A stretch of DNA of 62,155 nt, the filler included, from Globobulimina sp. (taxonomy: Eukaryota): NCBI GenBank assembly GCA_003354225.1. It is 21 parts of 21 records of this genome, joined end to end, with 100 filler letters (N's around TTAATTAATTAA, not from the genome) between each part and the next. Parts side by side here need not be neighbours in the genome. Positions count along the whole stretch, not along the records: positions 8,905 to 11,770 come from PIVH01004568.1; 20 more parts are not named here. The stretch is one strand, 5' to 3'. Positions 1 through 62,155 of the stretch are shown here, piece after piece. The position numbers were made by a program, and so were the translations under genes. The notes under the pieces are model-generated. The model saw only the letters and a program-made list of their open reading frames with translations. It searched no databases and had not been told where the DNA came from. Each line of letters begins with the position of its first letter. Within the stretch, counting starts at the first letter, position 1.

Positions 1-2
1 CG

Positions 3-1442
3 TGTACCTATTTGGATAACTTTGTTAAGGGAAAAGAAATTCGCTCCAAAATAACAACCAATACAGACCCGTTTATCAATGCCACTTTAATTGATTTTTA
101 TGGTAATTTTGGATCAATATTCACAGCAAAAAAGATATTTGATTACATACCAGAAACTAAGAAAGATGTGGCAATGATTGGAGCGATGATGGATGCTTTT
201 TGTAAATCAAATATGAATTTTGAATGTTTGCACTTATTTAAAAAATATGACAAATACAAACCAGATTTGATTTGCTATACAATTGCGTTGAAAGCTTGCA
301 CGCAAGGAACAGCATATCATTTTGGAATGGAATTGCATGAAAAAATAAAAAATACTAAAAGTTTACAATGGATGTTATGCAAAGCAGAAATTGAGGCAGG
401 TTTTATCAATTTTTATGGTAAATGTGGTGAGTTAGAAACGTGTGAAAAGATATTCAATTCGAGTCAGAATAAGAAAGATATTTTGTTATACAATGCATTG
501 ATTAATGTGTACGGCAAAAATGGAAATTGCAACCGATCAAAGGAATTATTATTTGAATGTTTAAAAAGTGGCACCATGCCAGACATCCATACATATATTT
601 TTTTGATAAACGCGTGCAATCATTCAGGAGATATTAAAGATGCAACAATAATTTGGCAACAAGCTATTACTGATTTGGATATTAAATATAACCGATATGT
701 GATGACAGCTTTAATTGATTGTTTGTCACGTTCTGGTGAATGTATTCGAGCAAAAGAATTAATAAATGAATATGAAGAATATTCAAATGCTTCGTATCAT
801 TATCCAATGTATATGGCATTGTTAAGTGGCTATTGCAGGAGCAATGACATTGTAATGGCAGAAGAGGTATATAATAAAATGAGCGATATATTTAAAGATA
901 ATATTAAAGGTCTCAAGGCAGCTTCGATTTTATTATCAAATATTTATGGCGCAAACTCAGAGTTTGATAAAAAGAGAGAAATAAGAAATAATGTGGGTTA
1001 TAAAGGATTTGTCAATATATCGGAGATAGATATCAATGGAAATGGAGATGTTTTCAGATTTCGAGCAGGTATTGGATATCGAGAGTATGATTATGCAAAA
1101 GGTGTTGATGGAAAGTTGGAGGAATTGGTAAGTTTATTGAAGGAGAACTATGCGTTTCAACATGATTATAACTGTGTTACTCGAGAGTTGAATGTTGATA
1201 TTAATGAAACAAAAGAGTTTGTATTGTGTAGACACAGTGAGAAAATTGCATTGGTGTTTGGATTGTTAAATACCTCCGAAGAGTATCAAATTGTTATCAA
1301 TAGAAATGCGCGGATATGTAATGATTGTCATAATTTTATAAGACTTGTATCAAAATTGGAAAATAGAAAGTTTATTGTGTCTGATCCAAACAGAGTGCAT
1401 GTCTTCGTGAATGGCGTATGTAATTGCAATGAATATTACTGA
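3..1442 (+). CDS. PPR-E-DYW pentatricopeptide repeat protein with cytidine-deaminase (DYW) domain, 5' partial
   Basis: Tandem PPR motifs (LLYNALINVYGKNG, FINFYGKCGELETCEKIF), an E-like motif (ASILLSNIYG), a degenerate PG-box region (SEIDING..VFRFRAG), the zinc motif HSEK...CNDCH, and the C-terminus HVFVNGVCNCNEYY. Confidence 0.93.
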   Translation, partial: CTYLDNFVKGKEIRSKITTNTDPFINATLIDFYGNFGSIFTAKKIFDYIPETKKDVAMIGAMMDAFCKSNMNFECLHLFKKYDKYKPDLICYTIALKACTQGTAYHFGMELHEKIKNTKSLQWMLCKAEIEAGFINFYGKCGELETCEKIFNSSQNKKDILLYNALINVYGKNGNCNRSKELLFECLKSGTMPDIHTYIFLINACNHSGDIKDATIIWQQAITDLDIKYNRYVMTALIDCLSRSGECIRAKELINEYEEYSNASYHYPMYMALLSGYCRSNDIVMAEEVYNKMSDIFKDNIKGLKAASILLSNIYGANSEFDKKREIRNNVGYKGFVNISEIDINGNGDVFRFRAGIGYREYDYAKGVDGKLEELVSLLKENYAFQHDYNCVTRELNVDINETKEFVLCRHSEKIALVFGLLNTSEEYQIVINRNARICNDCHNFIRLVSKLENRKFIVSDPNRVHVFVNGVCNCNEYY

Positions 1443-1665
1443 TTGGGAAATCCAGATTGTTGCTACTTTAAAAAACTACTATTTTCGACTGAACTACCAT
1501 GGGCAATCAGTTACGTAAATATGCTGCACTTTATCATTACAACATACAGTGTAACTAAACCCATTCAGACATGAAGCGGTCAAATCTTATGCTAGTCCTA
1601 ATCGACAAACAACAAAGCTTTCAAAAATATTAAAATCAACGTGCAAGAAAATATATTCCGGTCGT

Positions 1666-2489
1666 ATGAGAAATTCAGGTAGAAAACGTGTGATATTTGT
1701 TAGCTTGATTGGGGCATTTAATTGTTGGGAAAACATTCCTTCTGAAACGTTGCACAATTCTCTATTCTTAGTCCCATTAAAACAAGAATGGCTTTATCAG
1801 CCATTCAAATACATGAATGAATTACGATCGGTTTTTATCTCCAAACTTACAATGTTTTCAGGTTTGTTTTGTCGATATCGATGTTAATTACATATATTAA
1901 TTTGTGTTAATTGTATACAGATATCGAGAAAACGCAACGATTTTTTGAAATGATAGCATGGAAAGATTCGCAAGGTTTAGTTTTTTGGGTAGCGGATTAT
2001 TTTGATATGGACCAACAACCAATGTACTTATCTGAACACGAAAGCTTTCCGCATCACTCTGATATTAATCCGTTGATTGCCTCTTTTTGGTATCATCTGA
2101 GCCAAAAAATAGCGAGTTTACGAGATACGCGTTCAAGGAAGAAATATAAGCCACTCATTTTAAATACAGATTGGTGGAGAGATAAGAAAAAGTTTGTGAG
2201 TAAATTTGATGTGAAATCGCCAGCAATATTGTGTGAATTATATTTTTTAACCATGAAATATCGCAATGTTCAGGAAATAATCACGCAGTCAAATCCTACT
2301 TTAAATGCAGTCATTATGTATGGCAATGACATTAACCATCCAATGAGAGTAACCAGCGATAAATGTATATGCCATTTATATGATGACGACGAACAACATG
2401 ATGATGGCCAAACGAGTTCAGTCGAAACAGACATTGCTGAAGAAAGTATTTGGTTCATTTCAGATGATTATGATCCAAATGATTCATAA
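1666..2489 (+). CDS. Hypothetical protein, two exons
   Basis: ORFs 1666-1887 and 1911-2489 join in frame through a GT-AG intron at 1862-1920. No recognisable domain; the start is uncertain. Confidence 0.5.
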
Positions 2490-2869
2490 ATAATTCATAA
2501 ATAATAAGAAATTAATACTCATGAAAGGATTGGATATTTTGCATTTTTTTTGATCCTTTTGTTAATTTGTTTTTGTGTTTTCATCCCTTAGCTTTTGTTT
2601 TTTTTTTTTGTTTTCCTTTAAATTACGTTTTCTTTCCAATCAATCAATGTTTGACGCAGTGTTGTATATATTACATTGATTTGATTCGATTGATGTTATT
2701 AATAATTGTTTGTGTTTCCTTTATTGTTGTTTTGTGTTCAAATGTTAATTAATTTAAATGGTGACTTTTAAATTTTAAATCCTTTGAAAAATAGTAATGT
2801 CAGCACCTGTGATTTTTGTATATTTGTGTGTTTTGTGTCTTTGTTTGTGGTCTGTGTTTGTCGTCAATG

Positions 2870-2969
2870 NNNNNNNNNNNNNNNNNNNNNNNNNNNNNNN
2901 NNNNNNNNNNNNNTTAATTAATTAANNNNNNNNNNNNNNNNNNNNNNNNNNNNNNNNNNNNNNNNNNNN
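2870..2969. other. Artificial contig linker (N44-TTAATTAATTAA-N44), first of 20
   Basis: Identical 100-bp linkers start at 2870, 5838, 8805, 11771, 14737, 17703, 20668, 23633, 26597, 29561, 32525, 35489, 38453, 41416, 44379, 47342, 50305, 53268, 56231 and 59194. The core has stops in all six frames, and contig lengths fall from 2869 to 2862 bp. Confidence 0.99.
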
Positions 2970-3258
2970 CGGGCAAATATACCCATTATCATTTTTTGAA
3001 AGTTACAAATATATAGGACCAAGAACGAAGAAGATAGAAAAATGCTCATATTAGTCATCTATACTGACAAATCTCAAAACAAGTTCCATGTGAATTACAG
3101 ACAAAAACGATAAACAAATTGAAGAAACAAAACAGAAAATTATCGCTTTATTTGCCAAAACAACCAAAATATTAGAAAATAAACAAAATACTTTATTAAA
3201 ACAGTTAAAACATTTTGAAAATAACGACCAAAAACAGCATGAAGACACGAAAGAAAAT

Positions 3259-4473
3259 ATGATTATTAATGAAGCCATGGCAAAATTAAAGGAAATACGT
3301 TTATATATCGAGGATAATTTACAAATATGGAAAAATAAAATTTTTAATGATATAAATGATCGAAGTAAACGAAAAACTGATATTATAAATATTGGTAATA
3401 AAACAAAAGAAAAATATGAAAAAATAGAAGCTGAATTAACGAGACATATTGAAGCATTGCAACAAATAATTGCTGAAAATAAATCATATGTTGCTAATAT
3501 TGATTATAAATATAACCATGATCATTATAATAAATTATTGTCACACATTAATAATTTAGGAGAGATTGCTGGTGATATAATCGACGAAAAATATGAAATT
3601 AAAGTTGAAGCGGAAGAGGAAGATAATAAAATTACAGATTCAATGGAAGAATATTTACGGTTAACTGTGTCAGCGATGAAAATAAATTATCCAGAAATAA
3701 AAGTGACATCAGAAGAATTAATCGATATTGTTAAAAATAAAGCATTTTACGAAGTATATGATTGTTTGAATGCTTATATGATGCAACGAAGTGAATTCGA
3801 AGTTAATGATGAGGTCGAAATGATTGGTCCGAATGAGAGGATATCTTTAGGCAAATATATAAACTTTAAAATGATTAATGTGTTATTGCTTTTATATTGG
3901 TATATTGATAGAGAATTATGGTCAAATGCTCCTTTTACAAACGAAAAAAGCCCGTTGCGTGATGATGAGTGGATTGTATGGAGTGCTGTGTGTTCATCTC
4001 CATTATTTTTAATGATGATTCATATGTATCTGGTCAATTTATGCAGTATCACAACGATACGTTGTAAATTGCAAAGTCTTTTTTGCAAAAATGCACGAAT
4101 GTTGATTTCATTGATTGCCAATGTGTATTTAATGGGATGGTATGGAGTTGCTGCGATTGTGCGCCACTGTATGTATAATTATGTAGATCATGCTATGGAT
4201 GTAAATTTGAAGGTAATGTATTGTTTATATTTGTCAGAGTTACTATTTGTTGTCATGTATATTAAAATGAAAAATTCATATCGGACAAGAGTGTGGTTAT
4301 TTATTTTGAGTTTGCTGATTGGATTTAAAATTATTTCTCGTCAAGGAAACATATTTGACTGCAGCAATATATGGACATGGAAATCATATCTATTTGTTTT
4401 ATTATCTCCTCAATGCTTGATGTATGTGGAATGTATCTGGTTTAACAGTCATATCAAACAAAAACTTATGTAA
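3259..4473 (+). CDS. Hypothetical coiled-coil protein with a C-terminal multi-pass membrane region
   Basis: 404-aa ORF with a charged helical N-half and several hydrophobic segments in the C-half. The frame is open upstream to a TGA at 3091. Confidence 0.55.
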   Translation: MIINEAMAKLKEIRLYIEDNLQIWKNKIFNDINDRSKRKTDIINIGNKTKEKYEKIEAELTRHIEALQQIIAENKSYVANIDYKYNHDHYNKLLSHINNLGEIAGDIIDEKYEIKVEAEEEDNKITDSMEEYLRLTVSAMKINYPEIKVTSEELIDIVKNKAFYEVYDCLNAYMMQRSEFEVNDEVEMIGPNERISLGKYINFKMINVLLLLYWYIDRELWSNAPFTNEKSPLRDDEWIVWSAVCSSPLFLMMIHMYLVNLCSITTIRCKLQSLFCKNARMLISLIANVYLMGWYGVAAIVRHCMYNYVDHAMDVNLKVMYCLYLSELLFVVMYIKMKNSYRTRVWLFILSLLIGFKIISRQGNIFDCSNIWTWKSYLFVLLSPQCLMYVECIWFNSHIKQKLM

Positions 4474-4605
4474 TACACAATGTAATAATTGTAATATTGG
4501 AAAATGGAGTGAAATATGTTCTGATAATGTTTGAATTTCTCTGTTTTCATCTAATCTAAGTAACGTTTTCGAGTGTTTCTGCATTCTAGTCCCGATCCTA
4601 CCAAA

Positions 4606-5837
4606 ATGGAAGAATATTTTGATTTGATTGGTGACAATATCACTCTCGACAAAAATAAAACACTAATTACAAATAATTACAACGCATGGATTGGTGACTC
4701 GTGGAACAGTGTTTATGGTGTAACGATAATATCTGGCACTACAAACCAAACATATCAAGCAAAGTTTAAAATCATTACAAAAAATACATCGACCTCAGCA
4801 ATTAATATTGGCATAGAATGTGATCAATGGAACAATTTAAACACGAATTTTACGGATAAATATAGTAATCCAGATGGTGAATATTATGCATATTGTTCCA
4901 ATGGTAAGAAATATTCCAATAAAGAAGAATGTCAATATGGCAAATCTTTTAGCGATTCATATGGAAATAATGATGTAATTCAGATGAAATTGCAATTTAT
5001 TGTTGGTGTTGATTATGGACTGTTATATTTCAAAAAAAATGATTTAAAATGGCAAGATACGCATTTTAAAATCAAGAAAACAAAAAAAATAAAAATCGCA
5101 GTGAGTTTACGGAGTGCTTCGTATTTTGATGGAGGACAATCATCATTGCAATTAATCTCATTTTCACACTCCGATAAAGACTAAAATGAAAACGAATTTA
5201 GTGATGAAAAAAGCGATAATAAAACACCAATAATTGCCATAAATAATAATGAATGCGATTCATCGGAACAGGTATTTTTAATAATTTATTATTTTTATTC
5301 CATATACATATTTTACCAATATTTAGAGTGATATTATTCGATTAAAGATGCAAATATCAGCAATGAAAGAACAATTAAATACAAAACATGGAAAATATGT
5401 ATCTTTGGAAAAAGCAAACCATTTATTACGTGATGAAAGAGATAAAATACAAAATAATTTGCAAGGAAAACAGAAAATGATTAATGATTTAACTCAACAG
5501 CTTACACACTATAAAAAGGTAAGTGTTTCCATGCGAGTTTGCGAATAAACTAAATAACAAATAACATATATATAGAATTTAGGTGATGAAAAAAAAGGCG
5601 ATGATGATATTAAGAATGATTTGAAATATTTGGAGGAGAAACTGAACGAATTTAATGTAAATTATGATAAACATAAAGTGCTTAAAATATATAATAATTC
5701 ACCAGATTTATTGATGGTAAATGTAGAAATAAATGCATTAGATTTGAGATTACGATCTTTTAATAAATATCTGATGGATATTAAATCCTATATTAATACC
5801 TTAACATATCCCGATGTCGCAAAATATAGAGAGTGGA
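4606..5837 (+). pseudogene. SPRY/B30.2-like domain plus coiled-coil gene with one in-frame TAA (3' partial)
   Basis: SPRY-like motifs (INIGI, YAYCSNGKKY, NDVIQMKL, LYFKKN). After the TAA at 5182-5184 the frame stays open and splices in frame through introns at 5272-5326 and 5519-5575. Confidence 0.7.
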
Positions 5838-5937
5838 NNNNNNNNNNNNNNNNNNNNNNNNNNNNNNNNNNNNNNNNNNNNTTAATTAATTAANNNNNNN
5901 NNNNNNNNNNNNNNNNNNNNNNNNNNNNNNNNNNNNN

Positions 5938-7141
5938 AGCAAAAACATCAATTGAACACATTCAAAATAGATTGAGTATAATTCGCAGCAATTTGACTAA
6001 AAAAAATAGCACAAATAATGATGAGAATAATAATACGAATAACAGCCAGAAAGTGGAGCAGTTATATGATAAATTTGAAAATAATTATAAGACATTTATG
6101 AGTAATATACAGCAACAGAAAGAAGAAGAAATGTACCCCGCATTCCTTAATAATCAGAATGAGAATGGCAATGACAATGACAATGACAATGAGGTTGCAA
6201 TTAAATCATTATCCGATTTATTAAAAGATGACGCATTGGGTTTAAACACATTGGATCAAGAAAAAAAGGATAATGTACTCGTCGATAATGATAATATTAT
6301 CAGACAAAAAAAGCATGAAAGGGCAATGTCTATGATACCATCGCTATTACACAGATCACAAACATATAAACATAATAATAATAATATAGACAATGCGTAC
6401 GGACATAATCGAGCAATGCCATCAATGCCAAGTTTTTTATCCAAATTACATAATGATAATCAATTAAAAAATATTATATCAAATGTATTCATTCAAACTC
6501 AAACTCAAACTCAGCTCAATTGTAATAATAATAATAATAAGCATAGTAATGAAAATATTGACAAATTGCGTGACAAAATCCAAAATTTAGAATGCGGTGT
6601 TCGAAAATATCAGAATATAATGATAGAAAATTCAAAAACAGTGTCAATTTTAAAAAAAACAATACATAAAATTGAGATTGAAAAAGAGGAGGCCACAAAA
6701 AAAATAATTGAATTAAAGGATGATACAGAAATTGAAAAATTAAAAAATAAAAATGGTGAATTAAAATCATTGGCAGACGCATTGGCAATAAATTTAGCGC
6801 GAAAAGAACAATCATTGGAAGAAGCGCTTCAAGCCATCCATTCTTTGAATGAAACAAAGAAAGAAATTACAATCAATTACAACAACAACAACAAGAAGAA
6901 GAACAAGAACAAGAAGAAGAAGAAAAAGGAAAAGGAAAAGGAAAAGGAAATAATCAAAAAAGAAGCTTTAACTGATGCCGATATATTGTCATTGTCGCAT
7001 TCAAATGTTCAAATTGAATATGAATCGGATGATGACAATAATAATAATGTGTCATTCAGAAAAGGAATTGCAAAAAGATTACGATCATTATCCAATTCAT
7101 TGACTCAAATAAATAATTTAGATGCAAAATTACTGAAATAA
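5938..7141 (+). CDS. Low-complexity N/K-rich coiled-coil protein, 5' partial
   Basis: 389-aa ORF near the contig edge with a heptad-like central region and poly-N/poly-K tracts. Confidence 0.6.
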
Positions 7142-7587
7142 TATTAATTCAATTGTATTAAATAATAAAATCTTCTTTAAATAGATGCTTTGCTTTGCTT
7201 CAAACAAATTACTATTTATAAATCAATCTCGGTTCACGTTTGTTGGAAACGTAAGAGAAATATCTATCTGAATATATAGTTATTAATAAGTGAAAAACCC
7301 ATAGAAGATATTACAAAATCCTCCGCTTTTCCCAGCAAACCGCGAGCTTCTTTCATCGGGAAATATGGATCCCCAGACAGCCACAATTAGGGCTTTCCGA
7401 TATGTACTGCAACTTTCCCGCTGTTTGAAAAGTTTTTTCTTTTTTTCATGATCTTATCGAACACCGTGGCACTGGCAATAGGGCTTTCCGATTAGAAAAG
7501 TCAGTGCCATGCCAAAACGAAAAGGAAACACACCTGAAGCTGATTGGATAGATCCACCATCAAAACAACAACAACACAAAACATTAA

Positions 7588-7656
7588 GTATCGCTTAGCT
7601 CAATAAGAGCACTGGATATGTCCAGAAGATTCAGGTTCAAATCCTGAGGCATCCCA
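7588..7656 (+). pseudogene. tRNA-derived element or tRNA pseudogene lacking a normal anticodon loop
   Basis: D arm TA-GCTC-AATAA-GAGC; anticodon stem CTGGA/TCCAG with only a 4-nt loop (TATG); variable loop AAGAT; perfect T arm TCAGG-TTCAAAT-CCTGA; imperfect acceptor stem. Confidence 0.65.
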
Positions 7657-8557
7657 AACAGCAAAACCAATCAGAAAGAATCAATTGGAAACAAACTACA
7701 TGGATTAAATAATAAATACAAACAAATGAAGAATATGATTTGGATTTGGATTTGGATGCATATGATGAAATATAATAATAATAAATAAATATTTGAATTA
7801 TTTTGGATAAGAAATGTAGAAAATAAATGAAATTAAATATGAGTGAATTAAATTGAGTTGAATTGTATAAAATAAATTAAATTATATTAAATTAATTGAA
7901 GGATAAAAAAAAGAAAAAGGATATGTATGATGACGTAATGCATTACCATGAGAATGAAAATGACAAACATAACTTTTTTATTATAATTTTTTTTGTTTGT
8001 TGTTGACTATTCTAATTATTGTTAATCTGACAATTTACTGTCAGATCTTACAGAAACAGTACAGAAACTATTTTAATTATCCTTGCACAGAAACAGTATT
8101 TTTTATCCAGTTAAATAAACAAACCAAATAAAATCACATAACAAACAAACAAACACGATCAGCATCACAATCCTCAAGCATGTTATTTTTTATTTCCCAT
8201 CCAAATATATATTTTATTTATTTTTTCCTTTCAATCACCCCCTCAATTCAATCCATGATCCATTCAAATTCCATTTAATTCAATTCAATTCAAATCAATT
8301 AAATCTATTCAATTCAATATGTAATGTAATGTAATAAATTTAACGTCGACACAACAAATAACACAAAACAAAAATAAAATTAACAGATTAAAATTATATA
8401 TAAACAGATTGGGTGACAGCATATAAAAATGCTCAACAAAAGAATTAAAGAAACAGAAAAGATAAATAATTATAATATCTGGTACAATGTGATTATATCC
8501 GGACGATAACAATCCTGGCAATATATGTCTTTTTATTCTCTTCATTCTTTCAATTTG

Positions 8558-8625
8558 TTTGAACCTGAATCATCTGGACATCATCCATTCATTAACACCA
8601 ATGCTCTTCTTGAGCTAAACGATAC
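8558..8625 (-). pseudogene. Second, inverted and truncated copy of the tRNA-like element
   Basis: The reverse complement GTATCGTTTAGCTCAAGAAGAGCATTGG...ATGTCCAGATGATTCAGGTTCAAA aligns with 7588-7641. It has extra bases in the anticodon loop and lacks the 3' T-stem strand. Confidence 0.6.
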
Positions 8626-8993
8626 TATAGGATCCATTGACATTTCGCTTTGGCATATGAACCGAGTTATTTTTTTTTGTTAGGTGTTCAACATAGCATA
8701 CAGTAGTGTTCCCGATAAGAGATACGCATATGATTAGCTAATATATATGATTAGTGCTAATATATAGCTAATATATTGATCATATATATATTACCCAGCG
8801 AAGANNNNNNNNNNNNNNNNNNNNNNNNNNNNNNNNNNNNNNNNNNNNTTAATTAATTAANNNNNNNNNNNNNNNNNNNNNNNNNNNNNNNNNNNNNNNN
8901 NNNNAGGTTCTGAAAGAAAAGGGATCGAAGACATGATTTTGCAATAAACAGTCTTTTTAAAAAAAAGTCACACTGTGCGAATGGACGCAAAAC

Positions 8994-11559
8994 ATGGTGT
9001 CCCTGTTTTAGTTTTGATATGCATTCCCATTCTTTGCGCAATTGGAAGCATTTAATTTATACACAGGCAGCCATGATGATACATTCACTATTAGCACAGC
9101 GTCATGTTGCCCATCTGGAGGAGGTGTATTTAGTAAATATAATAATGGTTCGCATGCAGATACATTCTGTCGTTGTTATGATGCTGGTTTTGTTGAACAA
9201 ACGTGCCCGTATAATGCATCAGATGCAAATGAATGGCTGTCCAGATTTGCAGGATTTAGCAGGTTCATATACAGTCAATAATGTCCGAAGATGCGCTGTA
9301 TTCAGTAGCAATGGTCAGAGTTACGTCCCTCAAAGATGTCAGAGTTTAGTTGATATATTATATGTTGCCGATTTGCGTTTATATTAATTGACCATATACA
9401 AACAACTCAGCCCGAACAATCTGTTTAAATGGAACCGGTAAATCACAATGGGATGGCACGTATTTTACAAATTCAACATCATTTTATTATGGATATCCAT
9501 TGTACCATAATTCAGACTAAAATGGTCTTACGATTCGATGGGATTATGTCGATGGGTTTGTACCACTGTGGTATTTAGTTTTGGACAATGCTTTAATTTA
9601 TGCCAGATTAAATATATTGTTTGGAGCTGTGGATGAGCAGTGGGATATTATTCTAGTTCAACAATACGCGGATGCTTTCAATCAACAAGCATGGCAAACA
9701 TGGAATTCTGGTGCTTCACAATATGAAGTTTCAACCACAACACAAGTGACAGCCGGTTCATGCACCTCTACCACGACAGACAAACCATTCACTACCACAA
9801 CAGATGAACCATTTGACGAAGCCACTCAATCAAGCAATGTGATAGATTTAGTAATTATTCTTATAGTACTTGTGATTATCATGGTTATCATTTGTTTATT
9901 GGCTCGACATAATCGACAGATTCTCAAAAAATGTAAAGACTATCAATCTGGCATTGAAGCACAAGCGAACATACAAAATAACTTAAATAAAAATCAAGAA
10001 AGTCAGAGAAATGAAACTAAAATGGATAATGTTGAAATCACGACTCAAAAATCAATGATTGAACCCAATGTATGTTGTTGACAGTAAGTTGCAAAGTATT
10101 TTATTTTATATTAAATTATAATATGTAGCCAATTTCAAAGTTATTAGATATTATAAAAGAACATCAAAAGTTCATGAAGCACCAAGAACAGTCAGTAACT
10201 GCAATAATAAATGAGAATATGTTGGAGAGCGCAAAAAACAGAGCAATAGAAACTCAAAAGGAATTATTAAACGCCATAATGAATATTAATGCAATGAGCC
10301 AATTTTTATCGAATATTATTTTAATCGAAAATTTATTCAATTTAAAGTATGCAGACAGTAAATTGGAGCAAGAAAGAGCGAGGAAACAGTATGCAAACAA
10401 TATTGATATTTATGAGAATAAACCAAAGCCTATCTGTGATTGTTCTAGTTTTGTTGAATTACTTTCCCTGTAGATTGGTTTGAAAGGATTGGTTTTGAGA
10501 TTTTGTATAATGGTTTGGATTGTTTTTATTTTAAACGCGTATAATTTGGCGTTTGTATGGGTTTGTGTGAGTATGCATAAGGGTGGATTTTATTTCAGAC
10601 GGTTACTGTTGAGAGTACTTTTAAAAATCTGAAAATCTCAAAACTGAACCCTTTGAACCAATCTACAGGGAAAGTATTATTTGCTGCCAAAACAGATATC
10701 GGTTCGTTTAAAAAATGGTTGATAAATTTAGAGAAAACATGCAAAGAAAGAGACATTGCCATCAAAGCGAGTTCAGGAGCGAAAGAAAAAAATATTGAAA
10801 GAGCATTTTATAAATCTTTTTATGTTTACGCTGTAAATCATGGCGATAACGGACATAAACAAATGAGCGATGTTCTCCGTTGTTCGTAGCTTTTGATGAT
10901 TTTGCTGCTTTATATCGATGTTTCACAGTCATTGAGGAATTGAGTAAACCCAATGGTGGTATTTTGCGATGTAAAGACAGATTCCAACCCAAGAAAATGC
11001 CATTTGGTTATAGGGATTTATTGATGTTATGTTCCATCTCTTTTGTCTGTAAATAATAAATTTTTGAATAAAAATATATACGGTACATAGTAACATTAAA
11101 TGTCCACGATCTGATATTATAGTTTGCGAGATTCAGCTCCATCACAATATATTCTATCAATATAAGAAAATCAGCCATACCATGTACAAAAAAGGTATAC
11201 TAACTATATTGTATAAATATTATATTTGTTGTTTCTGAATGTATCTGAAATAAACAATTAAAGCTCGTTTATTTGAAGAGGGTGGTAACAATTTGGCGTA
11301 TGATTATGCTGATGAATATACGCGGTGTCATGTTGGAGATAAAGTATATCACATTGTCTCTGAGGGTAAGGAGCCGGAACAACTCCTAAAGGAATGGGGT
11401 TTGGCTGAATATGCTGAGGCATTAAGTGAAGATGGATACGATGATGTTGAGGATTGGATGGGTTTATCTGTGGAGGAGTTGCAAGCAATCGGTTTCAGAA
11501 CTGGCCATGCAAAAAAATTGAAGAGAGAATTATATAAATTTCAAAATGTTTATGAGTGA
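8994..11559 (+). pseudogene. Single-pass receptor-like gene: Cys-rich ectodomain, TM, RelA/SpoT-like nucleotidyltransferase and SAM domain (frameshifted copy)
   Basis: GT-AG introns at 9314 (or 9338)-9410, 10070-10128, 10539-10598, 11026-11090 and 11195-11263. TM helix LVIILIVLVIIMVIICLLA. Synthetase-like motifs KNIERAFYK, DVLRCS, KDRF, GYRDLLIN, CEIQLHH and SHTMYKKAR. SAM motifs LKEWGLAEYAEALSEDGYD and IGFRTGHAKKL. Lesions: 1-nt indels near 9009, 9043, 9225, 10457 and 10887, and a TAA at 9518. Confidence 0.75.
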
Positions 11560-11967
11560 ATTAAAGATTTATGCACACAATACACAATGACACATAAAAT
11601 TGATTTTAATTGAAACAGCTTTCTTACAATACGTGCAGTTAAGAAATGTAGGACGAGAAAGACGAGAAAGATGAGAAAGATGAAAAAATTCAGATGAGAA
11701 AAAGATGAGAAAGACACCAACATTGAAAACATCGTGGATACGCACCACTGCAGCACCACATGGATGACTANNNNNNNNNNNNNNNNNNNNNNNNNNNNNN
11801 NNNNNNNNNNNNNNTTAATTAATTAANNNNNNNNNNNNNNNNNNNNNNNNNNNNNNNNNNNNNNNNNNNNAAAAAAAAAAACAAATTAATTGAAAATAAA
11901 AAATTACAAAATTGCAAAACAATTAATGAAAATAAGAATGTAGTCATTCATTCATATATATATTAGA

Positions 11968-14736
11968 TTACATATTACTATCTTGATCTTGTGCTTCTCT
12001 GTCATTTCGTTCTTGATAATATCTGGCAGAATGATAATAGGCATAACCAGCTTGATTTAACATAATTCCTTTCGGAAATTTATCCACTATTTCTTCATCC
12101 ACATCAGCTGCATACTGTAAGTAAAAAAATAGTGTTGGCACACTTGCATCTTTGGCTAATTCAGTGCGACAATTATTGTCTAAAAATCTTCTAAACGCAG
12201 ACAAAAATAACCATAATTGATCCATCTCATGTCTCGTAATAAATTGTTGTAAATTTGTTTTCAACCCTTCATTATTAATGGGAGTCTTATACAATTCCAT
12301 GGTGGTTTGTGGTATTTCATGCCACGTTCCCTCCTCAATCAAATACAACCTCTCCAAATATCTCCATATATTCTCCAAATGTTTCAACGATAATTGCGTA
12401 CGAATAAAGGGAGCATATTCCTGCGGATATAAATGCAAATTATCCTTCATATACGTGCCCAACGAGAACATTTCCGATGGTAAATTTACTTGTCGTTCCA
12501 GCGCAATCAACGTCTGTTCCACAGCTTGCAATGCATTGTTATACGCATCCAATGTCCGCTGTTTCTGCTGTTGAGTCCGCTCCCTCTCATCATCGCCATC
12601 CTCCTCTTGCTTCCTATCATAGCCACCTCCATCCTCCTCGCCAATATTGTCATTATTCAATGCCGCTCTTTGCTGTATATTCAACTTAACAATGGCTAAT
12701 AAACTCATTGGTGCTTTATCAAAATACTTCATTTTCTTGATCTTTTCATACTGCATATTCACTTTCGAGATCACCTGCGGAATATTAAACTGCCCCGCAA
12801 ACTCAAACTCGATCGGCGAGTCAATCACAAACTTGCGCCCTGTGATATATCTCTCCCTTAACCGCGTCTCCAACAAACGCAAGTTCAGCGTATACGGCGA
12901 AGCTTCGCCATACTTCAATTTCTGCTGCGTACATTCTTGGATAATTTCGCGAAACTCCTCCTCGTCAATGTCAACCACATCACTGGGCCGCGATATATGC
13001 GTCGAATCCAAACCTGGCTGCAAGCCAACAGTGCTGCCGTCATCATAGTCGTCCGCATCGTCCACATTCTCGCGCAATTGGTAGCATTCCCGCAATGTCT
13101 TGTTATTGGTAGTAATGTAATGATGGATCATCTTCCGAATCATTATCGACGTATCCAATTTGCCGTTGAGGCCAGTATCCATGCCATAGATCAACGGGAC
13201 ATCCACAGGGATGATCTTCCTCTTTTTCGTGGATTTCGCCACAATGGTTTTGTACGGTATTGGCTGGCAGACCTTTTTAATCTCAATAAACCTTTTAAAC
13301 TGATTTTTTCGCGCGATTCTAATTTGTTGCTCATCGTCATCATCATCCACATCGTTATTTACTTTCTTTTCATCGTCATTATTGGCGTCGGGGATGTTGA
13401 TTTTGATGCCTTTGTCCACAGTCACTGTCCCAACAGCGGCACCGCCCAACTTTTCGCCCACAGTGACCCGCGCCGCTAAATGGTTCCATCCTGACACGAA
13501 GCCGTTAAACGCATCGATCCACACTTTGGTATCACCCCAACCTTCGTTCTTACACTTTTCCATCACCCATTTACAGGAATATTTGTCCGGATCAGCCAGC
13601 ACGTCGTCTAAATTCAGCCGTTGATTCAACCGCAATTTGAGCAACTTCATCCATGTTATCATCGATGGCAAATATTTCAACGCAAACACACTGTATCCAG
13701 CTGCCTCGTCAATGGTATTCAATATGCCCCACGTCACGGGATACTTGAGTCGATTTTCTTTATTTTCCTTCAATTTCTCTTTAAAAGTCGACAAAGTTAA
13801 CACACGAAATGGTAAAAATATATTTGGTAAGTAGTTTTTGAAAAATTCGCGTCCCTCATCCGAGTTTCGATCGATTTGCTCACTAAATCGTTGATTCCAT
13901 TTCAACACAACCCGCGATTTGGATACTTTCTCGCGTACAGCACCAACCACTCTGCGTACATTGGTCGTACATGGCTTTATACATTCTTTCACCAAGAAAT
14001 CCTCAAATAACTTGCGTTGATTTGAATCCTGCAATTCCGGGCATCCTTTGTCTCCATACTTTGCTGGGAAGGCGATATACAAATTGTGTATGATTTGATG
14101 CATTAAATACACCACACTCTCAAAGGACAAATTTAATTTGGTCGCCAGCGACCGGATGCATTTCGTCATCAATTGCTTCAACCTTTTGGTCACATCTTCT
14201 TTTCGAATCAATGTAAATGTATCCGCACAGCTGGTCTGGATCTCCGATGCATGGATAAATAGAATCGCATTATTCATCCATCGCACGATCCGGACTTCCA
14301 ACTCATTCAAGCCACGCACCACATCATCACTGCCTTCAATCAACACATAGCCTCTCGGCGCCAGTTTCTCTGAGTTATATTCCGCCATTCCTTCCGTAGC
14401 TCCACTGTACGGGTTATCCGGTACAATCTTACCGTTTTTATCAATTTTGCCAATGCGTTTATTGCCGGGAGCAGCGGTATGCGACTTGGCACCGATTTTA
14501 TTCCCGATGGGAGCGCCGCATTGTTGACACTTACCACTCCCATTGGTCGCAGTACAATTACCCACAAAATAAACGTGGTCGTTAGGACAGAGCCATACGC
14601 CGTGGCCGGCCATTACTTTTAACAGAGCAGCGGACGAATCCTCCGGCATTCCGGGCAAATATTCTTTCTTCATTTCCAATGTATGGTGGAATAACTTACT
14701 AAATGGATTGGCCGGCAATGATATCACCACCGATAC
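11968..14736 (-). CDS. RNF213 (mysterin)-like C-terminal region with an RZ-type zinc finger, 5' partial
   Basis: The motif WLCPNDHVYFVGNC...GKCQQCGAPIG...H...GN matches the RZ finger of RNF213/ZNFX1. It is followed by about 800 aa of helical sequence including ALKYLPSMITW and FVSGWN, as expected for an RNF213-type C-terminal domain. Confidence 0.75.
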   Translation of the reverse strand, partial: VSVVISLPANPFSKLFHHTLEMKKEYLPGMPEDSSAALLKVMAGHGVWLCPNDHVYFVGNCTATNGSGKCQQCGAPIGNKIGAKSHTAAPGNKRIGKIDKNGKIVPDNPYSGATEGMAEYNSEKLAPRGYVLIEGSDDVVRGLNELEVRIVRWMNNAILFIHASEIQTSCADTFTLIRKEDVTKRLKQLMTKCIRSLATKLNLSFESVVYLMHQIIHNLYIAFPAKYGDKGCPELQDSNQRKLFEDFLVKECIKPCTTNVRRVVGAVREKVSKSRVVLKWNQRFSEQIDRNSDEGREFFKNYLPNIFLPFRVLTLSTFKEKLKENKENRLKYPVTWGILNTIDEAAGYSVFALKYLPSMITWMKLLKLRLNQRLNLDDVLADPDKYSCKWVMEKCKNEGWGDTKVWIDAFNGFVSGWNHLAARVTVGEKLGGAAVGTVTVDKGIKINIPDANNDDEKKVNNDVDDDDDEQQIRIARKNQFKRFIEIKKVCQPIPYKTIVAKSTKKRKIIPVDVPLIYGMDTGLNGKLDTSIMIRKMIHHYITTNNKTLRECYQLRENVDDADDYDDGSTVGLQPGLDSTHISRPSDVVDIDEEEFREIIQECTQQKLKYGEASPYTLNLRLLETRLRERYITGRKFVIDSPIEFEFAGQFNIPQVISKVNMQYEKIKKMKYFDKAPMSLLAIVKLNIQQRAALNNDNIGEEDGGGYDRKQEEDGDDERERTQQQKQRTLDAYNNALQAVEQTLIALERQVNLPSEMFSLGTYMKDNLHLYPQEYAPFIRTQLSLKHLENIWRYLERLYLIEEGTWHEIPQTTMELYKTPINNEGLKTNLQQFITRHEMDQLWLFLSAFRRFLDNNCRTELAKDASVPTLFFYLQYAADVDEEIVDKFPKGIMLNQAGYAYYHSARYYQERNDREAQDQDSNM

Positions 14737-14836
14737 NNNNNNNNNNNNNNNNNNNNNNNNNNNNNNNNNNNNNNNNNNNNTTAATTAATTAANNNNNNNN
14801 NNNNNNNNNNNNNNNNNNNNNNNNNNNNNNNNNNNN

Positions 14837-16241
14837 AGTATAATTGCAAAATAGCAGTACTAATCTTTCCCATACTACAAGAGAGTTGTTTAGCGCGCGC
14901 GTCAAAGCCTAGCAACCAAATGTCGTTGAATGTAAACGAATGCATATATAATGCCAATTTATCTTCGGCAGACACTCGGTCGTCTCGAGCTCGCTGTAAC
15001 AGTGTGTATGGCAATAAATTAGTTTTCTTTTCCAATAATGGCAATAAATTAGTTTTGTTGCAAAGGATAAAATATTGCAAGAGTTGTTGAGTGTAATTAT
15101 TTGATATCAGTAACTCTCGTCCGTCTCGAGCATTTAATGCAGCTTCAATGAGAATATCCAATTCCAGCCGACGAATATGCACTTTTTGATCTGCTGTTAA
15201 GCCAATACCATAAGCACACATGTTTTGTAATTTGTGAAGCTCTGATAAATTATTATAACATCCTCTGAACATAATTTCAATTGTTTCTGAATTATAATAT
15301 TTGTGTTCCAAAACTACTTGAAAATAATACATTGCACTTTGTATTCTCTCATTATTAACGGCCGCATTTATAAATGAGTTGATTACCATAACATTGCTAA
15401 ACTGAGCATCATCAATTATAGGACCTGTATGCTTAATTTGTAATTTATACCATGATTCAAAATAAATTTGCTTACTGTCATAACCGATTGTTTTCATATT
15501 TAAAATAAAATAAAAATCACGCTGTCTTGGAATAAATTTGTTTTCACCTAAAAAAGTGTCAAAGTTTCTGAGAAATACCGCATGTTCCGCGCCTGAATCA
15601 GGATATAAATCGTCCAAAGTGAATGTATCTAAAAATGCAGCAATAAGCGAATTTAAATTAATTGCAAACAATTGATGAGTTTGCAGATGCTTTATGTGTG
15701 GAAGTATGTACGTTTGCCACAGAGGAACTAGTTTGTTTTTGCATTCTTGTTCATGTTGTCTCTGAATAATATCTTTGTACATTTCAGCAACGATCATCAC
15801 ATTATTGTGATTATTAATGATATCTGCTGATATGCGAATTCGTTCTTGCATCCAATGTACAAAAATGCCGTACTTTAACAGATTCGGTTGATATTGACCA
15901 GATTCGTTGTGTTGTTGAATAAGTTCTAAGTAATTCACATCCTGTGATGCATGATATTGTTTTTGGATCAACAATGATGTGGCTAAATTCTGAGAATTTG
16001 GATTCTCATTCAATAAAAATAACAGATATGTATCCATCAGATCTGATTCCCACTCGAATAAATCGTAGTATTGCAACCGTTGATTAATTAAATCATCAAA
16101 TACATGCATTGCATTAATTAAATCATCAAATGCAACCGGATTCTGGTGCATTGCATTAACAACAAGACTCAGCAAAATGTTTATCAATGTCATAACCGAC
16201 AACATTGTTTGTTTGGTTGGTCTTATCAGTGCTTCAGTCAA
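14837..16241 (-). CDS. Hypothetical protein with a probable signal peptide, 3' partial
   Basis: Hydrophobic N-terminus (MLSVMTLINILLSLVVNA) and short internal duplications (FDDLIN x2, KTNLLP x2). Confidence 0.6.
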
Positions 16242-16295
16242 CTAGAAAATTGAAAACATCAAAACATCTTCCTCATCTAAGGCTGTATTCAGATT

Positions 16296-17687
16296 TCACC
16301 TGTTTAGGTGTCGTAATGTTTTGCATATTGTCTTATGGACTTTCCAATGATCTTTCTGATGTCTTACAGCACAATAATATGCTTTATGACATTTTGAACA
16401 TCTAAGTTTTATTTCTTCTTTTTGACAAATTGCACAAACATTGCAACCATATTCAAATAAAACATTTGTTTGAATACAAATGCTCTCACTTTGCAACATC
16501 AACTCTTTTAAATAGTCGATACGCTGATGTTCATCTTTTGGGTATAAAATATATGCCAATTTTATTGCACATCGAACATGTTTCCTATATATGTTAAAAC
16601 ATTGAATATCTTCAATATCTCCTTTCAAATATTCAATAATTTCCATTTCATTCTCCAACAACCTCATATTTGGTTGTTTTATCAACTGTTTCATTAAAAC
16701 ATTTCTATTCAATAATATTGCTAAAATATCCTGTTTATCGCTGCAAAGCGCAGCCAACGGATATGATAATTCTAAAAATAAATAATGCGATGAATGTAAG
16801 CCTGAATCGTCCAATTCGAATATTACTTTTTTAATTAATTCCAATTGTTGATCATCAGCTCCATAATTTGATAAATCGCAATCATTGATATCTTTCCATA
16901 TTTTAGATTTAATAAAAGTTTGTTCCGATAATATCTTAGCATCCATTGTGTTTTTAATATCATCCATTCGAACGCAATAATATCCACTCTCATTATTATT
17001 ACATTTAAATCTGCGGACATCATCGATATTATTTTTACATCGCAAACATTTACAAATAAAATTCCATCCGTTTTTCAGGTACAATTGGCGATATATTCTG
17101 TCTCTGAAAGTATGCGTATAACTAAAATATGATATAAATATCTCCTCATTTTTATCAATGGTCTGTACTGCTTTCAACACAATTTTAATTTTTTTATCTT
17201 TCCGAATGGTACACCATTCCGCATTGGGTAAACAGGAGTGATTTATATGAGATACTGTATGAAATAAACCAGAACCAATAACTATATCTTGTTGGTTATG
17301 ATTTTGAATTCTTATTTTTAACCCATTCACAAATAAAATGGTGACAATGTTGATTAATAATTGTAATGAAAATGTATCTGAATTAACATTTAATTTTGAT
17401 TGATGTTGTTCTATTAATAATTGTGCCTTATCAGCAAAGAAAGATTCGTCGTTTGGACAATATAAAGTGTTGATTAATTCGATGATATCATTTGGTTTTG
17501 ATTCAATTATTTTTGATAAATGTTTTAAATCAAACGATTGTTTATCTGATGAATAATTGCAAATAAACAATGGTAATTCCGTAAGGATTACATCGCCAAT
17601 GTTGAATGTAGTGGTTGCAAATAGGCCTTTATTGTGAATGGATGAGTTACCAATTTTCACGTGACAATCCTTTGGTGAAGACATCAT
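16296..17687 (-). CDS. SET-domain lysine methyltransferase with C-terminal MYND finger (SMYD-like)
   Basis: Motifs KGLFAT, INHSCLPNA, EEIFISY, post-SET FICKCLRC, and MYND CAIC...CSKCHKAYYCAVRHQKDHWKVHKTIC. Confidence 0.9.
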   Translation of the reverse strand: MMSSPKDCHVKIGNSSIHNKGLFATTTFNIGDVILTELPLFICNYSSDKQSFDLKHLSKIIESKPNDIIELINTLYCPNDESFFADKAQLLIEQHQSKLNVNSDTFSLQLLINIVTILFVNGLKIRIQNHNQQDIVIGSGLFHTVSHINHSCLPNAEWCTIRKDKKIKIVLKAVQTIDKNEEIFISYFSYTHTFRDRIYRQLYLKNGWNFICKCLRCKNNIDDVRRFKCNNNESGYYCVRMDDIKNTMDAKILSEQTFIKSKIWKDINDCDLSNYGADDQQLELIKKVIFELDDSGLHSSHYLFLELSYPLAALCSDKQDILAILLNRNVLMKQLIKQPNMRLLENEMEIIEYLKGDIEDIQCFNIYRKHVRCAIKLAYILYPKDEHQRIDYLKELMLQSESICIQTNVLFEYGCNVCAICQKEEIKLRCSKCHKAYYCAVRHQKDHWKVHKTICKTLRHLNR

Positions 17688-18126
17688 AAATTCATAATAC
17701 TCNNNNNNNNNNNNNNNNNNNNNNNNNNNNNNNNNNNNNNNNNNNNTTAATTAATTAANNNNNNNNNNNNNNNNNNNNNNNNNNNNNNNNNNNNNNNNNN
17801 NNTAAAAAAAAAAATTAAGAGCTTTTCCGTTGAGGAAACAGAGTTTACTCAATTTTTAAACGATCCAAAGTTCGAAACCTGCAAAATATGTAATAAAACA
17901 GCAAAAAAATATGTTGTGAACGTTGATTTTGACTAAAATTAAAACTGTTACTTATATATTTTAGAATAGTTCATTTACTCTCCGCGCGAAATACAATATT
18001 GTACCGAATGCGTCTAATTGGATCAAATCCGCCCATTGATTAACTTGTTAACTTGTTAATTGTTGTACGAAAACTTAAAGTTAGTAAGTTTAGAGTTTGA
18101 TTAAAATGAGCGGGCTCTTCTGAACA

Positions 18127-19281
18127 ATGACTTCAAACTCGTCGCATTCTAATTTTGTGTTTGAAAACATATTTCAATTATATAACAGGATCCAAAATAT
18201 GCTGTATTTCGACTCTACTTTGATGCATATCATTGATCTTCGCGATAAAGACTACTTCGCAACATCACATATCAAAAATGCAATAAATATTCCAATGACA
18301 GGCAATGATGCAGCAAATAAACAAAACATCATCTCCTCACTCAAACAGATAGTCAATGAAAAGCAACAAATCAGCGATTATGATACGAAAATAAATATAA
18401 ATCCATGCAACAATGCCTGGGATGACACTGAAAAGAAAATTGATATAAATTGTGATGAGGTTTTTGATGAAGACCAAGAATATTTTTATATTTATCATGA
18501 TCATGGAAAAAAGGAGAATGATAATAAACAAATATTTGAATTTATACAGTTAATATACACTGTGATCACTGAACAATATAACAATAAAACTCAATTGTTA
18601 GTTCGCATTTTATCCGCACCATTTCAGCAATATTAATTTTATGCTATTTATCCATTTTTATGCAGTACATCAAATTCAAAAACACAAAATGAAATATTGT
18701 CGTATCCAAATTGCATATTGGAGGGTCATTTATATTTAGGCGGTGGTGGACATGCATCAAACTATAAAATATTTAGTGATTTGAAAATAACGCATTGTAT
18801 TAATGTGACAAAACATGTCCAATGTTATTTTGAAGGCAAAACTCCAGAAATCAAATATTTGAATTTAAAAATCGACGATATGCACTATGAAAGGATTGAT
18901 AAATATTTCGAGATTGCTCACAGATTTATCAACAATGCGTTGTATGACATTGATGCAGAATTTGTGGACAGTAATCCATTTGTTATGGAGCGGCATAAAA
19001 GAGTGGCAATCAAAGGCCGTGTATGTTTTGTGCATTGTCAAGGAGGAGTCAGTCGAAGTGCATCCATTGTGATTAGCTATTTGATGAAAACAAAAAACAT
19101 GAAAATGATGGATGCCATGGATTATGTTTCTCATCGACGACCTGTTATATCTCCGAATTCTGGATTTACAAAACAATTGAAATCATATGAAATACAATTA
19201 TTTGGAGATCCCAACAGCCATTATTTGCTGGGCAATAACTATGCGACGTCGACTCGCAAAAAGGAATGTGTGATAACTTAA
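18127..19281 (+). pseudogene. Rhodanese-like plus dual-specificity phosphatase (MKP-like) gene with one in-frame TAA
   Basis: Rhodanese motifs IIDLR...SHIKNAINI and YPFLC; DSP motifs LYLGG, HCQGGVSRS and SPNSGF. Both listed ORFs share one frame, separated only by the TAA at 18634-18636. Confidence 0.85.
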
Positions 19282-19686
19282 GTTTCAAAGTGTTTTTGTG
19301 CTACGAAAAATGTTGAGTTTGACAACAGAAAACCATCGATTACATGTTCGTAAAATACTTAATGATATTGTTGCATAAATGAATGAATCGTTTTTGTATA
19401 ATCCATATTGTAAAGAAGTATTGTTTCGGATCGAGAGCTCACATTTATCGCAGATATTGAACATTATCAAAAAGAAGGATGGAATACCAATTGTTATTGT
19501 AATCACGTATATGACCCAAATTGTGATTTTCTCGACAAAATATCCATTCTCGACGAAATTTCAAAGCATTTTTGTGTTGTGTTAATATGATATGCAAATT
19601 GTTTGTGCAAGGATAACATTTTCTAATTTTATAATTTTGATGTAACAGTGGCATTTTTCAACTTAAACATTCAAAAATAACTGCAA

Positions 19687-19895
19687 TTAACTTTTTTGGC
19701 TTAGTTTCGTTTCATTTCATTTCATCGATTGGCAAAGTTTTTGGGTTGGCTAGAGTTTTTTTCAACTTTGAATACTAGGATTACTAGGTCATCGAATACT
19801 AGGTCAACTTCGAATACTAGGTTGAAAACCACTCTAGCTAACCCAAAAACTTTGCCAATCGATGAAATGAAACGAAACTAAGCCAAAAAGGTTAA
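19687..19895. mobile_element. piggyBac-type MITE with TTAA flanks and long terminal inverted repeats
   Basis: TTAA-CTTTTTTGGCTTAGTTTCG...CGAAACTAAGCCAAAAAGG-TTAA, with near-perfect inverted arms of roughly 70 bp. The core has four TACTAGG repeats and no ORF. Confidence 0.75.
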
Positions 19896-20070
19896 ATGAA
19901 TCTTTTTTTATCGCAAATTTCCTACATTCATCGATTAACACATCTTTTAAATATTTGACTTTTTGCTTCCTGTGAAATGTTCGATGGTTATAACGATTTT
20001 ACAGTTTTACTGTTACCGTTTTCGCAGACTGACTTGCTTTTAACAGTTTAATTTAACAGAGCTGGTACAT

Positions 20071-20110
20071 CTTTTAGCCATCGCGCTTTTAGCCATCGCG
20101 CTTTTAGCCA
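20071..20110. repeat. 15-bp tandem repeat (CTTTTAGCCATCGCG), about 2.7 copies
   Basis: Read directly from the sequence. Confidence 0.9.
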
Positions 20111-20489
20111 CTCTCAAGTCTCAACACAGGATCGCCAACAACATAACACAACAAAGGTGCTTCGATTACACACGTACACAAATTATAACAGACAAACAAC
20201 ACAAACACACACAATAACCGACAAATTCAGCTACAATTCATTCAAATTGGCTGTGGTTCAAGCTAATGGACCATTGCGTTATAAAACATCGACCACCGAC
20301 AGTAAATTGCGCCCACTAATTGTAAATTATGTATTTTCTCAATAATTGAACAGTTACAAATCAACCAATGGCTGCTTGCTTTGTGGTTGTAAAATATATT
20401 TGGTCGGCGGTTCTCATCATTGTCACTAATCGCCACAATGGAACGTGGTTAGTGCCGTGCATTTAGATTTAGGCTGATGCATATTCAGT

Positions 20490-20630
20490 AAGAGCATCAG
20501 GTTTTCAACGTCAGATTTTTATTGTTTCTGAGAAACTAAGGCAAACCTATATTATTTTTACCAGTCACCAGACACGGTTTGCTTACACCTTACCCCAATA
20601 AAAATCTGACGCTGAAGACCGGATGCTCTT
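20490..20630. repeat. Imperfect inverted repeat (fold-back or MITE-like)
   Basis: The 35-bp arm AAGAGCATCAGGTTTTCAACGTCAGATTTTTATTG matches its reverse complement with three mismatches. There is also an inner GCAAACC/GGTTTGC pair. Confidence 0.8.
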
Positions 20631-20767
20631 TTTGAAAAACTGCAGAAAACTTTACGTTTCCATCGATNNNNNNNNNNNNNNNNNNNNNNNNNNNNNNNNN
20701 NNNNNNNNNNNTTAATTAATTAANNNNNNNNNNNNNNNNNNNNNNNNNNNNNNNNNNNNNNNNNNNN

Positions 20768-23443
20768 CCAATCAAATGCATTTTCTAGCAAATCTCGCAA
20801 ATTCATTACAATCATGCAACAATATCCAGATTCATCACTCACTAACAACTTCACCTCGTTCTCCATCCCGTCCTCCTTAGTATAAATTCTTTGGATCATC
20901 GCACGCAAATTATAGCTTTTCGTCTGATCAAACATCGCATCTTTGGGCAGCTCGGCAATGTTTACATAGTCACTGTTTATCCGCAATCGCTCCGCTTCGA
21001 TGATGGCGTCAATATTCTGCTGCTGCAACCAAAATGACTCCAAATTGTCCTCCATCTCATCCATGACAGCATCGCCATCATTGATGTCGACGTCGAGCTC
21101 CATTTTACATATCTCGACATCGCCAGCAATAGCCTCCAATTTGTGTTTCTGTGCAAGAATCACTTTCTTAAACACATTAATATCATATTTTGGATATTTG
21201 TCATACTCTTTCACGCATTGCTTGACATTAAATATCTTAATCACATTATCAATGGCGGCCAGCACACGAATATCGCATTGCTTATTGTCATATCTATCCA
21301 TCCCGCAATAACGCATATCATTCCACGGTCGATAAATCGTCACAAAATCGTACTTTTCCAGCTGTAATTCCTCGAATTTGCTCGCGTCAAAATAACACAA
21401 AGCATAGGCATACGCAAATATATTCGCTTCGTAATAAACGCACACAGTTTGATACAAATCATAGTATGACACCCTTCGAATGCGTAATATCTTCAATATC
21501 AATTTGTCAGTCACGCCTAAATTAGCCGGCATTTTATCGATGCAGTCCGTGTACATCGTCACCATATTATATCTATTCGCTATCTTCAAGCTCAAATCTC
21601 GCAAATCTCGCTGCCATTTCCCACGCGATCGCGAATTGTGCTTCTTTTTCCCGCTGCGTTTGCTTAATGTCTTTTTCTGTGCGGATGTGGATGCAATGGC
21701 TTTGTCAGTTAAATTATTTAACCATTTCGGAGTATCGCCACGCTCATTGACCACTGCCGCGTGTTCATCGTCAGAATGATCAATTTCCTCCTTATCGCTG
21801 CGTGTTTTGTTTGGTGTTTGCATTTTGGAGACGCGCTTCAATGATTTTGGTGTTACTGCTATGTCGCTTTGATGGCGTGTTTTGTATTTAAAGCGTTGCG
21901 GTGTTTGCAAGTATTGTAAATCTGTGTTGGTGGTCCTGCTCTCTTCAATATCTTCCGCAGTGTGGCCATGGCTGTTATGTGAACTACGAGTGTTTGAATG
22001 GGGTAATTTACTGACAATGGATAGGTCATTTACATTTTGTATTGGTTTAAATGTGGAGATATTGTCGGTTCTGTCTGTACATGTCAATGAATGTAATTGT
22101 TTGCATAACGGCACGTATGCTTTATTACTGTGGCTCGAATTGCTTTTCTTTTTGTTTTTGAGTGGTTTTATGCCGGATTTTGCTGGTTTTATGGCGGATT
22201 TTTGTGGCTTTTCCGTTTTTACGGTGAATGGTGATGCCATGATAGGGATAGCGATATGAAATGGATCTGTTTGGGGTGTTTTTCGTTTCTTTTTCTTTGG
22301 TGGCAACAATTGATCCAATAATTTGAATGTCGGTGTTTCTGTTTGAGTTTGCGAGGAGAGGGAGGAAATATTTCTCTTTCTAGACAAGGACACACGGTGC
22401 GATTTGCTCCATTTCTTTCGTTTTTTGTGGGCTTTGGCAATTAGTGGTTGATTGGAATTAGAATGAGATGCAAAATGAACACTAAATGGATCATTTGGAT
22501 CATATCCCGATGATGGTAACGAGTGTCGTTTCAGTCGTTTTTGCCGTTTTCGTGGCGATCGATTTGTATTTACATTATTCTGCTCAGTGTTGTCACGGCT
22601 GCGTTTGCGCGTATTTTGTTGATTAAATAATGCGGAAAATGCATGATCAGACTCTAACTGTCTCCGAACTTTTTCTTTTTTATTATCTCGTGTTCTGTGC
22701 TTATTTCTGGGCCTGGGACTGGCTATATTTTTAGCTTTATTTTTCTCAAATCCTTGCATGAATTTGTTGTCCTCTTCTTCCATTTTGATCAGTCTCTCTT
22801 TCTCCCTCTGTATGGCTTGTTTTTTCTGCATATTTTGAGTGATTCCTCGTTGGATTTGCGCCTCCTCCATAATCATTGTCATTGCATCATTGTCAGTGTC
22901 ATTCTCGAATGGTATTGCTCCATAATCATAGTCGTCGTCATTTGTTATGATTGGGTTTGTTTGGTTGCAATTGGCAAATAAATCGGGTGCGTCAATGGTG
23001 TTTTGTGAGGAGTTTGTATCCGATGACACGATATGTATTGGTTGTGGTTGTGGTGGATTGTTATTATTATTATTTTTTGAAGAAAAGGATTTTTGTAATT
23101 CATTTAAAATATTTATTTTGTCAGCTGTACTGTATTTGTCTCTGTGTGATGCGGTTTGTTCAGAATAGATGTCATCGTTTGTTTGTAATAATGCCTCATA
23201 GTCATATGGAGCATAATTTGTTTGTTGCGATAAAACATCGTCATCGTCATTATCAATGGTGTTGTTTTTTCGTTTTGATTTGTTTATTTTTTTCGTAATT
23301 TGTTCATGCCGCATAATAAAATCGTCATCGTCATGTTCATTTGGCTCAGGTGAGGGTAATTGTTGAGTGCGCGTAAGATTCGATGCTAAAACAACTTCAT
23401 TATCGTCAGAGTCCGAGTCAAGAAAAATTAGTTGCGTTGACAT
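20768..23443 (-). CDS. Large protein with a disordered N-terminus and a C-terminal OB-fold-like region, possibly SPIDR-like (3' partial)
   Basis: About 600 aa of low-complexity basic/acidic sequence, then DFVTIYRPW and LRAMIQRIY...LLVSDESG, which recall SPIDR/DUF4503 OB folds. The ORF is well supported; the family call is tentative. Confidence 0.45.
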
Positions 23444-23851
23444 GATGAGCAACTGCAGAGTTACTAGATTAGTAATTATTTGACACATAACCCCCTGGCA
23501 AGTGTACGTTTGTATTCACTTTGCAAACCCAATGCAAATATACTTTTCATAAATCATATACAAAATATCGACCATTTAGATTTATTGAAACGACTTTGCA
23601 CGAATCAGAATAATTAAATGAAAAAATAAGTGNNNNNNNNNNNNNNNNNNNNNNNNNNNNNNNNNNNNNNNNNNNNTTAATTAATTAANNNNNNNNNNNN
23701 NNNNNNNNNNNNNNNNNNNNNNNNNNNNNNNNTGGGGATTTCAATATCCCGAATGAAATCTGGGGCAGTACCCGCTCGACAATGGAATCAAATGAATTTA
23801 TAGACGCCATCCACTCCATAAACATACAAATACTCAATGTAAACAATCCAT

Positions 23852-24937
23852 ATGGAATTAAATCAACAGAGACCCGAATCGTCCCCAAAGAATGATGCAG
23901 AATCTAAAAGTCCGAGCATTGACAGTGAGACACAGCAAAGCGAAGAAGACCAATGGTATGACAGTAAAGTGAATGCAGTCAATCTGAAATATACCAAAAT
24001 GATCCAATTAATCGAGAAATCTATGGTGACGAATGCGGACATTGTCGATACGAATAAAATTGCGATACGTCGTTTTTGTAAAGCGACTTTTTATCATTTG
24101 CAGAATGAGACGGGCAGCGATCTCCCGATCCCTACCTGGATACGGTCCGAGGCCTGGTTTAAAATGCTCCGATTAATTGTGGCCGAGAATTGCATCCAAA
24201 GTGTCAGCCGCGCACAACGCACTGAATTAGAATATGAAGGAAAAAACGTATATTTAACACCTATTACAGTCATTGGTATAAATCCAATGTTATTGGTTGG
24301 TGAAGAAAAATTAGGTTTTCCTGCAATGAATATCCGATTGGGCACAATTACAAAGTATCTGGTATTGGTAAATAATGATTTTTTCACCGATTTTTTATTA
24401 ACGTATGGAAATTGTGCGTGCGGCAAAAAGTTCTCAGGCCATGAAAAATGCCCAGAGCAAAAGCACTATTTAGCGAAAGAAATCAATAAATTAAAGCAAC
24501 GTTATAAAGCCGGGAAATCCACCAAACAGAAAATGGAGAATGATATTGATAGAATCATCGCAATCAAATGTCTTAATTGTGGCTATTGGGGACATTTTGG
24601 AAACGGCTGCAAGAGCAAAGATTTGCGGTGTATTTGTTGCTACGAATCAGACCATATTCGCACTTTAAATATCAAAGTTTGCGATGATTCAAAAAATCTG
24701 CGTGCATTGTTCAAGAATTTATTAACTATCACGGTGAATTATGTAGCGATCGAATATGGCAATATCGACCATTATAAATTAATAAATTGTACAGTAAATG
24801 AAGAATTAGAGCTATCGGACCTATATAAAGTGATATTATCGGATGCGAGCAATCAAGAAATTGAATTAATAGATTCCGGCCGAGATAGTAAGGAGAATTC
24901 GCAGACGTTCGGAGGCAGCGAAATCATCCGAGAATGA
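23852..24937 (+). CDS. LINE ORF1-like protein with zinc knuckles
   Basis: CLNCGYWGHFGNGC (CX2CX4HX4C), then CICCYESDH, with an additional upstream CACGKKFSGHEKC. Confidence 0.75.
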   Translation: MELNQQRPESSPKNDAESKSPSIDSETQQSEEDQWYDSKVNAVNLKYTKMIQLIEKSMVTNADIVDTNKIAIRRFCKATFYHLQNETGSDLPIPTWIRSEAWFKMLRLIVAENCIQSVSRAQRTELEYEGKNVYLTPITVIGINPMLLVGEEKLGFPAMNIRLGTITKYLVLVNNDFFTDFLLTYGNCACGKKFSGHEKCPEQKHYLAKEINKLKQRYKAGKSTKQKMENDIDRIIAIKCLNCGYWGHFGNGCKSKDLRCICCYESDHIRTLNIKVCDDSKNLRALFKNLLTITVNYVAIEYGNIDHYKLINCTVNEELELSDLYKVILSDASNQEIELIDSGRDSKENSQTFGGSEIIRE

Positions 24938-25610
24938 TATTGAAATATTAAAAAATCAGATTGTAAATGTATCAAATTCAGCTAATGACCTGTTTATTAC
25001 CGATGAGACGCTGCAAAACCATGGATTGGATGAAACTGATTTTGAAAATGACATTGAAGCGGACTTATTCGATGAATCAAATGATATAACGATTGAGGAA
25101 GATTCGATTACGCCACGAATACCAACCAATACAAATAATTATAACACAGATTTGCAGCCCAATCCGTTCGGAAATATGTCCGAAGTGTTCGATATTTGCA
25201 ATGAGAATATCAATATTAATGTAAGTAATATGCCGCCCTCGCAATCAGAATTTAGGACCGATAAACCAACCAATAATCCGCTATCACCTCTCCCTGCAAA
25301 TGAGTCACCACAATATATTTTTGGAGCTGTCTCAACTCCGAAAGTGATCCCACAAAGAAATAGGAAGCCACAGCCAATCCGCCGGCTGCAAATCAAACCG
25401 AAATTGCCCAAATATATTAGACCCCGCCGTACGAATATTAATGCTTTCCACGGCCTGACGATTAATGATCGATTAGAGACAGTATGTGCGAAAAAGAAGA
25501 AAGTCAATGAATTACCGTTTAAAAATATTCGACCGGCGGCAAAGAATTCGAGATCAAAGACCGCAAAAACGAGTACCAATAAGAACAGCGATGATAAACA
25601 TGAGATCTAA
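24873..25610 (+). CDS. Acidic then Pro/basic ORF overlapping the ORF1 3' end (probable ORF1 tail in the +1 frame)
   Basis: The frame is open from 24873 to 25610 and has a disordered composition typical of ORF1 tails. Confidence 0.45.
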   Translation: MPAEIVRRIRRRSEAAKSSENDIEILKNQIVNVSNSANDLFITDETLQNHGLDETDFENDIEADLFDESNDITIEEDSITPRIPTNTNNYNTDLQPNPFGNMSEVFDICNENININVSNMPPSQSEFRTDKPTNNPLSPLPANESPQYIFGAVSTPKVIPQRNRKPQPIRRLQIKPKLPKYIRPRRTNINAFHGLTINDRLETVCAKKKKVNELPFKNIRPAAKNSRSKTAKTSTNKNSDDKHEI

Positions 25611-25992
25611 TCCTGCCAAGAAAGAAAAAATCAATCAATTTAAAACAATTTTATGTAAATTTTTGCCACCTCTAATTATTAACCCCTTAATAAATAATAC
25701 CTATATACATACTGTTATCCTATTTTGTGTCGGATTAGTAGACAGAGAATATTTTATATTTACGGATATGCAAAATGAGTATTTTACTCTCTGTGTACCG
25801 TTTAACAAACATATAAAATCCTCTACTACTATCTGTCTATTTCTTTTTTATCAAAGTATGCTAAATAACACCTTAAATAATTTTCAATTCATTCCTTGTA
25901 GAATAACTCCTTACAAACTGACACCAAAAATAACTCTACGGTACAAAACAGTGACAAACTTAACTAAAGATACAAAAAACGAATAAATAAAG

Positions 25993-26596
25993 ATGGTTAA
26001 TTATAAAATAATACAATATAACATCAGCGGTATAATAAATCCATCCAAAATGTCAGCAGAAAATAAGTGTCGGAGATTGAACCAAATCATCACCTCCAAA
26101 CAAATTGATTTCCTCCTTTTGCAGGAATGGAGTGCCACTCTGCGCTATCCACTGCAAACAGGAGATACACATTATATTGATTCCAATAATAAATCGCACC
26201 CAATCAAATTCCCAATTCAGTTCTTCCCAAATTATAATGTCCACCATACAGGTACAGAAACGGCTATATTATACCGTAAAACTCTAAATATCACTCCTTT
26301 ACAAACTCCGAATAACTATAACCATGATAGCCGCACCAAGAATTGCCACATAACCAGTGTCATACTGCACAGTGGCGACCGGGATATCGGCATCCATTCT
26401 CTATATAATTGCCCAAATAACCCGAATATCGACCAAATGTTTGACTATTCCTTCACTGTCGATAGTAATATAATTGCTGGGGATTTCAATATCCCGAATG
26501 AAATCTGGGGCAGTACCCGCTCGACAATGGAATCAAATGAATTTATAGACGCCATCCACTCCATAAACATACAAATACTCAATGTAAACAATCCAT
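25993..26596 (+). CDS. Apurinic/apyrimidinic endonuclease domain of LINE ORF2, truncated
   Basis: EEP-family motifs IIQYNISG, FLLLQEW, HSLYN.P, IIAGDFN and WG. Confidence 0.9.
26478..26596 (+). repeat. 119-bp exact direct repeat of 23733-23851
   Basis: TGGGGATTTCAATATCCCG...GTAAACAATCCAT is present at both contig ends. Confidence 0.97.
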
Positions 26597-26842
26597 NNNN
26601 NNNNNNNNNNNNNNNNNNNNNNNNNNNNNNNNNNNNNNNNTTAATTAATTAANNNNNNNNNNNNNNNNNNNNNNNNNNNNNNNNNNNNNNNNNNNNAAGG
26701 CATCCAAAGTATCAAGGATGCCATTTCAAACCTTGATAAAAACTTGACTGATATTTTAAAAAGCCATAAAGAGTGGACTACTGGCTAAAGTCAGGACCAA
26801 TAAATATCACATTAAAACCCTTAACGAATCTCAGTTTTAGAA

Positions 26843-27148
26843 TTATTTTTTAAATTTTCGTTCATCCTTAAAAATAATATCTTCAATACTTGAATCGTTA
26901 TTTGCTTTAATCTTGAGGAATATCAAATTCGGATTTCCAATGAATTCTTTCAATTTGCCACCTAGTACCAACGTATCTAACCAAGAAGGTATTATCCAGT
27001 GAAATGATTTTGTACCATTTTCTTCTATTTCTTCATTAATTATCAGATCCTGGGTTATTGGAAGAATGTCTCTCACAAGTTTTTTCCCAAAATTATTATA
27101 ATTGATCCAAACAATTAGTTCAAAATCCGGTAAATTCAAATCAAACAT
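26843..27148 (-). CDS. Small bacterial hypothetical protein
   Basis: The ATG at 27148 lies 1 nt after the stop of the upstream gene and is preceded by AAGGA, an operon-like coupling. Confidence 0.45.
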   Translation of the reverse strand: MFDLNLPDFELIVWINYNNFGKKLVRDILPITQDLIINEEIEENGTKSFHWIIPSWLDTLVLGGKLKEFIGNPNLIFLKIKANNDSSIEDIIFKDERKFKK

Positions 27149-27149
27149 A

Positions 27150-27710
27150 TTAATCCTTTTTAGTATTCTGTTTGATAAAATTTTCTGCGATAGGACCATC
27201 TTTTCGCCATGCCCAACAGGCATCGAATAAGTATTCTCCAATGTCAAACTCAGAATTTTCTTTTCTGACTTTATCACGAGCTCCGAATATCCAATACCCT
27301 TGAAGTGCTGCTGGTGCCATGGATAAAAGCAAAGTAGTCAAATGGACACATCCTTTTATACCACCAGCAATCTTCATAACTTTTGATGTAAATCCTGGAG
27401 CAATATTGAGTCCTTTTATTTTATCAAGACTGTTTTCTATTTCCCTGCAAATGCCATCATGAGGAGCTCTAGGTATTTTTGCTTGAATATCGACAATTTT
27501 TAATTCAGATATTTTGACTAACAATTGAATTTGCATTTGGTGAAATACATTAGGTTCAATGGGATCACCTGATCTCTCATAAACGGTTATCAGATTTTTT
27601 TCTTTGAATTCACCTGTAATTAATATGTGTTCGTCATCAACAATATAGGTGGATATATCCAAATTTCGATTATGGATTCTTTCAAGCTTATCTGTCTCAA
27701 TTTGTTCCAT
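27150..27710 (-). CDS. DUF2889-family bacterial protein
   Basis: Motifs [36 protein letters not shown] and DACWAW, with GGAG upstream. Confidence 0.8.
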
Positions 27711-28000
27711 TTAAATATCATTATCTCCATATGAAGAGTTTTATTATTTCGACAGTGGTACAATACCATTTTATTTCAAGAAGTCACTTCTAATTATTTT
27801 AAGTGATCTGATTAAACTTATGAAAGATACCAGATCAAATCTTCACGAATTTTGGTGCGAATTACTTTGGCTAAAATTTCCTCAATTTCATAGTTTGTGG
27901 ACTCAAAGAACCCATTACAAATCAAAACTGATTTTCGTTAAAAAATGAGGTTAAGATAACGCAAGTGTGTGTAACTATCATATTAACTACTAGAGTAATT

Positions 28001-29227
28001 CTAATTTACTGGGCCAAGAAAAAAAGTATTCAAAAATCCTTTCCCTTTAATTTCAACATTAGCTCTATTTTCGAAATTAAATTCTTTATAATTCTTTACA
28101 ATATTATACGTATCAATTGAAATTTGAATTTTCCCATTTTTTCCAGATGATTCCATTCTTGATGCAATATTGACTGCATCCCCCCATAAATCATAAATAA
28201 ACCTTTTTTTCCCAATGATACCAGCCACAACTTTTCCACTGTTTATTCCGACTCGCAGTTTAAACTCAGGATATTTATTCACTACTTCTAACATTTTAAT
28301 AGCAAATTTTGAAATTTCATATGCATGATTTTCATTCTTTTCCGGAATCCCTGATGCCACCATGTAAGCATCACCAATCGTCTTTATTTTTTCGAGGTCG
28401 TATTGCTCTATAAGATCATCAAATTCGGAAAATATTTTATGTAAAACTTTTACTATTTCTTCGGGTTTCTTATTCGAACACCATGATGTAAACCCAACCA
28501 AATCAGCGAACAATACACTGCAATCAACAAAGCCCTCTGCAAATGTATGCCCATCAGTTTTTAGTTTTTGAGCTATTTTAGGCGGCAATATATTAAATAA
28601 TAGGCCCTCCATCTTATTATTTGCTTTTGAAAGTTCTGATTCTGCTGAGTTGATATCTGTCATAATCGTCGCTAGAAATAAGATGGTTATTATCAAACAA
28701 CTGATCGTCGTTATTGCATGTTGCCAAACCTTAAAGCTAACGGGAATATCATATAGAGGCTCAAATGGAATAAGTCCATATTCAATAATAACAAAAGTTA
28801 ATAGGGCTATTGAAGAATAAACCAATCGTCCAGTGGCGTTTTTAGGCAAACATAAATGAACTCCGACAATAATAGGAATGAACCAATAATGGACACAACC
28901 TAAATGATCAATACCATTACCAGAGGCCAATATTGCCATTAAAAATATATATGTCATAGATGTAATAAAAAATAAATGTGTGGGGAATCCTAACCATTTT
29001 TCTTTAAGAAGAAATAGGATTGTCGAAAATAGTATCAAAGCGACAACGTTCACAAAAGCGACAGAATAAAAACCTTTGATTATCCAAAATATATTCCACC
29101 CTATTAGTAGAAGTATCAAGAGAGAACATATTTTTGGTAGAAATTTAATAACTCTTTGAGTACTTTTTTCAGAGGGTAATAATTCGGTTGTGAAATAATC
29201 CTCATTTAAGGTTTGCAGATTTTCCAT
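28001..29227 (-). CDS. Membrane-anchored class III adenylate/guanylate cyclase (bacterial type)
   Basis: About six N-terminal TM helices; motifs FADLVGFT, KIKTIGDAYM, RVGINSG, YDLWGDAVNIASRMES and KGKG. The K and D specificity residues suggest ATP. No introns. Confidence 0.93.
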   Translation of the reverse strand: MENLQTLNEDYFTTELLPSEKSTQRVIKFLPKICSLLILLLIGWNIFWIIKGFYSVAFVNVVALILFSTILFLLKEKWLGFPTHLFFITSMTYIFLMAILASGNGIDHLGCVHYWFIPIIVGVHLCLPKNATGRLVYSSIALLTFVIIEYGLIPFEPLYDIPVSFKVWQHAITTISCLIITILFLATIMTDINSAESELSKANNKMEGLLFNILPPKIAQKLKTDGHTFAEGFVDCSVLFADLVGFTSWCSNKKPEEIVKVLHKIFSEFDDLIEQYDLEKIKTIGDAYMVASGIPEKNENHAYEISKFAIKMLEVVNKYPEFKLRVGINSGKVVAGIIGKKRFIYDLWGDAVNIASRMESSGKNGKIQISIDTYNIVKNYKEFNFENRANVEIKGKGFLNTFFLGPVN

Positions 29228-29660
29228 ATCGACTCTTTTAATAACAATGTTAGATGAATAATCAATGTTTTAAGTCCGTTAAAACTCTTGAAATCAATGG
29301 TGGAATTAACCTAGCAATAGTGCGGACAATAGTAAATAAGTAATACTTCATGGTTAGCACCTAAAAATTGAATCTAAAAAAGCAATTTTTGATGAGATGC
29401 GATTAAATAGAATTTAACACACTAATTATACTCAGGCATTATTATCCAAGTCCCAATTATTAAAAGACCCTAATCGGTCAAGGATAGAATTTCTAATCTT
29501 GATACAAATTTGACAACTATTTTAAAATTCAAAAAGAGGACACTTCTGGCGATAATAGAANNNNNNNNNNNNNNNNNNNNNNNNNNNNNNNNNNNNNNNN
29601 NNNNTTAATTAATTAANNNNNNNNNNNNNNNNNNNNNNNNNNNNNNNNNNNNNNNNNNNN

Positions 29661-31780
29661 TTTAATTTAACTTCATATGGAATGGTATCTGTGTTATTAC
29701 AATCATATAACAACAATTCCCCATCATCTGCTGCTGTGATTGCATACGTTGTATTGAACTGCGTCCCCATATATATAACTATCGCAAAGCCAAACAATAT
29801 ATACACCCACATCAATATTGACATACAATCCTTACATTTATGTGGAAATATATAGGTTTTACCAATCAATTCCTGCCGTACATCATTTATATGCTTTACT
29901 TTTAATAATATCTTGCTTAAACTATCTGATTTCCCAGCCGTTATCTCAGGTTTTTCATCCTTAATCTTTTCCGTGTTCACATGAGCTGTGTCAGGCATAT
30001 GGCCACCATCACTCTCAATAGATTGCAAACTGATTTCCTCCGCTTCCTGCTGCTCTTTTTCCTGCGTATCATAGTTTGTGTCGTATTTTGCAGGCAATGC
30101 AAATTTCTCTTTTAATTTTTTCTGTGCCATATTCACAAAGGTTCGCCTCGATATTGATGTGCGTCTATCCCCGTTGCCGTTGCCATTGCTGTTTTTAATC
30201 TCATTTAGCGCCGGCAATGCGATGTCTTTATTATCGTCACACGACGCCACATGGTCCACATCAGAGGTGTACGGAGTGGGTAACGCTAACATATCATTGT
30301 CAATCTCCACTGACGTTTCCATGTCAGTCAACATAAACAAACTGTCATTCTCTGTATAATTCGCTATCGAAGACATGGACGACATACCGCGAATATGCTT
30401 GAATTTCTGTGGCGAAGACTGCAGCAAAGAGGAGGATTTCAGATAATGTTGCTTGTACTGCGCCATGTTGTGCTTTAACGGTGAAATTGGAATGTCCCCG
30501 ATTTGCGAGTGTTGGTCGCTGAGATCAGACAAATTGCTCGCTACTTTATGGTGTTGCTGTGCTATATTCGCTATGTTATTTGCTCGATGGTGCAGTTGCA
30601 TGCTGAAACCACCGGAGCTCAGAGTACCTATAGTTGTGTTCAAATCGTCGTCGATGTTTGTATGCGACACTGCGGATAATGTGGGCGAGGTCGACGACAT
30701 TGACCAGGGCTTCTTCATGGGCGATATGGCAGAATCTGTTATTTTTTTACTATGATCAATATGGAGTTTCTTATTACTATTTTTTGATTTGTATTTGTTA
30801 AACGTTGCTGTATTGGATTCTGAATCTGAGTCGGATTCACTTTCTCCATCTCCGTCGTCATCGTCATCTGAAAATGTAATCGATTCTGACTCCAGATCCT
30901 CATCGTCATCGTCTGCGAAAACAGAGGATAACATACTACTTTGTTGCGGATTATGTTTATTCATCTTTGCAACGCCCAGATATAAATATTTGTTGCCAAG
31001 CTCAGAGCTATCACTGCGGTTATAAAAATGTCGTTTTTTCTTCTTATTTTTCTTGCTTTTCACCTTTGCGGCGGGCGGTGGAGGCATTGGTAGAGGCAAA
31101 GGCAACGGCGCATTGAGCGAAGGCACGGGTTCGATGGCATCCTCTTCGGACATTTCGTCCCATTGCTCCAGTATTATGATACTTTTCTGCTGTTTGTAAC
31201 TATCACCATACAGCGCGGAGCCAGGTTGCGGGGATTTGCTGTTCAAAGGACATGCATCAGATTCTTCATAAGTTGCTTCTTCCACAATAGACAATCGTTT
31301 ATGAGAGCAGTAGCCACAAAATTGATAGTCTGAATCATTGAATTTATTGCAACGGTTACATTTCCACTCTGCGCCGGGAACAATCATGGATAACGTGTCC
31401 AGTCCAATGGCCTTGGTATTTGACGCTAAATCTCGCACTTCGTACATACCATATTCATCATGGATGAGATCGTCGTCTGTCTGGTTATTTATATTGGCAC
31501 TGCTACTTTTGTACCCTGCGCCGGTCAATGAGCAGTATGATACGGAATGTTCTTCTTCGAGCAATGACATACAACCCGCTGCGTTGAGGGTGTTGTCCGG
31601 ATCCACATTCCTTTCGTTTACAGTCAAATAATATGAACATGACGCCAAAGGTTTGGAGTTCTTCATAAAATATCGAAATAATAATAGGGGTATTCCTGAT
31701 ATTAATGATATACAAATGGAATATGATATTTCATCGATGGATTTGGAGGTTTTTGAGGAATAATATAACGCGGCTAAAAT
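29661..31780 (-). CDS. Polycystin (PKD1-like) membrane-region fragment with a large cytoplasmic loop containing a RanBP2-type zinc finger
   Basis: TM segments ILAALYY...SICISLISGIPLLLFRYF and PHKC...ILMWVYILFGFAIVIYMGTQF flank an acidic/Ser-rich loop of about 600 aa containing WKCNRCNKFN...FCGYC. An AG acceptor lies at 31782-31781. Confidence 0.5.
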
Positions 31781-31822
31781 CTGAATATATTTTATTAAAA
31801 AAACTTTGAAGTTTTTGAGAGA

Positions 31823-32392
31823 ATGAACTGTAAACAACAGGCAGTGAGCAGAGCGTCGTTGGAGTTTATTGAATCATTGGAAGGCATCAACGAGGCAGTG
31901 TTGACACAAAATGCGAGGTTAAAAGAGCAAGTCCGACAGTTGAAGCAAGAAAATTATCAGTTACGCGATGAATTGATGCTTTATCAATTTAAAGAGGCAC
32001 AAATTGGCCGCGTGCGCTCTGTATCTGTACTGTCGATGGATGTGACTCCGATGAAAAGAGATATGAATCACGTGATTAATGGAATTCGTTTGCATAACAA
32101 ATGCGCAAAAATGCAATTACAAAATGATCCTTTTCAAACTGATATGGATTTGCGATTTCATAATCAACATCAACTTGATTATGAACTGTTGTTTAATGAA
32201 TGTAAACGATTTGAGCTATATCAAACAACACAATCCGTGGCTATCGGAGTACACACAAATCAATCTATTGGTGAGCTTTATGATCATTTGGAACATCTAA
32301 AAGTTCTGTTTGTTTATATTTTGGTGCTGCTCTACTTTTTATATGCACGCATTTGTACAAATTCTATGTCGTTGGTAAATCCGATAAATTAG
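31823..32392 (+). CDS. Hypothetical short coiled-coil protein
   Basis: 189-aa ORF with a heptad segment (LTQNARLKEQVRQLKQENYQLRDEL). The 3' end may run into an intron. Confidence 0.4.
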   Translation: MNCKQQAVSRASLEFIESLEGINEAVLTQNARLKEQVRQLKQENYQLRDELMLYQFKEAQIGRVRSVSVLSMDVTPMKRDMNHVINGIRLHNKCAKMQLQNDPFQTDMDLRFHNQHQLDYELLFNECKRFELYQTTQSVAIGVHTNQSIGELYDHLEHLKVLFVYILVLLYFLYARICTNSMSLVNPIN

Positions 32393-32975
32393 AATTTTGA
32401 TATCGGATATGTTTAATTTATCTGATTTTGAAATGCAATAAAACAAAACAGCAAGAAATGGAAAGTTGTCACAGGAATTTTACTGAGAATAGATGTGAAT
32501 ATAAAAAGATTAAAACAACGTTGANNNNNNNNNNNNNNNNNNNNNNNNNNNNNNNNNNNNNNNNNNNNTTAATTAATTAANNNNNNNNNNNNNNNNNNNN
32601 NNNNNNNNNNNNNNNNNNNNNNNNGTTTGAGTTTTTATCCTCGCACTCTGCTGTGTTGACACTAATAATTGATGGGTGTAATAGCTTTATTCCAGTTTGC
32701 TTTCAGTTGCTTCCAAAGTGCAAGGATAGTTTTCCTAACAATAATTATGTGTTTCTTGCGTTTTTCAAACATCTATTTCAGAATGTTCTAGTTAACGTAT
32801 ATATATTTACAATATTAATTGCCTAATGTTGCAATAGAATCCGTACAAAAAACAAAAAAAACTAACACAATTACAATTCAATAATACAGTATATATGATT
32901 TATGATTTTATGTGAGCACTAAGCTCTATTAATACATTACGTAAATATGTATATGTCAGAAAATACAATGTCAAG

Positions 32976-35488
32976 TTATTCGACATATCCATGTGTGCCC
33001 GCTCCCACTCTCACATCATCCGAATTATTACTATATGGTTTTGCCTTTGTTTGATGTCCATACTCCATGATATTATCCACATCTTCGTCATCTCCCGGCG
33101 CAAAATCATGGTCAATCACTGGTGTCCCTTCATCCATATCACAGTCACTTTCTGTATCAATTTTATTGCCATATCCACGCGTATTACTCCCTGCATTTAT
33201 ATTTACAACGGCCGTAATATCGTCATTTTCATCCATCTCATCATCGCCAATGATATATGACTCCGTTGGTGAGATTACGCGGTGATTCACACCGCTATGT
33301 CCGCCATGATTGATATTGATATTATTCATACTGCTATTTTCTAAATGCAACCTTATATTAATATTATTTGGACCGTCCGTCCCTCCTTTTATTATAATCT
33401 GATCCGTCATAATATCGTTCATCAAATAGCTGTTATGATTTGTCGATGCTATGATTATAAATCACAAATTTATTCACACATTTTTATAGTTGCAAGGCAT
33501 TATTTTTATAGTTGCAGAACTATAAAAAATGTCTGAATAAACACCTAAATTACTCGACGTAGAATGAACTATATTTATATTCGACCCTGAATTGACCCGT
33601 TCCATTTTTTTATTATTTATGATCAAATTATTATTACTGTTCACGTTCATCATTTGTACGTTAGTGACCTGCAATTTATTCGCATTCTGATCCATGATCT
33701 TATTTCGTTTCTTGATCGCAAAAAAACACGCCAAGCAAAACAATGATATCAAAATACCAATCCCCACGAAAAGGAAATTATCCACATCGGCATACTGCGT
33801 AAGTTGGTCATCCTGCCCTTGGTCATCATCATCGAACGTCACCCCACCTCCAGGCCCCACTGTCGTGTCATCATCGGCTTGATGGTCATTGCCATTCTCT
33901 GATGGACCCAAAGTCGGCTCCCCGCCAGGTACCCCAATCCGCAATGTCGGGGCTGGCGTGGTTGGCCTTTCTGTGGGTCTCTTGCTCGGAGGAGATGTTG
34001 GGGCATTGATAGGTGTGCCGGTGGGAGCAGATGAGGGCGCTATGGATGGTGGCGTAGTGGGAGCAAATGATGGTGGCGTCGAGGGCGAATTGCTGGGGAA
34101 AGCAGAAGGGTTCCAGGTAGGCGCAGCTGTGGGTGCAAGGGACGGGTTATTTGTAAGTTGTGTAGGCGTAGATGTTGGCGGCGATGATGGGTCCGAGGGC
34201 GCCGGGGTCGGACTGACAGTGGGCAATGGCGTACAAGTTATGTCGGTCCGGCTGACCGCCACAGCATCGTTGTCAAAATTGATGGACAGTTCGAATTTGA
34301 CATTGAATAGAACGCCACCTAAAGACTGCGGCATGTCGTATGGTCCCATGGCCATTTGTCGCCAGCCGGCACCCGTAGCTGCAGTACACTCGGGAGGAGC
34401 GGCTGAATTAAGCACAGAATCGCCGGTATATGCAGTTCCATCCGTTTTTTGTATGGCTGTGGTTGATTGGAGGATATTGTTCAAATAAAATTTGACATAA
34501 TCGGTGCTGCTCTCAGTCTCACAGAAATAGATGTAAAAAGCGACGGAAACGGCTGAATCTTGCACACAGTAAAAGGTCTGAGATATGCTGTAGGTTTGCT
34601 GCGAACTGCTGTTGGTGTCACCGATGTAGGGACCGTGATAAGTTAAGCCGCTGTCTGAGCTCTGTGTGATGTGTATACCGGGAATGGCCAAAGGCGAGAA
34701 ACTCACTAACCAGCCGGTAGGCGGAGCTAAGCCATAATCATCGGGCCAGATGCCTGGCGATATGGCTCTGTAAATTAATGGCGACGGCGTAGGTGATGGA
34801 GTGGGCGACGGTGTAGGAGATGGAGTGGGCGAGTTAGTGGGTGATGCTTAGGCATATTATTAATGTGTTTGTATATGTTAAAATTAAATATTCGTTTTTG
34901 CATAGGAGTGACTATTAATATACAGCGGAAACGAATGTTTAATTTTGAGATCAAATAGTTTTGGCCATGTAATAAAAATATATATATATATATAAATAGT
35001 TTACGTGTCATTGGAACTCCCTCGAATAATAAATCTGAAATATAACAACAATCATTGTCACCATTCATTGCTAATATCATGATACCGACGTTGCTGTTAT
35101 CCCATGTTTCTGGGGGAAGAGACACCGTTTTATCAACAAATCGATCTGTATCTGTTGCCATGAAAAATTCAGTAAAAGAACCAAAAGATCTATCACCGTT
35201 GATACTATATCGTAAAGTACATTCTTCGCCATTAGAACTCATAGAATTGGGCTCAAGATCGAATGTTAATTTTATATTCTTCAAATTGGTGGTTGGTGCT
35301 CTTCTGTAGATATATGCGTCTTCGTTATTAGTGCTTTGACCGCAAACTGCCCAACAATCATTATTGTCGGGGCAACTGTTGTCGTTGGTTTTTTGACTGG
35401 GTCTGTTATCTGCCACAATGGTCCAATCTGAGGTACCTTCACCATTCATTGGAGCAGACCATATGATGTAGGCATCGGCCAATGGATG
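32976..35488 (-). CDS. Mucin-like single-pass surface protein with Pro/Thr/Ser stalks (three exons, 5' partial)
   Basis: Three ORFs join in frame through introns at 35004-34847 and about 33544-33449. PTxxP repeats, TM helix FLFVGIGILISLFCLACFFAI, and an acidic tail. Confidence 0.8.
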
Positions 35489-35588
35489 NNNNNNNNNNNN
35501 NNNNNNNNNNNNNNNNNNNNNNNNNNNNNNNNTTAATTAATTAANNNNNNNNNNNNNNNNNNNNNNNNNNNNNNNNNNNNNNNNNNNN

Positions 35589-36410
35589 CGCGTGGTCTCT
35601 GGTCTCGCCTTGGAATCCCTAACTAGCAAAATCATGCATTGGAGCCAGCTTAATCCCAACACCAAAGCCTTGGTTTACAATTCCATTTATTATATCCATC
35701 AAAATATACGCAATGGATATATCAAAAAATCAGATTGGATCATCCTTCCGCTTTCCATCATAAATGACTTGAAATTCTGGTTGAAATACGCATATTATAT
35801 TCGTTCGGTTCCTATACTTAATTTGATTAAGAAGCCGTCCATTAATATCTATGCGGCCACAGATGCCTGCAATATTGGCGCAGGTTTTGTTGTTGATTCT
35901 GTTTATGCGAAATATGCATTTACAGATCAACATTTACATTGGAAAATACATCAAAAGGAGGCTCACTGTGTCTTAACTTTAATTGAAACATATAAGCATC
36001 TCCTTACTGGCAAGTCTGTCCATTTATATATTGATAATTCCATTTGTTTCTATGCAATGACCAGGAAATGGTCCGGTCGTTACTCTGTAATGATGTTTAT
36101 TTATGAGCTTTGCCTTCAGTTAATCAAATATAAAATATATATGTTTTTTGAATGGATTCCATCCGAATTTAATGATTTTGCCGACTTATTATCTCGATTT
36201 GATATGGATGCTTTTCATCGACTATCTAATAAATTTAACGTCCAGCTCTCTGAGATTTCACCTATATATTTTTCAGATTTTATATTTATGGAATCAAAAA
36301 CTAAATTCCATCAACGCGATATGGTTGAATATAAGCAATTTATTAACTGGTTAAAATTGCCCAAATATCAACGTCAGCGATCGCCATATCCCTTTTATAT
36401 GAACTATTGA
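35589..36410 (+). CDS. RT C-terminus plus RNase H (DIRS1-type), 5' partial
   Basis: Motifs DLKFW, ATDACNIGAG, IHQKEA, LYIDNS and WIPSEFNDFADLLSR, containing the D-E-D-D catalytic set. Confidence 0.88.
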   Translation, partial: RVVSGLALESLTSKIMHWSQLNPNTKALVYNSIYYIHQNIRNGYIKKSDWIILPLSIINDLKFWLKYAYYIRSVPILNLIKKPSINIYAATDACNIGAGFVVDSVYAKYAFTDQHLHWKIHQKEAHCVLTLIETYKHLLTGKSVHLYIDNSICFYAMTRKWSGRYSVMMFIYELCLQLIKYKIYMFFEWIPSEFNDFADLLSRFDMDAFHRLSNKFNVQLSEISPIYFSDFIFMESKTKFHQRDMVEYKQFINWLKLPKYQRQRSPYPFYMNY

Positions 36411-36812
36411 TCTGCTTCCACCAATTTACAGTCACTCCAACTGCAACCGCTTCCTACCCTTTCCTTCCTACATTTACAAACCAACTTACTCAAAAACTTA
36501 GCTCTTTTCTGAGTTTATTTTCACAAACTGTGTTTACAATTTATTGTCTTATACTACCTTTTGTAGCATCTACATTGACCGAAACTTATCTTCAATCTGC
36601 ACAATTTGCAGAAACGATAAGCCGTCAACAAACTTCAAAATCAGTTCCTTTCCCTTTTTGTATGCATAATTTGGGACAAGTAAAACTTGTTTGTCTTCTC
36701 CCTGTCTTTAACTCTCCTTAAATTTTGTTTGAATTGAGGAAATACTGATTGCACTTTCTTTACAAAGTGTTTCTCAAATTTTGTATACAATTTTTGTACA
36801 TTTTCAGATTAT

Positions 36813-38039
36813 ATGTGTCAACGTTTAAATGATAATCGTATGGCCAAGAAAGACGCAAGAAATGCTAAACATATCAACAAAGTAATTTTATCAAACAAAG
36901 AATTATCTACGAAGGAGCACTATGTCTCAAGTTTAAGACATTTTGCCACATATTGCATATTGATGGATGAGGATCCTTTCCATATGCCCCTTGATCCTTT
37001 GGTCGCTATGTATTGGATTTCCGAGCGAACTTTGCAAGCAGGCAATATTAAATCCATTTGTACGTGGCAGTCCACTCTGTCTTGGATCTGCGAATTAAAG
37101 GGATATCCTCCCACTTATCGGTCCAATAGCGATTACTCCCGTTTTAAGAAAGATCTTCGCAAACAATATGCTGAAGAATCTGACTCTCGTCTTCCGTTCC
37201 AATTGCATCAAATTATTGCATATACTAAGCACTATCGTGCTTATTCCAAGAATGTCCTCTCCATCAATATCAATAATTTATTACATGTACTATTGGCACA
37301 ATTGTACTTTTGCACAATGCCTCGTCCCGGTGAGCTCTTACCGGGGGTTCGTACCTTCAATCGTTTCGGTCTCCGATACCGTGATATTCAACTTATCAAA
37401 GAGCATACCACAAATCGCAATGAATATTACTTTGTATTATCCATCAAATCCTTCAAAAATCAAAAATCCAAACGCGTTTATAAGGAAATTTACGTTGGTT
37501 CCTCGAAATGTAACCATCGATATATTCCCAGTACTCACACCATTTGCCCCTGTACCTATATCAATCCTTATCTTTTATTATCGGTCTATCTCGACCGTTG
37601 TAAACAAATGCATTTGGATACTTCCAATCGTTTCCGAATCAATTCCAATAACTTTGTCTTTCGTTACTCCAATGGTTCCCCAGTTACCACTGCCAATCTG
37701 TCCAAGATCGCAAAGAAAATTGCCATTGTCTCTGCAGTCCCAAAGCGTGATCTTTCCCGTTTCACCGCTTATTCCTTCCGTATCGGCGGAGCCACCCTCT
37801 CCGATATGCAGTTAATTCCACAGCCAAAATTGTTAAAATTTGTGGGCTGGAAACCATCCAATTTGCCTCACGTCTCCTATCGATATATCCGTTATAATGA
37901 GGATGATTTTCGTATCTTTATCTTTGAATTGCTCCATGGTTCTGTTACCAAACGAAATTCCCCGCCATTAACCACTTTCCATATTACTTCTGCTGTTATT
38001 GATCCATGGCATACTGATTATAAATATGACTTTCTTTAG
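36813..38039 (+). CDS. Tyrosine recombinase (integrase)
   Basis: N-terminal core-binding helices, then MPRPGEL (R), KSFKN (K), YSFRIGGAT (HxxR-like), VGW and YRY (catalytic Y). Confidence 0.88.
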   Translation: MCQRLNDNRMAKKDARNAKHINKVILSNKELSTKEHYVSSLRHFATYCILMDEDPFHMPLDPLVAMYWISERTLQAGNIKSICTWQSTLSWICELKGYPPTYRSNSDYSRFKKDLRKQYAEESDSRLPFQLHQIIAYTKHYRAYSKNVLSININNLLHVLLAQLYFCTMPRPGELLPGVRTFNRFGLRYRDIQLIKEHTTNRNEYYFVLSIKSFKNQKSKRVYKEIYVGSSKCNHRYIPSTHTICPCTYINPYLLLSVYLDRCKQMHLDTSNRFRINSNNFVFRYSNGSPVTTANLSKIAKKIAIVSAVPKRDLSRFTAYSFRIGGATLSDMQLIPQPKLLKFVGWKPSNLPHVSYRYIRYNEDDFRIFIFELLHGSVTKRNSPPLTTFHITSAVIDPWHTDYKYDFL

Positions 38040-38552
38040 CTTCCATTCTTTTCGGTAAAGTCACTTTGAGTGCTCAAGCTTTTTCCTTTTTACATTTTTA
38101 CCAAAGCAAAAACGCTTTCCCTTCTTTCCATATTCTTTCAATTTCCTCTTCGTCTCTGCATTCCTTCATTTTAAATGTTTCTTTGCGGCCACGAAAATTT
38201 TTAAAACAGCAAATTGAGCCTTACGGGATATGGGGTTTATATATGTTATTATTGTTTGTAATTTGTTGTTTACTGTCAACAAAATAACAATCAATCCAAA
38301 AATAATTTAATTTAAATTATACAATTATTTCTCCCGTTAGCTCGTAAAAAATAAAAAGTATTCACACTTGCAAGAACTTGAAATAAAAAAAAGCATCTCA
38401 ATCGGTGCTTATCTGGATCATCACCAAAAATTGAATATAAATCATGATCCTGNNNNNNNNNNNNNNNNNNNNNNNNNNNNNNNNNNNNNNNNNNNNTTAA
38501 TTAATTAANNNNNNNNNNNNNNNNNNNNNNNNNNNNNNNNNNNNNNNNNNNN

Positions 38553-41415
38553 TATAGATATCCTTCAGGTATTCTTTATGTTGTACTGTATACATTAATA
38601 CTTCTCTACTGACAATAATTTCTTCGATCACTTGTTTCAGCCATTGTTTTGACACAGGGTTCATTGGGGATTCCACAGCTTCTGCCATGATAGTACCTTT
38701 CGGCACCACAACAGTTGCAGTTCTGTGTGTATTGCGCAGACGTACAAAGACTTTATTTCCAGAGCGTACATCGCAGTATGTCGGTACCACCTGTACTCCA
38801 ACTCGTTCAATTGAGTCTCCTAGATACAAGTCTGTTGGTCTCGGCATGTCATCAGCACAGATAAGCTTGGCTTCAACCCAGTCCAAATTCTGTATCAGCA
38901 CTAAACCTGCCCTTTCAGTTGATGTTGGCAACCCTTCCGTTTCGTCTAATACTGGTACCAAGTGTTCTCTACCAAACAAAACCTTTGGTTTGTGCAAATT
39001 CCAGAAATCCTCCAATTCTGTCGACAGTTCATTCAACCGTGCCATTTCAGGTTCATATCCCTCTCTTTCTGTTCTTTCTCTTGTCGATCGTCTTTGTTCC
39101 CTTCCTTGGGATTGATGGTATAACCATTCATTGACATTTTCTTGAGTCATGTCATCCATCTGCGTTGAAGTGTCCATCAACCGGCCTTCCAAGTTCTGTT
39201 CTTTCTTCTGTTGGCCACTCATTTCCTGTTGTAAACAACCAATAGTTTGTGGTCTCACTACTACTGGTTCTTGATGTTCTTTTGATTGGTCAGTTCTTGT
39301 TGTCGCGACCATTACTGTAGCCTTCTGTTTTTGATCTAAAAAGAAAGTTTGGGGCGGCAATAAACAAGATATGGTCAGATCGTCTTGTACCGGCATTACA
39401 TATGTCACAGGTACTGCCATATACATTCCTTCTCTAGTATATCCCTGAAGGTACTGAGAATATTTTGCCATGTGAACATTGTATATTGCTTTATTCTGCT
39501 TCATTTTGTCAACTGGACTATTGGGTTTTGTTGGATTTGGAAAGTCTCGAATAAAATGGCCTGGAAATTCACATTTCAAACATAGACCCTCCATATCTTG
39601 CCTTTCAGTTCCATAACATCGTTTCCTTCCAAGTGAATCGCCTGGTCTCAATGACGCTTTATGTGACATATCCATACCTTCAATTCGTCGACTGTCTGGT
39701 GGTTTCTCATCCATCATTGCACAACACAATAAATAATTAACTAGTTGTTTCCTTCTCTCTGCATACTCTTCATGTCCCACCAAATCGATGCCCAAAGTAT
39801 CCAATTGATGTATTGTTACGCTTCCAGATATCAACAGCTTGTTAAATAATTCACTGTTCCATTCCGTCTTTACCAAAAAAGTTCTCCATACTAAATCATC
39901 TAGTGTAATATGTGTCATTTGTGTCGCCGCTTCATTCACAAACACTGGTGTACTGTCAGGAATTACATATTTATTGATTATATCAAGTGTTGGTATACAA
40001 AGTGGAATATGCACTGTACTTTTATTCAATACTTCAACACATGAATCAAAGAAACATTTAGAAGGGACATATGGTTTATCAGAACTAGGAACACATGGGC
40101 CAGCCGTTAGGCATGGTCTGTATGATCTATTAACAGAATTGCTAACACTTGGGTCGGCCGTTAAACATGGCCTATAAAATACATTAACAGACTCACCAGC
40201 AATAGGGTCAGCCTTTAGGCATGGCCCATCAGGTACATTAACAGACTCTTCTGACCGGTTATTCCTATCAGTAAGACCAAAAATTTGATCGACAGCTCCT
40301 AAATAGTCACATAAATTCTCAAAAGACAGTTCTTGTTTTCGGTCCATTCTAAATACAAACCAATCCATCATTCTGTCATAATAATATGGTTGCAATCTTC
40401 CTTCCTCTCGTAACAACAATAATAGCTCCTTGTCGTGGTCAGTTGTGACTATATGATTTTTAATAACATTATATTTACTCTTTAGTTGACTCAAATAATC
40501 AATAATAGGTTGGTTAACTGCCTGTCTGTATTGTTGTACCATTACTTGTGTAGTTTTTGTCTGTAAATGTTGTATTACCTGTTGTTGTGTTGTTTGTGTA
40601 CTTGCTGTAGTTTCTTCTAGCATCGTTCGTCGTTGTTCCATTTCTGCCTGTTGTTGTTTCTCTTCTTCATCTGGTACAGCTGCCAATATTGGTTTCATGT
40701 CTTTCACTGTGCAACCTTGTTCATTCCGGTAAGCACCATGTCCCCCTTTCTTTCGATACCCCATTTCCATATGCAAGTTCCAAATAGTTCCATGCAGGTT
40801 AGCTTTCTCCTTTTTATAATCACTTTCCTGTTGTTTTCTCTTTACAGTTTCTTTATGTACATACTTCATGGTGTTTGTAGCTTTATCCTCCGTTTCGGCC
40901 ATATTCTTTTCCAATTCCCGTTTATTATCCTTTCCTTCCTGTTTCTCCTTGGCCCCTTTGTTAATTTCTTGTCCATCCAATCTCATTTGATGTTCAAATT
41001 CGGCTATCTTGGCTGCATCGAAATCTTTCTCTGTTTGCATATTGTATATTTGTTCTTGTAACTCTACTTGTGCCTCTACATTTTGTTCTAACTGTAATGT
41101 AAGGTCTTCTGTATGTTGCATTGTTGTTTCACATAATGGGTAAACTGTCTGTGTTACATTTGTAATATCATTGTACTGCCCAGGGTTATCAACATGACTC
41201 ATTACTTGATTTACCAAACCCTCAACAAGTTGACACACTTCAGGGATTACTGTAGTACTGTGTATGGTATTATCAACACTAATACAATCACTTACCTTCA
41301 GATGTGAACTTGTCGAAGGTATGTCATGTGTTAGCATACTTGAGCGTCGAATTAGCATGTTTGAATGTTCAGGAAACAATGTCTCAGAGGGCAAAGCAGT
41401 GATAACACCTTCGCC
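38553..41415 (-). mobile_element. LTR-retrotransposon Gag-like polyprotein region (partial at both ends)
   Basis: Intronless frame of about 950 aa with a coiled coil, a degenerate knuckle CLKCEFPGHFIRDFP, and VFVRLRNTHRTATVVVPKGTIMAEA, resembling the segment before RT in Ty3/Gypsy polyproteins. No RT or integrase is in view. Confidence 0.55.
40097..40248. repeat. 54-bp (18-aa) coding tandem repeat, three copies
   Basis: Units start at 40097, 40151 and 40205 and encode SVNxxxxPCLxAxP. Confidence 0.85.
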
Positions 41416-41515
41416 NNNNNNNNNNNNNNNNNNNNNNNNNNNNNNNNNNNNNNNNNNNNTTAATTAATTAANNNNNNNNNNNNNNNNNNNNNNNNNNNNN
41501 NNNNNNNNNNNNNNN

Positions 41516-41991
41516 TTTCACTAACATATCAATCAGTAAACTCAGACAACTGACTGCTTTCCGTAACACATCTGTTGGATCAGCATTGTGCTGCTTATAC
41601 GCCGGATTTATTTTCAATCCGCCTGGATATCCTAAGAAATGAATAAGTGTTTTTAGTTATTTTCAATTCGTTTTCGTGTTTTTATACAGTACCTGAATGA
41701 TGGAAATATTTTTTGCGCCGCCATTTATTCTCTCCACGGAACTGAATGTATCGGGCATTGATAACAACGCAATAATCGCCATTCATTTGGGATGGTTCAT
41801 AATTTGGTTTGTGTTTTCCTTGAATGTATCTTACCAAATTACTGGCCAATTTGCCAACACTCTGTGCATGCATTTGTTGATTGTTTATTTTGGCAAAGAA
41901 TTGTTTTTATAAATGTTCCCTAAACAACACCGGTCGCATCAAATAATCTCCACGATGGAACGACGTAGTGTCTGCCATAAGGGCCTAGCAT
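41516..41991 (-). CDS. MRPL13: Mitochondrial (bacterial-type) ribosomal protein uL13, with introns, 3' partial
   Basis: Spliced reading WRLFDATG...GKLAS...GKHKPNYEP...GDYCVVINA...YFHHSGYPGGLK, with two short GT-AG introns. Confidence 0.9.
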
Positions 41992-42042
41992 TATTTTCCA
42001 GAAATAGTTTTGTTTCAAACTGAAGTGCTTAAACTTTGAACA

Positions 42043-43110
42043 ATGAAACAATCATCATTTAACAGGCAAATTGTGAATGACTTGGTCTCATTTGGTTTAT
42101 GCAGTGAAGAGGAATGTATTTTGGCTTCGAATTTATCCACTGATCACAATGATATTTATCAAGTAGTTATCAATATAAATCTTTTAAAACAATTAATATC
42201 TGTTATATATAATCGCAAAAATATCAACAAAAAAAAAGCAAATCCATTATTACATCTGCAATGTTCATGTCACAGAGAGTTTGAACCAGCACAGCATGAT
42301 CTGAACATTATTTACGATATACTCTGCGATTTAAATATTTCAAACAAAGCAACACAACATTTTATTATAAAAACAGTGCAAAATTCATGTTTATTTCTGC
42401 CATTATCTATTTGCGATATAATTGTTAACTACATATATTTGACAGATAGTTGGATCGAAACATATTTAGTAAACAATGAGTATGATATTATTGATGAAAA
42501 GATTAAAAATGAAAATAATATAAATATAAATAAAATAAATCACCGTCACATAAATCGTTGCAGTTTTGCTTTATTAGAAGCAGTGCGAAAATGTAATGAT
42601 AATGATATTGATATTCTCCTTTCTCATTCAAGAACAAATATAAATCTTCGATATGATATCATGAGGAATTGGAATATATCGCATGTGTGTCCAGCACAAT
42701 ATATTCAATCATTTCATAAAAAGGGATTAGATATAAATCAACAGGATTTTCATGGAAATACAGCGCTGCATAATGCCATCGGAGGTGAATTTGCAATTGA
42801 ACGCGTAGTTGCATTTTTAAATTGCGATTCTGTGAATATTGATATTAAAAACAATTATGGCTCCAAACCAGTGGATATAGCAAAGGAATATTTGAATAAC
42901 GAGTGGAGAGAGAAGAAATTTAAAGAAAAAATGGTTCAAATAATAAATTTGTTATCTAAACGAAAGATTTGTCAAAAATCTCGTCGACCATCCACGACAT
43001 TTTGCAGTGGATGTAAATGTGTTTGGTATTGCTCAGAACAATGTCAAACCTGGCATTGGAAGAAAATACATAGAAAAAATTGTAAAAAAATGGTGTCAAT
43101 TGCTTACTAA
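42043..43110 (+). CDS. Ankyrin-repeat and MYND-finger protein
   Basis: Ankyrin motifs DINQQDFHGNTALHNA and KNNYGSKPVDIA; MYND CSGCKCVWYCSEQCQTWHWKKIHRKNC, with the first Cys apparently lost. Confidence 0.85.
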   Translation: MKQSSFNRQIVNDLVSFGLCSEEECILASNLSTDHNDIYQVVININLLKQLISVIYNRKNINKKKANPLLHLQCSCHREFEPAQHDLNIIYDILCDLNISNKATQHFIIKTVQNSCLFLPLSICDIIVNYIYLTDSWIETYLVNNEYDIIDEKIKNENNININKINHRHINRCSFALLEAVRKCNDNDIDILLSHSRTNINLRYDIMRNWNISHVCPAQYIQSFHKKGLDINQQDFHGNTALHNAIGGEFAIERVVAFLNCDSVNIDIKNNYGSKPVDIAKEYLNNEWREKKFKEKMVQIINLLSKRKICQKSRRPSTTFCSGCKCVWYCSEQCQTWHWKKIHRKNCKKMVSIAY

Positions 43111-43181
43111 ATATGTTTCGATCATTCAAAGTCAGATTTAATAAGCTAGAAAAAACTTTTTGGTAATAACATTAAAACAAC

Positions 43182-44378
43182 ATGTCTTTGGAAGTAAACA
43201 AACAAAACCACATTCAAAAATTAATTATCATACTTGGTACAACAGCAGTTGGCAAAACCAAATTATCTGTTGGACTGGCAAAGGAATTGTCAAAATACCT
43301 CTGCACAAATAACAAACAAAACGATGAAAACAACAACTCCGAACACCATGATCAGGTAGAAATAATCAGTGCAGATTCCGTGCAAATTTACAAAGGAATG
43401 GAGATTTGTTCTGATGCAATCACTCCAGGTTTGTACTTATTTATCATTAGAAAATGCCATCGAAATTAATTCTAAAAACACATGCAAAAAAGAGGAAGCT
43501 CACGGCGTTAAACATCATTTAGTTGGCGTTCTATCACCAAATCAAACATATACTGTACAAGACTTTGTTTGTTGTGCATCAAATATTATTCACGACATAC
43601 ACAAAAGAAATAAAATCCCGATGATTGCTGGTGGGACATTATATTATTCGGAATCGCTATTATTCAAAACTGTTTGTAGTGAAAACGCAATGAAATTAAA
43701 TAATAAAAACAATAATAAAATCAACATTGATATTCAGCAAAAACTGAATAAAATCGCAGACAATGAATTGTGGAATGAATTGAATGAAATTGACCAAATT
43801 ATGGCTAATTTCTATCATAAAAATGATCATCGTCGAATTCGACGGAGTTTGGAGGTTTTTTATGAAACCGGCGAATGTCATAGCAAATTAATTGGCGAAT
43901 ATGGTGGGAAATGGAGTGATTTGAGATATGATCCATTGATTATTTGGTTAGATGCTGATATAAATATTATTGATCAGCGGATTAACAAACGATTAACGAC
44001 CATGGAACAGAAAGGAATATTTGAAGAAATGGAAGATTTGTATGAATATTTTATAAAAGAATACAATTACAATGCATTGGAGCCATTGGCACAGAATAAG
44101 GATAATTATATCTCCATTTCGCATGGTTTTGGATTCCAAGCATTTATATCATGGCTAAAAGCAAAGTATAAAGATAAAATTAGTGATACATTGCGAATTA
44201 ATCAAATAAAACAAGAATGTATCAATAAATATGGTATTGATACAAGGAAATATGCGCGGAAACAAAAAAGATGGCTAAAAAATAGGATATCGAGGCCAGC
44301 ATTGTTATTACCGATATATAGGTTTGATACATCGGAGTGTTCGGAGAAGAATAAATGGAATGAAAATGTGTTACAACC
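43182..44378 (+). CDS. TRIT1: tRNA dimethylallyltransferase (MiaA/Mod5/TRIT1 family), 3' partial
   Basis: Motifs GTTAVGKT, EIISADSVQIY, VKHHL, GGTLYY, RRIRRSLE and TRKYARKQKRW; intron at 43429-43492. Confidence 0.92.
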
Positions 44379-44478
44379 NNNNNNNNNNNNNNNNNNNNNN
44401 NNNNNNNNNNNNNNNNNNNNNNTTAATTAATTAANNNNNNNNNNNNNNNNNNNNNNNNNNNNNNNNNNNNNNNNNNNN

Positions 44479-46302
44479 GATTTGGAACAATGCGAGCAAA
44501 TGAAGCAAATGTTTACATTTGTTTGGAGATATAAATGGATATTCTTCATTCTTTTGGTGGCCACAATGGGCCATGTTATCACAAGGATGTTGTTTCCCAT
44601 TGTTATCGGGTTTGCTATCACCACATTAACCGCACATAAAGACAAAGAAATGGCGATATCCGATGTAATAATGAGCTTTTTATGTGATCATTCAATATTA
44701 AATTGTTCAAAGAAACTTGATTTATTAAACACAACGGTTTATTTAATGATTTATGTAAATATCGGACAAACAATATTTAATTTCGTACGTGGTTATTATG
44801 GCAAATTATTATCATTACAAATATCATCAAACATTGCAAATAAGTTATTCCATAACATACTATGTAATGATTTGTCATTTTTCGAATGTGATGAAAATGG
44901 GAAATCAGGCATTTTATTAAATAGATTGGGTGCAGATTGCAGTAAATTTGCCAGTTTTTGCAGTGATTTTATTCCTGGAATTATGGATAATATATTTGGA
45001 ATAACATTTGGTTTATTTTATGTTTTTTATGTTTCATTGCATCTGACATTAATAATGTTATTCTTTGTTCTCATTTCATCCATATCGTCAAGATATTTTT
45101 CAAATTATTTCGCCGCATTGGCCTCCCGCTTACAAACTATATCAGCAAATTGCACAAATATTGCAACGGAGTCAATACAAAATATAAAAACAATTAAATC
45201 ATTTTCAAGCGAATCACAACAGGAATTATTATATGCAAAAGAAATAAGTAAAAGATATGTTTCAGCCACAAATATTTCATTTTACAGAGCAATCTGTGAA
45301 GGAATTGTGACCGTTTTAACATTTATATCGATTGGTTGTGTCATATTGTATGCATCGCAAATGTATTTGCATAAACACATCAATTCCGGAGATATGGTAT
45401 CTTTTATAATTTCCAGTATTCAAATCTCCAAATTTATGCAAAGAGTGCTTGGCAAATATGGTGATTTAATGACTTGTTTGGGCGCAACAAAGAGAATATT
45501 CATTCTAATGAATAAAGAAAGAAATATTTCAGCAATTGGTGGAGGTGGAGATATAGAAAGAAATGAGGAATTTAGAGGGAAAATAGAATTTAAAAACGTT
45601 TGTTTTTGTTATCCAGACAGAAACATACAAATTGTAAATAATTTATCCTTTTGCATAAACGGAGGGGAAATGATTGGCATTGTTGGCGAATCGGGCTGCG
45701 GCAAATCGACGATCATAAATTTATTAATGCGATTTTATGATCCAAGCTCAGGGAATATATTTATTGATGATATTAATTTAAAATCTTATAATTTAATCAA
45801 ATTACATCGGAATAATATTGGTTACGTCATAAAATGGAACATTTGCTATGGAGCAGATATTAATGACCAACAAATGATTGCGGCAGCAAAAAAAGCAGAA
45901 TGTTATTCATTTATAATGCAATTAAAAAACGGATTTGATACAATTTGCGGCGAACGAGGTAGTCTGCAATCTGGCGGACAAAAACAACGAATCGCCATTG
46001 CGAGAGCCATTTATAATAATCCACACATTCTCATTTTTGATGAAGCATCGTCGGCATTGGATGCTAAAAATGAACATGTGATATACTCAAATTTCTTGTG
46101 TAATAATGACAACCAGAATGAAAATAAAAAAAAAACAATTATTATTATTGCCCATAGACTGAGTACAATTAAGAATTGTGATAAAATATTTGTTATTAAA
46201 AATAACAACATGGTACAAAATGGTACACACAAACAACTGAAAGAAATTAAGGATGGAGAATATTTTAAATTGCTACAAAAACAAATGTTTACTGTTTTGT
46301 AA
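44479..46302 (+). CDS. ABC transporter subfamily B half-transporter with a degenerate nucleotide-binding domain
   Basis: TM domain, Walker A GESGCGKST, signature QSGGQKQR, Walker B ILIFDEASSALD and IAHRLST. The Q-loop segment is missing (IGYV-IKWNI). Confidence 0.9.
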   Translation, partial: DLEQCEQMKQMFTFVWRYKWIFFILLVATMGHVITRMLFPIVIGFAITTLTAHKDKEMAISDVIMSFLCDHSILNCSKKLDLLNTTVYLMIYVNIGQTIFNFVRGYYGKLLSLQISSNIANKLFHNILCNDLSFFECDENGKSGILLNRLGADCSKFASFCSDFIPGIMDNIFGITFGLFYVFYVSLHLTLIMLFFVLISSISSRYFSNYFAALASRLQTISANCTNIATESIQNIKTIKSFSSESQQELLYAKEISKRYVSATNISFYRAICEGIVTVLTFISIGCVILYASQMYLHKHINSGDMVSFIISSIQISKFMQRVLGKYGDLMTCLGATKRIFILMNKERNISAIGGGGDIERNEEFRGKIEFKNVCFCYPDRNIQIVNNLSFCINGGEMIGIVGESGCGKSTIINLLMRFYDPSSGNIFIDDINLKSYNLIKLHRNNIGYVIKWNICYGADINDQQMIAAAKKAECYSFIMQLKNGFDTICGERGSLQSGGQKQRIAIARAIYNNPHILIFDEASSALDAKNEHVIYSNFLCNNDNQNENKKKTIIIIAHRLSTIKNCDKIFVIKNNNMVQNGTHKQLKEIKDGEYFKLLQKQMFTVL

Positions 46303-46467
46303 ATTTATTTAACTTCCAGCACAATTGGAAAGTCAGAAAATGATCAGATGGAAATATAGTCGAATTGCTTGTTTCTTTTGATTGAGTGACAATATATGCA
46401 TCCAACAATTCAATGTCATCATTTCTTACTAGCTAGTTTTTTACAGATTTGTAACTGTGGAAAGTCA

Positions 46468-47341
46468 ATGACGCAACTTTCTTTGACAATAATTGAAGCG
46501 CATGAAATCATTAAAGAAGGATGGGTGCAAAAGAAACGTAAATTATCTATGACAGCAATGGTTTTATGGAGGCCACGATGGCTTGTTTTGACCTTATCCC
46601 ATTTATACACATTCAAGAAAGAAAAGGTAGTCAATATTCTCACTCTTTAAACTATTTATCATGTTCCATCCTGAAAGGAATATTCCGAGCCTTCGCAAGC
46701 AATCCAACTCTCAATTATTAAATCCATCGCCACGGATGAAGAGAAGAACATTCTTTGCCTCCAAACTGACCAATACTTCCATACTTATTTGAAATTTGAT
46801 GCATTGTCAGAAATGGAGAAATGGGTGAATATAATTGCCGGCTATATTAATATTATCAGAGTACCCGTCGTTGTGGACTGTGAAGAAAATAAGGAATATT
46901 CGTGTGACTTGGAAATAGCAGTACCTTTCCATGAACATCATACACATAAAATTAGCCAAATCATTGTTGATATTGTCCAACATGTACAACGGCAGCATAA
47001 TCCCATCAAATTCAATGCAACCAAAATTGGACGCAAATCCTTTATAGGAAAGGATCTCTATCATAACAACAACAATTTTAACTATTATGATGGTAATATT
47101 ATAGATTATGATCTACAAAATATTACAACAAATGGCCTCTATGTATCTATCAGTATCGCCAATAATCGATGCAAATATATGTCAAACAACAACAGTTTGT
47201 GTTCCATTTATGTCGAAATGAGAGATGAAAACATTTACAGTGAAGAGAGTTTCCTCCATTTATTGGACTATACCCACTTTGAAAACGAATTTATGCATAA
47301 ACCAGAATGTAAAGACGGTGAAGAGTGTGAGTCATATAATC
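46468..47341 (+). CDS. PH-domain protein, 3' partial
   Basis: IKEGWVQKK...WRPRWLVLT..HLYTFK joins ...EMEKWVNII through an intron at 46627-46677. Confidence 0.85.
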
Positions 47342-47442
47342 NNNNNNNNNNNNNNNNNNNNNNNNNNNNNNNNNNNNNNNNNNNNTTAATTAATTAANNN
47401 NNNNNNNNNNNNNNNNNNNNNNNNNNNNNNNNNNNNNNNNNG

Positions 47443-48365
47443 GAGTTCAATATCAGATTATGCGGCCCTACCTCCACGAGTATGTGTGTTGAAGTTGCTG
47501 AACGAATCAGCACAGATACTGGTATTATTATTCAGTTGAATAATTATGGATATGAGTCTTGTTGCGAATTGCGCTCATTTGATTGCTCTTGGATCAGTGC
47601 GTTTGGTGGTGAGGTGTGTGTTGTGTGGAATAAATATATTATTTGAAAACATAAAAACTTTGAAAATACAAAAAGGATGAACGATTATTTATGGGCAGTC
47701 ATTATTGTATTAAAATTCAAAATATAACAAGACTTATTCCCTTCAAAGATTATAAAAGGTTCTGTCTGCCCTTATTTTACTTTGACTGTTGTGTTAAGGG
47801 CATGGCTTTAGAAAAGGGGGTCAAATTCACTTCGAAACATTATGATAGATTTGATAATTTGTGTAAATATATTTTGAACCCATCATTCACACAAATGGAA
47901 CAGCCTCAATATATTCATGATACTTTTGAGTGTTTTTGTAAGCATAAACAAAGTGCTGTGTTCAATTTGGAAACATTAAATAATGCATTAAAAGATTTAA
48001 AAGATTTGATATTGGGAGAGGGCAATGTATTGAAACCAATCGTCTTTGAATTATTTCCGAATTGCAAAGACATAATCATTTACACCACTGATTCATATGG
48101 ACAGAGAGAGTTTCTATCCATGATCTCGTCGTCAAAGGCTAAGATAACAGTAACCATCATTGGAAAATGGGATTATTTCGATCAGAATAAATGTAGTTGG
48201 ATTTGGAATGAATTGACCTCATCCATACAGGAACAGTTTGAAGAGCAAGGATACACTGCCGAGTTGATTCAAAAGCAGGAAGGTCGGTATACTGATAACT
48301 TGAAAAAAGAAGACCATTTGATCGTGAAACAAATATCTAAAAAAGTTTGGCAGAATGCTGTGTAA
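47443..48365 (+). CDS. ADP-ribosyltransferase-like (R-S-E clade) domain protein, 5' partial
   Basis: Exon 1 GPTSTS...GIIIQL...FDCSWISAFGGE splices (intron 47614-47675) to DERLFMG, giving STS and ExE motifs. Confidence 0.6.
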
Positions 48366-49009
48366 ATTTTTGTGGTGTTAATAGGAGAAATACTTTTTTT
48401 TTCTTTGAAAATCTTCAAACTATAAAAGTACTTTGAAAATTTAAATAAACTCAAAAGTTGGGTATCTTCACAAGGACAAACACTGAAACAACACCAAAGA
48501 TTTGATATTTTGACTCTGGCTGGTTCTGGATTGTGACAATCCGAAGTTTTCTACACTTTGCTTCACCATGGATTGTGACAATCCATAAAACTTGGATCCG
48601 GAGCCAAATTATCAAAACTTTGCTTAATGATGTTGGTTTTGTTTTGTTTTGTTTGTTTTTGGCATTGTGATTGCCTTGTTTGGTTTGTGTCGAATGTTGC
48701 AGGTATCTCTTCAAGTGTTTGTGCATTTTTTGTAAAAAAAATTATGCTATTGTAGAGGAGGGAGTAAGAGTGGGTTGAAGCTTGATGAAAGTTACCTAAA
48801 ATTTCCTTAGTCTCGATCCTCTACTAGAAAACACGAGTTTACATAAATGGAAACACGGTAATTTTCACCAAACATGGGTGAAACAAACTATTGTTTTAAG
48901 CTCAATAAACGATGATCAAAAGCTCAATATATCAAGTGTAGTTTTTCAGACAACGTTTTACTATGTCTACAGTGCGGTGGCCGGATATGGATCTGTAAAT
49001 AGTTTTTGA

Positions 49010-49428
49010 GGTTTTCGGATTCTCAGATCATTTCTGATTTTTGGATGATTTTTGAAATTTTTTGAGTTTGTACATGTTTTCATATTGTTTTGAGTCAAAG
49101 GACAGAAATTTTTGTCATAACACCTATACAAATCCTTAAGTAAATTCTTTTAGGATCTCGAAATTTGAGATTTTCTTATTTTCAGATGATTTTCAGATTT
49201 TTGGATGATTTTTGGATTTTTCGAGTTTGTGCATGTTTTGAGTGGAAGGATAGAAATTTTTGTCATAACTCCTATACAAATCCTTAAGTAAATTCCTTTC
49301 GGATCTCGAAATTTTCGGATTTTCTGAGTAAATTGATTTTTAGATGATTTTCGGATTTTCGAGTTTGTACATGTTTTGAGTGCAAGGATAGAAGTTTTTG
49401 TCATAACTCCTATACAAATCCTTAAGTA
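49010..49428. repeat. Tandem repeat of about 140-150 bp, three copies
   Basis: CCTATACAAATCCTTAAGTA recurs at 49123, 49271 and 49409, each with similar GATTTT-rich upstream sequence. Confidence 0.9.
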
Positions 49429-49658
49429 TACTGTGATATGCAAAGTTTCGATAATTTGAATCCTATTGAATCTGTGTATCCAGTACCCGCTGAGTCTAAA
49501 GAGTTTTCTACCACTGGGTACCCATGGGTACCCAATCTGGAGTCAAATAATAGAAACTTTGGTGATATGTTGAGTAGGTTCAATGCAGTTGCCATTTGAG
49601 CGAATTGTTTTGGTTGGTTTTTTAAATACTATTAATATTGGAAGTCTGACATGCAGGC

Positions 49659-50304
49659 GTGTTTCACTTATTATTCAAAAACACTTTTCTTCACTTTTGT
49701 AAACAAATAGAAATAACAAAAGACGACAATATAATAAAAGTTGACTCCTTTGATCATTTCCAAAGCCCTAAAAAAATACGACCAATAATAATACAGAAGC
49801 AACACGAAGATACAATTAAAACATTCCATGATTTACATCCGTTCAACACAATAGATTATACGAGATCCGATTATAAATCCTTTCACACTTTTAAAAATAA
49901 TAATGATTTTGTAAAAGATATAATATAACTCTTTTACAATTTCAATAAAAAAGGAACGAAATGTAATGTTTGTTATAAAAATACATATAAACCAGTTGAA
50001 TATCATTTAATAACCGAGTGCAAAACAATGTACAAGTTCAGACAAAATTATTGGAGCAAGGGTTGCAATGTACACCAACAACTCTTCTGTCAGTATTTAA
50101 TAATGATTTGCAAAGATATAAATTGTTATAAATCCGGTTTTTGGAAATTAATCTGTGGTGCAAATAGATACAACAAAAAAAAACAAATTCCGGAATATAA
50201 AAGAATTAAATTCGATATTAATCTAAAAAGATACACTCTTTATAGAGCCTTTATTGCACACACTGTTCGTTGGATTCATCTTGTATACAGATTACAAAAG
50301 AGAG
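49659..50304 (+). pseudogene. Degraded C-terminal region of a non-LTR retrotransposon ORF2 (CCHC motif)
   Basis: Two same-frame ORFs are split by a TAA at 49926. KCNVCYKNTYKPVEYHLITEC..MYKFR resembles the C-terminal zinc motif of LINE ORF2. Confidence 0.5.
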
Positions 50305-50404
50305 NNNNNNNNNNNNNNNNNNNNNNNNNNNNNNNNNNNNNNNNNNNNTTAATTAATTAANNNNNNNNNNNNNNNNNNNNNNNNNNNNNNNNNNNNNNNN
50401 NNNN

Positions 50405-52042
50405 CCATATTATTCTCGTTTTCTGTATCAATTTGCATCCTCGATACCATGCTGTCAATCTCTACATTTCTGTCCACGAACACTGCGGGAATCGAGGTGG
50501 CGGCAATCCTATTTTGATGTTTTTGATTGATTGTTATCCCATTCGTATGCAACTCGATCAAATTATTTCCATTTTCTTTCAATTGGTTGCAAAACATGGG
50601 CGCAATGATAGTATTTGAGGAATATTTGGGAGGAATGAATAATTTCTTATATTTGGATAATGGCGATAATGAGTCGGATAATGACTTCTTTTTAGCACTG
50701 GTTTTGACCCAATTATCGATGAAACTTTTTCTTTTTTTCTGTTTATTTCGGTCTAAATTCGGTGTTTTGTTGCTATTATTTTCCTTTTCTTTTTCCAATC
50801 TCTCTTTTTCTAATTTTTCTTTCCGTTGTTTTTCTTTTAAGTGTAGCTTCTCCGCTTTTTCTTTTTTCTTTTTTTCCGCTTTCTCTCTGCGTAATATCTC
50901 CATCTCCGCCTTATCTTTTTTCTTTTTTTCTGCTTTCTCTCTGCGTAATTTTTCCATTTCCTCTCTTTTCTCTTTCTTCGCCGCTAACTCCTTTTCTTTT
51001 AATTCTTTTTTTCGTCGCAACGCCTCTTCCTTGCCTTGCCAGGCTATGATTACATCGTCGATTTTTTGTAACTCCCGCGACTTTTCATCCATTTTCAACG
51101 TCGCATTCCGGCACAAAATGTCATATTTCTTGCAAAAACTGCCATATTTAGTCATTATTAGACTGAAAGTCTTCTTTTTTTTATTGTCCATTTGATATTC
51201 GCTGGCGATATTATCCATATTCAAACACTCCCACTCATAAACTCTGCATTTATGCCATGGCGCATTCGAATTTGCAGCCGTTTTCTCTTCGTTTTTATGG
51301 ATGCTTTTGGAGATTGGTTTAATTCCATACAATTTCCTGTGCATTGATTTTAAAATAATTTCGCGAATATTTATCGCAGATTCACTCGATATATTTAAGG
51401 TATTTTTGATCGAAATTAATAAATCCGTCAAGGTATCATTTCGACCGTAGGATAAGGCGCAAATTAATGCGGTGTAATCATTGAAATTGATGTTTGTGGA
51501 ATTGGTTGTTTTTGATTTAAATGTTTCGATTTCGGTTTGTAATTCGGAGCATTCACAGAATAACTTATTTGATGTGGTTTCGTTGCTTAATAGTTTATAG
51601 TTTGAGGTTATAATATTTTTATATTGCTTGTATTTATCTTGCCACTTTTTTTGTTTTTGTGTGTTTTTTTGTGTTTTTGTTGGGTGAAATATATATTTTT
51701 TTTAACGTTTTGTGGCATTGGTTGGATTTTGAGTGATTTTTTCGGTGTTTTATTTGTAGTGGGTTTGGTTACTTTTCTTCGTTTAATTAAATTGGAGGAA
51801 TTGTTGTGGTTTTTATGATTGGTTTCGTGCTTCGTGGTATTATTTATATCAATCTCCATCTCGTCGCGTTTCCTTTTTTTCCTTCGTTTGGGTGCGTTAT
51901 CTGTGGTGAAGGGGTGGGATTGGATGGAAGTTGCATTTTTTTCTTTGTTTGTGTGGTCTGTGTCAATTTCCATTGAATTGTGGTTGTTTTTTGATTCTGA
52001 TGGTATTGAATTATTTGTATTAGGAGTTTCAGTTTGATTCAT
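50405..52042 (-). CDS. Probable chromatin assembly factor 1 large subunit (CHAF1A/Cac1)-like, 3' partial
   Basis: An intron at 51706-51645 joins the two ORFs. A long K/E/R helix is followed by the PIP-like KSFIDNWV and by YKKLFIP...IAP. Confidence 0.55.
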
Positions 52043-52431
52043 ATTTTTATTTAAATGCACCAGTTCATCCTATGCATAATGGATTTTACACTGAAAGCTC
52101 AACCATCTTTAAATGCAATTATGTACATACCACTTCCATATCTTTTACGGACTGTATAGGCTGCATGCTTCAAACAGGACAGTATTAGTATATGAAAAAA
52201 CAACTCTTCAAAAACAACAGTTGACACAGAATTAAAAGGAGATGGGTGCTTTTTGTTAGATTTTGTGAAAATATATGACCAAAAATAACAAGCACACAGC
52301 TCCAAAATTGCACAGCTCCTTATTAATAACATTAAATCTTTTGCAATGAAATTTATCTGAATATAAAATAATTACTTATATATGGAAAATATGATACGAG
52401 TTAAACAATCAAACAAAAATCTATCAAAAAA

Positions 52432-53267
52432 TTACAAAGGCTTCAACGCTAAGCTATTATCACAGTTACTCGATTTTGATTTTTTAGGATGATTATAACT
52501 TATTTGCTCCAATTTCCATCCATTGTCGGTGAACACAGATTGGAAATTATCAATAAATTCGGTGATTGAATCTTGAGGATTTACAATAACAATTTGTTTA
52601 AATATATGTTTTAATGTTGCTGATTCATTGATTATTTTAACGACAGATATTGTTTCCTTAATAAACACATCATTTAATGCAACAGATTTAAGCCATTCAC
52701 CTCTCTTCCTATTAAATATTGTGATTGTTTGCAATTTTCTTGTAAATATTTTTATAATTTTCGTGAAATTAACGGTATTTTCATCAATAAAAAATAATGG
52801 CTTAAATAATAAATAACCAAAATACGTTTTCTTTTTATCTGCTACATAATTCATCATATCCATATTTATTTGAATTTGATGAATATTATTCACAAAATTA
52901 GCAAAAAAAGTGTCAATATATGGTGGAATATTTGATAATGAGAAACCGGAAATATTATGAGATACAAAATTTAATATCAACATGGAGAGACACGATACAT
53001 CCACAGATTTAATTATACGGATTTTATATTTACTTCCGCGTAGCATTTGAGCCAACATACTCATTGGTTTAATAAAGGCATAATAATCTTGTTTGACTTT
53101 AATGTGATGAATGCTCAGAAATTTTAATGCTTGAAGTGTTCCAATGAAAAATCTCTCATTCTCTTCAGTATAATCGGACCAAAACTGACAATTCCATAAT
53201 TTATTCCCTTTATTACTATTCAAAATATCAATAACCATTCCACCTGTTTTAGCAAATGTAGCATGCG
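52432..53267 (-). CDS. ADP-ribosyltransferase-like family member, similar to 47443-48365, 5' partial
   Basis: ATFAKTGGMVIDI...WNCQFWSDYTEENERFFIG, with PPYIDTFF matching PQYIHDTF and a similar tail. Confidence 0.55.
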
Positions 53268-54403
53268 NNNNNNNNNNNNNNNNNNNNNNNNNNNNNNNNN
53301 NNNNNNNNNNNTTAATTAATTAANNNNNNNNNNNNNNNNNNNNNNNNNNNNNNNNNNNNNNNNNNNNTTATTTTCGATATTCGGAAACTTAAAAGAAATA
53401 ATTATTAATACTGGTTGGAGTGGTGTTGTTTTTGAATTTAATTTTTTTGTTTTATTATCAATTTTGGAGGAAGTGGAATTACCAAATTCATTTAAAACAA
53501 TAATAATTAAGGATGTGTTTTGCAAATGGTTATCAAGTGTATTTTCGTCAGAAATGAAACAAAAATTTGCTGCAAGAAATTTAGAAATTGAGTTAAAAAG
53601 AAAACAAGGATGGGATAAAAAAGAAGATTGGATTATAATTTCTGTATAACTTTTTTATATTTATTATGAATGAACCTCTGTTTGTATACAAAATACATTT
53701 ATTGCTAGATCTGTTTGCTGCGAATTGTTATTTTTAGCGCACTACCGATAATTATTGATTTCCACTATCAAAACTGTATTGTCATATTTGTTTTGTTTAC
53801 AAACAGAGGTGCATTGTCCGCATTTAATTGCGGAATTGTTTCGGTTTAATTTTTTGATTTTAAACAGAAAATGACACAAAACAGAAATAAAAAAAGAAAT
53901 ATTTTTATGACAACTGGTTAATAATACGATGTGAGAGCATGAGTATCCACCATACGCACCACATAAAATGTGCATTTCAGTGACTTCGATTATTATTTAG
54001 CCGGAATCAAACAAGAGAGCCACTGAAATAACATATATTATGATTGTTGTCGTAAAAATAATTATCGCACAGATTCAATCGATGAAATAACGTGATTGGT
54101 CATGAAAAATGTGTGTGTTTAGGCACAATAACTTGTTTTGTAAACTTTAATGTATGTTCCGTTAATGTTCGTGTACTTGTAATTTTATCACCAATTTCTG
54201 ATTATTGTTCATTGCAAATGTACAGTTTAAATATAAACAATGCAGTGCTATCCCATGAAAGTTGTTCGTATTTGCTGTTTGTGTATGATTGGACGAAACA
54301 ACGTTGCTGAATTTAATTTTTTGTTGCTCTGAGTTTTTAAGCAGGTTTTCATCTAAATCATCTAAAAAATATACAACTACAACTACAACCTGGCTCTTTG
54401 AGC

Positions 54404-55377
54404 ATGTTTGTGTTATTATTAACATTATTAACCATAACCAATGCTCTTATAAAAATCAGCGAGAATGAAACATACGAATTAACACCATTTGGTTACTGGT
54501 TATCTGATTGTATTCATCCAGTACCACCAGCAACCCATATAATTAATTATGAGCATCATTTTACTGTTAATAACAAAAAAATACCACGTTGCAAAACAGC
54601 GCATAATTATTCAGCAATCAAGCAACGAATTTATGAATTTACAAACAAGAATCTAAGTGACACAGGCAATGGTTGGCAAGTTTATGTTAAACAAGATATG
54701 GGTTCAGCGGTCACCGGATTTAATGGCAACTGGATTGTGCCCGCATTGCCAGTCAAAAAATCCACAGCAGAAGTATTATTTACATTTATTGCATTGCAAA
54801 ATATTGATTGGGTCCCACCTGAAAAAGATCCACAACGACCTTTTGATATTATTCAACCTGTATTGCAATATGGATTTGAGTCTGGCAAAGGAGGTAAACT
54901 ATATATATATACATGGAAATATATACAAACAGATCTAATATGTGTATGTCAGGTGGTCCATTTTGGGGCATTTCAAGTTGGTATGTCACGTTATCCAATG
55001 ATGTGATACAAAGCCCACTAATTATGGTGAATCCTGGTGATTTGATAAAGGGAATAATGCAAAAAATAGGCAATGACTCATGGTTTATTAATGCCATAGA
55101 TTTGTCATCGGGGAGGAATACATCATTTACTTTAAGCCGCTCAATATTACATAGTCAGCCATGGGTTTATGTCAGTTTTGAAGTCTATAATATTGAGAAT
55201 TGTGAGGAGGAATATCCGCCGCGAGGATCAAATATACCATTTACAAACTTAGTGTTGCAAAATAATTATATAAATACTACAATTGAGTGGACGCCGGGTA
55301 GAAATGGTCAAGATCCACCTCTTTGTGACGCAAAAATAATTGCAAATACTCCAACCTCTGTAACAATTACATTTTAA
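54404..55377 (+). CDS. Secreted glutamic-peptidase (G1/neprosin-like fold) family protein
   Basis: Signal peptide, TPFG..C pro-region, motifs FNGNWIVP, IIQPVLQYG, ISSWYV, VNPGD and VSFEVY; intron at 54894-54952. Confidence 0.6.
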
Positions 55378-55638
55378 TAAATAGTAATCACGAATCATAA
55401 GCTTTGTAATATTTAAATGTAACATCCTAAAGAAAAACGCTTTGAATCAACGATATATTCCAAAAGTTAACCCCGCCCATTGTATACATTCCATTCAGTT
55501 AACACAAAGCTATAGCAAACCGTTTCTGTAACTATAAAGCACAACTTATCGCTGCGGATTTTAAAAACAATGGGTTTCAAACAGGTCCTATTCTAAAGTA
55601 ATTGACGGTGATGAGACAAATATAAATACAAACAGTGG

Positions 55639-56230
55639 TCATGCGTTATCACCAATTAATATCATTCTTACTATTTCTCTGTCACTGTCAGATATCTTTT
55701 GATTATTTTCTTTACGTTTTATCTCATTAAGAAAACCAATATGCCATCCCATCCGCTTATAATCATTTACATGACAACTGGAATAAATGCGCATTGCTCT
55801 TTTCAATGACGGTTTTATTAATATATGCACTTGTGACAATTTAGTGCTTTGATTATGTTTTACAAATTGAAATATTGAATTATAAATAAAAGATTGTTTT
55901 AAAAACGTAAAATCTTTTTTTTCAGCGTTATATTCGATACATTTGATATTCGGAAATAATTTCATTAATAAATCAATTCTTACCCAATCATTATCATATT
56001 TAAATAATAATTCCCTAAACTTATTTTCTTTATTACCTCTATTTTGAAATGTAACCCATTCAATTTGTTGACAATGTTTATGCATTATATCTTTTATATA
56101 ATCAGGACAACTGTTAAATGCATGCGCATCTTTATGATGTGGATAATATAGATTTAATTCATGAGACAATAATCGAAATAACATTTGTTGCTCTTTTTTT
56201 GACTGAGCTGTATTTGCCATACAAGTCCAA
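55639..56230 (-). CDS. C-terminal fragment of the same expanded family as 47443 and 52432
   Basis: Shared elements CPDYIKDIM, LMKLFPNIKCI and YKRMGW. The ART motifs are not in view. Confidence 0.45.
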
Positions 56231-56514
56231 NNNNNNNNNNNNNNNNNNNNNNNNNNNNNNNNNNNNNNNNNNNNTTAATTAATTAANNNNNNNNNNNNNN
56301 NNNNNNNNNNNNNNNNNNNNNNNNNNNNNNACGTGTTGTATTCGTTTTAAATATTGTAAAATAGAGTGCCAGGCGTTGACTGAGTTTTTAAGTAAAAAAA
56401 AACAGTTTTTCATGATTTGCATACATTTTTCTTCAAAACTTTTGATACAAAAAAAATAAAAAAAAGGAAAGAAAAACAGTATATATAGGAACAATACGTA
56501 CGAATGTCAACATG

Positions 56515-57509
56515 TTACAATTCAACCTCAATCACTGCTTCTTGTGCCCGAGGATATCTTTTTTGTGATTGATTTATTGACCATTTGCAAAGACATATAT
56601 TTTTCACAAATGTAAATGAAACATTACAAATTAATAAAATAGCCATGCTCCAAAAACAAGTCACCAATGATGATTGGACATTATTTTTCCATTCCAAGTC
56701 AGTAAATAAATGTTGATCGTATTCACCATCCAAATCGACCACATTGCCTAAGATTTGTATCATATTCATTACAATCACAACAATCATAATTTGTAACGGC
56801 CATATAAATCCAGAATATTTTAACCTAAAACCGCTCATAAAAAAATCAATAAATGCTATCATTGGTATTATTACATAAGAAACAATGATTATACATCTCA
56901 TGGACGCAGACGAATCGTTTTCGAATACATTGCTTTCAAACTCATGCATCCAATACAACAGAGAGCCACACCATAAACCAACTAATTACAAAATATATAT
57001 AAACATATATTCGTCACATAATGTATGGAGACAAACATATGTAATGTACCTAAAGATATATACTGAAAAAATGCAACAGATTTGGATAAAACTCCAGATC
57101 TAATATGGTTAACAGTTTTTTTTGCATAAAATTTCTTATTTCTTGGCGCGTCATTGTCATCATCAGATTCTGTTAACTCAAATGGCGGTGCTGTTCGTAA
57201 GAAATATGGCAATGCATTATTTTGAACATAACGATATATGCGAAGTGTGATGATCAGCGACAGGATAAAATAAATGAGTAGGAATAAGAAATTTAAATAT
57301 TCGAAATAGGTAAACCACCAAACAAATCCATAGTCCATGGCATATAAAATAAAACAAATTAGATAGAGTATGCTGGTTAAAATTAGAAATGCAAATTTTG
57401 TGTAAAGCCAATTCATTGAGAATTCGTCTTCAAATGATATACTTCCTCCATATTGAACCAATGGTGGTACTTGTATCTCGTTCTCATGTTGTAAAAAACA
57501 CAGTGCCAT
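56515..57509 (-). CDS. Multi-pass membrane protein, rolling stone/FAR-17a/AIG1-like, two exons
   Basis: WFTYFEYLNF, LLYW and DLEW motifs, about six TM helices, and a GT-AG intron near 57049-56984. Confidence 0.6.
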
Positions 57510-57805
57510 GTTTGCGGATTTGAAGCACTTGACTCAGCTAAAAAAATCTTAGTTTCACTAAAAAACATTAATATCTAAAATGAAATCAGCCCTCGATATT
57601 ACTTAATATGGGTAAAATACTATTTTCAACCCAATTTGTACATGTTTATGGTCTCAAATGTCAAATCATCGATTCCAAAGCTTTTCTGAAGTGGGCAAGG
57701 ATTTTCGAGACAAAACACTAAATTATAAAATAGCAAACATAACAGTTATTTAATAGTTTTAATTGGCAACATGGGTTTAAACCCTTTGAGCGGAAGTATT
57801 TGAAA

Positions 57806-58459
57806 TTAAACATTTGAAGCATTTGCTTGAGGATAATATTCGCGACTGATACGATTACAGACATGAAGCGATGTGATTAATAATGCTGCAATACACATAA
57901 ATAATGCGGTCCACATTAAATATAACGAGGGGCCCGGAGAAGTATCAAAATTTGCTTCTAAAAATATCTCATTATATTGCTCCACATCCTCACATTTATC
58001 ATTAAGCCACCAATAAAAAACCGCACCACAAACACAGCCAGACCCAATAAGTAAAGATATTAAATATAGCCAACTATCCTTACCACCATATTGTTTGCTT
58101 AAAATAATAGGGATTGACGCAGCCAATGTGAATAAGCCAAAAAGTGACGCTGCCAACCATATCCTGCCATTGGTGGCACTTCGGCTACAAAACTCGTCAT
58201 CAATGACCTCGTCTTCCTTTGAACAGTAATCGCCGTCATACTCATATTGCTCTGAATACCCATCTACATTCAAGCGGAATGTTTTCCAGCCACAATCATA
58301 ATCCACCTCAGTAACTCCATCCCAGTCTGCATTGGAAAATTCGATATCGCCGTCTGACATTTCGTCAACACTTAATGCACAAATTATGAATATTATGGCC
58401 AGTGAAACAAATGCAATTTGTAATACTATTTATTATATGCAACATAATGTGCATCGCAT
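57806..58459 (-). pseudogene. Claudin/amastin-like four-TM protein with a tandem in-frame TAA TAA near the start
   Basis: The ATG at 58459 is in frame with the listed ORF and supplies TM1 (IVLQIAFVSLAIIFIICALS). Codons 9-10 are TAA TAA. Loop 1 has a CGW motif and a Cys pair. Confidence 0.6.
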
Positions 58460-58702
58460 TTGAATTGATACAAAACGAGAATAAAATACTAAACTTGGTA
58501 ATTTTGTATTGATATTTGCTGGAACTAACATCATATACGTGTCTGGATCATCTGGTTGTATATTTACTTGTGGTTTATATTTTGGCATTTTAGGCATTCT
58601 AACATACTGTTGATGTATGGTTGAAACCAGAAAAAAGAACCATGATGATCGGACTAGTGCTTTGAGAACTTGATGTTTTGAACTACGTTTTGAGCACTGC
58701 TT

Positions 58703-58923
58703 CGTGCCAAATGTAAGCTAGGCACCAACCCGTGCCAAATGTAGGCTCAGCACCAATCCGTGCCAAATGTAGGCTCGGCACCAAGCCGTGCCAAATGTAG
58801 GCTCGGCACCAAGCCGTGCCAAATGTAGGCTCAGCACCAATCCGTGCCAAATGTAGGCTCAGCACCAACCCGTGCCAAATGTAGGCTCAGCACCAATCCG
58901 TGCCAAATGTAGGCTCGGCACCA
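58703..58923. repeat. 28-bp minisatellite, eight copies
   Basis: Unit CGTGCCAAATGTAGGCTCRGCACCAANC starts at 58703, 58731, 58759, 58787, 58815, 58843, 58871 and 58899. Confidence 0.97.
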
Positions 58924-59630
58924 TAAGCACAGATCGATAATCTGTGTGCCAATGTTTTTATGCTTCTTCAACCTATGAGCAGGCTCATCCTGCTCTCGAC
59001 TCAATTTCTTATTATTTCAGCTGTGAAACAAACATTTCTGTTTGATAATGATAAATATACAAAAATGCAAACACAAAACAAAACAAAATAAAAAAGAACT
59101 CTCTCTCTTTTCTTCATTCTCATTCACATTATTTTACAATACATAACATTTTGAATTCGTATCCGGATCCATACAATCTTGAATAATTAACTGNNNNNNN
59201 NNNNNNNNNNNNNNNNNNNNNNNNNNNNNNNNNNNNNTTAATTAATTAANNNNNNNNNNNNNNNNNNNNNNNNNNNNNNNNNNNNNNNNNNNNGCAAGAA
59301 AGTATATTTATCAATATGTTCCACGTTCTGTTTGGATGATTTTGAGCAAACTGACAAAAAACAACATATTTAGAAAGTGTAAATGTAGAAAACATAAGTT
59401 TGATGGCACATAAATTAAATGAGAGATCGGTGGCGTGTTCCACCGCACCAAAAACATATTTTAAAAGAGAGATTATGGACGTTGCCATATCTTCTTTCGA
59501 TAGAAACGTCATTATTTGATTCATTCATTTGCTGTTTTTCTTATCACAAAAACACACAAAAACCTAATATTTATGATTGCCACATAAAAACACTTTTTAT
59601 ATATATACATGAAATTTAGTAATTAACAGA

Positions 59631-60894
59631 TTATGTCAATTCAATTTGATCTGTTGGACTTTGTGGATTTGATTGTGGCGTCATTGGAGTTGCAAAATCA
59701 TTATTATCGCCTTGTTTCAATTCATTATCAGACATTGATTGTACTTTTTGCAATTCCGGTGTAGAAATTTCCCGTGTTGTTGATGCAATTTTTGAACTTA
59801 AATCAATTTCACCATTTACATATTCCATTACTTGCTGTTCGCCCATTTTATGTTTAGTTTTATCACAATTCTTCAAGCACATTAAAATAAAACATTTACA
59901 TATTTTTTTATAATTTTTCTCATTATATTTAAACATCAAACCTATGCACATACAATTAATAAATAAATCTAAATATAAAAACATTGCACCAAATCCCAAT
60001 TTATAGCCAGTTCGAACCATAACAATCCATAACATCCAACATCCGATCGTTGATATCGAACCACTGCGTATTTTACATTCACACATATCATATTAATTAC
60101 ATATATCAACAATAAATTACATACGTTATTGATAGAATCGTGTTTTTTATAATCAATTTTTTGAACCGAAGCTTTATCCTTTCACTATAGCTATCTTCCG
60201 TTTTTGATAATAACTTCTTCAGTTTGCTGCTAAATAGCACACCAAATATTATATTGGCCGCAGCAACCCACAAAATGCCAATCACAACAATCAAATTGGT
60301 GGCAGCCCCAAGTTGCCCGAAACAGAACGAGAAGGCAGATTCATCTGTGTATAAACCTGGAAAATCCATTGGTTTCCATAAACATACGCATGTCGTGCTA
60401 TTTTTATTGGAGATAAAGAAGAGAATCGGGACAATAATTAAAGGAAACAATATGAATGATGATAGAATATACTTTGACCGACTGCTCAATGATAAGTAAG
60501 AACCTTTGAATGATAATTCTAATCTTAGCAGCACTTGATACAAATACAGACCATAATAAATAATGGGCACAATTTGCGGCGAATAAGCGGCTATATCACA
60601 ACCAATGTTACCCCGTAATATTGAAGTAAACGGATCAATAACGAATCCTAAAAAATCAATAAATGTCCAAAATAAACCAACTATTTGTAATAAAAAAAAC
60701 AATACTCTCAATTTCATTGAAATGTTTTGATATTGAGGCTCATTTCTTTGTATGTACTCATGATATATTGTGTGGATAAGTAATATCAACTGCAAAATGA
60801 TGAACACTGGCATCATAAAACCAAATTCTAAAAATGCTGCGTTGAATAGGACGACTTCATTATTACTTCTCGAGCAATATGGGACAGCACTCAT
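59631..60894 (-). CDS. Seven-transmembrane GPCR-like protein, two exons
   Basis: Seven hydrophobic helices, a Cys at the start of TM3 (IGCDI), LLRLELSF after TM3, an intron at 60123-60065 and an S/T/P-rich tail. Confidence 0.7.
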
Positions 60895-61016
60895 GATTCT
60901 CTCTATATGTTTTTACTCACTACTGTATAGTTTTTGATTTCCTCATCATTTCGATACATAGTAATTATTGCTTACAAATATTGTGAGAATAATAATACGT
61001 ATCAAAAGACTAACAT

Positions 61017-61971
61017 ATGAGTGTGACTGAGCCAATTTTCAGTGAATTACAATTTAAGATGCAATACAAAGATTAAAATATCCAACTAAATATTACCAGT
61101 ATTTGCTAAAAAATGGTGTTGATTGTTTTGAAACTCTGCAATTAATTATTGATCAAAATCGGACTGAATCATTGTCAGAAATTCCATTTGGTCATTGGCT
61201 AATGATTAAAAAACATATTTATTCTTTTCAAAATAAACAGAATAATTCGAAACAAAAGAAATTAAAGAAAAATAAGTTGAAGAAAAGATATAATTATCAA
61301 CAATCAAATATTAGTTAAAACCGAAAAAATTAAAAAAAATATCAGGCTCAAAAAATAAAAAGAAGCTATCATATTATTCAAATTTAAATGGACGACGATG
61401 GACTGCAACGGAAGAATGTAAATTAATTAAATTAGTTCGAGGATGTTTAGAAAATAATAATATAAACGCTGTAAATTGGAATAATTTATTATATAAATTT
61501 GATAAGCGATCAGCTGCTGCGTTGCAAACAAAATATAGAAAATTAAATAAAAAAGAAAAAAGAAAAACTGTTCCCACATTATTCCAAAATGAAAATGCGA
61601 ATGGAAATGAAGAAAATGATGACAATGATGTTGAAATGTTATTAGATGATAATGATCAGATTGATAAAAATAAAAAACGTGCAATTTGTATAAAATGTCC
61701 ATTTACAAAGAACGTAATGATATTTCCATGGAGATCAAAAATCTGTGGACATTCATTTGAAAAAATTGATATTATCAATTATTTAAAACAACAAAAAGAA
61801 CGTAAAAAAGGAACAATTAAATGTCCGCTCATTGGATGTAGCAAAATAATGAAAGAAAATGAGTTTTGCCATGATTTGTTCATTCAAAATGAAATTAATA
61901 AATTTAATGCGAACAATAATAATAATAATAATAACAGACCGATATCATTTTCTGCAAACAAGTGTTTTTAA
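61017..61971 (+). pseudogene. SAM-like, Myb/SANT and SP-RING (Nse2/Mms21-type) protein gene with two frameshifts
   Basis: SAM-like KYYQYLLKNGVD...IPFGHWLMI; Myb RRWTATEECKL...WNN...RSAAALQTKY; SP-RING CPFT...P...CGHSFEK...CPLIGC. Frame breaks near 61053 and 61315. Confidence 0.7.
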
Positions 61972-62155
61972 ATATTATTCAATTGTGTTGTTTTGCAGCT
62001 TTTTATGACCAATCAATATTTGAATTGAAATAACTTGATTTAAAATGCTATTCATAATGTTCCCATATTTGAACTTGTTACCAAGCATATTATCTAAGGC
62101 AAAAGCATTGATTCTGCGAATTTTTAGAATGCTGCTTTTAATATTCTATTTTTTT

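Follow-up and report, generated by a model that had tools for sequence, protein, structure and literature searches.

Within the window, the whole 62,155-nucleotide stretch of joined Globobulimina sp. records that was analysed, lies what is likely to be a decayed copy of a foraminiferal membrane-receptor gene with an RSH (RelA/SpoT-type) synthetase and a SAM domain as its output module. The identity of the locus and of the family to which it belongs is very likely, as judged from domain architecture and fold. The combination of a transmembrane (TM) receptor with an RSH-fold synthetase and a SAM domain seems to be undescribed, and a search of the literature, at the level of main texts, found no paper in which foraminifera, Rhizaria or an architecture with SAM domains are linked to RelA/SpoT or to alarmone synthetases. 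The window copy is probably a recently decayed pseudogene and is almost certainly non-functional, with intact relatives found in the transcripts of other foraminifera.

The locus is one split gene on the + strand of contig 8905-11770, with an exon model built from ORFs, splice sites and alignment to homologues (Table 1). The original prediction had pointed out that only short ORFs are found here, and indeed the 34 ORFs of at least 200 aa in the window all lie outside this contig. In tblastn five foraminiferal homologues align to the successive pieces 10132-10464, 10674-10886, 10868-11026 and 11092-11544, with E-values between 1e-50 and 1e-68 in the synthetase/SAM group. Five GT-AG introns of 59-97 nt and a product of about 740 aa had been proposed; four introns are supported by frame and homologues (67, 59, 65 and 69 nt), and the conceptual product is about 700 aa, its pieces adding up to 696 residues. 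What was read as the remaining intron is a 217-nt TA-flanked MITE that lies in a coding exon and is high-copy in the reads. For intron 4 there is further evidence in the re-assembled reads, where a paralogous contig diverges from the window exactly at 11025 and continues intronless. The ORFs were also said to be joined by a few 1-nt indels, and three frameshifts are indeed present; the in-frame TAA and the MITE insertion did not figure in that reading. The proposed domain order of Cys-rich ectodomain, Thr stalk, one TM helix, helical region, synthetase and SAM domain stands, with the signal peptide ahead of them retained as putative.

Table 1. Positions of the features of the split gene and of the repeats and lesions that interrupt it, counted along the window.
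Feature	Position	Strand	Details or basis
High-copy repeat at contig 5' end	8905..9001	.	Reaches both candidate starts, ATG 8981 and ATG 8994
Putative start and signal-peptide-like segment MDAKHGVPVLVLICIPILCAI	8981..9043	+	Frame 2; frame stops at 9053-9055
Frameshift 1	within 9018-9052	+	Frame 2 to frame 0; no GT-AG pair present; 0 differences in Logan contig
Cys-rich ectodomain, first exon	9045..9343	+	Frame 0 to ~9236, then frame 1
Frameshift 2, ..SDANE / GCPDLQD..	near 9236	+	Reading frames
Intron 1	9344-9410, 67 nt	+	GT..AG, phase 1; alternative donor 9338 (73 nt)
Exon: ectodomain remainder, TAA, stalk, TM, basic cytoplasmic tail	9411..10069	+	
In-frame TAA	9518-9520	+	Reading frame; absent from the earlier list
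Thr-rich stalk	about 9728-9838	+	49% Ser+Thr
TM helix LVIILIVLVIIMVIICLLA	9848-9904	+	Mean Kyte-Doolittle 3.87; RHNRQILKK directly after
Intron 2	10070-10128, 59 nt	+	GT..AG, phase 0; sole in-frame pair
Helical N-terminal region of conserved module, PISKLLDIIKEHQKF...SSFVEL	10129..10461	+	tblastn 47-50% identity, 4 homologues
217-nt MITE within coding exon	10460..10676	.	Core 10462-10674 plus TA duplication
Synthetase part 1, AKEKNIERAFYK and SDVLRCS	10677..10886	+	Frame 0; 58-63% identity, 5 homologues
Motif KNIERAFYK	10788-10814	+	Translation
Motif DVLRCS	10869-10886	+	Translation
Frameshift 3	about 10884-10887	+	Reading frames; Logan contig identical
Synthetase part 2, VAFDDF..CKDRF..FGYRDLL	10886..11025	+	Frame 2; tblastn 59-65% identity
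Motif KDRF	10973-10984	+	Translation
Motif GYRDLL	11006-11023	+	Translation
Intron 4	11026-11090, 65 nt	+	GT..AG, phase 2
Synthetase part 3, INIKCP..VCEIQLHH..SHTMYKK	11091..11194	+	Homologue alignment and splice fit
Motif CEIQLHH	11125-11145	+	Translation
Motif SHTMY	11173-11187	+	Translation
Intron 5	11195-11263, 69 nt	+	GT..AG, phase 1; homologues read YKK-ARLFE through
Last exon, ARLFEE...	11264..11559	+	SAM ~11380-11532; stop TGA 11557-11559

The family to which the locus belongs is large. There are 11 homologues with 55-68% identity, and of the 553 proteins that a family profile search returned at E<=1e-3, 144 have E<=1e-10 and 87 have E<=1e-30. The family is expressed in at least four named foraminiferal genera. 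Over the helical region P0010 has a lower identity of 41%, over a longer stretch (tblastn), than the homologues in Table 1. Intact paralogues had been predicted, and two transcripts from the Nonionella stella transcriptome do have the joined architecture: P0016 is an 857 aa protein with a signal peptide at 6-28, a TM helix at 284-303 and the module at 321-850, and P0015 has a TM helix at 102-126 and the module at 135-660. The module of helical region, synthetase and SAM domain is also found fused to MATH, SPRY, Kelch, lectins, ubiquitin, UBA and C1/ZZ domains.

All of the synthetase motifs quoted originally are present in the window copy. The RelA/SpoT-type assignment holds for the family, by a fold match (AF2/Foldseek) and a match of the synthetase-only profile A3, the model being not of the window product but of the homologue P0002, which is 59-64% identical to the window exons and was modelled from 146 aligned sequences (pLDDT 92.3, pTM 0.84; helical region H27-126). 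All 28 of the 28 Foldseek matches listed for this model are of the Rel/RelA/SpoT/SAS/CapRel/FaRel/Tas1 type (best 7oiw_A, E 4.3e-4), and residues 144-323 align to SAS2 6fgk_A with Z 12.4 and rmsd 3.7 A over 159 of 184 residues (VIA-align). Searched against PDB sequences, A3 finds YwaC/SAS2 at E 7.3e-6 with D, KD, GYR, ExQ and H..Y aligned, and Tas1 at E 0.0041 over K..ERA..K...Y.GD....D..R. Full-length profiles searched against PDB sequences gave no significant RSH structure, A1 finding only ORC3 (E 0.6) and A2 finding SAM matches with RSH structures non-significant (SaSAS 0.18, Tas1 0.19). None of the three findings that the original prediction held to count against it, namely lack of a fold match, separate genes for the two parts, and want of any homologue with the joined architecture, was encountered.

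With Pfam RelA_SpoT (PF04607, gathering cut-off 27 bits), none of the nine window pieces gave a match at E<=5, a weak test, each piece being a fragment of an exon; the scores of close homologues are 16.8-22.1 bits, under the cut-off, and of 158 family proteins 15 match at E<=0.01 and only one, P0130 (33.6 bits), is above the cut-off. Relatives at family-profile E-values of 1e-14 to 1e-17 have Pfam RelA_SpoT over the same stretch. The NCBIfam/PADLOC profiles gave only weak partial matches in nine family members, among them PDC-S33 (E 6.5e-5 to 5e-3); P0118 matches TIGR00691 spoT_relA (E 6.2e-8) and P0135 matches YjbM (E 1.9e-5), both far under the curated full-length cut-offs. In A3 nine positions (D, R, S, F, K, G, E, Q, H) are invariant or at least 90% conserved in 26 diverse members, and nine out of nine are kept in the window copy. 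The catalytic motifs, with roles as in RelSeq and SAS, are a basic ATP-phosphate motif, the Mg-binding Asp, GY, ExQ and H..Y, and all of these are present in the window copy. Neither the His of GY.S.H nor the RT of EIQIRT is conserved, other residues taking their place in GYRDLL and EIQLHH, and thus the acceptor, or even the activity, may differ.

The C-terminal SAM domain is agreed upon by Pfam, profile and structural alignment, as originally called. Over window positions 11254-11556 Pfam SAM_1 scores 28.4 bits (cut-off 23, E 2.2e-6) and SAM_2 scores 23.3 bits (cut-off 20.5), and residues 342-406 of the P0002 model align to the SAM domain of EphA6/Caskin1 with Z 11.5 and rmsd 1.1 A. The family profile A2 matches Caskin-1 at E 4.8e-6 and, weakly, the SAM domain of SARM1 at E 0.02.

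The ancestral gene would have encoded a type-I single-pass protein, with a signal peptide, an orphan N-glycosylated Cys-rich ectodomain, a Thr-rich stalk and a TM helix, followed by a cytoplasmic module that is constant in its order of helical region, divergent RSH synthetase domain and SAM domain. In foraminifera this module is probably a portable output unit that is placed on many input or targeting domains, the membrane-receptor form being one of these. ATP-Mg would be bound through the conserved K..K...R...K, D and ExQ, and pyrophosphate would be moved to the 3'-OH of a purine nucleotide to give a (p)ppGpp- or (p)ppApp-like product, with self-association of the SAM domain and the N-terminal sensor possibly governing when and where synthesis occurs. 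There is about an even chance that the synthetase domain has pyrophosphokinase chemistry. It is a tentative suggestion, probably the less likely outcome, that foraminifera use cytoplasmic signalling by 3'-pyrophosphorylated nucleotides, with synthetases wired directly to cell-surface receptors, choline-transporter-like membrane proteins, motors, lectins and ubiquitin-system domains by way of the shared module of helical region, synthetase and SAM. If so, receptor-type alarmone synthetases would be a eukaryotic counterpart of the receptor cyclases, and the window locus a dead member of them.

Two other functions may be considered for the module. It could be a death or immunity effector, in which clustering through SAM leads to ATP depletion via (p)ppApp, as with Tas1, or to pyrophosphorylation of tRNA 3'-ends, as with CapRel and FaRel2, with the many N-terminal domains acting as sensors as they do in SARM1 or fungal NLRs. 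Such a role is rather doubtful. It is true that the first two motifs are closest to Tas1, that the fold matches include CapRel, FaRel2 and Tas1, that the SARM1 SAM domain gives a weak sequence match, and that a constant enzyme and SAM domain with very variable partners recalls the way in which immune proteins are put together; RelA_SpoT is also listed among the N-terminal effector domains of fungal NLRs in the text of 10.1101/2022.03.16.484565. However, the top matches in both sequence and fold are to housekeeping SAS (YwaC/SAS2, E 7e-6, Z 12.4), and none of the partners observed is antitoxin-like or an NLR. In these foraminiferal proteins domains are very commonly shuffled, and therefore variable partners need not imply immunity. 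Less probable again is that the synthetase-like domain is a pseudoenzyme that binds nucleotides or acts as a scaffold without catalysis, for which the acceptor-side residues unlike those of classical RSH and the subthreshold Pfam scores might be cited. Nonetheless, the basic K..K...R...K and the positions that align to the catalytic residues of SAS2, its Asp and Glu, are invariant or at least 90% conserved in the 26 members, which argues for retained chemistry, and a receptor with a synthetase output is the reading that is preferred here.

The closest known proteins are the small alarmone synthetases (RelP/YwaC/SAS2, RelQ/SAS1; PDB 6fgk, 5ded), whose fold is common with that of the foraminiferal family. 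In contrast to them the foraminiferal domain is eukaryotic and predicted to be cytoplasmic, a helical region of ~120 residues lies ahead of it and SAM behind it, it has the spacing D..R and not D....R, it carries GYRDLL and EIQLHH, and it falls under the Pfam cut-off. The RSH fold is found again in the type VI toxin Tas1 (PDB 6ox6), which is a (p)ppApp synthetase, and in CapRel and FaRel2, which are toxSAS. The N-terminal motifs of Tas1 align with the family although the match is weaker overall than that of SAS2; the foraminiferal family lacks their secretion, immunity or antitoxin context. With receptor guanylyl cyclases there is analogy only, in that a single-pass receptor has a cytoplasmic nucleotide-converting domain, the catalytic fold and chemistry being unrelated. 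Analogy is likewise all that links the family to SARM1, where SAM lies beside a nucleotide enzyme, with no homology outside SAM.

Signalling of the (p)ppGpp type is regarded as a part of bacterial and plastid biology. What has been recorded for the cytoplasm of eukaryotes amounts to a scattering of divergent synthetases and the hydrolase Mesh1, according to the main text of Atkinson et al. 2011 (PMC3153485). That text describes divRel, a synthetase-only RSH without an obvious partner hydrolase, in Dictyostelium, Aspergillus, Gibberella and two diatoms, and in it no foraminifera are listed and the word transmembrane is absent. The foraminiferal family is like divRel in being a eukaryotic synthetase-only RSH, and differs from it in that the domain is part of a large SAM family of multiple architectures that includes membrane receptors. 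Fungal NLRs, with PF04607 listed among their effector domains, offer a further case of a eukaryotic RSH-like module in multi-domain signalling proteins, although in the text of that study no cluster matched the RelA_SpoT profile at sufficient coverage (10.1101/2022.03.16.484565); the foraminiferal domain is partnered with SAM and with receptor or adaptor domains and not with NACHT/NB-ARC. In foraminifera, then, the synthetase fold is found as a large expressed family in which it is, with SAM, a standard output module fused to receptors, transporter-like proteins and adaptors. This makes it testable whether eukaryotes make or use alarmone-like nucleotides outside organelles, and intact cDNAs exist (e.g. 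P0002, P0016).

That the window copy is disrupted, with indels to be checked against reads, had been stated from the outset. Logan contigs, which are re-assembled from reads, match 8994-10489 and 10649-11770 with 0 substitutions and reproduce all of the lesions, the sole difference being 11 nt inserted at 11691, downstream of the gene; this second assembly is probably from the same read set and not an independent sample. As all of the lesions recur in it the copy is most likely a pseudogene, and since three frameshifts, one TAA and the MITE destroy the frame no full-length product is expected. Elsewhere in the window, other contigs have ORFs that reach 988 aa under the standard code, thus the breaks are local and not a general fault of the assembly. 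A short GC-AG intron was rejected as the cause of frameshift 1, being ~30 nt and in the wrong frame (by eye), as was a reassigned stop codon for the TAA, given that those same ORFs are open under the standard code and that the shifts would persist.

It is unlikely that the gene is intact in the organism, with the shifts, the stop or the repeat join being artefacts of sequencing or assembly, or with the MITE spliced cryptically. In-frame cryptic GT..AG pairs do flank the MITE (e.g. 10453/10598, 146 nt), every conserved residue is kept, no re-assembled contig bridges the MITE, and the probable sharing of reads by both assemblies also favours such a gene. Yet there are four independent frame-breaking lesions outside the MITE, none of them in a long homopolymer and all reproduced without any difference, no canonical splice takes out exactly 215 nt, and ORFs of at least 900 aa are found in neighbouring contigs of the same assembly. 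The gene halves are linked by the deposited assembly and by homology, and it might be asked if the TM/ectodomain part and the synthetase-SAM part are two loci that were mis-joined through a collapsed high-copy MITE. The flanks do differ in depth (11.6 upstream, 30.8 downstream) and unitigs end ~30 nt inside either end of the MITE. Against two loci, one unbroken re-assembled contig, 8994-10489, carries the TM helix together with 111 residues from the helical part of the conserved module, so that the proposed joining of the TM part to the start of the module is borne out; the flanks abut in frame, at residues that are neighbours in the family alignment, and P0016 and P0015 have the same joined order in single transcripts. 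A mis-join is therefore very improbable, and a single decayed gene is the reading that is followed.

The true 5' end of this gene is uncertain because the first codons sit in a high-copy repeat. Summed contig depth over 8905-9000 is 698 (one repeat contig alone has 396.6), compared with 11.6 for the unique contig starting at 8994. The start originally chosen, MVSLF at 8994, requires one extra indel, whereas from ATG 8981 the N-terminus reads MDAKHGVPVLVLICIPILCA with no internal shift. The putative signal peptide, with a best 14-residue Kyte-Doolittle window of 2.96 (PVLVLICIPILCAI), lies at the edge of the repeat with a frameshift directly after it. The ectodomain, with its 10 Cys and 4 NxS/T sites, matched no Pfam family, and tblastn found nothing similar to it in those of P0016, P0015 or P0012 (best E 0.27). 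No ectodomain homologues were found among longer proteins (45 candidates) or near-length proteins (3 candidates), and a 75-aa stretch searched against Atlas returned unrelated phage clusters only.

The MITE has 45-nt terminal inverted repeats that are 87% complementary, TA at both ends, no coding capacity and a DNA hairpin z of -8.6. Its depth in re-assembled contigs is 552-1957 compared with 11.6-30.8 in the flanks, an excess of ~50- to 170-fold, and loose ends at 10458-10461 and 10677 occur in other contigs, with several other flanks; the window itself holds one copy only. The stretch 10599-10670, originally read as coding exon, lies inside the element, and since all five homologous proteins go directly from 10464 to ~10674 it is not coding. 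Splicing out of the MITE was rejected, as no canonical GT-AG or GC-AG pair excises exactly 215 nt and the in-frame cryptic pairs delete or add residues. The element, for which no autonomous partner was identified, is presumably Stowaway-like (Tc1/mariner-type), and is like such MITEs in its 217-nt size class, lack of coding, inverted repeats, TA ends and high copy. Conceptual removal of 215 nt gives ..SSFVELLFAAKTD.. in frame, and the locus is a case of a MITE that struck a coding exon at TA and whose conceptual excision leaves the frame intact.

The gene for the synthetase-like and SAM domains lies entirely within the contig at 8905-11770, one of 21 length-sorted contigs of 2862-2869 nt that are joined by 100-nt N..TTAATTAATTAA..N spacers, and as these are separate contigs, neighbours in the window are not neighbours in the genome and adjacency has no genomic meaning. 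On the + strand of this contig the open frames are all short, none of the 34 ORFs of at least 200 aa in the window falls within it, and thus the original prediction was right in seeing only ORF fragments here, with all the motifs it quoted present. Read with the standard code, other contigs of the window contain ORFs as long as 988 aa, three of them intact with Pfam families (Table), and five more of 433-954 aa are without a Pfam family at E<=1e-5.

Homologues allow the pieces to be put in order. With the exon piece 10581-10886 as query, 11 of 93 candidate proteins matched at E<=0.001 and 55-68% identity, one being from an Ammonia sp. transcriptome, and tblastn of five of the 11 against the contig gave the consecutive pieces 10132-10464, 10674-10886, 10868-11026 and 11092-11544. 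Five GT-AG introns had been proposed, four of which agree with both frame and homologues, the fifth being a 217-nt element instead. The donor of intron 4 is fixed because a read-derived paralogous contig departs from the window exactly at 11025 and continues ..LLINIYCPNCKIVCEIQ without the intron. Such contigs occur in the re-assembled reads (Logan contigs) of two sequencing runs, X1 and X2, at depths of 8.5 and 40.7 (window 11025-11122), with 28 other letters replacing the first 31 nt of the following exon (..GYRDLLINIYCPNCKIVCEIQ), and represent either an intron-less paralogue or the spliced transcript of one. The coding pieces total 696 residues and not the 740 or so suggested, and the last exon is, as foreseen, a terminal SAM domain above Pfam's own cut-offs.

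Features of the locus, with intact long ORFs from elsewhere in the window
Feature	Position	Strand	Basis
Frameshift, between hydrophobic N-terminus and ectodomain	within 9018-9052	+	
Frameshift	near 9236	+	
Intron, GT-AG, 67 nt	9344-9410	+	frame and homologues
In-frame TAA	9518-9520	+	
Intron, GT-AG, 59 nt	10070-10128	+	frame and homologues
Frameshift, immediately after DVLRCS	near 10884-10887	+	
Intron 4, GT-AG, 65 nt	11026-11090	+	frame and homologues
Intron, GT-AG, 69 nt	11195-11263	+	frame and homologues
Intact long ORF, RZ-type zinc finger (E 2.8e-14)	11971-14736	-	Pfam
Intact long ORF, SET + MYND protein	16299-17702	-	Pfam
Intact long ORF, half-size ABC transporter (ABC_membrane + ABC_tran)	44479-46299	+	Pfam

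The element that takes the place of the fifth intron, at 10460-10676, is bounded on each side by TA and carries terminal inverted repeats of 45 nt that are 87% complementary, and as single-stranded DNA it folds into a hairpin (z -8.6). With 215 nt excised (the 213-nt core plus one TA), frame 1 reads on into frame 0, yielding ..SSFVELLFAAKTD.. and a length at the join equal to that of the homologues, and in all five homologues the protein runs on, ..SFV.L to.F.AK.., across 10464/10674, which leaves no place for the exon that had been read at 10599-10670. No canonical splice pair cutting out exactly the 215 nt was found around it, in-frame cryptic pairs such as 10453/10598 being present nearby. 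The summed depth of re-assembled contigs is 552-1957 over the element against 11.6 and 30.8 in its flanks, and other such contigs join or exit it at 10458-10461 and 10677. The inverted repeats, TA ends, restored frame and depth therefore identify a high-copy MITE that has landed at a TA in a coding exon. The flanks also differ from each other in contig depth (8994-10489 the lower, 10649-11770 the higher), which may reflect two or three near-identical copies of the synthetase-SAM half or else uneven coverage.

The remaining lesions, three frameshifts and a TAA, all lie outside long homopolymers. Logan contigs of run X1 show no difference from the window over 8994-10489, and over 10649-11770 no substitution and a single insertion, of 11 nt, at 11691 beyond the 3' end of the gene. 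X1 is probably the window's own source sample, so this match is not that of an independent sample, and what it excludes is an assembler artefact. The copy is disrupted, as had been claimed, the lesions being the frameshifts, the TAA and the MITE, and the locus is most likely a pseudogene. All nine family positions that are invariant or at least 90% conserved are retained, so its decay is probably recent. The locus is of little interest as a gene, its family being what deserves experimental follow-up. GA-rich tandem repeats (GAGAAAGATGAGAAAG..) occupy 11640-11710, 3' of the gene, where the 11 extra letters after 11691 are a difference in repeat length.

At the N-terminus MDAKHGVPVLVLICIPILCA can be read from ATG 8981 with no shift inside it; the MVSLF start chosen originally requires one further indel. 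A high-copy repeat at the 5' contig edge (8905-9001) extends to both candidate start codons; its contig depth is about 397, that of the unique part 11.6, and no second copy lies in the window. In the ectodomain pieces there are 10 Cys and 4 NxS/T sites, Ser and Thr make up 49% of the stalk, and the TM helix (KD 3.87) is directly followed by RHNRQILKK. Pfam, homologue searches and comparison with the ectodomains of the family proteins P0016, P0015 and P0012 gave neither a family nor a detectable relative for the ectodomain.

Pfam recognises SAM in the last exon, and RelA_SpoT in none of nine window pieces. Within the family 15 of 158 proteins match RelA_SpoT at E<=0.01 and one, P0130, is above the 27-bit cut-off, the close homologues being subthreshold; P0118 matches TIGR00691 at E 6e-8, short of the curated cut-off. 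The structural check was done on a homologue, P0002, whose AF2 model (146 aligned sequences) has pLDDT 92.3 and pTM 0.84, and all the Foldseek matches listed are of Rel, RelA, SpoT, SAS, CapRel, FaRel or Tas1 type. By VIA-align its residues 144-323 match B. subtilis SAS2 with Z 12.4 and rmsd 3.7 A over 159 aligned residues, and its SAM domain gives Z 11.5 and rmsd 1.1 A; the helical region (27-143) is scarcely covered by structural matches, a few of which reach it, RelSeq 1vj7 starting from 81 and CapRel from 53. A profile of 26 members, mostly synthetase-only, matches YwaC/SAS2 at E 7.3e-6, aligning TDvLR/HDIAGVR, KDRF/KDYI, GYRD/GYRS, EIQLH/EIQIRT and H..Y/HKIY, and has a further match, covering the first motifs, to Tas1 at E 0.0041. 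In the distant proteins that the family profile picks up at E 1e-14 to 1e-17, the same stretch is the one where Pfam places RelA_SpoT. Fold, sequence and transitivity together support the original assignment at family level, placing the domain as a divergent member of the RelA/SpoT homologue (RSH) superfamily outside Pfam's curated boundary. P0130 (594 aa, from a metagenome contig of 6667 nt) has a tandem pair of KDRF..GYRD..E.QLH synthetase domains, and may mark the superfamily branch that gave rise to the foraminiferal domain.

Established for the module and locus are the fold (from the homologue model), motif conservation, the SAM domain, membrane topology features and family architectures. 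Asp and Glu have Mg-binding roles in RelSeq and SAS enzymes, and the synthetase domain would bind ATP-Mg and pass pyrophosphate to the 3'-OH of an acceptor, candidates being GDP/GTP, adenine nucleotides or RNA ends; its acceptor-side residues differ from those of the classical enzymes. SAM domains are in general capable of self-association, which may by analogy be a regulatory step here. Divergent synthetase-only RSHs are described in Dictyostelium, three fungi and two diatoms by Atkinson et al. 2011 (PMC3153485), the main text of which does not use the word 'transmembrane', and RelA_SpoT is among fungal NLR effector domains (10.1101/2022.03.16.484565). No account of the architecture came up in the literature searched on RelA/SpoT and alarmone synthetases in foraminifera, Rhizaria or protists or in combination with SAM, most subscription journals being outside that scope and absence therefore unproven.

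What the locus reveals is an output module of RSH-fold synthetase and SAM that has been widely recombined in foraminifera, receptor forms included. With a profile built from nine homologues, 553 proteins score E<=1e-3, of which 144 reach <=1e-10 and 87 reach <=1e-30, and the 30 family proteins checked for source came from Nonionella stella (9), Elphidium margaritaceum (3), Bolivina argentea (1) and Guillardia theta (1, a distant match), with 16 lacking a given taxon. The helical region, synthetase-like domain and usually SAM are constant, and the partners include WW, UBA, ubiquitin (once with Hint), MATH+SAM, SPRY, Kelch, C1/ZZ, TLDc, galectin, AbfB, C-type-lectin-like, 14-3-3 and kinesin+EF-hand. 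A single hydrophobic helix stands just ahead of the module in three of 158 proteins: P0016 (857 aa) runs from a signal peptide through a Cys-rich ectodomain bearing an LNR-like motif, a Thr stalk, TM 284-303 and WW to the module, P0015 (668 aa) is arranged likewise, and P0012 has an apparently incomplete N-terminus. As proteins of the P0016 type are transcriptome-derived and P0016 and P0015 are intact, the joined architecture that had been predicted for paralogues does exist intact and expressed, with ectodomains unrelated to that of the locus. Five further proteins (P0048, P0050, P0051, P0052, P0065) fuse the module to a choline-transporter-like multi-pass domain (Pfam Choline_transpo, E 9e-12 to 2e-22), by sequence a second, transporter-type membrane form; the P0051 cluster also includes P0160, of identical length, from Elphidium margaritaceum. 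Further unusual fusions, in Nonionella stella (P0034, P0058, P0030, P0014), are a kinesin motor with EF-hands and the module, ubiquitin with a Hint/intein-like domain and the module, and the module with TLDc.
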